Positions 1-64,000 of a DNA stretch of 64,000 nt are shown here, in pieces (within the stretch, counting starts at the first letter, position 1; each line of letters opens with the position of its first letter). The position numbers were made by a program, and so were the translations under genes. Origin of the DNA: an uncultured Verrucomicrobiae bacterium (lineage in GTDB: Bacteria > Verrucomicrobiota > Verrucomicrobiia > Verrucomicrobiales > Akkermansiaceae); the NCBI GenBank assembly GCA_937957985.1, contig CALGOH010000223.1, positions 4,756 through 68,755 on the forward strand. The letters run 5' to 3'. The notes beneath the pieces are model-generated. The model saw nothing but the letters and a program-made list of their open reading frames with translations, did not search any database and had not been told where the DNA came from.

Positions 1-695
1 ATGGGAAACCGGGTCGGCATGGAACTCCGGAACCGCCAGACCACCGAGTCGACCGCCCGCCCCAGCACCGAGTGCTCCGGGCCGCACATTCCGGCATCGG
101 TCAGCGCGCCGGTGCCGCCCGGCAGGATCCGCTCGTCGGCGGTCTGGACGTGGGTGTGGGTGCCGACCACCACCGAGGCCTTGCCGTCCAGCGCATGCGC
201 CATGGCGATCTTTTCGCTGGTCGTCTCGGCGTGGAAATCAAGCAGGATCATCCTCACCCCGCGCTCGTGCAGGCGCTCGACCTCCCGATCGACCGATAGG
301 AAGGGGTTTTCCAGCGGGGGCTGGATGAATGTCCTGCCCTGTGCGTGGATCACCGCAACCTCGCCCTTCGGCGTCTCAAGCACCACCGATCCGGCCCCGG
401 GTGTGTCGTCGGGATAGTTGATCGGGCGCAGCAGCCGCGGTTCGGTCGGGAAGTAATCGACGATCTCCTGCTGGTCCCAGACATGGTCGCCGGTGGTGAT
501 CACCGCGGCCCCCGCGCGCAGCAGGTCGATCGAGATCTTCGGCGTGATCCCGCGCCCGCCGGCGGCGTTCTCGCCGTTCACCACGATGAAATCCAGGGAC
601 AGCTCCTTGCGCAGTTGCGGCAGTTGATCGATAACCGCGCTGCGCCCGGGTTCACCGACCACATCTCCGAGAAAAAGAATTCGCAAGGGATCCAT
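1..695 (-). CDS. ymdB: YmdB-family metallophosphoesterase (TIGR00282-like), 3' end outside window
   Basis: The reverse-strand ATG (revcomp of 693-695) opens MDPLRILFLGDVVGEPGR...VVNGENAAGGRGIT...TTGDHVWDQ...DFHAETTSEK...GTHTHVQTADERILPGGTGALTDAGMCG. The frame stays open to base 1. It is absent from the ORF track because no stop lies in the window. Confidence 0.85.
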   Translation of the reverse strand, partial: MDPLRILFLGDVVGEPGRSAVIDQLPQLRKELSLDFIVVNGENAAGGRGITPKISIDLLRAGAAVITTGDHVWDQQEIVDYFPTEPRLLRPINYPDDTPGAGSVVLETPKGEVAVIHAQGRTFIQPPLENPFLSVDREVERLHERGVRMILLDFHAETTSEKIAMAHALDGKASVVVGTHTHVQTADERILPGGTGALTDAGMCGPEHSVLGRAVDSVVWRFRSSMPTRFP

Positions 696-751
696 GCCGC
701 TTCGCTTGGTCATCGGAGCCCCGCACGACCCGCCCGCCAAGCAAATTCCCG

Positions 752-2038
752 ATGAAGACCGCCCGTTCGCTCGTTCCCCTTGTGCTGGTCCTCGCGATTG
801 CCGGCGGGCTCGCGTGGTGGCAGTTTCTCCGGCGCGGCACCCCGCCGGCCGGGCCGCCGGAGGTACCCATCGAACAGCCGCTCGGCGATCATCCCGCGCT
901 CTCGGATCTCGCCGACCCGCCGGAATGGGACGAACTCGAGGCCTGGCAGGACACCATCACCCGCGAGGACTTCCTCCGTCAGCTCGAATCCGTGTTCACC
1001 GTCTCCGCGGCATGGCGCGAGTGGTTTCACGTCGGGGAAAAGGACGTGCTGATCGAGACCGGGATCGACGACGGGCGCTTCCGGCTGCGCTTCGCCGACG
1101 AGGCGCCGGAGCGTCCCGCGCCGCGGGAATGGCGCGCCGCCTCGGAGATGGCGCCCGCGCCCCCGGACCTCCCGCTCGAGGGCGTGCGGATCGCGATCGA
1201 TCCCGGCCACATCGGCGGCCGCTGGGCCCGCATCGAGGAACGCTGGTTCCAGATCGGCGACGACGCCCCGGTGCAGGAGGGCGACATGACCCTGCGCGTG
1301 GCGCGCCTGCTGCGGCCGCGTCTCGAGTCCCTCGGCGCCAGCGTTTCGCTCGTGCGCAACGATACCGAACCGGTGACCGCCTACCGGCCGGAGTCGCTGA
1401 TGGACACCGCCCGCGAGATCGAGCCCGATTCGCCCCAGCAGCTCGCCGAGCGGCTGTTCTACCGCACCGCGGAAATCCGGGCGCGGGCCCGCATGGTGAA
1501 CGAAACGCTCAAGCCCGACCTCGTCCTCTGCCTGCATTTCAATGCCGAGGCCTGGGGCGATCCCGAAAACCCGACCCTGGTGCCCCGCCATCATTTCCAC
1601 CTCCTCGTCAATGGCGCCTACACCGACGCGGAAATCGCCCTCGCCGACCAGCGCCACCACGTGGTGAGGAAGATCGTCGAAGGCGTGCATTCCGAGGAAG
1701 CCACCCTCGCCGGGGCCGTCGCCGCCCGCTTCGTGCGGGACACCCGCCTGCCGCCCTACCTCTACGAGCCCAATTCGAGACGGGCGCTCAACATCGACAA
1801 CGACCCCTACGTCTGGGCGCGCAACCTCCTCGCCAACCGGCTCTACGAGCGCCCCGTCGTCTTCCTCGAGCCCTACGTCATGAACTCCACCCTCGACTAC
1901 CCCCGCATCCAGGCCGGCGACTACGAGGGCCTGCGCGAGGTCGATGGCAAAAAGCGGCCCTCCATTTTCCGCGAATACGCCGACGCCGTGGCGGCCGGGC
2001 TCGCCGACCACTACCGCGAGCACCGCCCCGCCGGATAG
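752..2038 (+). CDS. N-acetylmuramoyl-L-alanine amidase (Amidase_3 type) with N-terminal membrane anchor
   Basis: 428-aa ORF with an N-terminal hydrophobic segment. Motifs IAIDPGHIGG, EGDMTLRVARLL and LCLHFNAE are typical of zinc amidases of the AmiA/B/C type. Confidence 0.8.
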   Translation: MKTARSLVPLVLVLAIAGGLAWWQFLRRGTPPAGPPEVPIEQPLGDHPALSDLADPPEWDELEAWQDTITREDFLRQLESVFTVSAAWREWFHVGEKDVLIETGIDDGRFRLRFADEAPERPAPREWRAASEMAPAPPDLPLEGVRIAIDPGHIGGRWARIEERWFQIGDDAPVQEGDMTLRVARLLRPRLESLGASVSLVRNDTEPVTAYRPESLMDTAREIEPDSPQQLAERLFYRTAEIRARARMVNETLKPDLVLCLHFNAEAWGDPENPTLVPRHHFHLLVNGAYTDAEIALADQRHHVVRKIVEGVHSEEATLAGAVAARFVRDTRLPPYLYEPNSRRALNIDNDPYVWARNLLANRLYERPVVFLEPYVMNSTLDYPRIQAGDYEGLREVDGKKRPSIFREYADAVAAGLADHYREHRPAG

Positions 2039-2084
2039 GGAACCTGCGGCAAGGATCGGTGGACCGCGCGCGTAGTCGGTGCCC

Positions 2085-3566
2085 ATGCGCCTGCGCCTCA
2101 TCCCGGCCACCCTGCTCGCCATCGGACCGCTCGCGGCCGACGACGGCGGCCCGCTCTACCAGACCTACTGCTCGGCCTGCCACGCCCCCGACGGCGAGGG
2201 TGCCACCGGCGGACAGTTCCCACCCTTGGCGAAAAGCGAATGGCTCCAGGGTGATCCGGACCGCGCCATCAAGATCGTGCTCAAGGGCCTGCAGGGACCC
2301 GTGGAGGTCCGCGGCCGAGAGTTCAACCTCATGATGCCGCCGCAGGGCGACGCCCTGAGCGACGACCACATCGCCGCCATCCTCACCCACGTCCGCTCGT
2401 CCTGGGGCAACCGGGGTGAGGAAGTGCTCCCCGCCGGTGTCGCCGCCATCCGCAAGTCCCTGGAAAAGCGCACCACGCCGTGGACCGCCGACGAGCTTCT
2501 CAAGCTGCACCCGCTGCCCCGAGAGGAGAGCGCGCTGCGCAACCTGACCTCGAGCATCTACCATGGCAGTTGGAAGAGCCTGCCCGACTTCGAAAAGTTG
2601 GAGGCAAGGAACATCGAGGAGGAGCACGACGGCCTGATCAGCCTCGCCGACGCCGACCGCAAGGACCACTTCGGGCTGGTCTGGAAGGGCGATTTCGTCG
2701 CCGAAAAGGACGGCATGTACCAGTTCCGCCTCGTCTGCGACGACGGCGGCCGCGTGGTCATCGACGACAAGGAAGTGCTCAAGGTCGATGGCCTCGGCCC
2801 GGCGTCGGCCGGACGCGCGAAGGAGGGCCGCCTCCGACTGGCGGCGGGCGCGCACCCGATCCGCATCGAGTATTTCGAGGCCACCGGCATGGAGGACATC
2901 TCCCTCGCCTGGCGCAGCGGCGGCAAGGAACCGTGGCGTTACCTGTCGGAAAGCCGCGCCGGCACGACGCCGCAGCGGTCCGGACCACCTCCGATCCCGG
3001 TCGAACCGACGCCCGACCGCGCCGCGATCTACCGCAACTTCATCGCCGGCACCACGCCGCGCGCGATCGGCATCGGCCTGCCCGGCGCGGTCAATTTCGC
3101 CTACAGCGCCGACCACCTCGCGCCGGAGCTGCTCTGGACCGGCAGCTTCATGGATGCCGGGCGTCACTGGAACGGCCGCGGCCAGGGCGCCCAGCAGCCG
3201 GCCGGCGATCAGGTGATCAAGCTCACCGGCTCGCCCGCCCTGCCCGGAGAGGCGCGCTTCCGGGGCTACAAGCTCGATCCGGCCGGCAATCCGACTTTCA
3301 TGGTCACCCTGCCGGGCGGGGCCATCGAGGACTCCTACCGCGCCAGCGGATCCTCGCTGGTGCGCAAGCTCGGCCACACCGGCACCGAGGCGGCATCCGT
3401 CGTCATCGCCGAGAACCTGCCGATCGAGTCCACCGCCGACGGCTGGCGGCTCGCCAGCGTTGTTGATCTCCGGATCGCCGGAGGCCATGCCGGGAGCGAC
3501 GGCAACAAGCTCCTCCTCACCATCCCTCCCGGGGATTCCGCCACCCTCACCTACACCTGGCGATGA
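2085..3566 (+). CDS. Secreted c-type cytochrome domain protein with PA14-like domain
   Basis: Signal-like N-terminus, then a heme-c site CSACH. A central PA14-like stretch reads GLVWKGDFVAEKDGMYQFRLVCDDGGRVVIDD...IRIEYFE. The start is ATG 2085 or GTG 2079. Confidence 0.7.
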   Translation: MRLRLIPATLLAIGPLAADDGGPLYQTYCSACHAPDGEGATGGQFPPLAKSEWLQGDPDRAIKIVLKGLQGPVEVRGREFNLMMPPQGDALSDDHIAAILTHVRSSWGNRGEEVLPAGVAAIRKSLEKRTTPWTADELLKLHPLPREESALRNLTSSIYHGSWKSLPDFEKLEARNIEEEHDGLISLADADRKDHFGLVWKGDFVAEKDGMYQFRLVCDDGGRVVIDDKEVLKVDGLGPASAGRAKEGRLRLAAGAHPIRIEYFEATGMEDISLAWRSGGKEPWRYLSESRAGTTPQRSGPPPIPVEPTPDRAAIYRNFIAGTTPRAIGIGLPGAVNFAYSADHLAPELLWTGSFMDAGRHWNGRGQGAQQPAGDQVIKLTGSPALPGEARFRGYKLDPAGNPTFMVTLPGGAIEDSYRASGSSLVRKLGHTGTEAASVVIAENLPIESTADGWRLASVVDLRIAGGHAGSDGNKLLLTIPPGDSATLTYTWR

Positions 3567-5020
3567 AACTTTCCCAAGCCATCACCATGCGCCCACCGTC
3601 CCTGCTCATCGGCCTCCTCGTCCTCGCCGCCGCCCCACTCCACGCCGGCTACATCCGCGAGGAAATCCCCCTCCCTCCCGGCGAGGTCATGGAGATCGGC
3701 TCGATCGCGCTGATGCCCGGGAAAAAGATCGCCGTCACCACCCGTCGCGGCGACCTCTGGATCTGCGAGGGTGCCTACGGCAATGATCTCTCGAAGGTGA
3801 CGTGGCACCGGTTCGCCGAACACCTCCACGAACCCTTCGGCATGTTCTGGAAACACGATTCGCTGTGGCTGACCCAGCGCCCGGAAGTGACGCGGATCGA
3901 GGACACCGACGCCGACGGCCTGGCGGACGTTTTCGAGACCATCTGCGACGACTGGGGGATCAACGGCGACTACCACGAGTATGCCTTCGGCAGCACTCCG
4001 GACGCCGAGGGCGACATCTGGGTCGTCCTCTGCCTCACCGGCTCCGGCGCGGCGCGGTCCAACTGGCGTGGCTGGTGCATGCGCGTCACACCCGAGGGCG
4101 GGATGATCCCCACATGTTCCGGCATCCGCTCACCAGGAGGCATCGGTTTCAACGCCGCGGGCGACTGCTTCTACACCGACAACCAGGGGCCGTGGAACGG
4201 ATCGTCGTCGCTCAAGTGGCTCAGGCCGGGATCCTTCCAGGGAAATCCGACCGGCAACAAGTACCACGAACTCGCCGGACTCCCCGCCCCGCCCGAGCCC
4301 CAGGACGGCTCACGCATTCTCACCGAGCGCGAACGCTATCCCGAATTCATTCCGCCGGCGGTCGTGCTCCCGCACGGCAAGGTCGGCCAGTCGCCCACCG
4401 CCGTCATCACCGACCACACCGGCGGCAGATTCGGACCCTTCGCCGGCCAGGTGCTCGTCGGCGAGCAGACCCACTCCCAGGTCCAGCGCGTCTGTCTCGA
4501 AAAGGTCAACGGGCTCTATCAGGGCGCGGTCTTCCATTTCATCGAAGGCTTCGAGGCAGGCATCGTGCCCATGCGCCTCAGCGATTCCGGCACCCTCTTC
4601 GTCGGCGGCACCAATCGCGGCTGGGCCTCGCGCGGGTCGAAGCCCTTCACCTTCGAGCGCGTCCGCTGGGACGGCGAAACAGGGTTCGAGATCCACACCA
4701 TGTCGGCCCGTCCGGACGGCTTCGAGCTCACCTTCACCCATCCCGTCGATCCCGCCGCGGCGGGCGACCCGGCGAGCTACGGGATGCGCGCGTGGACCTA
4801 CATCTACCAGTCGAAATACGGATCCCCCGAGGTCGATGAATCCTTCCCGAAGGTCACCGCCGCCGAAGTCGCCGACGACGGCCGGTCCGTGCGCCTCACC
4901 GTCGACGGCCTGGTCCGCGGCCACGTCCACCAACTCGACTGCCCCGGCGTGAAATCCGCCGACGGCAAAACGCTTGTCCATCCGACCGGCTGGTACACCC
5001 TCAACGAAATCCCCGACTGA
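3563..5020 (+). CDS. Secreted beta-propeller protein, glucose/sorbosone-dehydrogenase-like (PVC 'membrane-bound dehydrogenase domain' type)
   Basis: ATGA overlap with the upstream cytochrome gene. Signal peptide LLIGLLVLAAAPLHA. Motif GIRSPGGIGFNAAGDCFYTDNQGPWNG. Pairing with a cytochrome c partner is typical of this family. Confidence 0.6.
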   Translation: MKLSQAITMRPPSLLIGLLVLAAAPLHAGYIREEIPLPPGEVMEIGSIALMPGKKIAVTTRRGDLWICEGAYGNDLSKVTWHRFAEHLHEPFGMFWKHDSLWLTQRPEVTRIEDTDADGLADVFETICDDWGINGDYHEYAFGSTPDAEGDIWVVLCLTGSGAARSNWRGWCMRVTPEGGMIPTCSGIRSPGGIGFNAAGDCFYTDNQGPWNGSSSLKWLRPGSFQGNPTGNKYHELAGLPAPPEPQDGSRILTERERYPEFIPPAVVLPHGKVGQSPTAVITDHTGGRFGPFAGQVLVGEQTHSQVQRVCLEKVNGLYQGAVFHFIEGFEAGIVPMRLSDSGTLFVGGTNRGWASRGSKPFTFERVRWDGETGFEIHTMSARPDGFELTFTHPVDPAAAGDPASYGMRAWTYIYQSKYGSPEVDESFPKVTAAEVADDGRSVRLTVDGLVRGHVHQLDCPGVKSADGKTLVHPTGWYTLNEIPD

Positions 5021-5151
5021 ACTTTGGGAACGCGCCTCGATCCAGGCTTCTAAAACTTCATTCCGGCAGGCGGCCAATCCACCCTACTCTTGCCAAGTGG
5101 GCACTGTAGTAATAAATCACTAGGTTAAGAGTCTAACCAAGATCCTTCTTA

Positions 5152-5583
5152 ATGAAACGCCCTGAGAACGATGAAGAATGCATCCTGCTCGGGATCAGAG
5201 CCGGTTGTCTTACGGCACAGATCGGCATGTGCTGTGAATTTGATACCTTGGACTTTGAAGAAATGCTCACCTATGAGGATCGGGCGATTTACCCGAAGAC
5301 CTTGAAGTGGGGCCTTTTCGTCCTTGAAAAGCAGAAACCGGTCAAAAAACGAGTTGAGGCAGTTGTCAGATTTCTCGACCCAACAATTCCCAGTATCTCA
5401 GGTCCATGGACTATCGCTATCCTCACATGGGATCCAGACTTTGATTCAGCACCAAAATTTGATCATTCGATTGGCAGACCTGTCTGGAATCTAATTCCGA
5501 AAAATCACGGCAACCTCAACAACGTCAAGAACCTAGGGAGCGTCTGGAAGGCATCAACTCCTGAAGAAGATCCTTTCATTTGA
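5152..5583 (+). CDS. Hypothetical protein, low-G+C orphan
   Basis: 143-aa ORF in a visibly AT-richer stretch (about 5040-5580). No motif recognised. Its stop overlaps the TTG start of the next gene. Confidence 0.45.
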   Translation: MKRPENDEECILLGIRAGCLTAQIGMCCEFDTLDFEEMLTYEDRAIYPKTLKWGLFVLEKQKPVKKRVEAVVRFLDPTIPSISGPWTIAILTWDPDFDSAPKFDHSIGRPVWNLIPKNHGNLNNVKNLGSVWKASTPEEDPFI

Positions 5584-6464
5584 GCCCCAGCCACCTACTC
5601 CTCTGCGGCCACGGCTACCTCGGACAGGCCGTCTCGCGTGACTTCCTCGCCGCCGGCTGGACCGTCACCGCCGTCTCACGCGAAGGTGGCTGCCCCGGCT
5701 CGGGGCAGGCCGTGGCAGCGGCGGCCCGCCGCGAGCCGTTCCGGGAGCATGCCGCCGACCTCGCCTCCCGGGAAAGCATCCGCCACCTCGCCGCCTCCGT
5801 CGATCGACCCGACTTCATCGTCCACTGCGCCTCGTCCGGACGTGGCGGCCCCGAGGCCTACCGCGCCGTTTACCTCGACGGCTGCCATCACCTCATCGCC
5901 GCCTTTCCCGGGATCCCCCTGCTCTTCACCTCCTCCACCTCGGTCTATGCCCAGACCGACGGCTCGGTGGTCACCGAGGAAAGCCCGGCCGAACCCGACC
6001 GCGAAACCGGACGGATCCTGCGCGAGACCGAAGACCTGGTCCTCGACCAAGACGGCATCGTGTTCCGCCTCGCCGGCATCTACGGTCCGCACCGTAGCGT
6101 GATCCTGAAGAAGTTCCTCGCCGGCGAGTCGGTGATCGAGGAGGACGGACGGCGCTTTCTCAACCAGATCCACCGCGACGACGCGGCGAGTGCCATCCTC
6201 CACGCCGCCACCGCCCCGCTGCCGAGCGGCATCTACAACCTCGCCGACTCCACCCCGCGCAGCCAACTCGACACCTTCAAGGCCCTCGCCGGACTTTTCG
6301 CTCGGCCGATCCCGCCGACGGCTCCCCGGGACCTCAACCGCAAGCGCGGCTGGACCCACAAACAGGTGTGCAACGACAAGCTCCGGGCGACCGGCTGGGA
6401 ACCGCGTCATCCGGATTTCCTGGAAGCTGCCAGGACAATTGCCTCGACTCTGGTCGATGGTTGA
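5580..6464 (+). CDS. NAD(P)-dependent epimerase/dehydratase-family (SDR) protein
   Basis: N-terminal Rossmann motif LLLCGHGYLGQAV. The rest is SDR-like, including IYGPHR. The only in-frame start next to the Rossmann motif is TTG 5580. Confidence 0.65.
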   Translation: MSPSHLLLCGHGYLGQAVSRDFLAAGWTVTAVSREGGCPGSGQAVAAAARREPFREHAADLASRESIRHLAASVDRPDFIVHCASSGRGGPEAYRAVYLDGCHHLIAAFPGIPLLFTSSTSVYAQTDGSVVTEESPAEPDRETGRILRETEDLVLDQDGIVFRLAGIYGPHRSVILKKFLAGESVIEEDGRRFLNQIHRDDAASAILHAATAPLPSGIYNLADSTPRSQLDTFKALAGLFARPIPPTAPRDLNRKRGWTHKQVCNDKLRATGWEPRHPDFLEAARTIASTLVDG

Positions 6465-6503
6465 CGCGCGGGCACCAACCGCTGAGCACCCGGTGGTGGC
6501 ATG

Positions 6504-6689
6504 TCACGGATTCTCGATGTCGAGATCCTTGCAGATCTTCCCGACAAGGATATCCCGTATTTCGGCGTGTCGGGGAACGGCGGTCTTGCGGCCGTCGGAG
6601 GGCTTCCACCAGATCGAGTGACGCCCACCTTCCCTCAGCAACTGGCACCCGTATTTTGAAAGGTGCTTGATCAGTGCCTTGCGTTTCAC
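6504..6689 (-). CDS. hicA: HicA-family mRNA interferase toxin
   Basis: The 61-aa product MKRKALIKHLSKYGCQLLREGGRHSIWWKPSDGRKTAVPRHAEIRDILVGKICKDLDI matches the YcfA/HicA pattern. There is a 4-nt overlap with the upstream hicB. Confidence 0.85.
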   Translation of the reverse strand: MKRKALIKHLSKYGCQLLREGGRHSIWWKPSDGRKTAVPRHAEIRDILVGKICKDLDIENP

Positions 6690-6898
6690 GCGGGGATCAA
6701 GATCTCCTCAAAGTCCCCCTGGATCGCCTGCCGGGACTGCTCCCGATTCAATTCCAAAATATCCGACAATGCTTCGGTCAGCGCCTCCACCAGCTCCTCC
6801 CTCGTCCGCTCCTGGGCATTCACCCCGGGAACTTCCTCCACCCACCCCACCCACCAATCGCCGTCCCGTTTCGCAACTGCCGTGAAGGTGTTCGTCAT
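6686..6898 (-). CDS. hicB: HicB-family (UPF0150) antitoxin
   Basis: From internal ATG 6898 the product reads MTNTFTAVAKRDGDWWVGWVEEVPGVNAQERTREELVEALTEAL..., the typical short HicB fold signature. The ORF-track start at 7006 is probably too far upstream. Confidence 0.75.
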   Translation of the reverse strand: MTNTFTAVAKRDGDWWVGWVEEVPGVNAQERTREELVEALTEALSDILELNREQSRQAIQGDFEEILIPA

Positions 6899-7063
6899 AG
6901 GATGAGTCTGGAGCCGATGAGATCCCGTGACAAGCAACTCCTTCCCACTGGCGGTCCGCCGATCCGGATCGCACGATCCGGCCATGAGAGACGGACCGAC
7001 GACCAACCGCCGCTTGTCAGATCGCTGAATTCGGGCCGGGGTGAGGTCCTTCCGGGGTGCTCT

Positions 7064-7369
7064 TCATTCCTCATCCGCCCCGTCCGACCGGCAGCAGTCG
7101 CTCTTGATCAGCCACCACACGCCGGCCGCGACGGCACCGAGCAGCAGCGCCCCGCCGAGCGAGACGCCGGCAGGATGCTCGCGCGCCACGCGCCCGGCCC
7201 GGTCGATGCCGTCCCGGGCGTAGTCGCGCCCGCTGCGCAGCGCGTCCGGCAGCGTGTGCCTTCCCGCGTGCTGCGCCAGGCGTTTCACGTCATCCCTCAG
7301 GCTCGAAAGATCCTCGCGCACCCGCGACAGCAGGTCGGCGGCCCGTTTGTCATCAAATATCTTGTCCAT
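7064..7369 (-). CDS. DUF883/ElaB-YqjD-like tail-anchored membrane protein
   Basis: 101 aa. The N-terminal part is helical and charged (DLLSRVREDLSSLRDDVKRLAQ). A C-terminal TM segment reads LGGALLLGAVAAGVWWLI. Confidence 0.6.
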   Translation of the reverse strand: MDKIFDDKRAADLLSRVREDLSSLRDDVKRLAQHAGRHTLPDALRSGRDYARDGIDRAGRVAREHPAGVSLGGALLLGAVAAGVWWLIKSDCCRSDGADEE

Positions 7370-7600
7370 GGTCTCTTTCTCCTAACATGGCAACCAACGC
7401 CAACTCCACCGGATTTCAAGTCGCGGTCGGAAACTATTTCCCATTGGCCGGCGGCCTGACCCGCGAGCGAAAGCCATGGACAGCAGCAGAAGAATGCGCA
7501 TCAGTCGGGTGTCGGAATGACCCGGCGATTTCCGGTCTTCGAGGGCGTCGCCACCCACCCGCGCAATCTCCGGTCATCCGTTCGCGTATACCTTTCGCTC

Positions 7601-8545
7601 ATGAAACGCAGCATCCTCATCATCGCCGCCGTGCTCCTGCTCGGCGCCGGCATCCTCGCCATCGTCCTGAAACCCGGCACCAAGGACTCCGAAACCGCCT
7701 CCGGCGGATCGGCCCCGCCCGCCCGTGATCGCGTCGAGGAAGGCGACCGGGCCTTCCATGATGAAAGCACGGCCAAGGCCTCGCCGCGCACCGAACGGGA
7801 AACCGGCGACAGCGACCTGGTCGAACAATACGGCGACGCCCGCACCAAGCTCGCCCGCAACGTTTCGGAAAACGTCGTCGGCCTGCTCGACGACGTGATC
7901 ACGATGGGCGAGATGATGTTCAACGGCTCCTCCTCCGAGTGGAACCGGGGCGACCGGGAGGTCCGCCGCCTGCTCCGCGGCACCGAGATCGAGCTGACCG
8001 ACGAACAGCAGGAACAAGCCGAGGCCCTGCTCGCCGATTTCCGCAAACGCGAACTCGAGCAGGCCAAGGCATCCGTCGGGACCCTGCGCGAGAATCCCGT
8101 GCCGCTGATGCGCCTGCTGCTGGCCGGCGACGCCCGCTCGCGCGACGAGCTCAGCGAGGAGGACTACGCCACGCTCCAGCGGGCCAACGCCGACGCGCTG
8201 GGAGACATCATCAACCCGCTCGACCGCAGCAATTTCCGCGGCGGCCAGCCGATGGAGGACGAGGTCTTCCGGGCCGGTTTCGAAGCCCTTCTCGCCCCGG
8301 AGCAGGCCGCCGCGCTGCAGGCCGCCCGGACCCCGGAAGAGGGTGAGGAACAAGGCAACGAGACACCGAACCGGACCGACATCACCCAGATGCCGGTGAT
8401 GTCTCTCGAGGATGCCGACGAGGCGATCCGCTCGACCCGACAAATGACCGGCGGGTTCAAGCAGGTCATGGAGGGCATGGGCAACCTCGGCCCACTGCTC
8501 GAGCAGCAACGTCGCACCCGGGAAGGCGGCGAAACGGAAGAGTAA
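7601..8545 (+). CDS. Hypothetical membrane-anchored acidic protein
   Basis: Internal ATG gives MKRSILIIAAVLLLGAGILAIV (signal/anchor), followed by an E/D/R-rich helical sequence. No family recognised. Confidence 0.5.
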   Translation: MKRSILIIAAVLLLGAGILAIVLKPGTKDSETASGGSAPPARDRVEEGDRAFHDESTAKASPRTERETGDSDLVEQYGDARTKLARNVSENVVGLLDDVITMGEMMFNGSSSEWNRGDREVRRLLRGTEIELTDEQQEQAEALLADFRKRELEQAKASVGTLRENPVPLMRLLLAGDARSRDELSEEDYATLQRANADALGDIINPLDRSNFRGGQPMEDEVFRAGFEALLAPEQAAALQAARTPEEGEEQGNETPNRTDITQMPVMSLEDADEAIRSTRQMTGGFKQVMEGMGNLGPLLEQQRRTREGGETEE

Positions 8546-8561
8546 CGACGGGCTTTCCCGC

Positions 8562-8927
8562 CTAGAATTCGCCTCGGAAGACGCAGCTCGAAATGGGTGT
8601 CTCGTACACCTCGATCTCGGCGAGACCGGGCAGGTCGTCCTCGAGCCGGCGCCAGAACCACCCCGCCAACCGCTCGATGGTCGGACTTTCCAGCCCCTCG
8701 ATGTCGTTCAGGTAGGAATGATCGAGCCGGTCGAGCAGCGGCTTCATCGCATCGGAGATCCGCTTGTGGTCATACACCCAGCCGATCTTCTCATCGACCT
8801 CGCCCTCGACGGTGATCTTCAGCCGGAAGGTGTGGCCGTGCATCTGCCGGCACTTGTGGTCCTCCGGCAGCGTCGGCAGCGTGTGGGCCGCCTCGAAGGT
8901 GAACTCCTTGCTCAATCGCGCGCGCAT
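8562..8927 (-). CDS. queD: 6-carboxy-5,6,7,8-tetrahydropterin synthase
   Basis: MRARLSKEFTFEAAHTLPTLPEDHKCRQMHGHTFRLKITVEGEVD...GWVYDHKRI...LDHSYLND matches the QueD/PTPS zinc-site pattern. The start is taken at ATG 8927. Confidence 0.9.
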   Translation of the reverse strand: MRARLSKEFTFEAAHTLPTLPEDHKCRQMHGHTFRLKITVEGEVDEKIGWVYDHKRISDAMKPLLDRLDHSYLNDIEGLESPTIERLAGWFWRRLEDDLPGLAEIEVYETPISSCVFRGEF

Positions 8928-9016
8928 CGCGCCGCCACGCTGACAGCCCCCCGCCCTCACCGCAAGTCCGGCTCGGTGCTTGCCCGCCGCCACCGCCGCC
9001 CATAAAAGCCCCGCCC

Positions 9017-9799
9017 ATGCCGGACCCGCGCGCCACCCTGCTGATACCCAGCTACAACACCGGCCCCATCCTCCGGCAGACGGTCGAGGCCGCCCTCGGC
9101 ACCTCGCTCCCGGTCCGCGTGGTGATCGACGGCTCGACCGACGGTTCGGACGCCTGCCTCGGGGGCCTCGACGGCGATCTCGTGGTCCACCGCTTTGCCG
9201 AAAACCGCGGCAAGGGCGCCGCCGTGCTCCACGGCCTGCGGCTCGCCCGCGAGGAGGGCTTCACCCACGCCCTGTGCATGGATGCCGACGGCCAGCATCC
9301 CGCCACCGCCGTGCCGGGCTTCGTGGAAATCCTCCGCCGGCATCCCGAGGCCGCCGTCTTCGGTCGCCCCGTCTTCGACGCCTCGGCGCCGGCGCTCCGC
9401 GTGAACGGACGCAAGGTCTCCAACTTCTGGGCCAACCTCGAAACGCTCGGATGGGGCATCGACGACTCGCTCTTCGGCATGCGCCTCTACCCGATCGGCC
9501 CGCTGATCGAGGTCCTCGAGGAAACGAAGTTCGCCCGCCGCTTCGACTTCGATCCCGAGGTCGCCGTGCGGTTGGCGTGGAAGGGCGTGCCGATCGTCAA
9601 CCTGCCGACGCCGGTCCGCTACCTCACCGAGGAGGAGGGCGGCGTTTCGCAGTTCCGCTACCTGCGCGACAACACGCTGCTCACCTGGATGCACATCCGC
9701 CTCTTCTTCGGCTTCGTCGGCCGCCTGCCGTGGCTCGTGCTCCGCGGCGGAAATCCCCTCCTGCACCTCAGCCCGCCCCATTCCCCGCCGCCGGCATGA
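9017..9799 (+). CDS. Family 2 glycosyltransferase
   Basis: LLIPSYNTGPILRQTVEAAL...VVIDGSTDGS...ENRGKGAAV...CMDADGQHP is the canonical GT2 (GT-A) N-terminal pattern. Confidence 0.8.
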   Translation: MPDPRATLLIPSYNTGPILRQTVEAALGTSLPVRVVIDGSTDGSDACLGGLDGDLVVHRFAENRGKGAAVLHGLRLAREEGFTHALCMDADGQHPATAVPGFVEILRRHPEAAVFGRPVFDASAPALRVNGRKVSNFWANLETLGWGIDDSLFGMRLYPIGPLIEVLEETKFARRFDFDPEVAVRLAWKGVPIVNLPTPVRYLTEEEGGVSQFRYLRDNTLLTWMHIRLFFGFVGRLPWLVLRGGNPLLHLSPPHSPPPA

Positions 9800-10431
9800 A
9801 CCGCGTCCACCAACACATCCGGCAGGTTTGGGACCGCCAGTACGTCGCCGCCAAGCTGCGCTCCGACCCGCTCTATCAGGCCGTGCTCGACGAGCTGCGC
9901 GACAGCCCGCTGCCGCTGCTCGACCTCGGCTGCGGCCTTGGCGTGCTCGCCTTCTACCTGCGCGAACACGGCCTCGAAGTCCCGGTCCACTCGCTCGACT
10001 ACGACCGGCGCAAGATCGCCGAAGCCGAACGTCTCGCCGCCGAGCGGGGGATCCGGGGACTCAGCTTCGCCTTCCACGACGCCCGCCAGGGACTCCCGGA
10101 TCACTCCGGCAACGTCACCATTCTCGACATCCTCCAGTTCTTCACGCCGGAGGAAATCCACGCCCTCCTGACCCTCGCCGCCGAACGCGTGGCACCGGGC
10201 GGCAAGCTCGTCATCCGCTCCGGGCTGCGCGACGACTCGTGGCGCTTCAAGGCCACCGTCGCCGGCGACATCCTCGCCAAGGCGACGCTGTGGATGAAGG
10301 CGGCACCCATCCACTACCCGACCGCCGGGGATTTCCGCAGCGCCCTCGAACCCCACGGCGGGGTGCGCGTCTCACCGCTGTGGGGCGGCACCCCCTTCAA
10401 CAACCACCTCATCGTGCTGGAGAAGGCCTGA
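9796..10431 (+). CDS. Class I SAM-dependent methyltransferase
   Basis: ATGA-type overlap with the GT2 gene. Motif I reads LLDLGCGLGVLAFYL, with a later GGKLVIRS. Only the 3' third of ORF 8980..10431 is credible. Confidence 0.7.
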   Translation: MNRVHQHIRQVWDRQYVAAKLRSDPLYQAVLDELRDSPLPLLDLGCGLGVLAFYLREHGLEVPVHSLDYDRRKIAEAERLAAERGIRGLSFAFHDARQGLPDHSGNVTILDILQFFTPEEIHALLTLAAERVAPGGKLVIRSGLRDDSWRFKATVAGDILAKATLWMKAAPIHYPTAGDFRSALEPHGGVRVSPLWGGTPFNNHLIVLEKA

Positions 10432-11598
10432 GGCCGAAAGCCGTTCGAGCACCCGCCCGAGCAGCTCCACGCTCACCGGTGCTCCCTGGTGCAGGAGCAG
10501 GATGTCCCCGTCTCCGGCACCCTCGGTCAGCCGGGCCGTCATGCGCCCGACGTCGGTCTCCACCGTGTCGAAGGCCCGCCGCGACCACGCCACCACCTCC
10601 ATCCCGAGCTCGTCGGTCACCGGGTGGGTGAAGTAGTTGCTGTGGCCGACCGGCGCCCGGAACCAGCGCGGCGTCACGCCGGCGACCTCCTCGATCGCCC
10701 GCTGGCATCCGGTGATCTCGCGCCGCGTCCGACCGGGACCCAGGCACCACATGACGGCCTGCGGGTGGGACATCGTGTGATTGCCGAGTTCATGACCGCG
10801 CGCCGCGATCTCCCGCACCAACTCCGGGAACTCTCGTACTTTGTCCCCGATCAGGAAGAACACCGCCTTCACGCCGTGGCGGTCCAGCAGGTCGAGGATC
10901 GCCGGCGTGTCGTCGGGATGCGGTCCGTCGTCGAGGGTGATCAGCACACCCTTTCCCCGGACCTTCGTCGCGACCCGGCCGTAGAGCCCCGAGTCCGGAA
11001 GCAGGGTTCCCCAGCACCACAAGGCCGAGATGCCGGCCCCGCAGGCCACGCCCCACGGCCACCCGAGCCGCCACCAGGCCAGCCCCATCACCAGGTGCAG
11101 CGCGACCGCCAGGACCGTTCTGGCGAGCGTCCCGCCCCGGCCCTCCAAGCCCATCACCCGGTGCCAGCCGAGCGCCAGCAGCCCGATGCCCTGGAGACCG
11201 AGAAACCCCAGCCACACCCACGCGGTCGCACCCGCAAGGCCGGGTCCCGCCGCCCACCACGACCATCCGCCCAGCACCACCGCCCAGCACCAGAAGGCCG
11301 CGCCCGGCGAACGACGCCCGAAGCCGAACGACAGCACATGCAGCGCGAGAAACAATCCGGGCAGAACGACCAACCCGGCCAGCCACGGCCCGCCGACCCG
11401 CCACAACCCGTCGAAGATCGCCACGCCCAGCACCACCGGGACCAGCACCGAAAGCAGCCGCCACTCGAAGCGGTGCATCGCCCGGCACCCCGCCAACCGG
11501 ACCGCATCGCCCTCCGGCTCGACCAGCCTGCCGCCGAAGGCCCGGAACAGCGGCGTGACCGCCCGGTTGTCACGCAGGCGCACGGTCTCGCGCTTCAT
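10372..11598 (-). CDS. Polysaccharide deacetylase (NodB homology) with N-terminal polytopic membrane domain
   Basis: C-terminal [31 protein letters not shown]...[11 protein letters not shown]...RWFRAPVG. The N-terminal half has several W/G/L-rich TM segments. The start at ATG 11598 overlaps the stop of the upstream acyltransferase. Confidence 0.75.
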
Positions 11599-12536
11599 GC
11601 CCCGCCTCCTTTCACCCGACGGAAGACCGGCTCGAACACGAACCATTGCGCCCAGTGCGGTTTCACCACCTCGAGAATGGCATCCGCCCAGACCCTGACC
11701 CCCGGATCCTCCCCGCGACCCCGCGTCCGCGCCGGCAGCTCCAGCGGCGGGAAAACCCTCACCCGGTAGCGCCGCCACCCGTCCCGCAGGATGAAGAGCG
11801 GAAACACCGCGACCCCCGACACCCGCGCCACGATCAAGGGTCCCCGCGGCAACTTCATCATCAGCCCTTCGCCGACATCGACCTGCATCGGCGACACCTC
11901 GAACACCACCCGGTCGCCCTGCACCGCCACCACCTTTCCCTCCCGCAGCAGCCGCGCCAACTCCACGCCGAGCATCTCGCCCCCGTCGTTGTAGAGCGTG
12001 CGGAAGAGCGGATTCCGGCGCTCCTGCCCGCGCAGCTCCGCCTCGCGGATCCTCTGCAGCTCCGGATCCCGCTCCGGCGCCCTCACCGCATAGATCGTGC
12101 GGCCGAACTTCGAGGAGAACAGCGGCGCCGCCATGTCATAGTTTCCCATGTGCGCGGTCAGGATCAGGCACCCGTCGGACGTCGCCGCGAGACGGTCGAA
12201 AGCGTCGATCCCCTCGATCACCCAGTCCACGTCGCCCGTCCCCGTCTCGCAGCGCAGGGCATCGACGTAGGTCGCCGCGAAATTCCAGAACACCCGGTAG
12301 GCGCCGACCCAGGCGCGCGGCCCCGACCAGCTCGGAAAGAGCGCCCGGAGATTGCCCGCCACCGCCCGCCGCTGCTCGCCGGCGACGAGGAAAACCAGCG
12401 CCGTCCACATCGCCACCAGCACCGGCTCCACGAACCACGGCCCGCTCTTCAACCCACGCATCAGGAACCGCGTCGGCAGGTCCCCGTAGACTCCGAACCG
12501 CTGCTTCCAGCTCACCCCTTGCTGCTCCTCGCTCAA
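11595..12536 (-). CDS. Lysophospholipid/lipid A-type acyltransferase (LPLAT, LpxL/HtrB-like)
   Basis: 313 aa with an N-terminal TM segment. [16 protein letters not shown] carries the H-x4-D-like motif. The overall pattern resembles lauroyl/myristoyl acyltransferases. Confidence 0.65.
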
Positions 12537-12647
12537 CGCTCCCCGAGCAAAGAGTCCGCCCCCGCCACTGGCAAGCCCCGGACGCGCTCCGAACGCTACC
12601 TGTTTTCAAACTTCCTCCCCGCCCCGGCGGCCGCTATCTTTCTCCGA

Positions 12648-13853
12648 ATGCTCGATTTCTCGTCCATCAGCCCCTTGCTCCTCCGCTGCCTGCTGCTCGC
12701 AGTAGCTGCCTGGGGTCTCGGTCACGCCACCACCACTCCGGCCCGATCCCCCTCTCCCGGCACCTTGCATGCCTCTTATGCGACGGCGGAACCCATCGAT
12801 CTCCCCTTACCCCGGACCCGCCCCGCGCCCCGGATCTCGGTTCGGCATGTCGCCGCCTACGTCTACGACGACCGTGACTCCTCCCTGATTCGTGCGGTCC
12901 GCGCGCTGCCGGAATCCCCGCAACCATCAGCACTTTGCGCCCTCGTGCTGTCCCTCGGCATCACCCGTGGCGATCGCCGCCGCCGCCGACCCACCCTTAC
13001 GTCCGGCTTCCATCACCGGCCCCGACGAAACCGCCGGACTACGACTACGATACCACGGCCTGCACCACCCGCACCACAGCCGACCGGCACCAGCCACCGT
13101 CCGCAACGCCGCTCCGCCACCGCTCCGCCACCCCTCCATCAGGTCCCTCTTTGGCCATCCAGGGATCCGATTGAGGAAGAGGGAGGGTTGAACCTGTATG
13201 GGTTCGTGGGGAATGATGGAGTGAATGCCATCGATCTGCTTGGGAATCTGGAATATGATCATACGGGTGGACTTGATTCAGAGACGGTGTATCACCCTGG
13301 ACGTCAGGGTCGGGTTCCTGGTTCGGGAAGATGGACTGGGTTCGATGGTGAATTTGGCTACAGTGTGATTTTGTCGCACATCGTTCCAGATCACTATGAG
13401 TCAAGAGTCTTGGTGAATCTTATTGAATTTGAATGGTCGCTGACAACTAGATGGGGTGACGAGGCTTCTGGAAGCTACGCAAAGATTGACCTGTTTGAGA
13501 CATTTCCCGGTGGCTTTTATTACGATGATGTGCATTCCCTTCCTATTGGGTTTATTGAAGCCTTGGGATGGGATGTTTCAGAGCTCTGTTCGTTTACCGA
13601 GGAAAGAGAGGGCACGGTCGCTTTGGTTCGACCTGATTCATTCTTGGCTGACCCGGGAATGAATAGGGATCCTAAGACCGGTGATCTCATCAATAATCGT
13701 GTGATTCCGAATCCTGATGCCATTAGATCACAGATGGAGATTCCTTATCTCTCAGTCTATTCACTCGACTATTTTTGGTTAAGTGACGATGGATTTTCTT
13801 CAGGAGGATCTATTGGCGTTCTTGAGGAGTTGGATGGATCACCCTTCTTTTAG
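12648..13853 (+). CDS. Rhs-core-end motif plus polymorphic-toxin-like C-terminal domain (orphan cassette); N-terminal part uncertain
   Basis: Codons at 13161-13245 read [28 protein letters not shown], the DPxGxxGGxNLYxYVxN...D..G boundary motif of RHS/YD proteins. An unassignable, AT-richer domain of about 200 aa follows. Upstream, a signal-like [27 protein letters not shown] is followed by P/R/T-rich high-G+C sequence with no YD repeats. Confidence 0.6.
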
Positions 13854-13861
13854 GATCTGAC

Positions 13862-14284
13862 ATGAAATACTTAGTATTATTATTTTTTCTGTTGATGATG
13901 AATCCGGGTGTCTGTGATCTCTTCTTTCTCGATCGATTCCATTTGACGCTACTGAGCAGGGGTGTAGACCTTGACTACGAGTTGGATTACAAAGGAAATT
14001 TGTCAAAGAGGCAACTCGGTGACTCGTCGATACTTGGGAATGCGGGGACCTGGAAGATTACCGATGGCGAGCACGTTTACTACCTTCGAGTCTCTCAGGA
14101 GGCTGATGAAGTCACCAAGGCGAAAGAAGGCTGGGTGAAGGTGTCTGCGGCCCCCGATGCTTGGGTGTTGATGATGAATGAACGTGGTGCTGTGCTCGTG
14201 AAGGACAAGGTGTTTCGTTCACGGGTCGAAGCCCGGGTTTTCTTGGAAGAGGTGAGCAAGGCTTACCAGCAAGCGACTGAGTAA
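13862..14284 (+). CDS. Putative cognate immunity protein (hypothetical, N-terminal signal/anchor)
   Basis: 140-aa ORF starting 8 bp after the toxin-like ORF, with the same low G+C. It has a hydrophobic N-terminus MKYLVLLFFLLMMNPGVC. The call rests on position only. Confidence 0.5.
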   Translation: MKYLVLLFFLLMMNPGVCDLFFLDRFHLTLLSRGVDLDYELDYKGNLSKRQLGDSSILGNAGTWKITDGEHVYYLRVSQEADEVTKAKEGWVKVSAAPDAWVLMMNERGAVLVKDKVFRSRVEARVFLEEVSKAYQQATE

Positions 14285-14381
14285 GGTCTTATGAATGGGA
14301 ATAGTTGCAGCCAACCGCATTGGGCGTGCCAACCGGTTTCCATGCCAAGTTTCGGATCGAAGCTTCTCGTGTGGTGTCCTT

Positions 14382-14534
14382 GGGGTCGGTCCTTGCATTT
14401 CGCAATTGCTACGGTGTTCACGGAGCCTTGAGGGTTACGGTCCGCAGCACTTTTTGAACTTCCGGCCGCTGCCGCAGGGGCAGGGATCGTTGGATGGGGT
14501 CGGTCCGCGCATTTCGCAATTGCTACGGCATTCA
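14382..14534. repeat. Two 39-nt direct repeats (35/39 identical) 114 bp apart in an unassigned spacer
   Basis: GGGGTCGGTCCTTGCATTTCGCAATTGCTACGGTGTTCA at 14382-14420 and GGGGTCGGTCCGCGCATTTCGCAATTGCTACGGCATTCA at 14496-14534. Each contains the palindrome GCAATTGC. Confidence 0.8.
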
Positions 14535-14934
14535 TGGTAGATTTGGCCGGAAGGGTCCGGTTTGCTCCTTCGGCCTTCGAAGTCCGTGTCTTTCCGCGCT
14601 CCACTCTGCGGCGCGCCGCATGGTGTCGGGAATGTGGTTTCCGGTGAGGGTGATCTTGAGTTCGTCGGGATGGGGTCGTCCGGGCTTGGTCTTGAAGAGG
14701 GTCGGTCCTAGAAAACGAGCACAAGCCTTTCCTGCTACGTCGGAAACAGTAGAAGCGAAGTCCCTCCGGACCCCGGCTCGAAATGCTCCGCTCCTCAAAG
14801 CCAGGCTCCACACCGCCAAACATGCCACTGGCGTGCTGATCACGGGTGCTGCTGGCCTATGTTCTCCGGGGTCTCTCCGGGGTCCCAAAATTCCAAGGCT
14901 GTCGACGCGTAGGCAGCGGACTGGGGGCGGGTCA

Positions 14935-15024
14935 TGGCGGACAGGGAGGGATTCGAACCCTCGGTACTCTTGCGAGCACACTCGCTTTCCAGGCGAGCCC
15001 ATTCGACCACTCTGGCACCTGCCC
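14935..15024 (-). tRNA. tRNA-Ser (anticodon GGA)
   Basis: The reverse complement is GGGCAGGTGCCAGAGTGGTCGAATGGGCTCGCCTGGAAAGCGAGTGTGCTCGCAAGAGTACCGAGGGTTCGAATCCCTCCCTGTCCGCCA. It has a 7-bp acceptor stem with a G3-U70 wobble, anticodon loop CTGGAAA, a long variable arm, T-loop GGTTCGAATCC and an encoded CCA. Confidence 0.92.
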
Positions 15025-15307
15025 TGCATCTCCCGGCTGCTCCGCCGGGAGGGCGCGCACCCTAGGAATCCCCCCATCGCTTGGCAATACTTTTGGAAAG
15101 CCCCGACGGGGCGTCTCCATTCGGGAATCCGAACCAAGATTGAAGGGGCCCCGAAGGCGCTGATTCCCGACGGCGCCAAGTCGAAGACGCGCCATGGGGC
15201 GGAAACGCCCACCGCGTCACCCTGGCCTTCCCAAGTGCGACAGGCTGTCCCGGATCCCGATGGGGTCGGCACGCTTCGGACATCGCCTCGATTTGTTATT
15301 TCACTGA

Positions 15308-17356
<2,049 letters not shown>

Positions 17357-17361
17357 TGTAA

Positions 17362-17859
17362 ATGCCCCGGCAAACAAGTAAAATTGACTCGCTTATGCCT
17401 CTAAATACAGACACGCGGAGGGCTCTAAATGCCCTGATCGAGCGACTGTCGGCGCATGAACAAGAGACAGTAGAGATGAACTTTGCGCTCGGCGACTTCT
17501 TAAACGAAATCGTAGAGCAAAACGGTTCGAGGGGTGTTGCAAGGGTCGCGAGCAAGGAACTACGAAGGTTAACCGGACTCAATGAGTCAACATTCGAGTC
17601 AAATGCGCGATTGGCACGTCGGATCCCAAAACCCCGACGCACCAGTGGGGTCCCTTGGGGGGTATTACGATATCTCGGACTTGATTTGAATCCCAAGCGA
17701 TTCAACACCGACGAAAACACATTTTCAAAAGCCCTAGCAATGCTCATCAAGCGTGTCAAGAGCCGGAGTCTAACGCTTGTAGATCTCAAGGTAATGCAGC
17801 CAAGTGGATTGACTCTGGGAGAAGAGCTCATGAGAGAGACCCTTGAGAACAAGGTCTAG
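17362..17859 (+). CDS. Hypothetical protein with HTH-like segment, low G+C
   Basis: 165-aa ORF starting 5 nt after the dnaK stop. It is visibly AT-richer than its flanks. The segment ELRRLTGLNESTFESNARLARR looks helix-turn-helix-like. Confidence 0.5.
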   Translation: MPRQTSKIDSLMPLNTDTRRALNALIERLSAHEQETVEMNFALGDFLNEIVEQNGSRGVARVASKELRRLTGLNESTFESNARLARRIPKPRRTSGVPWGVLRYLGLDLNPKRFNTDENTFSKALAMLIKRVKSRSLTLVDLKVMQPSGLTLGEELMRETLENKV

Positions 17860-17875
17860 ACACCGAGGAGACATC

Positions 17876-18595
17876 ATGACCCTCACCTCCAAACACTCAC
17901 GCCTCACCGAGCTGCGGCCGCTTTCTCCGGAAGCGGTGCGCAGCGTGGCGGAGGCGTGGGAGGTGCGGATGATCTACGAGTCGAACTCGATCGAGGGCAA
18001 CTCGCTCACGCTGCGCGAAACGGAACTGGTGCTTTCGAAAGGCGTCACCGTCTCGGGTAAGCCGCTCAAGGACCACCTCGAAGCCGTCAACCTGAGCAAG
18101 GCCTGGGATCGTCTGAAGCAACTCGCCGGTCCCGACGCCACCTTCACCGAGCGCGACCTGTTCGACCTCCACGGCATCATCCTCGGCGGCATCGACGACC
18201 GCGGTGCCGGTCGCTACCGCGACTCCGCGGTGCGCATCGCCGGCTCCAACCACGTGCCGCCGAACCCCGTCAAGGTGCCCGACCTGATGGAGCAGCTCTT
18301 CGCCGGGGCTGTGGGCGTTTCCGACCCGGTCGAGCGTGCCGCGAAACTCCACCACGGCATCGCGGCCATCCATCCCTTCCACGACGGCAATGGCCGCGCC
18401 GCGCGGCTGGCAATGAACTTCGTGCTCATCGCCGCCGGCTATCCACCCGTCTCGATCTCCCCCGACCTGCGCGCCGACTACTACAATGCGCTGGAGCAGG
18501 CCGACGCCGGCGACTTCGCCGCCTGGCTCGATTTTCTCACCACCCATCTCGACCGCGAACTCGACCTCTGGCTCGAAGCCCTCGCGGAAAAGTAA
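17876..18595 (+). CDS. fic: Fic-family protein (AMPylase-type), class II with N-terminal inhibitory motif
   Basis: Fic motif [17 protein letters not shown]-terminal SNSIEG matches the (S/T)xxxE(G/N) inhibitory helix. GGAG lies 7 nt upstream of ATG 17876. Confidence 0.88.
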
Positions 18596-18602
18596 CCCCT
18601 CT

Positions 18603-18629
18603 CCGGTCCGCAGGTGCGGATCGGTTTTT
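18603..18629 (+). terminator. Rho-independent terminator after fic
   Basis: CCGGTCCGC-AGGT-GCGGATCGG stem-loop (one G-U pair) followed by TTTTT. Confidence 0.6.
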
Positions 18630-18663
18630 CAACCACCAACAACAAACCAACAACACAAACAAC

Positions 18664-18954
18664 ATGGCCAACATCCAACCGATCGGATCGCGTGTGCTCG
18701 TGAAGCGGCTTGATGCCGAAGAAGTCTCCGCCGGAGGCATCGTTCTTCCCGACACCGCCAAGGAGAAGCCCCAGGAAGCCGAAGTCGTCGCCCTCGGGAC
18801 CGGCGGCAAGGACGACAACGGAAACACCATCGAGTTCACCGTGAAGGTGGGCGACAAGGTGCTCATCTCCAAGTACGGCGGCACCGACGTGAAACTCGAC
18901 GGAGTCGACATGCTCATCCTCTCCGAATCCGACATCCTGGGCATCATCAGCTGA
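18664..18954 (+). CDS. groES: Co-chaperonin GroES
   Basis: [47 protein letters not shown]...[18 protein letters not shown], 96 aa, immediately upstream of groEL. Confidence 0.95.
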
Positions 18955-19053
18955 CGCTCCGCGTCAGGGATATTGGAAATTGGGATATTGGAGATTGAGG
19001 ATTCTTCCTCGCTTCGCTCCCGAGCCAGTTTCCCTAATCACTTAATCACCTAA

Positions 19054-20706
<1,653 letters not shown>

Positions 20707-20727
20707 TCGCCGAACACCGAATCCCAA

Positions 20728-20759
20728 GACCGGGCAGCGCGAGCTGCCCGGTCTTTTTT
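20728..20759 (+). terminator. Rho-independent terminator after groEL
   Basis: GACCGGGCAGC-GCGA-GCTGCCCGGTC perfect 11-bp stem followed by TTTTTT. Confidence 0.85.
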
Positions 20760-20761
20760 AT

Positions 20762-20919
20762 GGAGTGCGGTGGCTTGCCACCGCTTTCGAGCTACGAAGA
20801 AGCGCAGCTCTTCCCCAAAGCTCCGCCCGACGCAGAAGGCTCTCTTGCCTCGCCCCAAGCACCCAGGAGCAAGGAGCGTTCCCAGGTCGCCCAAAAGCGG
20901 TGGCAAGCCACCGCACTCC
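20762..20919. repeat. MITE/REP-like element with 26-nt perfect terminal inverted repeats
   Basis: GGAGTGCGGTGGCTTGCCACCGCTTT (20762-20787) and its exact reverse complement AAAGCGGTGGCAAGCCACCGCACTCC (20894-20919). Each arm is itself a GCGGTGGC/GCCACCGC hairpin. Confidence 0.75.
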
Positions 20920-20975
20920 AAGTCCCCCCACTCTTCCGGCTGGAAAAGCGACGACTCTTCGCGCACGGTCTGTAC

Positions 20976-21731
20976 ATGTGTTGCTTCAGCCAGCCCGTCC
21001 TCTTCGTCAATTCGACCCGGATCTTCGCCCGGATGTCGGAGCCGGCCCGCCAGGCGCTGGCTTACCAGATGAACTTCGGATCCAAGGAGGACATGGCGAT
21101 GATCCTGCCGCTCCCCGTGCCGCCCGGTAGCGGCGAGGACGCGCTCAGGTTCATCAATCTGGAGGGCTACAAGGAGTTCTTCGAGGATCTCGACAGCGGA
21201 TTCCCTCGTCCAGAATCACTCAGTCGTGGAAACGTCGTGCCAACGGACGCGGTCGATGCGGAGCCCCTGAAGGTCGAGCAGGTCGGTGCCTTTGAAGCCT
21301 CCTTCGTTCCCACCGCCGCCGACTTCGACCGCCTCGACCCGCGCTTCAGCATCCGCAAGGACATATGGGACCAGATCCCGGTCTATTCCGACTATGGTTT
21401 CGCCGTCTTCAAGCTGCGAAAGGGCGAGCACGAGGCCCATCCGATGGCCTTCACCTTTCCCACCAGGCATCCCGACAAGCTTTTCTTTCCCACCGTCCAC
21501 ATCCACGACGGAAAGGTGCATGAGAAGGAGGACTTCGATCACGAACTCTACTGCCAGGTCAACCGGGCGGGGCTCTTCGCGCTGACCCGCTGGGAGGAAA
21601 GCCCGGGCACCGCCGGCAGTTTCTCCAAGCCGGAGAAATCAAAACAGCTCCTCATCAAGGACAAGCACGTCCACCGCCGCCGGATGCGAGGCACGTTCAA
21701 GAACGAGGACGTGTTTCTCGACACCGCCTGA
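20976..21731 (+). CDS. Conserved-looking hypothetical protein
   Basis: Only the 3' two-thirds of ORF 20619..21731 is credible, because the 5' part runs through the inverted-repeat element. Candidate starts are ATG 20976 or ATG 21033 (MSEPARQALAYQMNFGSKEDMAMILPLPVP...). No family assigned. Confidence 0.5.
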   Translation: MCCFSQPVLFVNSTRIFARMSEPARQALAYQMNFGSKEDMAMILPLPVPPGSGEDALRFINLEGYKEFFEDLDSGFPRPESLSRGNVVPTDAVDAEPLKVEQVGAFEASFVPTAADFDRLDPRFSIRKDIWDQIPVYSDYGFAVFKLRKGEHEAHPMAFTFPTRHPDKLFFPTVHIHDGKVHEKEDFDHELYCQVNRAGLFALTRWEESPGTAGSFSKPEKSKQLLIKDKHVHRRRMRGTFKNEDVFLDTA

Positions 21732-21733
21732 GG

Positions 21734-24421
21734 CTACTCTCCGGCCCGCACCCGGGCGAACACGCGTTCCTCTCCGGACGGCAGCGGAAACACCAGCTCC
21801 GCCTCCTGCCCCTCCACCGTCGTCGAGTGGTCCCAGCTCGCGAGATCGTCGCACCACTCGATGGTGTAGATCACGCCCTCGGCTCCGGGAAAGCGCAGTT
21901 CGGAACCCCAAACCCCGGTCGTCACGCGAAGGGCAAACCTCGACGCCGCATCCAGCGGGTCGGTTCCGAAGGCGAGTTCGTCATCGTCGGACAATCCGTC
22001 ATTGTCGTCGTCGGGATCGACGTCGTCGGCGAGACCGTCGCCATCCGTGTCCTCGACGAAGACCAGGCTCACGCCATTGATCGCCAGGCCTTGTGAAGGC
22101 GCGCCCGGAAGCGAGATCGTCTGGCTGGCGTTCAGTGAACCCGGGCTGTGCGGCACGCCGTAGTCAAAGCGCACCCAGGTGAAATCCGAAGGACTCGTTC
22201 CACTCCCGGTCCGCCCCAGCGCCCGCTCTCCAACCGGGGTGCTGGTTGATCCTTGAAACACGCCGACATCCACCGAGGTCATGCCAACAGCCGGACCTCC
22301 GAGCGCGGTGAAGCTCCCCCGGTATGAGATGAACTCCGCAACCGTTCCGTCCACCACCAGTGCAAAGCCCTCCGGTTCACCGGAGCCTCCGTTCTGAATA
22401 TCTTCGATCTCCTTTGAAAAGATCCGGTGCCCGGAAAGGGTGGGCTCACCCCCGACGAAGCCCGCCAGGTCATGAACCACGCCATACGGAGTGCCGCTGC
22501 TCCCGTTGTAGAGGTGCAGCTCGACCGCGGAAAGCTCTCCGGCGAACCCGGGACCGACGACCACCTCCACGAATTCGCCCTCGTCGGTGCTGTTGTTGTC
22601 ATAGTGGAACTCGTTGATGAACACATCCTCCGGCAGCGGAGCGGAATCGGGTCCGGGAACGAATTCGAAGCGAAGGATGAAATCCCCACCCGGAGGAATC
22701 GACAGGCCTTGGATCCGGGCGGACCGCTGGGTGGGCATGCCTCCCGCCACGGGTCCGTCGGGAAGATCCGTGCGGGCTTCGAAGGTCAGCAGCGGGATCG
22801 GAACGACTCCCGCGCCGGTCTCCAGTTCGACCTCGATCCGGTCGGCGGCACCACCAAAGGAGGATCGCCACTGCTCGGCCTCGTAAGACACGTCGAGGAT
22901 GGTCAGGGGCACCGCGGTGGCGTTGGTGCAGGTCGTTTCCAGGACCATGCCCGAGCCATCGCTGACAAACCCGACGGCATCCTCGCCCCCCGCGCCGTAG
23001 GCTCTCGCACCCGGAGACGCCGAACTTCCGTCGTCGGCCCCCAGCCACGGCACGCCGCCGCCCGACCACGGCGCGGGATCGTGTGCGCCGCCGAAGCCAT
23101 CGAAGTGCTCGACGATCACCCCGCCGGGTTGGGAAATGGCGTAACCGGCGTCAGCGTCGAGCAACTGCACCTCGACCTCGGCCGGGGCATAGCCGGTTGC
23201 CGTCGCGGTGAAGGTGACCGTGCGCGTCCCGTCGAAGAGGAAGTTCCGTGAAGTCGAAACCGCGGTGGAGGACGTCGTTCCGCCCATCGGGATCGAAACG
23301 CTCGCATCCACCGGCACCGCCGCCGTGTCGTCCGAGGAAAACATCACCGTCACCGCATCCGCGGCGGGTTCGGCGAGCGTGACGGTCAGTGTCAGGCTTC
23401 CGTCCGGGCCGCCCTCCGAAATGCTCGCGGCGGAGGCGGCGAGCGCGAGGTTGAAGGGGTCCTGATCGAGCTGGAAATCCCCGAAGACCGCGAAGTGGTC
23501 CGACGCGTCGGCACTGGTGCCGGCCGCCAGCGGCGATCCGGATTTCGGCAGGCCATCGCCATTCGAGACATCCAGCACCGAGTTGTAGATCTCCGTCGCG
23601 TGGGGGCGTCCGGCCAGCCCGGGCGACACCATGATCAGGTCGAGCGTCTGGCCGAAGTCGTAGGTCGCGTCGTCGCCGTCGAGCTGACGCGGATCGAGCA
23701 AGGTCGGCATCGGGCTGCCGAAGTACGACAGCATGTTCGTCGAGTAGCTGACCGGGAAGCCGACGTCGCTTCCGAGCACGTAGCTTCCCGGCAACCCGGA
23801 CGGCAGCTCGTCGAAGCTGCGGTCGATCCCCGAGGGATTGAAGTCGCCGAGGATGATGAAGTTGTCCGACGCACCGAACCCCGACGTGGACAAGTGCGCC
23901 GCCAGCCGCCGCATCTCGATCGCCCGGCGGAAGCGGTCCCTCGTCAGCGTCCCCGACTTGAGATGCGCCGAGATCAGCAGCGGATCATTGTCCGTACCCG
24001 GCACGTCCACGACCACCGCGGGGCTGTGACGCGAGATCTCCTTCGCTCCGGGCGGAGACAAGATCGAGGTGGTGGAAACGAAAGGGTAGCGCGACAGGAA
24101 CGCGACCCTCAGGCTGGTGTCGAAGTTCCCCGAGTTGCTCCCCTCGAACCGGTAGGGCAAACCGAGCAAGGTCCCGAGCGCGTCGAGGTCGCCCTCGTTG
24201 ATGTCCGAGGTGTGGACCTCCTGCAGCGCCACCACGTCGGCATCGATGCGGGCGAGGATCGCGGCGACGCTGTCGAAGTCGACCGTGCCCGGCGCATCGA
24301 GCGCGTAGTCGGGCCAGCCGTCCTCGTTGCGATGGGTCTCGATGTTGAAGGTCGCCACACGCAGCGGCACCGCCATCACGGCGGTGGCCAGCAAAAGGAT
24401 CACGACAGCCGGACGCAGCAT
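21734..24421 (-). CDS. Large secreted multidomain endonuclease/exonuclease/phosphatase (EEP) family protein with lamin-tail-like and TSP3-type Ca-binding repeats
   Basis: Start at ATG 24421 (MLRPAVVILLLATAVMA signal). EEP motifs VATFNIETH...ADVVALQEVH...SDHFAV. An LTD-like INEFHYDNNSTDEGEFVEVV. C-terminal DTDGDGLADDVDPDDDNDGLSDDDE. Confidence 0.75.
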   Translation of the reverse strand: MLRPAVVILLLATAVMAVPLRVATFNIETHRNEDGWPDYALDAPGTVDFDSVAAILARIDADVVALQEVHTSDINEGDLDALGTLLGLPYRFEGSNSGNFDTSLRVAFLSRYPFVSTTSILSPPGAKEISRHSPAVVVDVPGTDNDPLLISAHLKSGTLTRDRFRRAIEMRRLAAHLSTSGFGASDNFIILGDFNPSGIDRSFDELPSGLPGSYVLGSDVGFPVSYSTNMLSYFGSPMPTLLDPRQLDGDDATYDFGQTLDLIMVSPGLAGRPHATEIYNSVLDVSNGDGLPKSGSPLAAGTSADASDHFAVFGDFQLDQDPFNLALAASAASISEGGPDGSLTLTVTLAEPAADAVTVMFSSDDTAAVPVDASVSIPMGGTTSSTAVSTSRNFLFDGTRTVTFTATATGYAPAEVEVQLLDADAGYAISQPGGVIVEHFDGFGGAHDPAPWSGGGVPWLGADDGSSASPGARAYGAGGEDAVGFVSDGSGMVLETTCTNATAVPLTILDVSYEAEQWRSSFGGAADRIEVELETGAGVVPIPLLTFEARTDLPDGPVAGGMPTQRSARIQGLSIPPGGDFILRFEFVPGPDSAPLPEDVFINEFHYDNNSTDEGEFVEVVVGPGFAGELSAVELHLYNGSSGTPYGVVHDLAGFVGGEPTLSGHRIFSKEIEDIQNGGSGEPEGFALVVDGTVAEFISYRGSFTALGGPAVGMTSVDVGVFQGSTSTPVGERALGRTGSGTSPSDFTWVRFDYGVPHSPGSLNASQTISLPGAPSQGLAINGVSLVFVEDTDGDGLADDVDPDDDNDGLSDDDELAFGTDPLDAASRFALRVTTGVWGSELRFPGAEGVIYTIEWCDDLASWDHSTTVEGQEAELVFPLPSGEERVFARVRAGE

Positions 24422-24503
24422 CGCGCGTGCATAGACCCGGCCGCGTTCGCTGTCGATCCAACTGGGGCGAAAAAGACGCCACTCCGCGCGAGTATGCTCG
24501 CCC

Positions 24504-25910
24504 ATGCCGCTTCGTCTCCTTGCCGCCGTCATGTCCCTGATCGGCCTGCCCGCCCTGGCCGCCGACCGGCCCAACGTCCTGCTGATCTGCGTCGACGACC
24601 TCCGGCCCGAGCTCGGCTGTTACGGAGTCGATTACATCAGATCACCGAACATCGACCGACTGGCGGACGAGGGTGTGCTTTTCCGAAACCACTACGTCCA
24701 GGCACCCACCTGCGGAGCCTCGCGCTACACCCTGCTCACCGGCACCTACGACCGGAACAACGGCGGAAACGGCGCACTCTTCGCTCGGGCGAATCGCCTC
24801 AAGGAGCCGCCCGCGCAGCCCTCCCTGCCACGATTCTTCCGCGATCAGGGCTACGTCACCGTCTCGATCGGCAAGGTCAGCCACCATCCCGGCGGCCGCG
24901 GCGGACCGGACTGGGATGAGCCGTCGAAACCCGAGATGCCCGGGGCCTGGAGCCGCCATCTCCAACCGACGGGAGCATGGAAGCATCCGCGCGGCGTCAT
25001 GCACGGGCTCGCCCACGGCGAAATCCGGAACCGGGCCGGCGACATGGCCGTCTATCAGGCCGAGCCGGGCACCGACGACATCTACCCGGACGGCCTCACC
25101 ACCGAGACCGCATTGGGTCAGCTCGAGCATTTGAAGCAGTCCGGCAAGCCCTTCTTCCTCGCCGTCGGCATCATCCGTCCGCACCTCCCCTTCGGCGCGC
25201 CGAAGAAGTACCTCGATCTCTACGAAGGCATCGACCTGCCGCCCATCCCCCACCCCGACAAGCCCGCGGGCAAGACCACCTGGCACGGCTCCGGCGAGTT
25301 CATGAAATACAAGCGCTGGGGAAAGGATCCGCGCAAGGACGGCGACTTCGCCACCGAGGTGCGCCGCCACTACGCCGCCTGCGTGAGCTACGCCGACGCC
25401 CAGGTCGGTCGATTGCTCGACCGGCTCGAAACCCTCGTCCTCGAAGACGACACGCTCGTCGTCCTGTGGGGCGACCACGGCTGGCACCTCGGCGAGCACG
25501 CGGTGTGGGGCAAGCACACGCTTTTCGAGGAATCGCTCCGGTCGCCGCTCATCATCCGCGCGCCCGGAATGAAGAATCCCGGGGCCGCCCCCTCGGCCAT
25601 CGTCGAAACCCTCGACGTCTATCCCACGCTCTGCGAACTCGCCGGACTCGAGGGGCCCGGATTTCTCGACGGCGAAAGCCTCGTCCCGCTGATGAAGGAC
25701 CCCGGCAGGACCGGCGGCACGGCCATCGCCTACCACAACCGCGCCACCACCATCCGCACCGACGACCACCGCCTGATCATCCACCGCGACGGCACCGCCG
25801 AACTCTACGATCACCGGTCCGCGGAGGGCGAGACCAAGAACATCGCCGGAGAAAAGCCCGAGGTGGTCGCGGAGTTGCGCGAGCAGATCGACGGGCGCCT
25901 GAAGCGCTGA
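24504..25910 (+). CDS. Sulfatase (iduronate-2-sulfatase-like)
   Basis: Signal peptide, [18 protein letters not shown], and an active-site-like [14 protein letters not shown] (C-x-A-x-R variant of CxPxR). Also [15 protein letters not shown]. Confidence 0.85.
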
Positions 25911-25920
25911 AGGAAAAGAG

Positions 25921-26310
25921 CGGCCGCTCCCCTGTAAGCCGGATTCTGTTCCCCCCGCCTTTGCGGGGTTCGACGATCATTTCTCTATGCGACTAATACC
26001 CGGGGATTCGACGGGCGGGCGACCCTTCCCCTGTTCTGTCTTGCACCGCGCGGGGTTTGCCGTGCCACCGTCGTTGCCTCCGGCGCGGTGGGCTCTTACC
26101 CCACCTTTTCACCCTTACCCAGCCCCACTTTTGCGATGAAGGTCTTCATCGCAAAAGTGGGGCTGGGCGGTTTGTTTTCTGCTGCACTTTCCGTCCGGGC
26201 TCCTCGCGGAGACCCGTCCCCCGTTTTCACGAGGCACGCTGCCCTGTGGTGTCCGGACTTTCCTCTGCCGGATTCCGAAGAAGCCGACAGCGATCGCCCG
26301 GGGAGCGGCG
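25921..26310 (-). ncRNA. rnpB: RNase P RNA, bacterial type A
   Basis: The reverse strand contains GAGGAAAGTCCGGAC, GCAGCAGAAAACAAACCGCC, GGTAAGGGTGAAAAGGTGGGGTAAGAGCCCACCG, GGCAAACCCCGCGCGGTGCAAGACAGAACAGGGGAAGG and ACAGAATCCGGCTTACAGG. P1 pairing is GCCGCTCCCC (5') with GGGGAGCGGC (3'). The ends are approximate. Confidence 0.9.
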
Positions 26311-26496
26311 CGGGAGCTTCGCTCCGGAAGTTCAGAGTTCCAAGTGCCAAGTTCCGGGGAGCGAAGTTGCTCGCCCGCCATTGGAGGCAGCGCGCCCCCG
26401 CGCTGCGACCGTCACGGCGGACCCCACCCTGGCAACCAAACGGCACCCCGCCAGCAGCCTCACCTCCGCGGGACGGGGGCGCCCCGCCTCCAAGCC

Positions 26497-27042
26497 TCAG
26501 CCGACCCACCAGATGTCGATGAACAGCCACGCGATCATGATCACGCCGATGATCACCTTCACCACGAGGTTGGCGAGCGTCCCCACCGCCGAGCCGACGC
26601 CGGAGATCACCGCGGGCTTCGTTTCCTGCTTCGCAAAGATCGCCTCGAAGGCATAGGCGCCCACCAATGGCCCCACGAGCAGTCCGAAAGGCATGAAGAA
26701 CATGCCGGCGATGCCGCCGACAATGGCCCCGGCGGCGCCCCATTTCGTGCCCCCGAACCACTTCGCGCCCGCCGCCCCGCTGAAGAAGTCGAAGGCCTGG
26801 CCGATCGCCAGCAACAGGCCCAGCACCACAAAGGTCCACCATTCCGCCCCCGAGTCCCGCTCAAGCAGCCACCCGAGGGTCAGCCGGTGGGACACGGCGG
26901 CGAGGAAGATCATCAGGTGCCCGGGAATGACCGGAATGAAACATCCGGCGAAGCCGATCACGACCAGACTGACGGTGACGACCCACGCGCCGCCGACGCT
27001 GAGCCCGTACCATCCGCCCCATTCACTGATCGCTTCCCACAC
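26497..27042 (-). CDS. DUF456-family membrane protein
   Basis: Polytopic protein with FIPVIPGHLMIFLAAV and FFSGAAGAKWFGGTKWGAAGAIVGGIAGMFFMPFGLLVGPLVGA. The start is uncertain (GTG 27042 or the ORF-track start at 27087). Confidence 0.65.
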   Translation of the reverse strand: MWEAISEWGGWYGLSVGGAWVVTVSLVVIGFAGCFIPVIPGHLMIFLAAVSHRLTLGWLLERDSGAEWWTFVVLGLLLAIGQAFDFFSGAAGAKWFGGTKWGAAGAIVGGIAGMFFMPFGLLVGPLVGAYAFEAIFAKQETKPAVISGVGSAVGTLANLVVKVIIGVIMIAWLFIDIWWVG

Positions 27043-27184
27043 GCCGCAACCGCTAGGCGCTCGACCTCCGGAATGCAACCCCGCCACTCCTCCAATCCGG
27101 TCGGCAGTTTCTACTCAGGATCCGGGCGTTTCCGTCGTAGTCTCCCCCAGCGTGTTCTCCAAGACCCGCCAACTCCTGCGCGGC

Positions 27185-27589
27185 ATGTCCGCTCCCTTCA
27201 GGCTCGCCTGGCTGTTGCTGGTCGCGGGAATGGTCCTGTTTGTCGGCGGCTCGCTCCCGCTCGGCTGGCCGACGTCCTGGGCGGGCGTGGCCTGCCTTGT
27301 TCTGGGCATCCTCGTCACCGCGCTTTCGTCCCGCGACCGCGACGACCCCCGCTCGACCGATGGCGCGTTCCGCGGCGGGGTGTTCGTCTCGATGCTGCTC
27401 ACCCCGACCGTGGTCTTGTTGATCTTTGCCGTGCTGATCGGATTCTGCGGGCTGATCGTCGGACTGATCGCGGGATTCGGGGCTCAACTCCTTCTCGTCT
27501 GCATCCGCATGCTGCTGATGGCCATGGTTGTTAGTTTCGTGACCGGCATCCCCGCGTACGCCAGCCTTCCGCGGCGCACCCATTCCTGA
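27185..27589 (+). CDS. Hypothetical polytopic membrane protein
   Basis: From ATG 27185 the product starts MSAPFRLAWLLLVAGMVLFVGG and has four hydrophobic segments. Only the 3' half of ORF 26693..27589 is credible. Confidence 0.45.
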   Translation: MSAPFRLAWLLLVAGMVLFVGGSLPLGWPTSWAGVACLVLGILVTALSSRDRDDPRSTDGAFRGGVFVSMLLTPTVVLLIFAVLIGFCGLIVGLIAGFGAQLLLVCIRMLLMAMVVSFVTGIPAYASLPRRTHS

Positions 27590-27593
27590 ACGC

Positions 27594-28259
27594 ATGTCGC
27601 ATCACCCCGAGATCTGGAAAACCGTCCGCTGGCTCGCCCTGCTGGCCGCGGTCGTGCTGCTCGCCTTCTTCGGTCTCCGCAGCATCAACAAGGCGGTCGG
27701 CGGCACCACCTCCGGGCTTGAACGCGGCCTCGACAAGGTGCTCGGCGCGCTGACGAATTCCGACACGCGGATCGTGGAGGGCCGGGCCGAGGTGGTCTCG
27801 CGCAACGAGATCAGCGAGCTTTCCCTGCTGGAACTCCGGATGTCCGCAACCCGCAGCTACGAGAACGAGGCGTTCATCCTGAAATACCTTTCCGCCGGCA
27901 CCAAGAAGCTGATCATCCGCGGCGACTACCGGGTGACCGCCGGCTACCGGCTCGAGCCGGGCGTGTCGCTGCAGGTCGAGGACGGCGTGCCGGTCGCCCG
28001 CTTTCCCGAGCCCGCCATCCTCGGCGTCGAACTGATCGACTTCGAGGTGCTCAGCGAAAAGGACGGATGGTGGAATGGTGTCACCGCCGCCGACCGGGCC
28101 ACGTTGCTGCGGGAACTGCGCCAGCAGATGCGCATGGAGGCGACCAAGAGCGGCGCTCTCGACCTCGTCGACAGCACCCTGCGTTCGCGGTTGAAGGATC
28201 TCGTCGGCACGGCGGACGTGCGCGTCGAGCGACCGGCCAAGGACACCGCAGCACCCTGA
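27594..28259 (+). CDS. DUF4230-family protein
   Basis: N-terminal anchor, then EISELSLLELRMSATRSYENE...KKLIIRGDYRVTAGYRLE...FPEPAILGVEL, which resembles the DUF4230 pattern. Confidence 0.6.
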   Translation: MSHHPEIWKTVRWLALLAAVVLLAFFGLRSINKAVGGTTSGLERGLDKVLGALTNSDTRIVEGRAEVVSRNEISELSLLELRMSATRSYENEAFILKYLSAGTKKLIIRGDYRVTAGYRLEPGVSLQVEDGVPVARFPEPAILGVELIDFEVLSEKDGWWNGVTAADRATLLRELRQQMRMEATKSGALDLVDSTLRSRLKDLVGTADVRVERPAKDTAAP

Positions 28260-28312
28260 CGCTACCACACGAAGTTGATAGCTCGGCCCGGCCGGCACCG
28301 TTGAAGGCCGAC

Positions 28313-29857
28313 ATGCTCCGTTGCTTGCTTTTCCTGGCCACCGTCGCCTCTTCGCTCGCCGCCGCGACGCCGAACGTCGTCGTGATCCTCGCCGACGACA
28401 TGGGCGTCGGCGACGTCTCCCACAACGGCGGCAAGGCATCCACCCCCCACCTCGACCGCCTTGCGAAGGAAGGCATGCGTTTCACCGACGCCCACAGTGC
28501 CTCCTCGGTCTGCACGCCGACGCGCTACGCGCTGGTCACCGGCCGCTACAACTGGCGCTCGCCTCTCAAGAACGGCGTGCTCTGGGGTCCCAGCGAGGCC
28601 TTGATCCGGAACGGGGAAACAACCATCGCCGCATTTCTCGGAAAGCACGGATACCAGTCGTCGGTCATCGGCAAATGGCACCTCGGTCTCGGCTGGGCGA
28701 AGCTCGATGAGAAGGCGCAAGCCGCCGAGGGTCCGACCAGGGGCGTCGGCTGGGACATCGACTTCGGCAAGCCCGTGGCCAACGGCCCGACCGCGCTCGG
28801 TTTCAGCGAGGACTTCCTTTTCCCCGCCTCGCTCGACATGGCGCCCTACGTCTATCTGCGCGACGACGAGGTGATCGAGCAGCCGACCATTTCCAACGCA
28901 CTCCATCCCGGACGCTGGGGCCCGGCGGTCAAGGGCATGGAGGCCGCGCAGTGCCTCGGTGACTTCGCGCGCGAGGCCCGGGCGTTCATCGGTCGGGCGA
29001 ATGAGATGGAGAAGCCGTTCTTCCTCTACCTGCCCCTCACCTCGCCCCACACCCCCATCGCGCCGTCGGAGGCCTTCAAGGGTAGATCCGACCTCGGCCC
29101 CTACGGCGATTTCCTGATGGAGACCGACTGGGTCGTCGGCGAAGTGCTGGCCGAGCTTGACGACCGCCAGCTCGCCGAAGACACGCTGATCGTCTTCACC
29201 ACCGACAACGGCTGCTCGCCGGCCGCCGGCATCCCCAAGCTCGAGGCCAAGGGACACTTCCCGAACGGCAAGCTCCGCGGCCACAAGGCGGACATCTACG
29301 AGGGCGGCCACCGCGTTCCATTCCTCGTCCGCTGGCCCGGCAAGGTGGCTGCCGGAGCGGTCAGCGACCGCACGATCTGCCAGACGGACATCTTCGCCAC
29401 CGTCGCCGCCGCACTCGACCAGCCCCTCGGTGAAACCGCCGCTCCGGATTCGGTTTCCTTCCTTCCGACCCTGACCGGTGAGGCGCAGGACCCGCGCCCG
29501 GCGACCGTTCACCATTCCATCAACGGCTCCTTCGCCATTCGCAAGGGCCCGTGGAAACTGTGTCTCTGCCCCGGATCGGGAGGATGGTCCGAGCCCAAGC
29601 CGAAGCAGGCCTGGAACGACAAGAAGCTGCCTCGCGTCCAGCTTTTCAACCTCGCCGACGATCCCGGAGAAACGAAGAACCTGGAAAGCGAACATCCCGA
29701 CAAGGTCGACGAGTTGATCGGGGAACTCGTCGCGCTCATCGAGCGCGGTCGCACCAGCACCGGACCGAGCCAGCCAAACAACGGCGAGATTCCTTTCCAC
29801 AAGGAGTTGCTCACCAAATTTCCCGTCCTCGCCGAATCCCCTGCGATCGAGCACTGA
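28313..29857 (+). CDS. Arylsulfatase A-family sulfatase
   Basis: Start at ATG 28313 (MLRCLLFLATVASSLAA signal). NVVVILADDMGVGD, active site SSVCTPTRYALVTGRY, TTDNGC and GHKADIYEGGHRVPF. Confidence 0.88.
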   Translation: MLRCLLFLATVASSLAAATPNVVVILADDMGVGDVSHNGGKASTPHLDRLAKEGMRFTDAHSASSVCTPTRYALVTGRYNWRSPLKNGVLWGPSEALIRNGETTIAAFLGKHGYQSSVIGKWHLGLGWAKLDEKAQAAEGPTRGVGWDIDFGKPVANGPTALGFSEDFLFPASLDMAPYVYLRDDEVIEQPTISNALHPGRWGPAVKGMEAAQCLGDFAREARAFIGRANEMEKPFFLYLPLTSPHTPIAPSEAFKGRSDLGPYGDFLMETDWVVGEVLAELDDRQLAEDTLIVFTTDNGCSPAAGIPKLEAKGHFPNGKLRGHKADIYEGGHRVPFLVRWPGKVAAGAVSDRTICQTDIFATVAAALDQPLGETAAPDSVSFLPTLTGEAQDPRPATVHHSINGSFAIRKGPWKLCLCPGSGGWSEPKPKQAWNDKKLPRVQLFNLADDPGETKNLESEHPDKVDELIGELVALIERGRTSTGPSQPNNGEIPFHKELLTKFPVLAESPAIEH

Positions 29858-30133
29858 AAAGGTCCGCCATAGGAGTAGGTAGTTCCTCCTTCAGGAGGTC
29901 CCGCGCCGGTCGAGCAAAGTCGGACAAGGCACAACTTCAGCGTGCCCATGGGCCTCCGGATCGACCAACCGCTGAGAGCCATTCCCCGCCGGAAGAATGG
30001 TCGCGCGTTTCGCATCCACGACCGGGACGGTCGTGCCACTGGAAGGCCTGGATGACCTTTCTCAAAATATAGATCCCCGATCTTCCAAAGATACGTGGTC
30101 AACAACCCCTCGCGTCCGTGAACCTGACACGAC

Positions 30134-31282
30134 TCAGAGCCGCACCTCGTAGGTCTTGCGGGCGGTGAGGCCGGGCTCGGGACGCTGGTCGAGGCGAGAG
30201 CGGCGGTGGATGCCGCACAGCAGGCCGACCGAGGCGAGCGTGAACACGAGGTTGGTGCCGCCGTAGCTGACGAAGGGCAGCGGCAGGCCGGTGTTGGGCA
30301 GCACGGCGGTGGTCACGGCGATGTTGACCATCGCCGGCACCACGATCACGGCGGTGAGTCCGATCGCGAGGCAGCGATTGAAGACGTTCGAGGCGTGAAT
30401 GGCGATCCCCGCCCCGGCGACGGCGATCACCACGTAGCACAGCACCGTGGCCAGCGTGCCGAAAAGTCCGAGTTCCTCGCCGATGTTCGGAAAGATGAAG
30501 TCGGTGTGCGCGTACGGCATGTGCCCGAACTTCTCGAAGCCGTTGCCGAGTCCCTGGCCCTTGACGCCGCCGTTGCCGAAGGCGAGCAGCGCCCGCCACT
30601 GCTGCAGGCCCTTGTGCATCTGGTGGTAGGGATCCTCGAGGTTCATCCAGGCCTCGATACGGCTCCAGCGGTTCTCGTTGGACCGGACGAGAAAGTAAAA
30701 GCCCGTGGCGCCGGCCAGCAGCGTCGGGACCAGGAAGACAAGCCGCACGCCCGCCGTGAAAAGCACCGCGAATCCGGCGGCGCCCAGGCCGACGGCGGTG
30801 CCCATGTCGGTTTCGAAAAGGATCAGCAGGAACGGAATACCCAGCAGGATGCCGGGCACGACGAAGCCCTTCCAAAAGGTCGGGATCTCCGTCTGCCAGC
30901 GGGCGAACCAGCCGGCGAGGCCGATCATCGTCAGCGCCTTGGCCACCTCGGAGGGCTGGAAGCGGTTGACCACCGGAAAGTGGATCCAGCGCCGTTCGCC
31001 GTTGATGTCGGCCGCCACGCCGGGCACGTAGCAGAGGGCCAACAGCAGGCATCCGCCCAGCAGCAGCCACGGCCAGATCCGCCGCAGGTGGTCGGGATTC
31101 AGCGTCGCGAGAAAGAACGCCCCGATCACCCCTGCAACCGCCATCCAACTCTGGCGCGCGAAGAAGTAGTAAGGTTCCTCCGCGCCCTGCACCCACGCGC
31201 TGGTGCTCGCCAGCATCACCAGCCCGAGCGCCACCAGCGTCGCGACGGCGGCGCAGAGGGCGAGGTTCAGGTAACGGGGCAT
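30134..31282 (-). CDS. ftsW: SEDS-family peptidoglycan polymerase FtsW
   Basis: 382-aa polytopic protein with GERRWIHFP..FQPSEVAK...TDMGT...HTDFIF..IGEELG...PLPFVSYGGT. It occupies the ftsW position in the dcw cluster. Confidence 0.88.
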   Translation of the reverse strand: MPRYLNLALCAAVATLVALGLVMLASTSAWVQGAEEPYYFFARQSWMAVAGVIGAFFLATLNPDHLRRIWPWLLLGGCLLLALCYVPGVAADINGERRWIHFPVVNRFQPSEVAKALTMIGLAGWFARWQTEIPTFWKGFVVPGILLGIPFLLILFETDMGTAVGLGAAGFAVLFTAGVRLVFLVPTLLAGATGFYFLVRSNENRWSRIEAWMNLEDPYHQMHKGLQQWRALLAFGNGGVKGQGLGNGFEKFGHMPYAHTDFIFPNIGEELGLFGTLATVLCYVVIAVAGAGIAIHASNVFNRCLAIGLTAVIVVPAMVNIAVTTAVLPNTGLPLPFVSYGGTNLVFTLASVGLLCGIHRRSRLDQRPEPGLTARKTYEVRL

Positions 31283-31335
31283 GGCGTGAGGCGTGCGAAG
31301 CGCTTGGAACTTGGACTTTCTTACTTGGAACTTCT

Positions 31336-32148
31336 TTACTCCGGAAGCTTCAGGTCCATGCCGACCCGGAGGTGGCGCGGATTGTCGATGCCGTTGAGGG
31401 ACATGAGCTTGTCGACCGAGGTGCCGTGCTTCTGCGCGATCGCCCAGAAGGTGTCGCCGGGCTGGACCTTGTAGTCTCCGGACGAGCCGGCGGCGGCGGG
31501 AATCTCGCGGCCGGACTGGCGGGCGTCGGCCTGGCGGGCGGCGTCGGTCACCACCAGGCCCGCGGCGGGCGGGACGACGGGATCCGCACGGACCTCGGGT
31601 GCCGGCTCGACATGGACCGGCTGCCCGCCGTTCCGCAGCTCGGCGATTTCCGGAGGCTCCACGGCGGTGATGGTCCTCGGTGGGATGCGCAGGTAGCGGC
31701 CCTGGCGCAGCGGGATGTTGTCGTTGGCCGAGCGCAGTTCGGTCTCATCGATGCCGAACCGGGAGGCGATCCCTTCATAGGTATCGCCGGTGCCGACGGT
31801 GTAGAGCGAGTCACCGGAGCGGATCTTCGGCAGGTCGGACTCCTCGGCGGCCGGTGCGGCGGCGGCGCGGTCCGGCGTCGGGGTGGCGGTTTCCATGTTG
31901 GCGGACTCGTCTCCTTCCAGCCAATGGCTGTGGAAGAAGATGCCGGCGATCGCCACCACGTGGATGGCGAGGATGACGATCAGGGCGCGGGCGACGCCGA
32001 GGTTCGGCACGTCTCCTTCGAAGTCCGCGGCGGAGGCGGTGGTGGCGGCGCGATGGCGCTTCTTCTTCCTCGCGACATTCACGAAGAGCGTGGTCAGCCC
32101 CCCTTTGCGGGCGGGACGGCGTTTCACGGTCAGGCGTTGGTTTCTCAT
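31336..32148 (-). CDS. Bitopic LysM-domain protein (two LysM repeats) embedded in the dcw cluster
   Basis: From ATG 32148: a basic N-terminus (MRNQRLTVKRRPARKGG...KKKRHR), TM segment ALIVILAIHVVAIAGIFF, a P/A/E-rich linker, and two LysM-like units (YTVGTGDTYEGIASRFG...LRSAN and YKVQPGDTFWAIAQKHGTSVDKLMSLNGI). Confidence 0.75.
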   Translation of the reverse strand: MRNQRLTVKRRPARKGGLTTLFVNVARKKKRHRAATTASAADFEGDVPNLGVARALIVILAIHVVAIAGIFFHSHWLEGDESANMETATPTPDRAAAAPAAEESDLPKIRSGDSLYTVGTGDTYEGIASRFGIDETELRSANDNIPLRQGRYLRIPPRTITAVEPPEIAELRNGGQPVHVEPAPEVRADPVVPPAAGLVVTDAARQADARQSGREIPAAAGSSGDYKVQPGDTFWAIAQKHGTSVDKLMSLNGIDNPRHLRVGMDLKLPE

Positions 32149-32162
32149 GGTGGTCGGGTGTT

Positions 32163-33461
32163 TCAGCGAAGTTCCTTTACGAGTTGGCAAAAGGTGGCGC
32201 CGCGTTCCTCGTAGCCGTCGAACTGGTCGAAGGACGAGGTGCCGGGCGAGAAAAGAACGGTGCCGCCGCGGACGGCGTGGCCGCGGGCGAGCGGCACGGC
32301 TTCGGCGAGGGTGGCCACGCATTCGGCGGGCACCGCCGACCCGAGGGTGCCGGCCAACGCCGGGCCGATCTGGCCGAAGGTGACGACCGACCTGACCCGC
32401 TCGCGCAGCAGCGGGAGCAAGGGCGTGTAGTCGAGTCCCTTTTCCTTGCCTCCGGCGATCAGGACCACCGGGCGGTCCTGGGATCGGAGGGCGCTTTCGA
32501 GCGCGTGAAGGTTGGTCGCCTTGGAGTCGTTGAGCCATTCGACGCCGTCCAGCGTGCGCACCAGTTCGCAGCGGTGGCGCGGCGGCGCGTAGCCGTCGAA
32601 GGCGCGGGAGATCGAGCCGCGGTCGGCACCGGCGGCCAGGCCGGCGGCGATGGCGGCCATCGCGTTCTCGGCGTTGTGCAGGCCGCGCAGGTGCGAGCCT
32701 TCGTGGAGGTCGAGGAAAAGCTCGCCGCGATGCATGAGCCGCCGACCGTCGGAGAACCACTCGGCCTCCGGGCGTTCGGTGGAGAAGGTCACCACCGACG
32801 CGGCAAGCTGCGGCAGTTCCTCGCCGTGGCGCACGACCGCGGTGTCGTCGGCCCGCTGGTTCTCGAAGATCCGCAGCTTGGCGGCGCGGTACTGCCCGAC
32901 CGACTCGTAGCGGTCCATGTGGTCGGGCGAGAAATTCAGCCATACCGCCACGTCCGGACGGAAGCCGGCGATCGTCTCGAGCTGGAACGAGCTGGCCTCC
33001 AGCGCGAGCACCTGCGGCACCGGATCGCGCATCACGACCTCGCAGACCGGCGTGCCGTAGTTTCCGCAGGCCGCGGTGGCGAAGCCCGAGGCGCTCATCA
33101 CCCGCTCGACCAGCTCGGTGGTGGTCGTCTTGCCGTTGGTCCCGGTGATGGCAATGATACGACCTTCATAGTAGCGGCTGGCCAGCTCGATCTCGCCGAC
33201 CGTCTCGCCCGCCTCGCGTGAGAATGCCGCCACCAGCTCGCCGTAAGTCGGCACGCCGGGACTCACCACCAGCAGGTCGCAGGCCGCCGCGGAGTCTGGC
33301 GTGATCCCGGCATGCAGGGTGGCGCCCTCGATCGCCGCGTCGATCTTCTCCCGACCGTCGTAGACATGCACCTCGGCGCCCTCGCGCAGGGCGAGCGCCG
33401 CCGCGGCCCGGCCGCTGGAGCCGGCACCGAGGATGTTCACGCGTTTTCCGGAGAGGGTCAT
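32163..33461 (-). CDS. murD: UDP-N-acetylmuramoylalanine--D-glutamate ligase
   Basis: MTLSGKRVNILGAGSSGRAAA...IAITGTNGKTTTTEL. The start overlaps the mraY stop (TGATG). Confidence 0.92.
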   Translation of the reverse strand: MTLSGKRVNILGAGSSGRAAAALALREGAEVHVYDGREKIDAAIEGATLHAGITPDSAAACDLLVVSPGVPTYGELVAAFSREAGETVGEIELASRYYEGRIIAITGTNGKTTTTELVERVMSASGFATAACGNYGTPVCEVVMRDPVPQVLALEASSFQLETIAGFRPDVAVWLNFSPDHMDRYESVGQYRAAKLRIFENQRADDTAVVRHGEELPQLAASVVTFSTERPEAEWFSDGRRLMHRGELFLDLHEGSHLRGLHNAENAMAAIAAGLAAGADRGSISRAFDGYAPPRHRCELVRTLDGVEWLNDSKATNLHALESALRSQDRPVVLIAGGKEKGLDYTPLLPLLRERVRSVVTFGQIGPALAGTLGSAVPAECVATLAEAVPLARGHAVRGGTVLFSPGTSSFDQFDGYEERGATFCQLVKELR

Positions 33462-34681
33462 CAGACGATCTTGAGAAGGGCGAGGCCGAACAGCGCGAGC
33501 ATGATCGAGACGATCCAGAAGCGGATGATCACCTGGCTCTCGTGCCAGCCGCGGAGTTCGAAATGGTGGTGAATGGGCGCCATCGCGAAGATGCGCTTGC
33601 GGCGGAGCTTGAAGCTGCCGACCTGGAGCATCACCGAGAGCGCCTCCATGACGAAGACGCCGCCGATGATCACCAGCAGCAGCTCCTGTTTCACGCAGAT
33701 CGCCGCGGTGCCGAGCGCGCCGCCGATGGCCAGCGAGCCGGTGTCGCCCATGAAGACCTTGGCCGGGTGGCAGTTGAACCACAGGAAGCCGAAGCCCGCC
33801 CCGGCCAGCGCGAGCAGGAAGACCGCCAACTCGCCGACGAAGCGGTTGTAGGGAATCGTCAGGTAATCGGTGGCCATGAACAGGTGGCCGGCCAGGTAGG
33901 CGAGGATCCCGTAGGCCAGGGAAACGGTGATCGTGCAACCGGTGGCGAGACCGTCGAGGCCGTCGGTGAGGGTCACCGCGTACGAGCATCCGATGACGAT
34001 CGCCGCGAAGAAGGGGATGATCAGCCAATGGAGATCGAGCAGCGGCACCTTGAGCAGCGGGAACGAGATCTCGCTGATGCTCATCGTCAAGGCCCCGAAC
34101 TGGAAGCCGGGCCGGTAGCCGAGTTGCGCCACCATTTCCTCGGTGACGCCGATGCCGGAGATCTCGCGCTTGAAATAGATGAAGCACGCGGCAACCACCG
34201 CGATCACGAGCTGCCAGAACAGCTTGCCGCGGGCGCTGATGCCGTCGGAGTTCTTGCGCTTCACCTTCGCGTAGTCGTCGCAGAAGCCGAGCAACCCGAG
34301 CGCTCCCATGGTGCAGGCGCAGACGGCGACGAAGGGATTGAACGGACGCGCGCAGATCAGGGTCGCGACGAGCACCGACCCGAGGATGAGCACCCCGCCC
34401 ATCGTCGGCGTGCCCACCTTTCCGCCGTGCAGCTCGGCGAGCTTGTGGACCTCCTCGGCGGTGCGGATCGGCTGGCCGACCTTGAGCGAGATGAGTCGCC
34501 GGATCACCCGCGGCCCGGCGACCACGCTGAGCAGGAATGCCAGCAGGCAGGCGAACGCCGCGCGGAAGGTGATGTACTTGAGCAGGTTGAAGAAGCTCAT
34601 CGCGTGGGCCCAGCCTTCGACTCCCGCGGTCTTTTCCGCGTCGAAGGCCTCGCGCCACCATTCGTAGATCCAGTAGAGCAT
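33461..34681 (-). CDS. mraY: Phospho-N-acetylmuramoyl-pentapeptide transferase
   Basis: From ATG 34681: GTPTMGGVLIL, FCDDYAKVK, LTDGLDGLA, FMGDTGSLAIGG and PIHHHFELRGW. Confidence 0.93.
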   Translation of the reverse strand: MLYWIYEWWREAFDAEKTAGVEGWAHAMSFFNLLKYITFRAAFACLLAFLLSVVAGPRVIRRLISLKVGQPIRTAEEVHKLAELHGGKVGTPTMGGVLILGSVLVATLICARPFNPFVAVCACTMGALGLLGFCDDYAKVKRKNSDGISARGKLFWQLVIAVVAACFIYFKREISGIGVTEEMVAQLGYRPGFQFGALTMSISEISFPLLKVPLLDLHWLIIPFFAAIVIGCSYAVTLTDGLDGLATGCTITVSLAYGILAYLAGHLFMATDYLTIPYNRFVGELAVFLLALAGAGFGFLWFNCHPAKVFMGDTGSLAIGGALGTAAICVKQELLLVIIGGVFVMEALSVMLQVGSFKLRRKRIFAMAPIHHHFELRGWHESQVIIRFWIVSIMLALFGLALLKIV

Positions 34682-36045
34682 CAGTCTCGGGGGGGAAGGG
34701 CTTGGTTCATGACTTTCTCCATCGCGGCGCTGCGGCTCGCCTTGAAAAGGACGGCATCGCCGGGCATCGCGCGACGCGAGATCTCGGCGGCCGCTTCCGC
34801 GGGATCGGTGATCAGGTCCGCGCCGCCGGCACCTTCGGCGATCCCGGCGGCGGCCTCGCCGACGGCGATCACGATCACGCCGGCCTCGGCCGCGATCCGT
34901 CCGACGCGGCGGTGGGCATCCGGGCCGTGCGTTCCCAGCTCGCCCATCGGGCCGAGCACCGCGTAGCGGCGTCCGCCGTTGGGCAGCGGCGTTTCGGCAA
35001 GCGTCTCGATTGCCGCGGCCATCGACTCGGGATTCGCGTTGTAGGTGTCGTCGAAGACGATCACGCCGCCGGACGAGTACTGGCGCAACCGCCCGCCGGT
35101 CAGCTCGGCGGCGGAAAGACCGGCGGCGATCTCTTCGGGGTCCATACCCAGCACCCAGCCGCATCCCGCGGCGAGCAGGGCGTTCTTGACCATGTGGCGT
35201 CCGACCACCGGCAGGTCCACCTCGGCGGCGGCCCGGTCCTCGATCACGAGGCTGAAGCGCGTGCGTCCATCGGCCTGGTGGAGATCCTCGGCGCGGACCA
35301 GACCGCGCCCGTTTCCGACCGGCACCACGCGGGCCTTGGTACGGGACTTGAAGTAGTTGAAGAAGTCGCACCCCGCGGGCACGAAGAGCACCCCGTCCTC
35401 GGGCAGGGCGCGGGCCAGCGCCCCCTTCTCCTCGGCGATCCCCTCGCGGCTGCCGAGGTTCTCGATGTGGGCGGTGCCGATGTTGGTGATGATGCCGAAC
35501 CGGGGGATCGCGATCTCGCACAGCGGCGCGATCTCACCCGGATGGTTCATCCCCATCTCGACCACCGCCGCGGTGTGGGTGTCGTCGATCGACAGCACCG
35601 TCAGCGGCACTCCGATGTGGTTGTTGAGGTTGCCCTTGGTCGCGAGCACCGGGCCGCGGCGGGAAAGCACGGCCCTGGCGAAATCCTTGGTGCTGGTCTT
35701 GCCGTTCGAGCCGGTGATGCCGATCACCGGCAGGTCGAGGCGGCTGCGGTGCCAGTGGGCGAGCCGTTGCAGCGCCAGCAGGCCGTCGGTGACCCGCACC
35801 ACCGCCACGCCGACCGGAGCCTCGCCCTCCCAGCGCTCGACCATCAGGACCGTGGCCCCGGCCTCCGCCGCCTGCGCGGCGAAGTCGTTGCCATCGAAAC
35901 GCTCGCCGCGAAGGGCCACGAAAAGATCGCCGCGGCCGATCGCGCGGGTGTCCGTCGAAACCCGGCCGGCCTCGATGGCGCCGTCCCCGGCCACCAGTTC
36001 GCCACCCGTGGCCTCCGCCAGGGTTCCGGCGTCGAGCGGCTTCAT
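34681..36045 (-). CDS. murF: UDP-N-acetylmuramoyl-tripeptide--D-alanyl-D-alanine ligase
   Basis: STDTRAIGRGDLFVALRGERFDGNDF...IGITGSNGKTSTKD. It occupies the murF position in the dcw order. Confidence 0.92.
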   Translation of the reverse strand: MKPLDAGTLAEATGGELVAGDGAIEAGRVSTDTRAIGRGDLFVALRGERFDGNDFAAQAAEAGATVLMVERWEGEAPVGVAVVRVTDGLLALQRLAHWHRSRLDLPVIGITGSNGKTSTKDFARAVLSRRGPVLATKGNLNNHIGVPLTVLSIDDTHTAAVVEMGMNHPGEIAPLCEIAIPRFGIITNIGTAHIENLGSREGIAEEKGALARALPEDGVLFVPAGCDFFNYFKSRTKARVVPVGNGRGLVRAEDLHQADGRTRFSLVIEDRAAAEVDLPVVGRHMVKNALLAAGCGWVLGMDPEEIAAGLSAAELTGGRLRQYSSGGVIVFDDTYNANPESMAAAIETLAETPLPNGGRRYAVLGPMGELGTHGPDAHRRVGRIAAEAGVIVIAVGEAAAGIAEGAGGADLITDPAEAAAEISRRAMPGDAVLFKASRSAAMEKVMNQALPPRD

Positions 36046-37544
36046 GACCGGTTCCCCCTTTCCGAGGCGGGCCGCTCCTCGAGGGCGATGCGGGCCTGGT
36101 TGCGGTCGTCGAAGTTGATCGTCCGGTCGGCGAACTGCTGGTAGGTCTCGTGACCCTTGCCGGCGATCAGCACGATGTCGCCCGGACCGGCGGCGTGGAT
36201 CGCGATGCGGATCGCCTCGGCGCGGTCGGTCACGCTGCGATGGCGCGCGTTCCCCATGCCCGCTTCGATCTCACGGATGATCGCCTCGGGGTCCTCGCTG
36301 CGGGGATTGTCCGAAGTGATGATGCAGGCGTCGCTGTGACGCGCCGCCGCCCTGGCCATCAGCGGGCGCTTGCCGCGGTCGCGGTCGCCGCCGCAGCCGA
36401 AGACGGTGAGCAGTCGTCGCGGTTCGAGTTCCTTGAGCGTGCGGCAGGCGTGCTCCAGCGCGTCGGGCGTATGGGCGTAGTCGACGAACACCGTGACCCG
36501 GTCGCGCGTCCCGCAGTTCTCCATCCGTCCCGGAACCTGCGGGGCGTCGGCCAGCGCGGCGATCGCCGAGCGCAGCGGAATGCCGACCGCACGGGCCGCG
36601 CCGAGCGTGGCGAGCACGTTGAGCACGTTGAAGCGGCCGATCAACGGGGTCCGCACCAGGTAGCTGCGCCCCTTCGCCGCGAGCTTGAACTCGAGCCCGC
36701 GGGCGGACTGGCGGAAATCGATCGCCCGCAGGTCGTTGTGGAGGCCGAAGCCGAAGCGGGTCACCGGCATTCTCCCTTCGAGTTTTTCGGCCAGCTCGGC
36801 ACCCTTCGGATCGTCGCCGTTGACCACCGCCACGGGCTTCTTGCCGCGGGGGTCGGCGGCGGTCGCCTCGAACCACGAGAATTTCGCCGCGGCGTAGGCC
36901 TCCATGGTCCCGTGATAGTCGAGATGGTCCTGCGTCAGATTGGTGAAAACAAGCGCGTCGAAGGCGAGATCGGCCACCCGCTTCTGGTCGATGCCGTGCG
37001 AGGAAACCTCCAGCGCCGCTCCGCGGCAGCCGTTGTCGAGCATGCGGCGGACGATGCCCTGCAACGCCACCGCGTCGGGCGTGGTGTGGCTCGCCTCGAC
37101 CCGTTGCTCGCCGTCGTCGATGCGCACGGTTCCCAGCAGTCCGGCGCGATGCCACTCCGACTTCATCACATGATGGCAGAGGAAGACGGTGGTGGTCTTG
37201 CCGTTGGTCCCGGTCACGCCGACCAACTTGAGGTCCCGGGACGGGTCCCCCTCGACAGCCGCCGCGAGCGCGGAAAGCGCCGCCCGGGTATCGGCCACCT
37301 GGATCCAGGGCACTTCGGTCGGGTCGCCGGTCTCGCGTCCCGAGTCGGCGATCACCGCCACCGCCCCGGCCTCGACGGCCGGACGGATGAAGCGGCGTCC
37401 GTCGGTGCTGCCGCCGCGGATCGCGACGAAAATCGATCCCGGCCCGATCGAGCGGGAATCGGCCGTGATCGACGCCACCTCGACGTCGAGGTCGCCGTCG
37501 ACCAAGGGTCGCCGCAGGCGGGGGATGAGGTCGCGCAGCTTCAT
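36042..37544 (-). CDS. murE: UDP-N-acetylmuramoyl-L-alanyl-D-glutamate--2,6-diaminopimelate ligase
   Basis: From ATG 37544: ITADSRSIGPGSIFVAIRGGSTDGRRF...VGVTGTNGKTTTVFL...DYAHTPDAL. ATGA overlaps at both ends. Confidence 0.92.
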   Translation of the reverse strand: MKLRDLIPRLRRPLVDGDLDVEVASITADSRSIGPGSIFVAIRGGSTDGRRFIRPAVEAGAVAVIADSGRETGDPTEVPWIQVADTRAALSALAAAVEGDPSRDLKLVGVTGTNGKTTTVFLCHHVMKSEWHRAGLLGTVRIDDGEQRVEASHTTPDAVALQGIVRRMLDNGCRGAALEVSSHGIDQKRVADLAFDALVFTNLTQDHLDYHGTMEAYAAAKFSWFEATAADPRGKKPVAVVNGDDPKGAELAEKLEGRMPVTRFGFGLHNDLRAIDFRQSARGLEFKLAAKGRSYLVRTPLIGRFNVLNVLATLGAARAVGIPLRSAIAALADAPQVPGRMENCGTRDRVTVFVDYAHTPDALEHACRTLKELEPRRLLTVFGCGGDRDRGKRPLMARAAARHSDACIITSDNPRSEDPEAIIREIEAGMGNARHRSVTDRAEAIRIAIHAAGPGDIVLIAGKGHETYQQFADRTINFDDRNQARIALEERPASERGNRS

Positions 37545-39475
37545 GGCTCCCGGGTTCCCGCCAGCGGGGTTTCCTCCCCTTCCTCCTCGATCGGTTCGGT
37601 GGGGATCAGGTTCAGGTGGGTCGCCAGGCGACCGGCGATCTTCGAGAAGACAGGAGCCGCGATCGTGCCGCCATAGCGGCTCACCTCCTCGGTCAGCGGG
37701 TCGTCGACCACGACCAGGCAGACGAACGCGGGGTCCTCGGCGGGCATCATCCCGACGAAGGAAACGGTGTAGTGCCCCTGCTGGTAGTGGCCGTCCTTGA
37801 TGCGCACCGCGGTGCCGGTCTTGCCCGCCACCTTGAAGCCCTCGACCGCCGCCCGGGTGGCGGTGCCGCCTTCCTCGGTCACGGTCGTCAGCGCCTCGCG
37901 CAAGTCCTTCGCGACGCTCTCCTTCAACACGCGACGCTCGACCTCGGGCTTGAAGCGCTCGATCACGGTCCCGTCGCTGGCGACGATCGAGCGGACGACC
38001 CGCGGGCGGATCCACTCGCCGCCGTTGGCGATCACCCCGTAGCCGGCCGCGACCTGCAGCGGGGTCACGTTGAGCGCGTAGCCATACGATGCCCGGCTGA
38101 AGTCGATCAGGTTGCCGGTATTGCGCACGATCCCCGACGACTCGCCGCTGAGGAGGATGCCCGTCTCGCTGCCGAAGCCGAAGTCCCGCGCGTAGCGGTA
38201 GAAGCGGTCGACCCCGAGCTGCCGGGCGACCTTGAAGGCGCCGGGATTGCTCGACTTCTTGAGCACGTCGGCCACCGACAGCATGCCGTAGGGATGGTGG
38301 TCGGGAATCCGGAGCTTGCCCTCGACGTAGAGGCCGTTGTGGCAGAAGACCATGGTCCGCGGCGAGACCAGCCCTTCGTTGAGCGCGCCGGCCACGCCGA
38401 CGATCTTGAAAGTACTACCTGGCTCGTAGATTCCCTGGAGCGCGTAGTTCATCGCCCCCTCGTCCAGGCCCTCCTTCAGGTTGAGGTTGAAGTGCGGACG
38501 GCTGGCCATCGCCAGCAGCTCGCCGTTCCTGGGATCGAGCACCACCACGCAGCCGCGCTTGCTCACGAATTCCTTGAGGGCGGCGTCCAGTTCCTCCTCG
38601 ACGATCGCCTGCGCGCCCATGTCGAGCGTCAGGCGGACGTTCAATCCGTGCACCGGCGGGATCATGCTGCCTTCCTCTCCCGGCATCGGGATGTTCAGGT
38701 GATCCCACAGGCCGTCCCGGCCGCGCAGGTATTCCTCCATCGCCGCCTCGACCCCGAACTTGCCGACCTGGCGGTAAACCGGCTTGCCCTGCGGCCCCTC
38801 GACCTCCTCCTCGCCGGTGTAGCCGATGACGTGGGTGGCCAGCTCCGGCGAGGTGTACCAGCGGCGGATCGAGTTCTCGAAACGGAATCCCTTCAGGTGG
38901 TTCTCGGCGATGAGCGTCCGCAGTCGGTCGGCGTCGTCCTCGGCCAGGTCCTTGACGATCGGATAGTACAAACGTCCTTTCGTCTTCGGTTGCTCGATCC
39001 GCCTCTGCAACTCGTCCTTACGCAGGCCGAGCGGCCGCGACAGGATCTCGATGACCCGGGCGAGATGCTTCGCCACGATGACCTCCGGCGGCTCCTCCTC
39101 GAGGATCATGCTGCGATAGGCCTTCAGCTTGCGCTGGCGGCCCGTCTCGTCGAGCCCGTCCCAATCCGCCTCCGACGCCGCCCTTTCGTAGGCCAGCGCC
39201 TTCACCACGACCACCGGATCGTCGAGCAGCTTGGCATCGACCATCACCGTGCTGAGTCCGATGCTCTTGGCCAGCACCTCGTCGTGGCGATCGACGATCT
39301 TGCCGCGAAATCCGGGCAGGATCTCGCTGCGGTCGTAGGCCGCCCGCGCACGTTCGGCATACTTTTTCCGGTCCCAGATCTGGATCTGGATCAGCCGCAC
39401 CGAAAGCAAACTGAGCCCGGCCACCAGGACCGAGCACAGCAGCAGACAGCGGAGCTGAAACGCGCGGGACGACAT
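37541..39475 (-). CDS. ftsI: Class B penicillin-binding protein (FtsI/PBP3-type transpeptidase)
   Basis: N-terminal TM segment. Transpeptidase motifs STFK (YEPGSTFKIV), SSN (KKSSNPG) and KTG (VAGKTGTA). Confidence 0.9.
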   Translation of the reverse strand: MSSRAFQLRCLLLCSVLVAGLSLLSVRLIQIQIWDRKKYAERARAAYDRSEILPGFRGKIVDRHDEVLAKSIGLSTVMVDAKLLDDPVVVVKALAYERAASEADWDGLDETGRQRKLKAYRSMILEEEPPEVIVAKHLARVIEILSRPLGLRKDELQRRIEQPKTKGRLYYPIVKDLAEDDADRLRTLIAENHLKGFRFENSIRRWYTSPELATHVIGYTGEEEVEGPQGKPVYRQVGKFGVEAAMEEYLRGRDGLWDHLNIPMPGEEGSMIPPVHGLNVRLTLDMGAQAIVEEELDAALKEFVSKRGCVVVLDPRNGELLAMASRPHFNLNLKEGLDEGAMNYALQGIYEPGSTFKIVGVAGALNEGLVSPRTMVFCHNGLYVEGKLRIPDHHPYGMLSVADVLKKSSNPGAFKVARQLGVDRFYRYARDFGFGSETGILLSGESSGIVRNTGNLIDFSRASYGYALNVTPLQVAAGYGVIANGGEWIRPRVVRSIVASDGTVIERFKPEVERRVLKESVAKDLREALTTVTEEGGTATRAAVEGFKVAGKTGTAVRIKDGHYQQGHYTVSFVGMMPAEDPAFVCLVVVDDPLTEEVSRYGGTIAAPVFSKIAGRLATHLNLIPTEPIEEEGEETPLAGTREP

Positions 39476-39595
39476 GAATCAAGGCCGGAGGGCAACCGGC
39501 GGATCTTCCGGTCCGGGGAGCGGATGGACTTTCTCGACCACGCCGTGGCCGACGGCCGTGAGGGCCGAGTCGTAAAGCTCAAGCACCGCGCGGAT

Positions 39596-39823
39596 CTAGT
39601 AGAGGTCGAGCGCGCGCTCCTTGCCGATTTCGATCATCTGGATGTCCAACCGGTGTTCCTCGATGCGCTCGCGCGTCTTGGCGATCTCGCGCTCGGTCTT
39701 GATCTGGCCGTTGCGGTAAATCGCGTGCAGGGCACCGCCGACGGTGCCGACGACGACCATCAGGATCAGTGCGACGAAGGCGGCGGTGTGGGATCTCGGT
39801 TCGGAGGAACGTCGGCGGTTCAT
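39596..39823 (-). CDS. ftsL: FtsL-like small bitopic cell-division protein (75 aa as read)
   Basis: From ATG 39823: MNRRRSSEPRSHTAAFVALILMVVVGTVGGALHAIY, followed by a coiled-coil-like QIKTEREIAKTRERIEEHRLDIQMIEIGKE. It sits between rsmH and ftsI, with an ATGA overlap with the rsmH stop. Confidence 0.65.
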   Translation of the reverse strand: MNRRRSSEPRSHTAAFVALILMVVVGTVGGALHAIYRNGQIKTEREIAKTRERIEEHRLDIQMIEIGKERALDLY

Positions 39824-40740
39824 GGTCGGGGAGTGTCGGGGTCCAGAAGCTCGGCGACCCGCAGCTTTGCGCTGCGGGCCCGCGGGTTGACTCGGATCTC
39901 TGCGTCGCTCGGTGCGATCGCCTTGCGCTGTGGAAGTCGGAATGCCCAGCGGGGGTTGGGGCGTGGCTCGGGCCACTCGGGCCGGTCGATCCATGGACGC
40001 GACCGGTCCTGCATGAACTGTTTGACCATCCGGTCCTCCAGGCTGTGGAAGGTGATCACCAGCAGCCGTCCGCCCGGCTTCAGCAGATCGACGGAGCGTT
40101 CGAGCGCCCGCTCCAGCGAGCCCAGCTCGTCATTCACCGCGATCCGGATCGCCTGGAAAGTCCGCGTCGCCGGATGGGTGCGCCCGCGGCGGCCGATCCG
40201 CTCCTCGATGCAGCCGGCGAGTTCGAGCGTCGTCTCGAAAGGGCGCTCGTGGCGTCGCTCGACGATGACCGAGACGATCCGCCGCGCCTGGGGCTCCTCG
40301 CCGTATTCGCGCAGGATGCGGACGAGTTCGTTCTCGGGCCACTCGTTCACGACGGTGGCGGCGGTCAGTTCGACGGACGGTCCCATGCGCATGTCGAGCG
40401 GGCCGTCCTTCTGAAACGAGAATCCCCGCTCGGGCGCATCGAGCTGGCGAGACGAGACCCCGAGGTCCAGGAGCAGGCCGTCGGCCCGCTCTCCCCCCTG
40501 GACCCCGGGGTTGTCTCGGAAATAGTCGGCGAAGTTGCCCTGCCAGGTGCGGAAGCGGTCGCCGAACCGCGCCAGCCGTTCGCGGGCGTGCGCCAGCGCC
40601 TCGGGGTCGCGGTCGATTCCCAGCACCGTCGCGCCGGCATCCAGGAAACGCTCGCTGTGTCCGCCGCCGCCGAGGGTGGCATCGACGATGAAGCGACCCG
40701 GTCCGGCCGCCATCCACTCGCAGGTTTCCTCCGGCAGCAC
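39820..40740 (-). CDS. rsmH: 16S rRNA (cytosine1402-N4)-methyltransferase RsmH/MraW; start codon unresolved
   Basis: YHVSVLPEE...DATLGGGGHSERFL...LLDLGVSSRQLD..RGFSF..DGPLDMRM...THPATRTFQAIRIAVNDEL...ITFHSLEDRMVKQF. The 5' coordinate is the first in-frame canonical start (GTG 40740). That start lies inside the conserved N-terminus, and the frame remains open upstream through the repeat array. Confidence 0.85.
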   Translation of the reverse strand: MLPEETCEWMAAGPGRFIVDATLGGGGHSERFLDAGATVLGIDRDPEALAHARERLARFGDRFRTWQGNFADYFRDNPGVQGGERADGLLLDLGVSSRQLDAPERGFSFQKDGPLDMRMGPSVELTAATVVNEWPENELVRILREYGEEPQARRIVSVIVERRHERPFETTLELAGCIEERIGRRGRTHPATRTFQAIRIAVNDELGSLERALERSVDLLKPGGRLLVITFHSLEDRMVKQFMQDRSRPWIDRPEWPEPRPNPRWAFRLPQRKAIAPSDAEIRVNPRARSAKLRVAELLDPDTPRP

Positions 40741-40765
40741 GGAGACATGGTAGCCTCCGCCATCT

Positions 40766-41295
40766 GAAAGCCCCGACCGAGGCTCCGCAAACCAGCCATG
40801 GAAACCGGAGCGCGCGGTCGTCTGATGTCCCCCGCGCGCCGCTGTCCCGATTGGCGCGTGGGGTCCGTTGTTGAAATCGATTGCCGCGCCCCGTGCCGTA
40901 AACCAGCCATGGAAACCGGCACGGGGACGCGGGTTGATCGGCGAAAGGAGCGCTGTCCCGATTTGCTCCCTCCGCTCAGCCTGGGAAAGCCCCGGTCGCC
41001 GCCCCGCAAACCAGCCATGGAAACCGGAGCGCGCGGTCGTCTGATGTCCCCCGCGCGCCGCTGTCCCGATTGGCGCGTGGGGTCCGTTGTTGAAATCGAT
41101 TGCCGCGCCCCGTGCCGTAAACCAGCCATGGAAACCGGCACGGGGACGCGGGTTGATCGGCGAAAGGAGCGCTGTCCCGATTTGCTCCCTCCGCTCAGCC
41201 TGGAAAGCCAACGGTCGCCGCCCCGCAAACCAGCCATGGAAACCGGGGCGGACAACCGTCTGATACGCGGCGCGGAGCACTGTCCCGATGGCTCC
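40766..41295. repeat. Tandem repeat array (219-bp unit, about 2.4 copies) between mraZ and rsmH
   Basis: 40789-41007 and 41008-41226 are near-identical. The 20-mer AAACCAGCCATGGAAACCGG occurs at 40789, 40900, 41008, 41119 and 41227. Confidence 0.9.
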
Positions 41296-41432
41296 GGACC
41301 GCATGAAAAATACGCCCAACCCCGACACCGGCGCGATCGCGGCGGTGGGTGCCACCGGATGCGTGGATCCGGATGCCGGGGTTGGAAGGGCGAACAGCAT
41401 GTTGTCGTTCGTTTGGGTGAAATCTTCTTGGT

Positions 41433-41885
41433 TCAGAGGACGCCGAGCTCGTCGTCGTCGATGTTCATGTCGGCCTCCACGATGCGCCGGAAGGTGTCCT
41501 CCGAGCAGAGGATGTAGTAGCTGTCGCGACCGGCGACCTTGACCGGCCCGTCCGCCTTGAGGCCGATGTCCTCGGCCCAGTCCTTGGGCACGCTCAGCTT
41601 GCCCTGGCTGCTGATGGTCGCCTCCTTCGAGGTCATCCGCAGCGCGCCCGCCAGCTTGGTCTTCTTCGCCGGCGTCAGGTTCGACTCGGCGATCTGGCGG
41701 AACTTGTCCTCGAAGGCCGCGACACTGAAGATCTTGATGACCTGCTCCTCGTGCTCCTTCGACACCTGGAGCCGCACCGGCTCGTCCCCGTCGGGACGGA
41801 AAGCCACCGGGATGGAAACCCGATACTTCGGGTCCATCTTGTAGTCGTAGTGACTCTCGTAAACTTTGCCTTCGGCGGACATCAC
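41433..41885 (-). CDS. mraZ: Transcriptional regulator MraZ
   Basis: 150 aa. YDYKMDPKYRVSIPVAFR and a second half QGKLSVPKDWAEDIGL give the duplicated SpoVT/AbrB-like MraZ pattern. It is the first gene of the dcw cluster. Confidence 0.88.
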   Translation of the reverse strand: MMSAEGKVYESHYDYKMDPKYRVSIPVAFRPDGDEPVRLQVSKEHEEQVIKIFSVAAFEDKFRQIAESNLTPAKKTKLAGALRMTSKEATISSQGKLSVPKDWAEDIGLKADGPVKVAGRDSYYILCSEDTFRRIVEADMNIDDDELGVL

Positions 41886-41915
41886 AGAACGTCAGTGCGC
41901 TGACGTGCCTTGAAC

Positions 41916-41931
41916 TACACCAAAGTACACC
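41916..41931 (-). promoter_or_regulatory. Candidate operator: two GGTGTA direct repeats at 10-bp spacing just upstream of mraZ
   Basis: The plus strand reads TACACCAAAGTACACC, which is GGTGTACTTTGGTGTA on the mraZ strand, 30-45 nt upstream of the mraZ ATG. It sits in an AT-rich divergent promoter region. MraZ proteins are known to bind short direct repeats at this spacing, but the consensus for this clade is unknown. Confidence 0.25.
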
Positions 41932-42273
41932 CAAATGCGCAAGAGAAATTGAAGGTTTCTTAGTTTTCTCCAAAAACCATTCATAATCAGCAGTTTATGA
42001 AGTGTATTCGGGTGTCCTTGAGGGAGATTCTTTGAAGTTTTCCGTGCTTTCCGAGGTGCTTTTTTGGAATTTTTCGAGGGTCGGGGGTGGATTTTCCGAG
42101 GTCGGCCGATGCTCCGGTGTACTTTTTTTACGGATCGGTGCATGGAGGTGTACGGCACCCGCAGGCAGTGGTTGGCGCCGTGAGCCGGACGCAACCGGGT
42201 CAGCCGGGGCGACCCTTCGAATTCGCGAGAATTCGCGGAGAGTTGACGAGGGTTCGCGGAGCACGGGGAAGCG

Positions 42274-42816
42274 ATGATCGTGAAGAGTGCGAGGCATCCT
42301 GCCATGCACTACCGTCCACTCGACTCACTCCATCCCTGGCTGATCAACGCTGGTCATTCGGGCTCTCCCTACGTCCTGGTCGACACCGGTGCGACCCCGA
42401 TCAAAGGCTGCGCGGAGAAGGTCGTCGCGCTGCTGAACGAATTCGACGACGCCGGTGACGCCGGTTGGATTCACCTCGATGCCGAACTGGTCGCTCTCGT
42501 TTCCGCGAGCAAGGAGCACCGGCGCCTGCTCGGGATCGACGAAACCACCCCGCCCTTCGACCCGACAAGCACCTGTGGCGTCCGGCGCGTCCTGACGGCC
42601 TTCGCCCGTCGCGGACGCTTCGTCGTCAACCACCCGGAAGCGACCCGCACCCTGGCCAAGGATCCCCGTGGATTCCGCGCCGCCATCGGCAGGCCCGTCG
42701 CCGACATCGAGCAGTTCCACCTCATTCTCAATCCCGACTGTTTCCGCCTCCACTGCCTCGCCTCCCTCATCGCCGACTCCTACCTCGAGTGGGTGGCCAC
42801 CTCCTGCGCGGCATGA
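42274..42816 (+). CDS. Hypothetical protein
   Basis: 180-aa ORF divergent from mraZ. No family recognised. Confidence 0.45.
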   Translation: MIVKSARHPAMHYRPLDSLHPWLINAGHSGSPYVLVDTGATPIKGCAEKVVALLNEFDDAGDAGWIHLDAELVALVSASKEHRRLLGIDETTPPFDPTSTCGVRRVLTAFARRGRFVVNHPEATRTLAKDPRGFRAAIGRPVADIEQFHLILNPDCFRLHCLASLIADSYLEWVATSCAA

Positions 42817-42919
42817 GGATCAGGAGGGAACCCGCAAGACCGCCCACAAGATCCGCGCAATCCAAGGCAAGGAACGCGGGGACGCCATGGGAGCGATCCG
42901 CTTCCTTCCGCGAACTCCG

Positions 42920-43078
42920 ATGAACGTCATCGCCCTCACCATCCTCGTCAGCTCCTGCCTCGCGGGGATTTTCATCTTCTGCTTCGTGGGCGAACTCCGG
43001 CGTTCCCGGCACTCCTCGCCCGAGCGCGACTCCCTGCTTCCCTTCAACGACGACGACCAGGATCAAGCCAACCTCTGA
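42920..43078 (+). CDS. ccoS: cbb3 oxidase maturation protein CcoS/FixS-like
   Basis: MNVIALTILVSSCLAGIFIFCFVGELRRSRHSSPERDSLLPFNDDD: one TM segment plus the acidic ...FDDD-like tail typical of CcoS. It lies directly upstream of ccoNO. An alternative start is ATG 42887. Confidence 0.65.
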   Translation: MNVIALTILVSSCLAGIFIFCFVGELRRSRHSSPERDSLLPFNDDDQDQANL

Positions 43079-43097
43079 CTCCAAGAGACCCTCTTCC

Positions 43098-45617
43098 ATG
43101 AGCACACCCGCCACGCAAACCGCGACCATCCAGTACGACGACAAGACCGTTCGGCAGTTCATGTTCTTCTCCGTCCTCTGGGGACTGGTCGGCATGCTCG
43201 TCGGCGTCATCTGCGCCACCCAGCTCTCGTGGTGGCAGATGAACGGCAAGTTCCTCGAGACACTCACCTTCGGCGCGGTCCAGGCCGACGGCATCTCCTA
43301 CCTCACCTTCGGCCGCCTGCGCCCGCTGCACACCAACGCGGTCATCTTCGCCTTCGTGGGCAACATGATGTTCGCCGGCATCTACTACTCCACCCAGCGG
43401 CTGTGCAAGGCCCGGACCGCCTCCGACCTGCTGTCGAAGATCCACATGTGGGGCTGGCAGCTCATCATCGTCGCCGCCGCCGTCAGCCTCCCCGCCGGAC
43501 TCACCCGCGGCAAGGAATACGCCGAACTCATCTGGCCCATCAACATCGCCGTCGCCCTGATCTGGGTCGTCTTCGCGGTGAACTTCTTCTGGACCCTGGC
43601 GAAACGCAACGAGTCCAGCCTCTACGTCGCGCTCTGGTTCTACATCGCGACCATCGTCACCGTGGCGATGCTCTACATCGTCAACCACCTCTCGCTGCCG
43701 ACCTCCTTCCCCCCTTCCTACCCGGTTTTCGGCCGCCGGCAGGCCGGGCTGGTCCGCTGGTGGCATGGCGACACCGCCGTCGCCTGCTTCCCCACGACCC
43801 CGATCCTCGGGATCATGTACTACTTCCTGCCGAAGGCGGCGAACCGTCCCGTCTACAGCTACCGCCTTTCCATCATCCACTTCTGGTCGCTGGTCTTCAT
43901 CTACATCTGGGCCGGCCCCCACCACCTGCTGAACACCTCGCTGCCCCGCTGGCTGCAGATGCTGGGGATGCTCTTCTCGCTGATGCTCTGGGCGCCTTCC
44001 TGGGGCGGCATGCTCAACGGCCTGCTCACCCTGCGCGGGGCGTGGAACAAGCTGCGCACCGATCCGGTGATCAAGTTCTTCGCCGCCGGCGTGACCTTCT
44101 ACGGCATGGCCACCTTCGAGGGGCCCCTGCTCTCGATCCGCGCCGTCAATCAGCTCTCGCACTACACCGACTGGACCATCGGCCACGTCCACTCCGGCGC
44201 CCTCGGCTGGAACGGCTTCATGGCCGCCGGGATGTTCTACTGGCTGGCTCCGCGGCTGTGGAAAACCAAGCTCTGGTCGGTCGCCATGGCCAACATGCAC
44301 TTCTGGATCGGGCTGGTCGGCATCCTCCTCTACGTCGCCGCGATGTGGACCGCCGGCGTCATGCAGGGGTTGATGCTCGGCGAAGTCGCCGAAGGAGGAA
44401 CAACGCTCAAATACGACTTCGTCGAAACGCTCAAGGCCATCCAGCCGCAGTACATCCTCCGCTCGTTCGGCGGCACGCTTTTCCTCCTCGGCTTCGTGCT
44501 GTGCGCCATCAACCTGTGGAAGACCGCCCGCTCCGGGCAGCCCCACGACGACACCGTGGAGGTCGCCGTGCCGGTGAGATCGCACGACTCGATGAAGCTG
44601 CGCGAAACGCTCATCAACGATCCGGTCGCCTACTGCATCCTCGGCTGCTTCACCCTGTGCCTGTGGTTCTTCCTGCCGCCCTATGCCAACGTGGCCGCGC
44701 TCGTCGTGACCATCCTGCTCGCCATCAAGGCGATCCACGGCTTCCGCACGCGGGGCGCGAAGTGGATCGACTGGCACGAGCGGCTCCTCCACAACTACCT
44801 GCCCTTCACCCTGCTCGTCTTCATCGCCGTCGCCATCGGCGGTGCGGTGCAGATCATCCCGTCGCTCATCGTCAACCGCGAGGAGAACGTCGAGGGCCGC
44901 CTGCAGGAACTCTACACGCCGCTCGAACTCGCCGGCCGTGACATCTACGTCTCCGAAGGCTGCTACAACTGCCACTCGCAGATGATCCGGATGCTCATGC
45001 CCGACGTGATGCGCTACAGCCGCGCCGGCAAGGAGGACGACTTCTCGCACCTCGGCGAGTCGCTCTTCGACCACCCGTTCCAGTGGGGTTCGAAGCGCAC
45101 CGGTCCCGACCTCGCCCGCGAGGGTGGCGAGATCGTCGAGGGTTCGAAGTTCATGCGCACCGGCGTGCGCGACAACGTCTGGCACTACAACCACTTCATG
45201 AACCCGCGCCAGACCTCCGAGGGCTCCAACATGCCGGCCTACCCGTGGCTCTTCGAGCAGGAGACCGACATCAAGGCGCTGCCGAAGAAGATCGCCGTCC
45301 AGCGCAAGCTCGGCGTGCCATACCCCGCGATGAACCAGCACGAGATCATCGACAAGGCGCGGATGCAGTCGCTGGAGATCGCCAACAACCTCGCCGCCGC
45401 CAAGGTGCTCCAGCCCGCGGGGCTGGAGATGGATCAGGAGGAGTTCGCCAAATACCTCGCCGACCGGCAGGTCGTCGCCCTCATCGCCTACATGCAGAAG
45501 CTCGGCACCTACCGCATCCAGGAGAAGAAAGGCCCGGCGGAAGGCCAACCGCTCGACCCGGATTCCTATCGCACCGAGATCACCGGCAACGATGATTCGA
45601 CTGCCAACAACGAATAA
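43098..45617 (+). CDS. ccoNO: Fused cbb3-type cytochrome c oxidase subunits I+II (CcoN-CcoO)
   Basis: N part: RPLHTNAVIFAF, YIWAGPHHLL, YGMATFEGPLLSIRAVNQLSHYTDWTIGHVHSGALGW. C part: CYNCHSQMIR heme-c site and FQWGSKRTGPDLAREGG. Confidence 0.92.
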   Translation: MSTPATQTATIQYDDKTVRQFMFFSVLWGLVGMLVGVICATQLSWWQMNGKFLETLTFGAVQADGISYLTFGRLRPLHTNAVIFAFVGNMMFAGIYYSTQRLCKARTASDLLSKIHMWGWQLIIVAAAVSLPAGLTRGKEYAELIWPINIAVALIWVVFAVNFFWTLAKRNESSLYVALWFYIATIVTVAMLYIVNHLSLPTSFPPSYPVFGRRQAGLVRWWHGDTAVACFPTTPILGIMYYFLPKAANRPVYSYRLSIIHFWSLVFIYIWAGPHHLLNTSLPRWLQMLGMLFSLMLWAPSWGGMLNGLLTLRGAWNKLRTDPVIKFFAAGVTFYGMATFEGPLLSIRAVNQLSHYTDWTIGHVHSGALGWNGFMAAGMFYWLAPRLWKTKLWSVAMANMHFWIGLVGILLYVAAMWTAGVMQGLMLGEVAEGGTTLKYDFVETLKAIQPQYILRSFGGTLFLLGFVLCAINLWKTARSGQPHDDTVEVAVPVRSHDSMKLRETLINDPVAYCILGCFTLCLWFFLPPYANVAALVVTILLAIKAIHGFRTRGAKWIDWHERLLHNYLPFTLLVFIAVAIGGAVQIIPSLIVNREENVEGRLQELYTPLELAGRDIYVSEGCYNCHSQMIRMLMPDVMRYSRAGKEDDFSHLGESLFDHPFQWGSKRTGPDLAREGGEIVEGSKFMRTGVRDNVWHYNHFMNPRQTSEGSNMPAYPWLFEQETDIKALPKKIAVQRKLGVPYPAMNQHEIIDKARMQSLEIANNLAAAKVLQPAGLEMDQEEFAKYLADRQVVALIAYMQKLGTYRIQEKKGPAEGQPLDPDSYRTEITGNDDSTANNE

Positions 45618-45695
45618 GTAGAGGAGAGCGGCGCGCAACGCCCATCGTCCCCGATCACCCAATCTCCAATCACCTAATTTCCAACCGAAGGTCCC

Positions 45696-45869
45696 ATGTC
45701 CGAAATGTTCAAACGCGTGGTCCACGAGGACTGGACGACCATCGTGCCGATGATCGCCTTCGCCCTCATGTTCGGGGTTTTTGTGGTCACCACCATCCGG
45801 GCCCTGCGGCTCGGGAAATCCGAGCGCGAACGCCTCGCCACCCTGCCCCTCAACGATTCAGACCGATAA
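45696..45869 (+). CDS. ccoQ: Small single-TM protein, CcoQ-like (cbb3 subunit IV position)
   Basis: 57 codons, read by hand and below the ORF-track cutoff: MSEMFKRVVHEDWTTIVPMIAFALMFGVFVVTTIRALRLGKSERERLATLPLNDSDR, stop TAA 45867-45869. It lies between ccoNO and ccoP. Confidence 0.55.
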   Translation: MSEMFKRVVHEDWTTIVPMIAFALMFGVFVVTTIRALRLGKSERERLATLPLNDSDR

Positions 45870-45874
45870 ATCCC

Positions 45875-46513
45875 ATGTCCGACGAAGCATCCGAAACCGA
45901 AGTGAAACGCGGCGCCTTCGCGAAGGAGAAAGGCGAAGTCATCCTGCGCGAGCACGAGTACGACGGCATCCAGGAATTCGACCAGAAGCTTCCGAACTGG
46001 TGGCTCTTCACCTTCTACTTCGCCATCGCCTGGTTCCTCATCTACTGGGTGATCTATTATCACACCGATGCCTACCGGACCGACTCCGAGAAGATCGTCT
46101 CGAAGATGTCCGCACTGCAGGAGCAGAAGGAGGCCGCCCTCGCCGACGCGCTCGGAAGCATCTCCAACGAGCAACTCGTCAACGACTGGGCGAAGAGCCC
46201 CGCAAAGGTCGCCGCAGGCGAGGCGATCTACACCACCCACTGCGTCGCCTGCCACGCCGCCGACCTCACGTCCACCCTCGCGGTCGGCGACCAGAAGATC
46301 CCGTTGCCGGGGCTTTCGCTCGTCGACGGAGAGTGGAAATACGGCAGCCAGCCGCTTGATCTCTTCAAGCTCATCAACGACGGTACTCCGGCCGACTCCG
46401 CCGGACACAACGGCGCGAAGATGCAGGCCTGGGGCCAGATGCTGAAGCCCGAGGAGATTTTCGAGGTCACCGCCTTCATCATCTCGAAGAACCCGGACGA
46501 GTTCGGGCTCTGA
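45875..46513 (+). CDS. ccoP: cbb3-type cytochrome c oxidase subunit III (CcoP), monoheme form
   Basis: FixP N-terminal signature HEYDGIQEFDQKLPNWWLFTFY and a single CVACH heme-c site. Confidence 0.85.
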   Translation: MSDEASETEVKRGAFAKEKGEVILREHEYDGIQEFDQKLPNWWLFTFYFAIAWFLIYWVIYYHTDAYRTDSEKIVSKMSALQEQKEAALADALGSISNEQLVNDWAKSPAKVAAGEAIYTTHCVACHAADLTSTLAVGDQKIPLPGLSLVDGEWKYGSQPLDLFKLINDGTPADSAGHNGAKMQAWGQMLKPEEIFEVTAFIISKNPDEFGL

Positions 46514-46537
46514 CCTCGACTCAAAAAATCCGAAAAC

Positions 46538-46571
46538 AACCCGCGGTGCCTCTGTGGTGCCGCGGGTTTTT
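46538..46571 (+). terminator. Rho-independent terminator after ccoP
   Basis: AACCCGCGG ... CCGCGGGTT 9-bp stem followed by a T-run. Confidence 0.6.
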
Positions 46572-46579
46572 CGTTCACG

Positions 46580-46733
46580 CGTTCCGGATAGGTCCCATCG
46601 ACTCTTCCCCGGCCAACGCCCCAAACGGGAACCACGACGACGGCGTCCGGGCGAACAACCACAACAGCCCGAAGTGGGCGGCGAGGATTCCCGTGCAGCA
46701 CCGCCCCCCATTGGTTTGAAAGTTCAATGCATA
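46580..46733 (-). pseudogene. Relic 5' fragment of a crtO-like acyltransferase gene (frameshifted, truncated)
   Basis: The reverse strand reads LCIELSNQWGAVLH, then after a frameshift ILAAHFGLLWLFARTPSSWF...GTY. This parallels the intact crtO N-terminus MWIELSNVWVAVLNVAGIPAAHFGLSWLFTRMPASWF...GTYDRW at 48209 downward. Confidence 0.6.
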
Positions 46734-46903
46734 ATCCGCCCCTTCTTTTTGCGCTCGGTCTACGGTTTGCCTGGTATCGCTCGGTGGTCCCGAGGAGGAA
46801 AACCTGCGGATGCCAACCTGCGCGGTGCCCGTGAAATGCAGGTCTGGGAGCGTGCCTGAATGCCTCTTGACGGCACCTAACGGACCGCATAGATGGACCC
46901 ACG

Positions 46904-47692
46904 ATGAAATCGATTTTTCCCGCCTGCGCGATACTGGCATCGGCATTTTTCCCCCTGCTCGCGCAGAAGGCGACCGCAGCGGTGAGCCTGGCCGGTTTCG
47001 CCGCGGACAACTACAACCCCAGCAACCCTGGCGCCTGGTCCATCGCCTCGGATACCGCCCTGCAGCTGGCGAACTCCGACCCCACGATTCTCTTCTCCCC
47101 CGGGAACTCTCTCAACAACTCCTACGAGGGGACGATGACGGTCAACACCTCCACCGACGACGACTTCATCGGCCTTGTCCTCGGTTACACGCCCGGCTCC
47201 CTCTCAACGCCGGGCACCTCCCAGTACATCCTCATCGATTGGAAACAGGCCACGCAGGCCGGGCCGGGCCCGTCTCCGGTCAATGGCCCCAGAGGGCTTG
47301 CCCTCAGCGTCGTCACCGGGCGCCCTGCCGATGCATTCTCCGACCTGTGGGGTCACACGGGCACCGTTGCCGAGATCGCCCGGGGCGCAACTCTGGGTTC
47401 GACGGGCTGGGCGGACAATACGACCTACACCTTCCGCGTCGATTACACCCCGACGAACATCCTTTTCTATGTGAACGATGTGCTGCAGTTCGATGTCGAT
47501 GCCACGGATCTACCGGGCGCACCCTCATCACTTCCGCAAGGCAGATTCGGCTTCTATGCGTTTTCGCAGGAGTTCACGCAGTTCAACCTCACATCCGTCG
47601 AGACCATCCCCGAAGCTTCCGCGCTGCTTCTATCCGCTGCGGCTACCGTTTCCAGCCTGCTGCGCCGCCGTCGAAGCCAATTGGCTGACTAG
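46904..47692 (+). CDS. Secreted LamG/TSPN-like protein with C-terminal PEP-CTERM sorting signal
   Basis: Signal peptide, a DDDFIGLVLGY motif, and a C-terminal IPEASALLLSAAATVSSLLRRRR (PEP-like motif, TM segment, basic tail). Confidence 0.75.
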   Translation: MKSIFPACAILASAFFPLLAQKATAAVSLAGFAADNYNPSNPGAWSIASDTALQLANSDPTILFSPGNSLNNSYEGTMTVNTSTDDDFIGLVLGYTPGSLSTPGTSQYILIDWKQATQAGPGPSPVNGPRGLALSVVTGRPADAFSDLWGHTGTVAEIARGATLGSTGWADNTTYTFRVDYTPTNILFYVNDVLQFDVDATDLPGAPSSLPQGRFGFYAFSQEFTQFNLTSVETIPEASALLLSAAATVSSLLRRRRSQLAD

Positions 47693-47735
47693 CTCCCCGG
47701 AGGGCAGAGTATTCGGACACCCGTGATCACCGGCG

Positions 47736-48209
47736 TCAGGGGTCGGCAACAAGCAGTCTGCCGAGCCGCAGCCGGTTCTGCCGCTGGAGCAGGATGCAGG
47801 GGAGGTTCATCAGGATCGCGTAAACCGGCAGCACCAGCGCCCACGGCCATGGTGTCCAGATGATGAATCCGCTGATGACCAGCCACTGCGCCCAGTGCGC
47901 CGCCTCGCCACGGCAGGTCTCGATGCGAAATTGCTCAAGATAGGCGGCATCGCGGGACCGCAGGCCGGCCTTGGGAAACCCCCCGAACCATCCCGCCGCG
48001 TCCGGCAGCAGATGCTTCCATCGCTTCACCCGGAACCAGCGATCATAGGTCCCCGCCGACTCGCCGGGCCACCGCGCGAACGGGAACGCCGCGGGCCGGA
48101 ACCACGACGCCGGCATCCGGGTGAACAGCCACGACAGCCCGAAGTGCGCCGCGGGGATCCCCGCCACGTTCAGCACCGCCACCCAGACGTTCGAAAGCTC
48201 AATCCACAT
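47736..48209 (-). CDS. crtO: Glycosyl-4,4'-diaponeurosporenoate acyltransferase-family protein
   Basis: 157 aa. YDRWFRVKRWKHLLPD...IETCRGEAAHW...MNLPCILLQRQNRLRLGRLL parallels S. aureus CrtO (WFYVRKWKH...ETKRAELIHW...VQRYNRPRL). Confidence 0.75.
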   Translation of the reverse strand: MWIELSNVWVAVLNVAGIPAAHFGLSWLFTRMPASWFRPAAFPFARWPGESAGTYDRWFRVKRWKHLLPDAAGWFGGFPKAGLRSRDAAYLEQFRIETCRGEAAHWAQWLVISGFIIWTPWPWALVLPVYAILMNLPCILLQRQNRLRLGRLLVADP

Positions 48210-49299
48210 CGCGCCCCTTCCATTGGGTCATCCGGCCGGAACGCCGGCGACGCACCGCCATCACAAAGACAACCTGATAGAACAGCAAAGGGATCGGAAA
48301 GGCCAGGGCGCTCCACCAGGAAAAGCCGCCGATGCGACGGAGGTCCGTCATCAGGCCCAGCGCCCCCGCAACGTAGGCCAGCCCAACAGCCCAAGCGGCC
48401 AGTCCCTTCGCCAGCGGCAGCAGCGCGACGGCGACGGTCAGCATCATCAGGCCGGTGATCCAGATCGACGACAACACCAGCACCGGCTTCGGGGTCAGGC
48501 CCGCCCCGGAGGCGAAGCCTTTCACCCAACTCTCCAAGAGCTGCCGATATCCCTCCGGAAACATTCGCATCGAGATCGCGCCACGACCGATGCGGCAGAT
48601 CCGGCGAACGCCCAGTTCCTCGAGCGGCTTCGACAGGTGAAAGTTCTCCAGCACCGTGCGACGCACCGCGCCGTGGCCACCCACCTCGTCATAGACATCG
48701 CGTGGGATGAGCATCGACTGACCAAACAGACCGATGCCCGGGGCGTCGTCGCCGCGCCACGTCGAGGCACCGATGCCTCCGACCATCAGCAGGTTGAAGA
48801 ACGCGGACAGGTTCTCGTAGACCCCCTCGATGCGATGCCACGGACACACGGAGATCGCCACCCGTGGCGCCATCAGCACGCCAAGTCGGGCGAGTGCCTC
48901 GGGTTGCGGCTCGACGTCGGCATCGAGGAACCACAGCCACTCCCCCTCGGCCGCGTCCGCCCCCTGCTGGCAGGCCCAGGGTTTGCCGAACCATCCCTCG
49001 GGCAGGGACCTCCCCTCGATCACCCGGGCACCCGACGCCCGCGCGACCGACGCCGTGTCGTCATCCGACTGGTCGTCCACCACGATGATCTCGTGCGGCG
49101 GCACGGTCTGCGCCACGAGGGCCGGCAGGAGCTTGCGCAGGTTCCGTTCCTCGTTCCGCGCCGGAATGATCACCGAAACGCGCGGCACCACGCCCTCGCC
49201 GACCGGCGGCAGCCCCCGGGCGCGGCCCAGAAACAACCGCCCCGCCGCCAGCGCCAGCAACGCACCCGTCCAGGCCACGATCGCGACGGCGGCGGACAT
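48199..49299 (-). CDS. crtQ: GT2 glycosyltransferase, CrtQ-like (4,4'-diaponeurosporenoate glycosyltransferase family)
   Basis: From ATG 49299: VSVIIPARNEERNL...IIVVDDQSDDDT...EGWFGKPWAC...FLDADV, with C-terminal TM segments. TGATG overlap with the upstream desaturase and an 11-nt overlap with crtO. Confidence 0.7.
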   Translation of the reverse strand: MSAAVAIVAWTGALLALAAGRLFLGRARGLPPVGEGVVPRVSVIIPARNEERNLRKLLPALVAQTVPPHEIIVVDDQSDDDTASVARASGARVIEGRSLPEGWFGKPWACQQGADAAEGEWLWFLDADVEPQPEALARLGVLMAPRVAISVCPWHRIEGVYENLSAFFNLLMVGGIGASTWRGDDAPGIGLFGQSMLIPRDVYDEVGGHGAVRRTVLENFHLSKPLEELGVRRICRIGRGAISMRMFPEGYRQLLESWVKGFASGAGLTPKPVLVLSSIWITGLMMLTVAVALLPLAKGLAAWAVGLAYVAGALGLMTDLRRIGGFSWWSALAFPIPLLFYQVVFVMAVRRRRSGRMTQWKGRDVD

Positions 49300-50795
49300 C
49301 ACCCCCGATCGCTGGCGACCAGGCGGTCGCAGACCTTCTGCCCGCAAAGCACCGCCATCGGCATGCCGCCACCCGGATTCACGCTGCCGCCGGTGAAGAA
49401 CAGGTTCTCATACTTCGAACTCTGCTTGGGCGCCTTGAACGCCTTGTTCAGCTTCCAGTCGCTGACCACCCCGTAGATCGACCCGCGGTTGGAAAGATAC
49501 ATCCGCTCGATGTCCACCGGGGTGAGCATGTCACGCACCACCGCGTGCTTGCGCAGGTCGGTCAGGCCCATCCGCTCGAGCTTCTCGAGCACCCGCTCGG
49601 CATAGGCCTCGTAGTCCGCCTCCGATAGCGGATGCTCCGGATCGATCGGCGGGATGTGCGGAAGCACCTTGATGTTGTCACAACCCTCCGGCGCCTTGGT
49701 CGGATCGGTACGCGTCGGAGCGACCAGATAGATCGTCGGATCCTCCGGCAGCTTCCCTTTCCGGAACACGGTGTCGAAGTGCTTCGACTGGTCTTTCGAA
49801 TAGAAGAAATTGTGGTGCGCGAGCTGCGGGTAGATGCGGTCGGTGCCGAGATGCAGCACCAGCCCCGAGCACGCGGGCGCGAAGCGCTCGAGCTTCTTCA
49901 TGAACCGCGCGTCCTCCTTGAGCAGATGCTTGTAGGCGGGAATCACCTCCATGTTGCAAACCACGTGACCGGCGGAAAGCCGGGTGCCGTCGTCGAGCAC
50001 CACGCCATCGACGCGGCGCCCGTTCCTGGTGATCTCGCGGACACGGGTGTCGAGGCGGATCGGAATCTCCAGATCCGCCGCCAGCTTTTCCAGGCCGCGG
50101 GCCAGTTCATACATGCCGCCCTTCACGTACCACAGGCCGTGATCGAACTGGATCAGCGACATCATGTTCATGTAACCCGGCGCGTCCTTCGCCGAGGAGC
50201 CGACATACTTGATGAAATACTCGAAGATCCACCGCAGGTGCTGGCTGCGGAAATGGCGGGCGACTGACTCGGACATGCTGTGCTTCCAGTCCATCCCCCG
50301 GAAAAGCCCGAAGAACCCGTAGTGCCGGATCATCTCCCAGGTCGTGTCGAGGCCCTTGGCGAAGTATCCGTGTTCGACCATCCGGTACTGGCGCCGGCCA
50401 TACTCAAGGAAGCGCTGGAAGTCGTCCCAGTGCGCAGCCGCGTCACCCTCGAGCTTCCCGAGTTCCCGCCGCATGTCCTCCGGCTTCTCCAGCAGGTCGA
50501 GCACGAGCCCGTCCTCGAAGAAATTCCGCCAGTGGGGCGTGACCGGTTGGAGTTCGACGTAGTCGCTCATCCGCTTCCCGGCGCGCTTGAAAAGATCCTC
50601 GAAGATCTGCGGCAGCGTGAAGATCGAGGGGCCGAGGTCGAAGGTGAAGCCGTCGATCTCGCTCACGTTCAGCTTGCCGCCCACCCGGTCGTTCTTCTCG
50701 AGGATCTCGACCCGATACCCTTCCGCCCGCAACGAGATCGCCGCCGACAAACCGCCGAGCCCCGCTCCGATCACCAGGATGTTTCCCTTGTCCAT
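49299..50795 (-). CDS. Phytoene-desaturase-family FAD oxidoreductase (CrtP/CrtN-like)
   Basis: MDKGNILVIGAGLGGLSAAISLRAEGYRVEILEKNDRVGGK dinucleotide fold. The 498-aa length and C-terminal FFTGGSVNPGGGMP are typical of the CrtI/N/P family. Confidence 0.8.
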   Translation of the reverse strand: MDKGNILVIGAGLGGLSAAISLRAEGYRVEILEKNDRVGGKLNVSEIDGFTFDLGPSIFTLPQIFEDLFKRAGKRMSDYVELQPVTPHWRNFFEDGLVLDLLEKPEDMRRELGKLEGDAAAHWDDFQRFLEYGRRQYRMVEHGYFAKGLDTTWEMIRHYGFFGLFRGMDWKHSMSESVARHFRSQHLRWIFEYFIKYVGSSAKDAPGYMNMMSLIQFDHGLWYVKGGMYELARGLEKLAADLEIPIRLDTRVREITRNGRRVDGVVLDDGTRLSAGHVVCNMEVIPAYKHLLKEDARFMKKLERFAPACSGLVLHLGTDRIYPQLAHHNFFYSKDQSKHFDTVFRKGKLPEDPTIYLVAPTRTDPTKAPEGCDNIKVLPHIPPIDPEHPLSEADYEAYAERVLEKLERMGLTDLRKHAVVRDMLTPVDIERMYLSNRGSIYGVVSDWKLNKAFKAPKQSSKYENLFFTGGSVNPGGGMPMAVLCGQKVCDRLVASDRG

Positions 50796-50856
50796 GCTCG
50801 TGAGATTTCCAGCGGCTAGGGCGTGATCCCGCCCGCCGACGTGCTAGATTCGGCGC

Positions 50857-52236
50857 ATGCGCGAGGAACGCAAGGCAGGAGATGCGGAGGTTTCCGGGAT
50901 CCGGCGACAACAAGAGGAATTCTTCGCATCCGGAGCCACGCGTCCGGTCGAGCATCGTCGCGACGCGCTCCGGTCCCTGCTGGCCGCCTGGGAGTCGCGG
51001 GAAAAGGACATCCTCGACGCGCTGGAGGCCGATCTGGGAAAGCCCGCGCTGGAAGCGTGGCTCAGCGAGTACCATTTCATCCGCGACGACCTGCGGCTGG
51101 CCATCCGCAAGCTCCCCCGTTGGGCCAGGCCCCGCCGGGCCGGGCACCCCTTCTATTTCCTTCCCGCCTCCAGCCGCATCCACCGCGAGCCCTTCGGCAC
51201 GGCGCTGGTGATGGCCCCGTGGAACTACCCCCTCCAGCTCGCGCTCAGCCCCGCGGTCGCCGCGGTCGCCGCCGGCAACTGCGTCACCGTCAAGCCCTCG
51301 GAACTGAGCCCCGCAAGCTCCGCGCTGCTCGCGGAAATCGTCGTGCAAGCCTGCGATCCCGCCCACGTGACCGTCGTGCAGGGCGATGCCGGGGTCGGCG
51401 CCGCGCTGCTCGACCAGCCCTGGGACTTCTTCTTCTTCACCGGCGGCGAGAGCGTCGGTCGCAAGGTCGCCGCCGCCGCGGCCCGCCATCTGGCCCCCTC
51501 GGTCCTCGAACTCGGCGGAAAATCGCCGGCGGTGATCGATGAGACCGGCGACCTGAAACTCGCCGCGGAAAGGATCGCCGTCGGCAGGTTCCTCAACGCC
51601 GGACAGACCTGCATGGCCCCGGATTTCGTCGCCGTGCCGGAGGGCCGGCTCGAGGAATTCACCCGGCATCTCGACGCCTTCCTCGAGCAGGCCTATCAAC
51701 ACCCCCGCCCCGACCTCGCCCGGCTGCCGAACCGCCGGCACTACGACCGGGTGCTCGCCCTCTCGACAGGCGATGTCCACACCTTCGGCGGGGACGATCC
51801 CGGGTCGTTGCGCCTCGCGCCCCGCTGGCTGCGAGCCGACTGGGATCACTCGGCGATGAAGGAAGAGGTCTTCGGGCCTTTGCTGCCCGTTGTCGCCTAC
51901 CGGGACCGGAACGAATTCATCGAACGCCTCCGCAGCCTGCCCGCCCCGCTCGCCCTCTACGTCTTCACCAACCGTCGCGGCTTCGCGGATGACCTGATCC
52001 GGCGTTTCCGCTCCGGCTCGGTCTGCGTCAACGACGTCCTGAAACAAGGCGTCAACCACGCCCTGCCCTTCGGCGGGGTCGGCCCCAGCGGACACGGTCG
52101 CTACCGCGGACGGCACGGGTTCGACACCTTCACCTTCAGCCGTCCCGTCACCCGGCGGCCCCAGTGGCCCGACCCCTTCTTCCAGGCGCCGCCCTACGGC
52201 AACTTGCTGGATCGACTCCGGCGTCTCCTCCGCTAG
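50857..52236 (+). CDS. NAD(P)-dependent aldehyde dehydrogenase (class 3-like; candidate carotenoid aldehyde dehydrogenase)
   Basis: APWNYPLQLAL, KPSELSP, catalytic ELGGKSP and GQTCMAPD. It is divergent from the crt genes. Confidence 0.8.
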   Translation: MREERKAGDAEVSGIRRQQEEFFASGATRPVEHRRDALRSLLAAWESREKDILDALEADLGKPALEAWLSEYHFIRDDLRLAIRKLPRWARPRRAGHPFYFLPASSRIHREPFGTALVMAPWNYPLQLALSPAVAAVAAGNCVTVKPSELSPASSALLAEIVVQACDPAHVTVVQGDAGVGAALLDQPWDFFFFTGGESVGRKVAAAAARHLAPSVLELGGKSPAVIDETGDLKLAAERIAVGRFLNAGQTCMAPDFVAVPEGRLEEFTRHLDAFLEQAYQHPRPDLARLPNRRHYDRVLALSTGDVHTFGGDDPGSLRLAPRWLRADWDHSAMKEEVFGPLLPVVAYRDRNEFIERLRSLPAPLALYVFTNRRGFADDLIRRFRSGSVCVNDVLKQGVNHALPFGGVGPSGHGRYRGRHGFDTFTFSRPVTRRPQWPDPFFQAPPYGNLLDRLRRLLR

Positions 52237-52246
52237 GATCTCCACC

Positions 52247-52480
52247 GTGAAGGTTTTCTTCCTCCCCCTTGCCGCCGTCCTGCTGCTCTGCCAATGCGGC
52301 GGCCTCACCGGTTCCCGCGGCGAGCTTCGCGGCTACCGGCTCGGTCTTGAAAAGGGCGGCGCCGACCGCGCCGCCGGCCTTTCCTGCACCCCGACCCGCT
52401 ACTCCGCCGAATACACCGGCGGCGAAGCCGAGGACTTCGCCCGCGGCTACCTCAAGGGCTACGAACGCGAGCGACGTTAG
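52247..52480 (+). CDS. Small putative lipoprotein
   Basis: GTG start. MKVFFLPLAAVLLLCQCGG is a signal with a Cys. 77 aa. Confidence 0.4.
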   Translation: MKVFFLPLAAVLLLCQCGGLTGSRGELRGYRLGLEKGGADRAAGLSCTPTRYSAEYTGGEAEDFARGYLKGYERERR

Positions 52481-53832
52481 ACGGTCTCGCTCCGCAGCCG
52501 TTTCCACACGTGGATCGGCAGCATCCAGCCGGTGACGAGGAAGATCGTCGCGCCCATGGCGATGAGCATGGCGCCCATGCCTCCCGACCACAGGGCGAGG
52601 GCGGCGGCGACGGCGAGGAGCGGGGTTTCCACGAACTGAACGCGGGCGAGCCGGGCGACCTGGCCGGTGCCGATCATGAGCATGTGGTTCAGGTGCCGCC
52701 AGACGTGGGCGACGAAGTAGAACGCGTAGGCACCCAGCACGCCGCGGCCGACGCCGGCGAATTCCTCGCCGAGCCAGATGCGGAAGCCCCACGGTCCGAC
52801 GAGGATCATGCCCGTGGCGGAGGCGAGGGCGAAACAACAGCCATAGAGGTAGAGCTTGCGCGACGCACGGTGGGCCCACTCGCGGTCGCCGCGGGCCAGG
52901 GCGTCGGCCACCGCCGGCCAGGTGGGGGTGCTGACCATCATCACGAAGCCGAGCTGCATGACGGTGAGCGCGATGAGCGGGCCGTAGAGTGCGACCTGGT
53001 CGGGCCCGCCGATCCGGCCGACGAGCCAGCCGCAGAAGTTGTACTCGACCACGCCGGTGAGCAGCATGGCGCTGGCGAAGGCGAGTCCGTCGCCGAAGAG
53101 ATGGCGCGCGGTCGATACCCGGAAAAACTCCGGGCGCGGGATCAAGTCCGGATGCTTCCTCCACAGCGCGGCGGTGTTGGCCAGCTTGGCGGCGACGACC
53201 GATCCGTTGATCGCGACGACGAGATACCAGACCTGCGGGAAGAACCAGATGCCGCATCCGACCGCGGCGGCCGCGAGTTATTTGCCGGCGCCGCCCCAGA
53301 GGTCGGTGCCCGCGACCTCCAGCACGCCCTCGCCCACGCGGCCGCCGAGCCCCAGCACGAAGAGCGAGGTGAACACGCCGAGACCGACCCACAGCGCCGG
53401 GCGCATGACCGACTCGCGCCCCGCGAAGTCGTCGCCGAAGAGGGTCGGGATCGGAACCGTGAGCAACAAGACGGCAAGCAGCACCGCAACCAGTGCGGCC
53501 AGCCCGAGCATGAGGAAAAAGGAGGTCGAGGCCAGCACCCGGCGGCGCAGGGCGTCGCCCCTGGCCCCGGCCTCGGACAGGCCGTGGGCGAGCGCCGGGC
53601 CGATGCCGACCTCGAGCAGCGCGACGGTCGAGAGCGCGAGGCTGATGCTGGTGTAGATGCCGAACTCCGCCCGTCCCATCACCCGCACGGCGATGGGAAT
53701 GGCGAGGAGCTGGAGCAGCCCGGTGCCCGCCTTCGAGAGAAACGACGTGACCACCGCCAGCCGGATCGACCGATCGCGGCGGGTGACCTGTTGTTCCCGC
53801 TCGGCGGTCTCCACGGCGGCGATGGTAGCCAT
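52477..53832 (-). pseudogene. wzx: Wzx-type oligosaccharide flippase interrupted by one in-frame TAA
   Basis: ORFs 53278..53832 and 52477..53145 are in the same frame. The sequence between them is also open (LAAAAVGCGIWFFPQVWYLVVAING...). The single stop is TAA at 53278-53280, within ...LWGGAGK*LAAAA.... The combined length of about 451 aa and the polytopic profile fit the polysaccharide-biosynthesis (Wzx/MATE-like) family. Confidence 0.75.
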
Positions 53833-53866
53833 CTTTTTCCCGGAGGACAGACCGGATGCGGGCCGA

Positions 53867-55375
53867 TCAGCAGGCGCCCTTCCGCTTGAAGAAGGTCAGC
53901 AGCATGATCTGGAAGTCGAGGAACGGGTTCCAGTTCTCGATGTAGTCGAGGTCGAACTTGACGCGCTCCTTGAGGCAGGTGTCGCCACGGAAGCCGTGGA
54001 TCTGCGCCCATCCGGTGAGGCCCGGCTTCACGTTGTGGCGGACGTTGTACCAGCGGATCTGCTCCTTGAAGCCCTCGATCAGTTCCGGACGCTCCGGACG
54101 GGGACCGACGAGGCTCATCTCGCCGGTCAGCACGTTCCAGAACTGCGGCAGCTCGTCGATGTTCCACTTGCGCATGAAGGCGCCGACCTTGAGCCGGCGC
54201 GGATCGTCCTGAACCGTCCAGCCCGGCGCGCCGTCGGCCTCGGCGTCGGGCTTCATGCTGCGGATCTTGAAGATGTCGAACGGCCGGCCGTTCAGGCCGA
54301 TGCGACGCTGGCGGTAGATCACCGCGCCCGGGGACTCGAGATAGACGAGCGCCGAGAACAACGCCATAACCGGAGCGAAGACCACCAGTCCGATGACGGC
54401 ACCGACGATGTCGACGGTGCGTTTGAGGACGTTGTTGAAGGCGTGGTGCAGCGGCAGCTTGCCGACCCCGAGCACCGGCATCCCGTGGACGCTCTCGAAC
54501 TGCAGCCCGGACAGCAGGATCTGGAAGCAGCTCGGCACCAGCTTGAAATCGACGAACTCCTTGCCGCAGGTTTCGGCCAGCTCGAGCATCGCGTCGCGGC
54601 CGAGGGCCGAGTCGACCGCCATGACGATGTCGGCGCCGCTCTCGCGGATGATGTCGCGCGCCTCGCCGACGGTGCCGAGAATCGGGATGGACCCGGGCAT
54701 TTCGAAAGCCGAGTCCATCTTCTCCGGCAGGATCACGCCCGAAACCTCGTAGCGGTGCGCGCGTCCTTCGGAAAAGCCGCAAACCGAGCGCTCGCATTCG
54801 CTGTTCCAACCGACGAAGACGACCTTCTGCCGCAGGGTCGAGGCGATCGGCTCGCGCCGCATCACGCAGTAGAGGAACCAGCGCCACAGGCCCAGGCCGG
54901 CGAAGGACAGGCCGGCGGCCAGCACGCAGTAGGCGCGGCTGATCGCCGGCTCGAGCTTGAGGGTGAGCGTGAGACCGAGGAAGACGGCGAACCAGATCGC
55001 GCAGGACTTGGCGACGAGCTGGAGCGTCCGCCGGATCGCGAGGAAATGGCGCGGGTCGTGGGCGCGGAAATTCGCCAGCAGGAAGAGCAACAAGGCCGCG
55101 CCGAGAACGACGTGACCGAGGTAGCTGCTCAGGTCGATCGCCTCGTCGACGACACCGAATGTGGCAAGGTGCGTCTCGAAACGCACCAGGTAGGCGGCGA
55201 GCATCGCGAAGAGCACGACCGCGGCGTCTCCCAGGAAGCTGAGTGCGATGAGCTTCTGGTGCGCGACCCAGGCGCGATGCCGGTGGCGGAGGGAATAGGC
55301 TGGAGCGGCCGGTGCTTCGACCGGGGAAAATGACGCCGAGGAAGCGTCATCCCGCGTGGGAATGGCTGTTTTCAT
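53867..55375 (-). CDS. Polyprenyl-phosphate glycosyl-1-phosphate transferase (WbaP/bacterial sugar transferase family), EPS initiating enzyme
   Basis: C-terminal [12 protein letters not shown]...[40 protein letters not shown]...[10 protein letters not shown]. The N-terminal region has TM segments. Confidence 0.88.
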
Positions 55376-55477
55376 GTTCGGGGGGATGGGGGGTGAGACA
55401 GCGCGGGTGGGTGACCCGCGGAAACGTTTCGCCGGGGGAGCAAAACGCGAGATTATTCGAAGAATTCGCGTGGGATG

Positions 55478-57658
55478 TCAATCATGGGGTTCGAGGTTGC
55501 GGGCGTCCGCGATCGCGGAAGCGCTGGTGTCGGAAAGCTTGTATCGTGCCACCGGCAGGCTGGGACCGCCGTTGGCGTGGGCGGGATGCTCGTTCCAGAC
55601 GAATCCGACGAGATTCGCGCCGCCGGCCCGGAGCAGGTCGGCGCTCTGCTTGAGTTCGCGGCGGTCGCTCCCACCTTCTCCGACGATCAGGCAGGTGTGA
55701 TCCGCATAGCGTGCGACGACCTGCGCGTCGCTGCTGGAAAGCACCGATGGCACGTCGATCACCACGCGGTCGAACCAGCGCTGCGCCTCCTCGAGGAGCG
55801 CGGGGAAACGGGTGCCGGAAAGCAGTTCCGACGCATCGCTGCGCATGGCGCCCGACGACATCAGGAACAGGCGCTCGACCGGGGTCCGCACGCAGGCCTC
55901 GGCCGGCGTGGACTCGCCGGCGAGGTAGGCACCGAGCCCGAGGTCGCCACCCGGCTCCTTGAGGTGCTCGCGGCTCAGGCCCGGCTTGCGCAGGTCGGCA
56001 TCGACCAGCAGCGTGCGGTATCCCTGCACCGCCAGCGAGACGGCGTGGTTCACCGCACAGAACGACGTGCCCTCCCCTTCCCTGGCGCTGGCGAACAGCA
56101 CGGTGCGCATGCCCTGGGCATGGGAGCTGGGAATGAGCACCGCCCGCAGGCGGCGGAAGGCTTCCGCGGCGGCCGAGTGCGGAGACGAAAGCATGACCAT
56201 GCCGTCGCCCGCCGCCTCGTCCGGCAGGCGCGCCAGCAACGGCACCCCGGTGGCCCGCGTGACGGTCGCCGCATCGCGCACCCGGCGGTCGCCGAGTTCG
56301 AGTCCGATCATCAGCAGGGCACCCAGGAACATTCCGCCGAATCCCGCCACGGGGGTGAGGAGCATGCGCCGGGGCCGGTGGGGTTGCTCGGGGGCGAGCG
56401 GCTGCTCCTGCCAGCTCAGGAACGACGACGACACCGATCCGACCATCGCCGTTTCGCGGAGCCGGCGCGCGACCGAGGCATGCAGTTCGCGGTCGGCCGC
56501 GGCGTCCCGGGAAAGCTTCGCGAACTCCGCGCGCAAACCCTCGACGCCGACCGCCTCGCCGCTGGCCAGCGCGACCTCGGCTTCGAGTTTCGCCTCGTTC
56601 TCGACGGCGACCTTGTAGCTCTTCTCGATCGCCTCGCCGGCCATGCCCACGGCCTGGGCCAGATTCTTCTTCGCGCCTTCGACCGCCTGCGCGGCCTCCT
56701 TGTAGGTCGGGTGCTTGTAGAGGTAGCGTTCCTTCACCTTGTCGAATGCCAGCTCGCTGTCGCGCAGGTCGCGCACCAGCGCCAGCACCTCGGCGCTGTG
56801 GCCGCCTTCGCTCAATCCGGCCAGCGCGTCGGGGTCCGCCGGGTCGAAACGGGCGAAGGCCTCGCGTTCGGCCTCGAGCCGCAGCCGCTCGGCCTTGGCC
56901 TGGGTCAGGCGTGAATTGAGAATGTCGAGGGTTTCCTGGCTCGATCCGCCGGTGACCGAAAGCCCGGGCACCGGATGCTCCTCGCGGAAATCCTGCAGGG
57001 CCGCCTCGGAGGCTTCCATGCGCATGCGCAGTCGTTCCTCCTCGCGGGCCAGGCCGGCGCTCGCCTGCTCGATCAGCCTTTCGCGCCCTTCCTCCGACCA
57101 CGTTTCGTACTCCGACTTGATCGCCTCGACCAGTCGCGCCGCCCGCTCCGGATCGGTGTCCTCGACGGCGATCTCGATCACCCGCGTGCCGCGGCTCAGC
57201 CCGACGTGCACGCGGTTGGCGAGAATCCCGAGCACCGCCTGCCGGCTCAGATCCCGTCCGGCGAACTCCGGATCATCCATCAGCCCTTCGCGGTCGATCA
57301 CGCGCAGCAGCACGCTCGACGAGGCCATGCCGCGCTCGACCGAGAGCATCTGTTCGAGGTCCCGCGCCTGTTCGGAGGAAACGGGGCGCACGTCGAAGAC
57401 CTGCGGGGTTTCGGTGCTGATGTAAACCGAGCCGGTCGCCTGATAGATCTTCGGCATCCGCCCGAGCACCCACCACGCCGCCAGCGCGGCGAGCAGGCCG
57501 GCCACGATCACGATCCATCCGCGCCGCAGCAGCATGCTGGCGAAGCGGGACATCTCGACCTTCGGCATGTAGAAGGTCGGATCGGTGGCCACCGGCGACA
57601 CGTCGGTGCTCAACGCCGTGTCGCGGCGTTTTTCCCAGGGGAGGATGGGAGACTTCAT
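55478..57658 (-). CDS. Wzc/GumC-like polysaccharide co-polymerase with C-terminal BY-kinase-like domain (atypical Walker A)
   Basis: N-terminal Wzz-type domain and coiled coil, then a second TM segment. The P-loop region is FASAREGEGTSF, followed by LLVDADLRKP (Walker A') and VVIDVPSVLSSSDA (Walker B-like). Confidence 0.8.
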   Translation of the reverse strand: MKSPILPWEKRRDTALSTDVSPVATDPTFYMPKVEMSRFASMLLRRGWIVIVAGLLAALAAWWVLGRMPKIYQATGSVYISTETPQVFDVRPVSSEQARDLEQMLSVERGMASSSVLLRVIDREGLMDDPEFAGRDLSRQAVLGILANRVHVGLSRGTRVIEIAVEDTDPERAARLVEAIKSEYETWSEEGRERLIEQASAGLAREEERLRMRMEASEAALQDFREEHPVPGLSVTGGSSQETLDILNSRLTQAKAERLRLEAEREAFARFDPADPDALAGLSEGGHSAEVLALVRDLRDSELAFDKVKERYLYKHPTYKEAAQAVEGAKKNLAQAVGMAGEAIEKSYKVAVENEAKLEAEVALASGEAVGVEGLRAEFAKLSRDAAADRELHASVARRLRETAMVGSVSSSFLSWQEQPLAPEQPHRPRRMLLTPVAGFGGMFLGALLMIGLELGDRRVRDAATVTRATGVPLLARLPDEAAGDGMVMLSSPHSAAAEAFRRLRAVLIPSSHAQGMRTVLFASAREGEGTSFCAVNHAVSLAVQGYRTLLVDADLRKPGLSREHLKEPGGDLGLGAYLAGESTPAEACVRTPVERLFLMSSGAMRSDASELLSGTRFPALLEEAQRWFDRVVIDVPSVLSSSDAQVVARYADHTCLIVGEGGSDRRELKQSADLLRAGGANLVGFVWNEHPAHANGGPSLPVARYKLSDTSASAIADARNLEPHD

Positions 57659-57674
57659 GGCAAGGGGGGGCGGA

Positions 57675-58241
57675 TCAGAACAGGCTTTCGGGAACGGTGA
57701 CGATGTCGCCGTCGAGGAGCGGCACGTCCTTCGCCTGCCCGGAGGTGATGTTCCGCAGGTCGATGCGCAGCGGCTGCGCCTGACCGCGGCGTTTCAGGGT
57801 GATCTTCTTCTCGTTGGCGATGCGCGTCATGCCGCCGGCCATGCCGAGCGCCTCGACGAGCGTGAGCTGGCGGTTGGGATCGAGGCGGAAGACGCCGGGC
57901 TTCTGGACCTCGCCGAGCACCGTCACCGACTTGCGCACCCGGGCGGTGATCGCCACCGATACTTCCGGGCGGACGAGGTAGCCGTCGCGCAGCTTGCCCT
58001 CGATGAGCGTCGCCGCCTGGTCGGTCGTGAGGCCGGCGAGACGCACCGCCCCGATGAGCGGCATGTTGATCGTCCCGGCGGGCGAAAGCTGGCCGCGGGT
58101 CGCCAGGTCGTCCTCGCGGAAGACCTGGATCGACACGCTGTCGCGACTGCCGATGGTGCCGGATGCGCGCTCGTCCTGGGCCGCGACCGGCAGGACGAAG
58201 GTCCCGGCGAGGAGCAGGATGAGGTAGTGAAGGAAGTTCAT
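57675..58241 (-). CDS. wza: Polysaccharide export outer-membrane protein (Wza-like; Poly_export + SLBB)
   Basis: Signal peptide. DSVSIQVF...GTINMPLIGAVRLAGLTTDQAATLIEGKL...VTVLGEVQKPGVF...TLVEALGMAGG...DGDIVTVP. Confidence 0.85.
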   Translation of the reverse strand: MNFLHYLILLLAGTFVLPVAAQDERASGTIGSRDSVSIQVFREDDLATRGQLSPAGTINMPLIGAVRLAGLTTDQAATLIEGKLRDGYLVRPEVSVAITARVRKSVTVLGEVQKPGVFRLDPNRQLTLVEALGMAGGMTRIANEKKITLKRRGQAQPLRIDLRNITSGQAKDVPLLDGDIVTVPESLF

Positions 58242-58246
58242 GGCGA

Positions 58247-59521
58247 TCAGAAATCGAGTTCGGCATCCACGCCGAAGCGGTTCACGTCGTAGCCGAATCC
58301 GGCCTGGTTCGAGTCGTTGCTCTCGTAGCGGTAGAAGGCACCCATGCGGAAGCGGTCGTTGACCTGATACTCGACGCTCGGACGGATGTAGAAGATCCCG
58401 TCATCGCGGCCACCGGCTCCTACGGCGGAAACGCGCTTGTATTTCGCGGACTCGTAGCCGGCCTCGAGGCGGGCGGTCCAGCCCTCGCCGAACCTCTGGG
58501 CGATCCCGGCGCCGGCACCGGCGATCTCGATGTTCTCGCCCGGGAAAATCGCGGAGCTTTCCTCCCGCAGGTAGCCGATGACGAACAACTCGGTGCCCTC
58601 GCGGGGCGTCCACACGACCTTGCCGTCGAACACCGGGAAGGTGTCCGAACCCACGCCGTAGTCGCGATGTTCGAAGCCCGCCTCGAGGTCGAAGGAGATT
58701 TTCTCCCTCGGCGCCCAGATCAGGCGGGCGGTGGCGCGCTGGAAGTCCTGGTCCATCGCCCCGTCCACTTCGACGGTGCCGCCCGTGACCGCGAGCACCA
58801 CTTCGGTCTTCGGTGAGTAGGCGTAGCGCAAAGCCGTCTCGATGTAGGCCTGCTCGGAATCGGAGAAACGTCCGTCGTCGTAATCCGTGCCGTCGATCCC
58901 GCCCGCGATCTCAACGGCCAGCTTCTCGCTCGGACGCCACGCGGCCCGCAGTTCAGCGGCATACGCGGTGCGGTCGATCTGGGCGCCGACTTCGGGCGTC
59001 GCACCGCCGAGGCGGTCGACGTTTCCGGCGAAGCGCAGACCGGTGCGCTTCCCGTTCACCGCGCCTTCGAGGGCGAAGCGCTGGTCGATGCGGGTCTCGT
59101 CGCCGTTCTCGACATAGATCACCAGGCTCGGCCGGTAGGCCACCTTGAGGTAGGCCGCCTCGCCGTCGTCCCGCCCCGTGGTGAAGCCGACCTCGGGGCT
59201 CACGGAGATGACCAGGTCCGACTCGGGTGCGGCGGAGCTGAGGAAGATGTTGTCGTCGTAGGCGATCTCCAGCGCCAGGCCGAGATCCCAACCGCTCTCG
59301 GCGGGTTCGGACATCTCATCCCGTGCCGGGACCCATTCGACTCCACCGATCCGGTCCTCGACGCGGGCGTCGCCCTCGGTCTCGAGCGACAACTGCTCGA
59401 GGGGGACATACTCCACCTCCTGCGGGACAAGATCCTGCCCGGACACGGCCGGCGCCCCGATCAGGATCGGGAACACAAGCAGTGCCTGCCGTAGAATCTC
59501 GGCTGGCCGTACGGGGGGCAT
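58247..59521 (-). CDS. Outer-membrane beta-barrel protein associated with the EPS locus
   Basis: Signal peptide, alternating amphipathic pattern with frequent Y/G/D turns, and a C-terminal ...FGVDAELDF ending in Phe (OMP beta-signal). Confidence 0.6.
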   Translation of the reverse strand: MPPVRPAEILRQALLVFPILIGAPAVSGQDLVPQEVEYVPLEQLSLETEGDARVEDRIGGVEWVPARDEMSEPAESGWDLGLALEIAYDDNIFLSSAAPESDLVISVSPEVGFTTGRDDGEAAYLKVAYRPSLVIYVENGDETRIDQRFALEGAVNGKRTGLRFAGNVDRLGGATPEVGAQIDRTAYAAELRAAWRPSEKLAVEIAGGIDGTDYDDGRFSDSEQAYIETALRYAYSPKTEVVLAVTGGTVEVDGAMDQDFQRATARLIWAPREKISFDLEAGFEHRDYGVGSDTFPVFDGKVVWTPREGTELFVIGYLREESSAIFPGENIEIAGAGAGIAQRFGEGWTARLEAGYESAKYKRVSAVGAGGRDDGIFYIRPSVEYQVNDRFRMGAFYRYESNDSNQAGFGYDVNRFGVDAELDF

Positions 59522-59578
59522 GGGGCTTGTCAGAATGATCTGAAAATCAGCGGATCACAAGGGGGAAGGATTACGGGA

Positions 59579-62500
59579 TCACGGGTGGTGAAGTTTGCCG
59601 GAAGGGGAACCGACCGCGCGTTTCAGCGCATCGGCCACGTCCTCGGCGAGCGGGCCGACGTTTCCGTCCTCGAAAAGCGTGAGGTGCTCTCCGGGAACCT
59701 CGACGATCCGCAGCTCGTCGACATGGTCGGACCAGCCGTAGTCATCGGGGACCTCGAACTTGTCGTTCACGGCCGAGGCACGGAAGAGATGCAGGGTGCC
59801 GCGGAAACGCTGCGGCCGGTAGGCATCCATCGCGGCCTCGTGCGCCTCGCGGAGCTGGACCGCGCGGCGCTCGGTGTGCGCGGCGGCGGCCTCGCCTTTC
59901 GCGTCGGCCGACTCGACCTTCACGCGGAAGTGGGTTTCAACGCCGTCCTTGAAGCGCGACGCGAGCCGCAGGATGCGCTCGCCGAGCGGCGACGACGACT
60001 GGGCGTTCCAGTAAACCGACACCCGCTCGCTCAGCGCGTAGGGTCGCAGCTCGATGCCCGGGTTGACCGTGTCGAAGAGCGCCAGGAACGGAACCTCCTC
60101 GCCCGCTTCCACCAGTTGGCGGGCCATTTCAAACGCCACGACGCCGCCATAGGAGTATCCGGCGAGCAGGTAGGGCCCGTGGGGGCGACCCGTGCGCAGG
60201 ATCTCGACGTAGCGCGCGGCGGTGTCCTCGATCGCGCCGACCTCGATCCGCTCGTCGCGGCCAAGCTCGGGAGACTCGATGGCGAGGAAGGGACGGTCCG
60301 TCGGCAGCCGCTCGGCGAGCTGACGGTAGAAGAGGATGCCGCCGTCGCCGCCGTGGATCGCACACAGGGGTGGCAGAGCACCCTTGGACTGAACGGTGGC
60401 CAGTTGACCGGCGGACCCGAGCTTGACCTTTTCATCCGTGCCCTCGATGGCGACGGAAAGCAGGCGGATCGTCCGGGCCTTGAGCAGGGTCGCCAGCGGC
60501 AGCGAAACGCCGAACTCCTTCTGGATGCGCGCGAACATGCGCAAACCGGCGAGCGAGTTGCCGCCGAGGTTGAAGAAATCGTCGTCGCGGCCGGGACGCT
60601 CGATCCCGAGCAGATCGCTCCAGATCGAAGCGAGCCGGGTTTCGATCCCACCGTCCGGAGCGCGATGGCCCGGGACCTCCGCGCCCTGATGATCGGGCTC
60701 GGGAAGCTGGCTCACCACGACCTTGCCGTTCGCGTTGAGCGGCATTTCATCGACCTCGATCAGGTGATCGGGGACCATGAAGGCGGGCAGTCGTCCGGCG
60801 AGCCACGCCGTCACGGCGGACGCGTCGAAACCGTCATTGCCGCAGGCCCACGCCAGCAGTCGTTTGCCGCCGGCGCCCTCGCCGCGCACCGCCACCTTGC
60901 AGCGGGCCACCGAGGGGTGGCTGCCGAGCACCGACTCGATCTCGCCGAGCTCGACGCGGAAGCCGCGCAGCTTCACCTGGTGATCGATCCGCCCGAGGAA
61001 CTCGATGGTTCCATCCGCGGCCCAGCGGCAGCGGTCACCGGTGCGGTACATCGCGCCGGCGTCGGTCGCAACGAAGCGTTCGGCGGTGAGATCGTCGCGG
61101 CCGAGGTAGCCGAGCGCCAGGCCGGCGCCGCCGCAGAGCAGCTCGCCGGGCATGCCGACCGGGACGTCCGTGCCGTTCGCATCGACGATCCGGACGGTCG
61201 TCCCCGGGATCGGTCGCCCGATCGGGATCGAGCCCTTTTCAAGGTCCTCGAGAGTCACCCGGTGGCAGGTCGTGAAGGTGGTGTTCTCGGTCGGTCCGTA
61301 GCCGTTGATGAGCGCCGTGTCGGGCAGCGCCTCCATGGCGCGACGGACGTGGTCGGGAGAAAGCACGTCGCCTCCCGCCAACAGTTGTCGCAGGCCCTTC
61401 AGCCGGTCGAGACCCTCCTCGACCATCAGTTCGAACAGCCCGGCGGTCAGCCACAGGGTGGTCACGCCCTCGCTCTCGACCTTGCGCCCGATGCCCTCGA
61501 GCGAGGTTTCACTCTCGTCGAGCACCACCAGGCGGCCGCCGTGAAGCAGCGGCCCGAAGATCTCGAAGGTCGAGGCGTCGAAGGCGGGATTCGAGGCATG
61601 GAAGAACACCTCGTCCGCGCCGAAGCGGATCGGGCCGCCATTCTCGACGAGCCGCAGGATGCCGCGTTGCGGCACGACCACGCCCTTCGGCTTTCCGGTC
61701 GAGCCCGAGGTGTACATCACGTAGGCCGGATCGTCGGGTGAACCTTCGACCTTCGGAGCCGCGGCCCCCGGGATGCCGGCGGGATCCAGGAAACGAACGC
61801 CCTCGATCGGCTTCCCGGAGAATGCCCCCTTCGCCGAGGAGTCCGAAATAATCTCCCGCTGGCGCTGCTCGGGATCCTTGGGGTCGATCGGCACGTAGCA
61901 GGCGCCGGCCCGCAGCGTCCCGAGCATCGCGGCGATGGCCTCCGGTCCTTTTGGAAGCACCACCGCGACCCGGTCACCCTCGCCGATGCCGGCTTCGGCC
62001 AAGGAAGCGGCGACGGCCTCGACGCGGGCATCGAGTTCGGCGTAGGTCCACGAACCCGACGAGCAGGTCAGGGCCGGACGTTCCGCATGGCCGGCGGCGA
62101 TGCGACGGAATCTTTCATCCACCGATCCATCGGCCAGCTTCACCTCGACTCCACGCCAGGCATCGAGTTGGTCGCGGGCTTCCTCGCCAAGCAGTTGGAC
62201 GTCGGCGATGGCCAGAGCAGGGTCATCCGCCGCCTGCACGAGCAGTTCACGGAAGGCCGCCAGCCACGACTCCATCGTGCCCGGGTCGATCAGCTCGCGG
62301 TTGTAGGTCGAGGAAAGCAGCAGCCCCTGCGGCGACTGCATCAGGTTGAGGAAGATCGTCGAGTTGCTGTAGCGGGCGGGCACCGTTTCGACCTTGGCCT
62401 CGAGACCGCCGAAGGAACCGGGATCGCCCGATGGCTCGAAGTTGAAGATGATCTCCATCAGCGGCCTCCGCCCGCCCTCGCGGCCGAGCTTGAGCGCGCG

Positions 62501-64000
62501 AAGCAGCCGGCCGTAGGTCACGTCGCCGTGCTCGAGGGCATCGAGCTGCCCGGTCGAGGCGGAGGCGACCAGTTCCTTGAACGAGCCACCCTCTCCGATC
62601 TCCGCGAGCAGCGGCAGGAAGTTCACGCAGTGCCCGACGAGTTCTCCCTCGCCTTCGCTCATCTGCCCGGCGGTCGGGAAGGTCATCACGAAGCGCTCCT
62701 GGCCGCTGAGCTTGTGCAGCAGGGCCTGGAAACCGGCGAGCAAGGTGCTGTTGAGCGTCGCCCCACAGGCCGCCGAAAGCTTCTTCAGGCGAGCCAGCAT
62801 CCCGGCATCGAGCATCAGCTCGCAGGTGTCCGACGCATAGATCGGCGCCGGCGGATAAGCCTTCCGCAGCGGCAGCTCGACCTCGGGCACGCCGTCGGCG
62901 AAGCGTTCCGTCCACCAGGCCAGCGAGCCATCGCCGGACGCCGCCGCCCGGTGCTCGCGCAGCGCCCGATCGACGATCGAGGGGGCCGGCAGGAACTTCG
63001 GTTTGCTGCCCGCGAGGCGCGCCTCGTAGGCCTTGGTGAAATCGCGGATCAGCACCTCGAACGACCAGCCGTCGGCCGCCAGGTGGTGCGCGACGAACTG
63101 CAGCACGAGTTCGTCGTCGGCAAGCCGTGCCATCACCACCCGGAACAACGGACCGACCGCCAGGTCGAAGGCCGTCTCGCGCTGGTTCAGCCCGCACTCG
63201 CGCAAGGCCGCCTCGCGGTCGGCCTCGCCACGCAGGTCCACGTCGATGATCCGGGCATCCTGATGCGCGTCGATCACGAACTCGGGCGACCGCCCTTCCG
63301 GCACCCGCATGCGCAGGGCGTCGTGACGATCGACAAGGTCCTGCACCGCCGCCCGCACCGCCGACGGGTCCACGGGACCGCTCAGGCGGAGCTGGAGCAT
63401 CTCGTTGAACGCGAGGTTCGCCTCGTCGCCGAGCAGGGAGGCCAGCCAGATTTCGGCCATCGGCTCGGTCATCGGGAACGGCCCGCGCTCGCCTGTCGCC
63501 AGCGCTGCTTCGGCCCGCTTCTCGTTTCTCGGGAAGAACCCGCCGTCCTGAAGCTCGGCGATCGTTTCGCGGAAGGCGTTGATGACGAAGTCGACGTCGG
63601 CATCGGTGTGGGCCGCGGTCAGGTAGAAGGGCAGGCCCTCCATCGCGAACACGCCCTTGCTACGGAGATGATAGTAGATCAGGTTGCCGTGCTTCGCGCC
63701 GTCACCGATGCGCAGGTACATCTGCGAGTTGAAGTTGACCATGCGGACGTCGATCCCCTCGTCGCGGAACATCCGGTCCACCGTGGTCGCGAGCCGGTCG
63801 GCGCGCTTGCCGATGGCCTCCCAGTACTCCGGCGGTTGCTCCTTCACGTGGTTCAGCACCGCGCGACACGCGGCCATTGCCAGCGGCAGGCGGACGAAGG
63901 TGCCGGCGAAGAACGTGACCTCCTTCTCGGGGAAGGAATCGTCGCCGAACTGCCACTGGCCGCCATCGAAGGTATCCATGTACTCGGCCTTGCCGGCGCA
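59579..64000 (-). CDS. Terminal module of a hybrid NRPS/PKS megasynthase: (aminotransferase C-terminal part)-C-A-T-TE; 5' end outside window
   Basis: C domain motif HHLAADGWS (about 63062-63091). A domain YVMYTSGSTGKPKG (about 61690-61725), YRTGD and KLRGFRVELGEIE (about 60940-60980). T domain FFNLGGNSLAG (about 60550-60580). TE domain LAGYSYGG (about 60143-60165). The first 150 or so aa resemble the C-terminal half of a class-III (GSA-type) aminotransferase. The frame is open to base 64000. Confidence 0.88.
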   Translation of the reverse strand, partial: CAGKAEYMDTFDGGQWQFGDDSFPEKEVTFFAGTFVRLPLAMAACRAVLNHVKEQPPEYWEAIGKRADRLATTVDRMFRDEGIDVRMVNFNSQMYLRIGDGAKHGNLIYYHLRSKGVFAMEGLPFYLTAAHTDADVDFVINAFRETIAELQDGGFFPRNEKRAEAALATGERGPFPMTEPMAEIWLASLLGDEANLAFNEMLQLRLSGPVDPSAVRAAVQDLVDRHDALRMRVPEGRSPEFVIDAHQDARIIDVDLRGEADREAALRECGLNQRETAFDLAVGPLFRVVMARLADDELVLQFVAHHLAADGWSFEVLIRDFTKAYEARLAGSKPKFLPAPSIVDRALREHRAAASGDGSLAWWTERFADGVPEVELPLRKAYPPAPIYASDTCELMLDAGMLARLKKLSAACGATLNSTLLAGFQALLHKLSGQERFVMTFPTAGQMSEGEGELVGHCVNFLPLLAEIGEGGSFKELVASASTGQLDALEHGDVTYGRLLRALKLGREGGRRPLMEIIFNFEPSGDPGSFGGLEAKVETVPARYSNSTIFLNLMQSPQGLLLSSTYNRELIDPGTMESWLAAFRELLVQAADDPALAIADVQLLGEEARDQLDAWRGVEVKLADGSVDERFRRIAAGHAERPALTCSSGSWTYAELDARVEAVAASLAEAGIGEGDRVAVVLPKGPEAIAAMLGTLRAGACYVPIDPKDPEQRQREIISDSSAKGAFSGKPIEGVRFLDPAGIPGAAAPKVEGSPDDPAYVMYTSGSTGKPKGVVVPQRGILRLVENGGPIRFGADEVFFHASNPAFDASTFEIFGPLLHGGRLVVLDESETSLEGIGRKVESEGVTTLWLTAGLFELMVEEGLDRLKGLRQLLAGGDVLSPDHVRRAMEALPDTALINGYGPTENTTFTTCHRVTLEDLEKGSIPIGRPIPGTTVRIVDANGTDVPVGMPGELLCGGAGLALGYLGRDDLTAERFVATDAGAMYRTGDRCRWAADGTIEFLGRIDHQVKLRGFRVELGEIESVLGSHPSVARCKVAVRGEGAGGKRLLAWACGNDGFDASAVTAWLAGRLPAFMVPDHLIEVDEMPLNANGKVVVSQLPEPDHQGAEVPGHRAPDGGIETRLASIWSDLLGIERPGRDDDFFNLGGNSLAGLRMFARIQKEFGVSLPLATLLKARTIRLLSVAIEGTDEKVKLGSAGQLATVQSKGALPPLCAIHGGDGGILFYRQLAERLPTDRPFLAIESPELGRDERIEVGAIEDTAARYVEILRTGRPHGPYLLAGYSYGGVVAFEMARQLVEAGEEVPFLALFDTVNPGIELRPYALSERVSVYWNAQSSSPLGERILRLASRFKDGVETHFRVKVESADAKGEAAAAHTERRAVQLREAHEAAMDAYRPQRFRGTLHLFRASAVNDKFEVPDDYGWSDHVDELRIVEVPGEHLTLFEDGNVGPLAEDVADALKRAVGSPSGKLHHP

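Follow-up and report, generated by a model that had tools for sequence, protein, structure and literature searches.

A probable orphan rhs module, detached from its shell, between housekeeping genes of an Akkermansiaceae bacterium

In polymorphic toxin systems, a toxin cassette is transferred along with its immunity gene and recombines with a 5' gene body that stays constant (PMC3482391). Orphan cassettes accumulate by C-terminal displacement and are open to re-recruitment (PMC5727410, with Jackson 2009 and Koskiniemi 2014 cited there); orphans are also expressed and active in some bacteria (PMC5727410). Arrays of orphan immunity genes are an established defence in Bacteroidales (PMC12247911). 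In RhsA, release of the tip is catalysed by the aspartates D1324 and D1346, 22 residues apart (PMC8765631).

Here, the window is the whole stretch of DNA that was analysed, 64 kb from an uncultured Verrucomicrobiae bacterium (Akkermansiaceae; contig CALGOH010000223.1). Positions 13139-14873 of this window are best explained as a solitary orphan rhs module: the 1.7-kb 3' part of a Verrucomicrobial rhs locus, detached from its shell and lodged between housekeeping genes, with a tip that would act as a recombination reserve. We consider this explanation probable. From left to right, the module contains: the last ~31 codons of the core; a hypervariable tip; a presumptive immunity gene; and array-type spacer repeats. 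The window yielded no rhs shell gene, no integrase of the cassette-associated family, and no tRNA-derived repeat.

The left, conserved end of the cassette (13139..13244, +) is supported by both profile and DNA identity. It is read within a long ORF (12648..13853, 401 aa), in which residues 172-199 (13161-13244, +) are the C-terminal end of an Rhs-associated core. A motif of this type occurs once in the whole 64-kb window. A sequence-only reading of this DNA had placed the boundary motif at 13161-13245; the motif stands as a core end, and its last base is 13244. Of the two profiles named in that reading, TIGR03696 matches residues 169-199 (E=1e-5, 25.9 bits; cut-off 32.5 bits) and covers only profile positions 45-75 of 76. 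A complete RHS repeat-associated core domain, scoring at least 32.5 bits, is not present here. Calibration against relatives indicates that the score falls below the cut-off because the core is truncated: the score is 77 bits over positions 1-75 for a full-length relative, 54-61 bits for orphans retaining YYDPxTGR, and 24-30 bits for relatives cut at the same point as the window cassette. The second profile, PF05593, gave no match, and neither did the rest of Pfam when searched with the ORF. Upstream of the core, NCBIfam and Pfam detect no YD-repeat cocoon (PF05593 / TIGR01643), and the whole 64-kb window is free of YD-repeat-like motifs in every frame. A protein search with the ORF returned 246 matching proteins (best E 1.5e-12), and none of these matches extends beyond query residues ~130-210. 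The original description is right: the cassette is an orphan of the Rhs C-terminal type, accompanied by an immunity-like ORF, foreign in composition and with no shell upstream.

The boundary is equally evident in the DNA. Positions 13152-13226/13249 share 82-95% identity with core ends in many Verrucomicrobial genera, including those of full-length rhs genes (L011, L035, L060). Homology sets in abruptly at ~13139-13152 (at the DNA level, at 13143-13152), coinciding with a fall in G+C and a change in the codon-position profile. Within the core end, D173 (DPI) and D196 (DLLG) lie 23 residues apart and flank a GGxNLY segment, an arrangement predicted to constitute an autoprotease-type dyad. As in orphan modules, the core stub is followed by a non-homologous, unique tip.

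The presumed toxin tip (13245..13853, +) is a variable C-terminal domain of 202 aa plus the stop codon, with a pI of 4.2 and no recognisable family. Beginning 8 nt past its stop is an immunity-like 140-aa ORF (13862..14284, +) with a hydrophobic N-terminal signal or anchor. The G+C falls from 0.72 at 13071-13160 to 0.54 in the motif and 0.46 in the tip, and is 0.49 in the 140-aa ORF; within the tip, codon-position G+C follows GC1>GC2~GC3, and native genes have a GC3 of ~0.9. The drop right after the motif, the 8-nt spacing and the hydrophobic N-terminus of the partner had all been noted from the letters alone, and all hold. Given local composition, the probability of a frame open by chance is 2e-6 for motif and tip, and 3.7e-4 for the 140-aa ORF. 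Both frames are solid ORFs, open well past chance. Neither has a homologue beyond the motif, as might be expected of chance ORFs in an A+T-rich intergenic patch that contains no gene module. That reading is extremely improbable, and is effectively refuted by the open-frame probabilities, by motif matches at both the protein and DNA level, and by a layout that is the same as in hundreds of toxin-immunity pairs in relatives.

Searches beyond the motif were uniformly empty. No homologue of the tip was found in a 5.8-billion-cluster search or among 1.84 billion representatives (word-indexed and exhaustive), and the tip matches nothing in Pfam, NCBIfam, PADLOC or the PDB. The 140-aa ORF likewise has no homologue in 1.84 to 5.8 billion proteins: the single match returned by the database search was the ORF itself (P0121). 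Searches of PADLOC and of PDB sequences were as empty for the partner as for the tip. Single-sequence AlphaFold2 models contain no usable fold for either protein (pLDDT 33 for the tip and 46 for the 140-aa ORF).

A small same-strand ORF directly downstream of the tip is characteristic of orphan modules, and 79 related motif-bearing ORFs have this layout. In 65 of these 79, the same-strand ORF just past the toxin stop has a hydrophobic N-terminus. It is probable that 13862..14284 is the cognate immunity gene of the tip. One possibility would be that this gene is the selected part of the locus, providing orphan immunity, or acquired defence, against neighbours that fire the same tip, with the tip ORF a vestige that has not yet decayed. 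Consistent with this proposal, the 140-aa ORF is recorded as a called protein (P0121) and the toxin ORF is absent from the same collection; the tip has neither a shell nor a credible start; and the orphan immunity arrays of Bacteroidales provide a precedent (PMC12247911). However, the tip shows no sign of decay, its frame being uninterrupted for 231 codons of A+T-rich sequence (P=2e-6). Selection on the immunity gene is a real but minor possibility, and is compatible with an orphan rhs module rather than exclusive of it.

The DNA between the cassette and its left neighbour, a lipid A acyltransferase gene (11595-12536, -), is a G+C-rich, C-skewed spacer (12537..13138, +) that contains ATG 12648. 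Upstream of the motif, G+C by codon position is flat (0.70/0.66/0.71), as compared to ~0.63-0.73/0.40-0.53/0.87-0.92 in native genes, and neither the related loci nor the database matches contain a homologue of the upstream ~170 codons. As these codons have neither codon periodicity nor a homologue, they are probably non-coding, in agreement with the doubt that the sequence-only reading had cast on its P/R/T-rich N-terminal part. The whole of 12537..13138 is probably non-coding, including the 'signal-like' N-terminus described in the same reading, which probably reflects no more than a frame that happens to be open in G+C-rich DNA. This region was also tested as an Rhs core, frame-shifted or decayed, and as the short leader of the class A cassettes described below. 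Both readings were rejected: a profile of the relatives' 72-aa leader matched none of the six frames, and protein searches likewise found nothing.

Translation of the 401-aa product is nevertheless conceivable because an in-frame ATG followed by a hydrophobic stretch is located at 12648. The product would then be a small secreted toxin comprising a Sec signal, a proline-rich linker, the core-end stub and the toxin, with no Rhs cocoon. The frame is open for 171 codons, and short leaders are present in many of the relatives, which are annotated as proteins of 220-400 aa, as this proposal would anticipate. It is quite unlikely on several grounds. The flat upstream G+C resembles neither native nor cassette genes, and the upstream part has no homologue. 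For the upstream 208 codons, the probability of being open by chance is 0.05 given local composition, and the stop-to-stop frame extends back to 11646, antisense across the acyltransferase gene. The n-region is acidic, an Arg falls within the hydrophobic core, and the conserved leader of the relatives is absent. Finally, no route is known by which the autoprotease could fold if the cocoon and the first 44 core positions are missing (PMC8765631).

On its right side, the module extends past the immunity gene. The sequence-only reading had ended it at 14284, yet the next 600 nt are rhs-array spacer repeats that belong to the module. The first is a post-immunity spacer element (14300..14400, +; AATAGTTGCAGCCAACCGCATTGGGCGTGCCAACCGG...), colinear with L035 4459-4560, which in Luteolibacter algae comes directly 3' of the immunity gene belonging to a full-length rhs. 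A 43-nt direct repeat (GGGGTCGGTCC..GCATTTCGCAATTGCTACGG) is present twice (14381-14423 and 14495-14537, +), with 0 copies expected by chance, and corresponds to the 5' part of the inter-cassette element. Between the two copies is a 51-nt element (14442-14492, +) that matches L012, L048 (3 copies), L033 and L057. On the right, the imported DNA closes with the inter-cassette repeat of rhs arrays (14693..14873, +), which stops ~60-75 nt short of the tRNA 3' end. L030, a cassette array of Haloferula chungangensis, contains 6 copies of this repeat, to which the one here is 95% identical over 105 nt and 81% identical over 168 nt; the repeat is also found in L031, L026 and L008. The module thus carries the conserved intergenic repeats found between cassettes. 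In all, the spacers at 14300-14873 match rhs cassette arrays of Haloferula and Luteolibacter (L030, L031, L035, L048 and others) at up to 95% identity, as against only 64-75% for genes that the window shares elsewhere with loci of the same clade. Because 14300-14873 consists of rhs-array spacer repeats, the imported piece is ~1.7 kb long and includes the core end, tip, immunity gene and array spacer. The inter-cassette repeat gives no sign of being a structured RNA (z-score -0.58, no covariation), and an Rfam scan returned tRNA only. A small minus-strand ORF in this repeat (MFGGAEP...) looked conserved, but indels between copies break its frame and it is not coding.

A tRNA-Ser(GGA) (14935-15024, -; ARAGORN and Rfam) borders the cassette on the right and lies outside it. 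Its 3' end is 651 nt from the stop of the 140-aa ORF, close to the 650 bp given in the sequence-only reading, which took the tRNA for an island insertion point. That second part did not survive. A tblastn search of the window with three recombinases of the cassette-linked family found none, and no tyrosine recombinase heads the array here. Repeats of at least 9 nt from the tRNA 3' half are absent from 11500-14900; a 23-nt probe from the same half, allowing up to 3 mismatches, has no match in the whole window; and only 4 of 49 related loci have any tRNA nearby. The pairing of an integrase with a direct repeat of the tRNA 3' end that marks a tRNA-integrated island was therefore not found, where the integrase search covered the cassette-associated recombinase family. 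In metagenomes, screened with the acyltransferase for an empty site, relatives retain the acyltransferase-deacetylase pair, and their DNA on the cassette side is unrelated.

Among species-representative genomes, the motif is present at at least 557 sites, nearly all in Verrucomicrobiota. When the 65 instances not cut by a contig end are considered, 48 are shell-less and 7 are full length; shell-less cassettes outnumber full-length Rhs genes in Verrucomicrobiota. The full-length relatives start with Sec signal peptides, not T6SS adaptor domains, which makes a T6SS unnecessary. In the relatives, the same toxin-immunity unit either follows a full-length Rhs gene as part of an array (L011, L035) or belongs to a run of orphans (L030, L027, L031, L050). 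These counts overturn the earlier impression that a shell-less cassette is unusual in a lineage not known for T6SS. The window cassette is ordinary among Verrucomicrobia, and is unusual only in that its tip and partner resemble nothing known.

In the relatives, a closely related tyrosine recombinase is located directly upstream of the cassette on the same strand at 13 of 79 scan loci, or 16 of 82 once L001-L003 are added. In at least six genomes (P0052, P0076 and P0119 among them) the recombinase frame continues straight into that of the core end. Five loci (L001, L009, L022, L035, L046) share a module of primase, integrase and cassette. Integration of a primase-integrase element into the core end of a resident rhs would fit L035; it does not fit L001, L009, L022 or L046, where no core end is found upstream of the primase, and is therefore no more than a lead. 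Across genera, the motif is unusually well conserved at third codon positions, with codons that end in A/T. With these observations, and with imported DNA that stops so close to the tRNA 3' end, the cassette could have been inserted by a dedicated recombinase of the XerC/XerD type acting at the conserved core-end DNA, or could be the remnant of an integrative element targeting tRNA-Ser. Such an origin is unlikely, as the window has no recombinase homologue, the tRNA end has no direct repeat, and the related loci are not tRNA-associated; moreover, gene conversion and horizontal spread of cassettes also explain the conservation at the DNA level. A more specific and similarly doubtful proposal is that recombination takes place at the ~75-nt core-end DNA (TGGCCATCCAGGGATCCGATTGAGGAAGAGGGAGGGTTGAACCTGTATGGGTTCGTGGGGAATGATGG), catalysed by the XerC/XerD-like enzyme that is found at the head of many related cassettes or fused to them in frame. 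Linked to this is the proposal that the tip has a new toxin fold, directed at the envelope, and that its exported immunity protein is new as well. If the first is true, Verrucomicrobia would swap Rhs tips site-specifically and not by homologous recombination, and the solitary, tRNA-adjacent cassette would be an off-target product.

If the locus is an orphan rhs module, then, by analogy to Rhs systems that have been characterised, the tip alone is likely undeliverable, as it has no YD cocoon, no N-terminal half of the core/plug domain, and no credible start or secretion signal. It would instead be held as a reserve, with recombination proceeding via the 75-95 nt of conserved core-end DNA and a full-length Sec-signal rhs elsewhere in the genome. 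This partner is assumed, because there is no full-length rhs gene within the 64 kb. Recombination of this type ('C-terminal displacement') would provide the shell with the tip and its immunity gene. In the joined protein, the Asp dyad, equivalent to D173 and D196, would release the tip within the cocoon, and the exported immunity protein would guard the envelope of the producer. The immunity protein may also protect the cell already now, against neighbours with the same tip. As orphans are active in some bacteria (PMC5727410), 'silent reserve' may be too narrow a term.

For annotation, this replaces a 401- or 735-aa protein with a detached Rhs tip, an immunity gene and 600 nt of array spacer. 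With no relative among ~15 billion predicted proteins, the tip/immunity pair is a candidate new toxin and antidote. The wider lead is the large Verrucomicrobial pool of low-G+C tip cassettes, with near-invariant core-end DNA and shared spacer repeats. In many cases, a tyrosine recombinase of one family, and a primase, are linked or fused to these cassettes, which could make the mechanism of tip exchange directly testable.

The cassette shares features with several known systems. The rAID arrays of Bacteroidales (PMC12247911) also have short, low-G+C genes and conserved intergenic motifs, and resemble the relatives of the window cassette in that the latter are often headed by a tyrosine recombinase. 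However, rAID arrays contain immunity genes only and are defined by their recombinase, whereas the window has one toxin-immunity pair and no recombinase. The stand-alone toxin cassettes of Zhang et al. 2012 (PMC3482391) share the toxin-immunity pair as the unit of exchange and the RHS core end as the pre-toxin boundary, and both Verrucomicrobia and Sec ('T2SS') delivery are listed there; in contrast to those cassettes, the tip and immunity domains here match no searched Pfam, NCBIfam, PADLOC or PDB entry. Class A, the short leader-bearing cassettes of Verrucomicrobiota (MAYF..KNRVWGFF..KTASGIPYWPSRDPI; examples P0003, P0028, L001 and L035 8431-9048), differs in its conserved 72-aa leader and in the integrase and primase that precede many of its members, all of which the window lacks. 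The two are alike in a core truncated at the same point (TIGR03696 from ~42-45), in a few nucleotides just upstream of TGG, and in comparable tip length and partner ORF. Finally, the classical orphan rhs-CT/rhsI modules of Enterobacteria and Snodgrassella immediately follow a full-length rhs gene, whereas the window cassette is solitary among housekeeping genes over 64 kb. Its stub is also very short, at 31 codons, and is cut at the W of WPSRDP, and the full-length Rhs proteins of its lineage use Sec signals, not PAAR/VgrG-T6SS. These modules (PMC5727410, with Jackson 2009 and Koskiniemi 2014 cited there) share with the window cassette a short core stub, a hypervariable tip and a small same-strand immunity gene. 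Both also have a G+C below that of the host, no shell and no dependable start codon, and both are presumed to serve as a recombination reserve.

The short Rhs-core-end cassette in the window is a genuine orphan Rhs tip/immunity cassette, correctly recognised as such from the sequence alone. The motif-bearing frame is open from 11646 to 13853, and its first ATG past the neighbouring gene lies at 12648, giving 401 codons. Within this ORF (12648-13853, + strand), the core-end motif occupies residues 172-199 (13161-13244), ending one base earlier than first assigned (13245), and occurs once in the 64-kb window. A six-frame scan of the window found no YD-repeat-like motif, in agreement with the earlier statement that no YD-repeat shell lies upstream. 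The reported drop in G+C is also seen: 0.72 directly 5' of the motif, 0.54 in the motif, 0.46 across the next 202 codons and 0.49 in the downstream 140-codon ORF; native window genes have a GC3 of ~0.9. With motif, G+C values, downstream ORF and tRNA position verified, the initial observation is therefore confirmed.

The identification as an Rhs core end rests on a profile match, protein matches and DNA identity. TIGR03696 (Rhs_assc_core) matches residues 169-199 with E=1e-5; its 25.9 bits fall short of the 32.5-bit cut-off, and it covers profile positions 45-75 of 76 only. Pfam finds no domain in the 401-aa ORF. For calibration, a full-length Rhs from Luteolibacter reaches 77 bits (positions 1-75), orphans retaining YYDPxTGR reach 54-61 bits (from position 25-29), and relatives cut at the same W as the window cassette reach 24-30 bits. 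The low score therefore shows truncation, not divergence. A protein search across 5.8 billion clusters returned 246 matches (best E=1.5e-12), all local alignments restricted to query residues ~130-210. In nucleotide sequence, 13152-13226/13249 shares 82-95% identity with core ends of Haloferula, Luteolibacter, Akkermansiaceae, Opitutales and Puniceicoccaceae, full-length rhs genes included, with an abrupt onset of homology at 13143-13152. In 84 related instances as in the window motif (13152-13226), synonymous sites show unusually strong conservation and end in A/T (GAT, ATT, GAA, TAT, AAT) across genera whose genomes are high in G+C; the ten codons 5' of the motif have host-like G/C endings and are more variable, with the switch at the W codon. 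Both aspartates of an autoprotease-type dyad are kept (D173 and D196, 23 residues apart); the RhsA dyad is D1324/D1346 (PMC8765631). Lacking the remainder of the plug/core and the cocoon, the window ORF by itself is not expected to be self-processed or delivered.

The motif plus the variable C-terminal tip (231 codons; tip at 13245-13853) would be open by chance with a probability of 2e-6, and the 140-codon ORF (13862-14284), which begins 8 nt past the toxin stop on the same strand, with a probability of 3.7e-4; both are therefore real ORFs. The cassette is of a known kind, and both of its proteins are without relatives. The acidic tip (pI 4.2) has no homologue in a word-indexed search or in an exhaustive scan of 1.84 billion representatives, and no match in PADLOC or the PDB. 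The sole database match of the partner ORF is itself, and single-sequence AlphaFold2 models are unusable (pLDDT 33 for the tip, 46 for the partner). Toxin and immunity functions are consequently putative, assigned by position and analogy. The partner is recorded as a called protein (P0121) and the toxin ORF is missing from the same collection, possibly because the source annotation did not call it or treated it as a fragment. A same-strand ORF (≥80 aa, within -40 to +150 nt) follows 79 motif-bearing ORFs of related loci. With a hydrophobic N-terminus in 65 of these 79, in many cases resembling a lipoprotein signal, an exported putative immunity partner is the norm in this family. This fits the envelope target proposed earlier.

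The 170 codons between 12648 and the motif are of a different character. Their G+C by codon position is flat (0.70/0.66/0.71), a pattern shared neither by native genes nor by the cassette. No homologue was found among the protein matches or in 82 related loci, and a profile of the relatives' leader matched the region in no frame. Given the local C-rich composition, 208 codons would be open by chance with a probability of 0.05, and the open frame runs on antisense through the acyltransferase gene. The "signal-like N-terminus" of the sequence-only reading is thus most likely accidental, and its doubt that this P/R/T-rich stretch is genuinely coding was well placed.

On the 3' side, the module extends past its proposed end at 14284, as the 650 nt between partner ORF and tRNA hold rhs-array spacers and repeats up to 14873. 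These comprise a post-immunity spacer (14300-14400) colinear with DNA 3' of the immunity gene of a full-length rhs in Luteolibacter algae; a 43-nt direct repeat (14381-14423 and 14495-14537); an element recurring in four other loci (14442-14492); and an inter-cassette repeat (14693-14873), without sign of RNA structure, that recurs six times, at 95% identity over 105 nt, in an array of Haloferula chungangensis. Since window genes shared with loci of the clade are only 64-75% identical, this repeat moves with the rhs pool, not with the genome. The imported piece spans about 13139-14873, its right end 60-75 nt from the tRNA.

Insertion at tRNA-Ser(GGA) (14935-15024, - strand, 3' end toward the cassette) was the mechanism first suggested. 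The adjacency is real but unsupported as a mechanism: tblastn with three recombinases of the family linked to related cassettes found no homologue in the window, the tRNA 3' half has no repeat (≥9 nt) in 11500-14900, and a tRNA lies within reach in only 4 of 49 related loci, none of them tRNA-Ser(GGA). Housekeeping genes flank the locus on both sides (methyltransferase, polysaccharide deacetylase, lipid A acyltransferase, dnaK, groEL). In metagenomic relatives (60-86% identity) the acyltransferase-deacetylase pair is retained, with unrelated DNA on the cassette side and neither tRNA-Ser nor dnaK there; they offered no empty site for comparison, and the cassette thus lies at a synteny break. 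Between dnaK and groEL lies a second low-G+C patch (17250-18600, 0.50-0.56) holding a Fic/DOC-family ORF (17843-18595, Pfam E=4e-22) that may be another acquired gene. At the window end, a 1465-aa single-module NRPS (59579-63979, - strand; condensation, adenylation, carrier-protein and thioesterase domains) is unrelated to the cassette.

In relatives, a XerC/XerD-like recombinase family lies directly 5' of a cassette in 13 of the 79 loci from the scan; with L001-L003 included, the count is 16 of 82. In at least six genomes the recombinase is in frame with core end and variable tip, joined by an acidic, proline-rich linker of 105-175 aa; read-through is seen in loci L015, L027, L045, L050, L067, L069 and L074 and in proteins P0052, P0076 and P0119. 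Its presence in several different genomes suggests that these are real fusion proteins or that the junction preserves the frame. A further module, comprising a DnaG/Toprim-type primase (~1000 aa), an integrase and a leader-bearing cassette with partner ORF, recurs in five or six loci (L001 5662-10825, L009, L022, L035 5454-9048, L046, L021) and looks like a small integrative element carrying toxin tips. In Luteolibacter algae (L035) its position is just 3' of the immunity gene that accompanies a full-length rhs. That locus is compatible with integration into the core end of a resident rhs, and four others are not; core-end DNA is at most a candidate site of the recombinase. The 72-aa leader (MAYF..KNRVWGFF..), which has a conserved initiator Met and lacks a signal peptide, heads many cassettes truncated at the same W as the window cassette (P0002-P0028 and others; L030 598-1464; L035 8431-9048). 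In many short cassettes, M[AVG]Y..KNRVWGFF..RRQPQQPRRKIRPTPTKTASGIPYWPSRDPI stands in for the YYDPxTGR part of the core. Rhs-linked integrases were noted earlier in bee-gut bacteria, with no mechanism given (PMC5727410), and immunity arrays headed by a recombinase are known in Bacteroidales (PMC12247911). The recombinase and spacer-repeat system of the relatives is a more promising lead than the window cassette.

A motif scan of one genome per species gave at least 557 confirmed sites, nearly all in Verrucomicrobiota, and in several related loci 3-5 cassettes follow one another, every one accompanied by a partner ORF. Of the 65 instances that no contig end interrupts, 48 are short, 10 intermediate and 7 have a YD-repeat shell of >1000 residues upstream. 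Full-length relatives start with Sec-type signal peptides and so belong to the Sec-dependent delivery class, which Zhang et al. give for RHS toxins and in which they count Verrucomicrobia (PMC3482391). Cassettes with no shell are therefore ordinary for this lineage and the absence of T6SS no puzzle, contrary to the sequence-only reading; neither unusual architecture nor tRNA-targeted insertion is supported. By anatomy, the locus is most likely an orphan rhs-CT/immunity module. Polymorphic toxin cassettes are swapped onto a constant 5' gene body in the form of toxin-immunity pairs (PMC3482391). Displaced or imported tips pile up as orphans, which recombination via conserved core DNA can re-recruit (PMC5727410 and works cited there). 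By analogy, the tip would be a reserve dependent on a shell gene at another locus of the same genome, and the partner gene may already protect the cell.

Follow-up and report, generated by a model that had tools for sequence, protein, structure and literature searches.

A tandem array of predicted co-varying RNA hairpins within the rsmH reading frame of Haloferula-like Verrucomicrobiales

Introduction

In the dcw operon of Actinobacteria, a structured and conserved RNA, the mraW RNA motif (RF01746), directly precedes the region encoding the mraW/rsmH methyltransferase domain, and in Corynebacterium glutamicum it has been observed as a transcribed 5' UTR (PMC3890552, PMC4046766). The element that we describe here also lies upstream of the methyltransferase domain, but it belongs to another phylum, it forms a tandem array of 2–8 two-hairpin modules (hairpins H2 and H1) instead of one motif, and it lies within the open rsmH frame, downstream of a conserved start codon. 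Rickettsia palindromic elements (RPEs) are found in frame within protein-coding genes (PMC10969869). Together with intragenic MITE and REP insertions, they share with our array palindromic, hairpin-forming units of ~100–150 nt that stay in frame and add peptide segments (PMC10969869); unlike the array, which is tandem, sits at one orthologous site and has conserved loops and co-varying stems across genera, RPEs are dispersed over many unrelated genes. Two features of palindromic repeats were present in the array (a hairpin-forming unit and in-frame insertion); the many dispersed copies were not found in the 64-kb window, in 1.13 Mb of related loci or among the metagenome matches.

REP/BIME stabiliser hairpins are also GC-rich and located between or within operon cistrons, and like them the array could protect mRNA and uncouple the expression of flanking genes. 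However, REPs are genome-wide families in untranslated spacers, whereas the array is a single-locus, in-frame element with specific conserved loops. Finally, the CsrB/RsmZ RNAs are non-coding transcripts of their own, whose A(N)GGA loops are bound by CsrA. They resemble the array in that a short loop motif is conserved over many tandem hairpins whose stems vary, and the H2 loop, YCGGGACAG, contains GGGA; the hairpins of the array, in contrast, are inside an ORF and carry two loop motifs, of which that of H1 (UGGCUGGUU) has no GGA. We found no description of such a hairpin element in the literature searched on rsmH and mraZ in Verrucomicrobia.

Gene organization and start codon

We analysed a window of 64 kb (the whole stretch of DNA), which comes from a Haloferula-like bacterium within the Verrucomicrobiales. 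The genes and hairpins of the locus are on the minus strand. The upstream gene in the dcw operon, mraZ (41433..41885, 150 aa), was recognised as an ORF with a weak Pfam MraZ/MazE match (E 8e-4) and is syntenic across all related loci. The RsmH methyltransferase domain extends from Y-H-V-S-V-L to the last sense codon (39823..40752) and was delimited by PF01795 homologues, structure alignment, AlphaFold2 (pLDDT 85–97) and a coding codon-position signature. It carries the series of motifs that marks the RsmH/MraW 16S rRNA m4C1402 methyltransferases (PF01795, Methyltransf_5), from H-x-[PS]-V-L at the N-terminus, past the SAM-binding loop GGGGHS, to NPRARSAKLR at the C-terminus, and it matched structure 1wg8 with E 1e-72; 1m6y and 3tka also match, aligned from the His. 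An ATGA overlap between the rsmH stop and the start of the next, ftsL-like gene was read from the sequence (39820..39823) and implies translational coupling to that gene. The order rsmH, small membrane protein, PBP and Mur ligase was the same in all related loci.

The first-pass annotation had described the array as inserted between mraZ and an rsmH without a canonical start. It had missed an in-frame ATG at 41398..41400 (M-L-F-A-L-P-T-P...), 33 nt past the mraZ stop, which is invariant in 42/42 aligned loci while its flanks vary, and which we infer to be the true rsmH start codon. In nearly all of 52 metagenome loci the first in-frame ATG comes 7–20 codons past the mraZ stop (2 codons in one). 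The entire inferred ORF (39820..41400, 526 codons plus stop) has no in-frame stop, and the homologous ORF is intact in relatives; its residues 1–216 are encoded by a hairpin named P0 and by the array. The apparent 680-bp gap between mraZ and rsmH is thus the upstream portion of the reading frame of rsmH and not a spacer, and the array is located inside that ORF. Ahead of the ATG there is a short leader (41401..41432), whose C/A-rich character is kept across loci. No Shine-Dalgarno-like sequence is visible in it by eye; folding predicts a small hairpin that would display the AUG in its loop.

ORF analysis of the window confirmed the earlier statement that the rsmH frame runs open through the array. 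This openness means little in the window alone, because another sense frame and one of the antisense frames are mostly open there too; its significance comes from comparison with relatives. The frame from the AUG into the methyltransferase domain was unbroken in 61/61 loci (9/9 related loci and 52/52 pattern-selected metagenome loci). The rsmH frame was stop-free in all 9 related loci (9/9), and the other five frames had about 3–4 stops each across relatives. Among the 52 metagenome loci, the rsmH frame was stop-free in 49, the other two sense frames in 5 and 3, and the antisense frames in 7, 3 and 0; in the three loci with an interrupted rsmH frame, the stops were solely upstream of the ATG. 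All alignment gaps across the array were multiples of 3, as were 181 of 185 H1–H1 spacings, and H1 was in phase in 274/276.

If the array were instead an untranslated structured 5'-UTR leader like the actinobacterial mraW motif (PMC3890552), translation of rsmH would begin at GTG 40740 or at some non-canonical codon by Tyr-His. This GTG is used by the gene call of the window and by the PGAP call in Haloferula sp. A504 (306 aa), and the composition of the array, flat over codon positions, also speaks for such a leader. We nevertheless regard it as very unlikely: nothing would keep an untranslated leader free of stops in precisely the rsmH frame in every one of the 61 loci, with indels of 3n, and the upstream ATG is invariant. 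In addition, GTG 40740 falls past the conserved His codon (40747–40749), as had been correctly seen before; solved RsmH structures start close to this His in the alignment (1wg8 and 1m6y begin only 5–9 residues ahead of it), and the Tyr-His pair encoded ahead of the GTG is conserved while its codons vary synonymously. The canonical in-frame starts nearest to the domain are TTG 41211, GTG 41280 and ATG 41304, and none was found from there down to GTG 40740, again in agreement with the first-pass annotation; about five of nine loci have no ATG, GTG or TTG just upstream of the Tyr-His. A start at an out-of-frame ATG near 40764, reached via a frameshift or a sequencing error, was rejected, as Haloferula sp. 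A504 independently has no start there. Most non-Haloferula arrays have an in-frame UUG within the H1 loop, at which internal initiation may occur.

Tandem array, RNA structure and covariation

The array comprises five units of ~104 nt (40768–41308, minus strand). TRF detected a period-219 repeat at 40766–41250 (2.2 copies, 96% matches) within which shorter periods of 111 and 108 are nested, and the two complete 219-nt copies in the window are 99% identical, in line with the near-identical 219-bp tandem repeat first reported. Because of this 99% identity, the exact copy number is less certain in this assembly than elsewhere. The repeat search gave five subunit copies with spacing 111/108/111/108, and the 20-mer AAACCAGCCATGGAAACCGG occurred exactly five times (40789, 40900, 41008, 41119, 41227), with 0.01 matches expected from shuffles; both reproduce the positions and the 111/108 spacing of the earlier reading. 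That reading had placed inverted repeats around the 20-mer in alternate subunits; we found them, but in all five. A 17-of-20 match to the 20-mer at 14333–14352 has no flanking hairpin and was treated as chance, and other short loop-motif matches in the window have no hairpins of this kind, with a 7-bp stem at 31397 as the one exception.

Folding of the subunit, which the first-pass annotation had proposed, gave the same prediction throughout: each unit folds into H2 and H1 in the MFE structure. The covariance model R1 recovered unit 1 at 41206..41308 (92.6 bits, E 9e-18; MFE -56.2 kcal/mol), unit 2 at 41098..41201 (97.3 bits; MFE -56.1 kcal/mol), unit 3 at 40987..41089 (77.2 bits; MFE -47.0 kcal/mol), unit 4, near-identical to unit 2, at 40879..40982 (97.3 bits), and unit 5, the nearest to the methyltransferase domain, at 40768..40870 (81.1 bits; MFE -50.9 kcal/mol). 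The P0 hairpin (41316..41385; MFE -47.7 kcal/mol) has its first base 15 nt past the ATG, within the ORF, and its arms were also found by inverted-repeat search. The 648 nt from AUG 41400 to the methyltransferase domain therefore form eleven sense-strand hairpins, P0 followed by five H2–H1 modules, at roughly -20 to -48 kcal/mol each, which is a heavy load within an ORF. The MFE of a 701-nt stretch was -360.7 kcal/mol (z -3.65).

Both loops were near-invariant in more than 340 units from more than 80 genomes and contigs, and the stems showed extensive compensatory change. In a plain MAFFT alignment of H1, both sides change in 13/16 pairs and 83% of cells are paired, compared with 33–50% with slid partners; the observed value was reached in 0/500 shuffles. 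Over the whole unit (132 distinct sequences), compensatory change was found in 22/25 pairs, and 92.8% of cells were paired versus 36–46% in slid controls, a value inflated by the fitting of this alignment to the covariance model. For P0, RNAalifold gave a 16-bp consensus helix with compensatory changes in 13/16 pairs. The H2 loops vary in length by 1–2 nt and ungapped RNAalifold gave no H2 structure, so per-hairpin stem finding and the covariance-model alignment were used for this hairpin. Judged by these substitution patterns, the array is a structured RNA with strong covariation. Loop–loop kissing of H1 with H2, judged by eye, would involve at most 4 bp (GCUG/CAGC) and was not conserved.

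MraZ proteins bind arrays of direct repeats, and the array is located directly downstream of mraZ, both of which could be taken for a DNA-level element, with repeated operators for MraZ or another DNA-binding protein, or with cruciform-forming repeats. We hold this to be highly improbable, as co-varying stems with conserved loops are the signature of single-stranded hairpins. Moreover, the H2 stems contain 59 G-U pairs and 17 A-C mismatches, an excess that indicates sense-strand RNA and means that good folding is limited to the sense strand. In 12 loci, the probable MraZ boxes upstream of mraZ belong to the GTGTA(C) type and resemble neither loop, and the loop motifs were accordingly rejected as MraZ operators. 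Finally, a scan of 39700–42400 gave no intrinsic terminator, attenuator or promoter within the array.

Properties of the encoded peptide

We then compared the array with the rsmH body at the level of codons. GC at codon positions 1/2/3 was 0.68/0.65/0.70 in the array and 0.74/0.49/0.85 in the rsmH body, and the corresponding substitution rates were 0.11/0.12/0.11 and 0.06/0.08/0.31, respectively. Column entropy in the array had no 3-periodicity. In 18 of 257 H2 loops the identical nucleotides are read in another frame, with S-G-Q replacing L-G-T; these cases may have originated in a few ancestral events. The extension has no Pfam match, and its 216 residues are predicted to be disordered: AlphaFold2 gave pLDDT 24–35 over residues 1–214, without secondary structure. 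The freer third positions and the confident fold of a folded protein repeat domain were thus absent from the extension.

These results bear on a functional repeat-extended RsmH, in which an arginine-/aromatic-rich disordered tail would act by itself, e.g. aiding pre-30S or RNA binding, and the hairpins would be secondary. The intact frame in all 61 loci, unit lengths in multiples of 3, and the basic character of the extension (pI 12.0, G/A/R/P-rich) are compatible with it, as is the in-frame, non-repetitive, protein-like N-terminal ORF that we found at the corresponding place in Akkermansia and UBA7331. Nonetheless, composition, substitutions and column entropy carry no codon-position signature, third positions show no less constraint than first and second ones, identical loop nucleotides are read in two frames, compensatory stem substitutions alter residues, and the structure and Pfam results above point away from a folded domain. 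A functional tail of this kind is therefore unlikely in our assessment, although the bulk composition of the extension may have a role.

Distribution across relatives

Haloferula, Luteolibacter and 83 metagenome contigs carry the same array at the mraZ–rsmH junction. Of the 91 metagenome pattern matches, 83 corresponded to mraZ–rsmH arrays or to contigs cut there, and the other 8 were unrelated sequences. Unit number varies from 2 to 8 per locus across array-bearing loci, and the copies are homogenised within genomes (99% identity in the window, 85–89% in relatives). With filters off, R1 had only five matches in the 64-kb window, all of them in the array, and the covariance model detected 345 units in 91 loci. 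The 362 nhmmer matches over 1.13 Mb of related loci were all within arrays, except for two marginal ones, and no array units were matched in 80 loci of more distant Verrucomicrobiota. The reference-genome relatives were mostly distant (51–60% RsmH identity), added no further array-bearing genomes and served as negative controls; the variants in Akkermansia and Roseibacillus came to light among them. Across the sequences covered (the 64-kb window, 1.13 Mb of related loci and the metagenome matches), the element is confined to the mraZ–rsmH locus and to the Haloferula/Luteolibacter clade. The P0 hairpin was also present in array-less relatives (L014, L021, L027 and L050), and in Roseibacillus P0-type hairpins are arranged in tandem ahead of the ORF.

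The search for the 20-mer and the subunit, also proposed in the first-pass annotation, thus gave genuine matches in the window and in relatives only at mraZ–rsmH, and the suggested REP-type element did not hold: the 20-mer with ≤3 mismatches, R1 and nhmmer all find the array alone in the 64-kb window and in 1.13 Mb of related DNA. A selfish in-frame palindromic repeat (RPE- or REP/MITE-like), expanded in tandem and tolerated at the RsmH N-terminus, with the frame kept only to spare rsmH, is a related reading. It agrees with palindromic, in-frame units in 2–8 copies, with their homogenisation and with the in-frame palindromic elements known in Rickettsia (PMC10969869). We consider it improbable, given the single locus in window, related loci and metagenomes, and given loops that are near-invariant between lineages with RsmH only about 65% identical, while the stems are fully turned over. 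This retention of loops through the turnover of stems indicates long-term purifying selection on the loops. An unsystematic look at the array ends showed no transposase or terminal-repeat features.

The comparison of mraZ–rsmH spacers in relatives, likewise proposed earlier, also addressed an assembly artefact (mis-joined or over-collapsed repeats), for which the 99% identity of the two 219-bp copies could be cited. Haloferula sp. A504 matches the window in its five units and its spacer length of 677 nt, with diverged copies, and dozens of independent assemblies, including those of other species, share the architecture; an artefact is hardly credible.

Proposed role and significance

The first-pass annotation had offered a repeat-extended RsmH and a structured RNA as alternatives; each was half right and the two hold together, with covariation and a frame open in every relative. 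We consider it probable that the array is an RNA element inside the rsmH ORF that is translated through and most likely tunes rsmH and the coupled division genes via a putative loop-binding partner. Ribosomes would start at AUG 41400 and translate across the hairpins, producing RsmH with a basic, disordered N-terminal tail. Selection would act on the RNA fold, the loop sequences and the open frame, and not on the peptide sequence; with the frame open, ribosomes could proceed to the catalytic domain and on to ftsL and ftsI, which are translationally coupled. The array would then be an in-ORF cis-regulatory platform, whose repeated loops dock a putative trans-acting factor (protein or RNA) and whose stable hairpins may additionally serve as barriers. 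Relative to mraZ, both the rate of translation and the stability of the mRNA would be set by docking and barriers together for rsmH and the division genes that follow, with the dose tuned by tandem multiplication of units.

A broader proposal, which we find possible but rather doubtful, is that of a new type of riboregulator acting within a coding region, in which the putative factor on two loop motifs gates ribosome transit and mRNA fate into rsmH and ftsL–ftsI. Under this proposal the multi-copy solution would have evolved twice in the order (with the P0-type hairpins of Roseibacillus), and the mraZ–rsmH junction would be a hot spot of RNA-based division control.

The position is the head of the division and cell-wall operon, where Actinobacteria have their own RNA motif, and MraZ and RsmH act antagonistically in E. 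coli. An identified loop partner would make the regulation of this operon testable in Verrucomicrobia. The element seems to be under an unusual double constraint, selected as a folded RNA and for an unbroken frame, with a peptide sequence that appears unimportant. Gene callers have hidden it by annotating RsmH proteins of 450–590 aa. Long N-terminal extensions should hence not be taken as protein domains, and motif searches limited to intergenic regions may miss such elements.

Comparison with known RNA families and motifs

No family related to the hairpin element was found in Rfam 15; the element, widespread and with very strong covariation, would thus be an undescribed RNA motif. Rfam searches gave nothing relevant for the window at the gathering threshold or at E up to 10, nor for four related loci at E up to 0.1. 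In particular, RF01746 did not match 40600–42100 by cmscan, either at E up to 10 or at the gathering threshold, and the CsrB/RsmZ families had no match to the array at E up to 10. We also compared the loop motifs with the 16S and 23S rRNA of E. coli (the host rRNA being verrucomicrobial), and the longest sense, complementary and G-U duplex matches were no better than those of shuffled motifs (all p ≥ 0.09). There is a resemblance by eye between the unit 1 H1 hairpin (41232–41254) and 16S positions 1399–1416 (CCGCCC-N6-CCAUGG), and CCAUGG was found only in the Haloferula and Luteolibacter-like H1 type (L001–L004 and L008).

Tandem array between mraZ and rsmH

We examined the junction of mraZ and rsmH on the minus strand, where mraZ ends at 41433 and the conserved RsmH N-terminus (Tyr-His-Val-Ser-Val-Leu) is read from 40752. 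Tandem Repeats Finder placed 2.2 copies of a 219-bp period at 40766-41250 (96% matches), within which periods of 111 and 108 were nested, and a separate repeat search recovered five subunit copies spaced 111/108/111/108; the 219-bp tandem array described in the first-pass annotation was thus found by both. The 20-mer that it had counted five times occurred exactly five times (0.01 expected), and an ORF scan agreed that no stop interrupts the rsmH frame across the array. Its statement that rsmH has no canonical start was correct for the interval from TTG 41211 to GTG 40740, the next in-frame start, which lies beyond the conserved His, but it overlooked ATG 41400. The canonical in-frame starts on this strand were ATG 41400, GTG 41355, GTG 41328, TTG 41319, ATG 41304, GTG 41280 and TTG 41211, and the window's own gene call for rsmH was the 306-aa GTG form.

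Distribution of the array

When the long ORF was searched against proteins, the RsmH of Haloferula sp. A504 matched at 89% identity, which places the window beside Haloferula. About half of the best 120 matches were RsmH proteins of 450-590 aa covering 94-100% of the query, with the repeat translated as GFHGWL, ASGWLSAR and LGT motifs after the N-terminus MLF[AT]xPT; the array is therefore conserved and no accident of the window's assembly. When we compared the mraZ-rsmH spacers in the DNA of eight relatives (Haloferula sp. A504, H. helveola, H. luteola and five metagenome-assembled genomes), all eight carried the array with diverged copies, and these independent assemblies contradict the assembly artefact that the first-pass annotation had considered. 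A search of metagenome contigs with a two-unit nucleotide pattern returned 91 stretches, 83 of which lay in the mraZ-rsmH interval or on contigs truncated at it; the remaining 8 were rejected as unrelated repeats or chance matches. The motifs were absent from 80 reference genomes whose RsmH shared 51-60% identity (Rubritalea, Akkermansia, Roseibacillus, Chthoniobacter and others); one locus of this set (L009) has 91% RsmH identity, but its contig ends upstream of the match. In the window, the related loci and the metagenome contigs searched, the element is locus- and clade-specific, with 2-8 units per locus.

RNA structure of the units

The 701-nt stretch was predicted to fold into a regular row of hairpins (-360.7 kcal/mol, z -3.65). 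Each of the five units of about 104 nt (40768-41308, minus strand) comprised a hairpin H2 with the loop YCGGGACAG, followed about 49-55 nt downstream by a hairpin H1 with the loop UGGCUGGUU. In a plain MAFFT alignment of 44 copies, both sides had changed in 13 of the 16 H1 pairs, and 83% of cells were paired compared to 33-50% with slid partners, a value reached in 0/500 shuffles. The H2 stems were wholly different among copies and always closed the same loop, with a mean of 9.1 pairs between cognate arms versus 5.5 between swapped arms. Their G-U pairs outnumbered A-C mismatches (59 versus 17), which indicates a sense-strand RNA and contradicts a reading of the array as DNA-level operators.

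The whole-unit covariance model R1, whose E-values are rough, recognised exactly five units in the window (77-97 bits; next best match 12 bits), 345 units across 91 loci, and none in the 80 reference loci of distant relatives. In the R1-based alignment of 132 distinct units 22 out of 25 pairs were compensatory, and 92.8% of cells were paired versus 36-46% in the control, the alignment being model-fitted. The H1 loop was exactly GGCTGGTT in 266 recognised units and had one base changed in 9. We conclude that the array forms a structured RNA in which two loop motifs are nearly invariant.

The array matched no Rfam family, and terminator and promoter scans of it found none. The window's sole Rfam matches at the gathering threshold were bacterial RNase P RNA class A (25919-26309, minus strand, 218 bits) and one tRNA gene (14938-15024, minus strand). 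A sequence at 14333-14352 on the plus strand, CCGGTTTCCATGCCAAGTTT, shared 17/20 positions with the H1 loop 20-mer, probably by chance, since it had neither a flanking inverted repeat nor a covariance-model match.

Frame preservation and the probable translation start

In the first nine loci the rsmH frame alone was stop-free, the other five frames having stops in most loci. Among 52 metagenome loci with both flanks present, selected by nucleotide pattern alone, the rsmH frame was stop-free in 49 (mean 0.08 stops per locus), the other two sense frames in 5 and 3 (means 2.9 and 3.1) and the three antisense frames in 7, 3 and 0 (means 4.0, 2.9 and 4.2). The stops of the three exceptions were located upstream of the conserved ATG, and the ORF from that ATG to rsmH was therefore intact in 52/52 and 9/9 loci. 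The H1-H1 spacing was a multiple of three in 181 out of 185 cases, the H1 phase was identical in 274 out of 276, and all gaps in the Haloferula alignment were multiples of three. The frame containing the array is under selection to stay open, and these statistics contradict a reading of the array as a leader left untranslated, as in the mraW motif of Actinobacteria (PMC3890552, PMC4046766).

The conserved His aligned with residue 6-10 of the RsmH structures 1wg8 and 1m6y, and the Tyr-His codons varied synonymously (TAC/TAT, CAT/CAC); in about five of the nine loci, the window and A504 among them, no canonical start lay near these codons. The upstream ATG was invariant in 42/42 sequences, among variable neighbouring positions, and was preceded by a C/A-rich tract. 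The simplest reading of these sequences is that translation would start at ATG 41400 and run through all eleven hairpins. In most non-Haloferula arrays the H1 loop read GGC UGG UUG, which puts a UUG in frame (UUU in Haloferula); in metagenome loci this lay 14-20 codons ahead of Tyr-His. The distance from the last H1 to the rsmH body was constant at 55 nt in many loci. Internal initiation from such hairpin loops is conceivable.

Absence of a protein-type pattern

The GC fraction at codon positions 1/2/3 was 0.68/0.65/0.70 in the array and leader and 0.74/0.49/0.85 in the rsmH body, and the substitution rates between the window and A504 were 0.11/0.12/0.11 and 0.06/0.08/0.31, respectively. The array was thus equally constrained at all three positions, and more tightly than the gene's synonymous sites. 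Column entropy over 132 units had no 3-periodicity (linkers 1.45/1.32/1.27). In 18 out of 257 H2 loops identical nucleotides were read one base out of phase, encoding S-G-Q instead of L-G-T, and the frame was regained before the next H1. These loops (L006:3112, 3322 and 3532, and 15 more in metagenome loci) belonged to one sub-lineage, reading CUCGGGACAGCA (S-G-Q-H instead of L-G-T-A) with an H2-H1 spacing of 50 versus 49 nt, and may have originated in a few events.

The encoded 216 residues had a pI of 12.0 and were rich in G/A/R/P, as expected because the stems are GC-rich; they matched no Pfam family, and AlphaFold2 gave the extension a pLDDT of 24-35 and no secondary structure (85-97 for the methyltransferase domain). 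A functional, disordered basic tail of RsmH may exist at the level of bulk composition, but the substitution pattern gives it no support.

Known elements and proposed function

Among known elements, the array comes nearest to the mraW RNA motif, RPEs and CsrB/RsmZ-type multi-hairpin RNAs, and it belongs to none of them. The mraW motif occurs in the same neighbourhood, but its model had no match here and its architecture differs. A selfish RPE-like repeat would account for in-frame palindromes (PMC10969869); however, RPEs are dispersed, whereas the array occupied a single locus in the sequences searched and its loops are conserved over the long term, so this reading does not fit. CsrB/RsmZ-type RNAs likewise keep their loops conserved while their stems vary, but these RNAs are non-coding and their partner is known. 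The array is classed here as a structured cis-acting mRNA element that lies, unusually, inside an ORF and would be translated as part of it; a literature search found no description of it.

A separate hairpin, P0 (41316-41385, minus strand), starts 15 nt after the invariant ATG, with a consensus helix of 16 bp and 13 compensatory pairs. The start codon and P0 are probably ancestral in the order. Only in-frame growth between P0 and the catalytic domain would then preserve rsmH, and likewise the next gene, whose ATG overlaps the stop codon of rsmH (ATGA, 39820-39823); this would explain frame preservation without a role for the peptide. Constant loops on turned-over stems imply specific recognition, and the repetition of units suggests dose or cooperativity. 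From both we infer, and favour, an in-ORF regulatory platform, in which a trans-acting factor bound to the loops, together with hairpin stability, would set the number of ribosomes reaching the catalytic domain and the division genes, as well as mRNA lifetime. The probable MraZ boxes were unlike the loop motifs, and comparison with E. coli 16S and 23S rRNA gave no support for mimicry or pairing by the loops; the GGGA of the H2 loop resembles CsrA sites only loosely.

Array copies were homogenised within genomes (99% identity in the window versus 85-89% in relatives). The window's two 219-nt units (40789-41226) were 99% identical to each other and 84-89% to either A504 unit, and in H. helveola, too, the units resembled one another (89%) more than they did the units of other genomes, a pattern that indicates concerted evolution or gene conversion inside arrays.

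Other mraZ-rsmH junctions of the order

The invariant AUG and a long co-varying P0 at +15, in the rsmH frame (41316-41400 in the window), were also found in the array-less loci L014, L021, L027 and L050, from which it seems that structured RNA generally encodes an N-terminal extension of RsmH (about 50-60 aa) in this order. A different tandem array stood between mraZ and rsmH in Roseibacillus and a related MAG (L017:1809-2451, L039:1812-2451, L034:558-1050). Its units (3-4 copies, about 150-170 nt each) consist of three 8-nt ACUGGAAC/ACUGGAUA repeats, then (A/C)UG and a hairpin of about 110 nt with a co-varying basal stem and a conserved internal CUGCCUUGCC. This array had no Rfam match, contained stops in the upstream copies and an rsmH-frame ATG in the last copy only, and looks as if the module of leader, AUG and P0 had been duplicated in tandem.

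The gaps of 554 and 666 nt in an Akkermansia muciniphila MAG (L065:1940-2495) and UBA7331 (L035:1831-2497) were uninterrupted rsmH-frame ORFs, encoding at the N-terminus 180-220 aa of non-repetitive, protein-like sequence that matched no Pfam family and was conserved at the amino-acid level across 64%-GC and 42%-GC genomes.

MraZ (41433-41885) reached Pfam MraZ weakly (E 8e-4, below the gathering score), and its identity to the window's protein within the clade was 29-69%, versus 61-79% for RsmH. Finally, two or three GTGTA(C)-type boxes, about 10-11 nt apart, were located just upstream of mraZ (41915-41933, minus strand) behind a conserved cttgc element, and at the equivalent position in L001-L008, L017, L021 and L065; they are probably the MraZ operator of the order.
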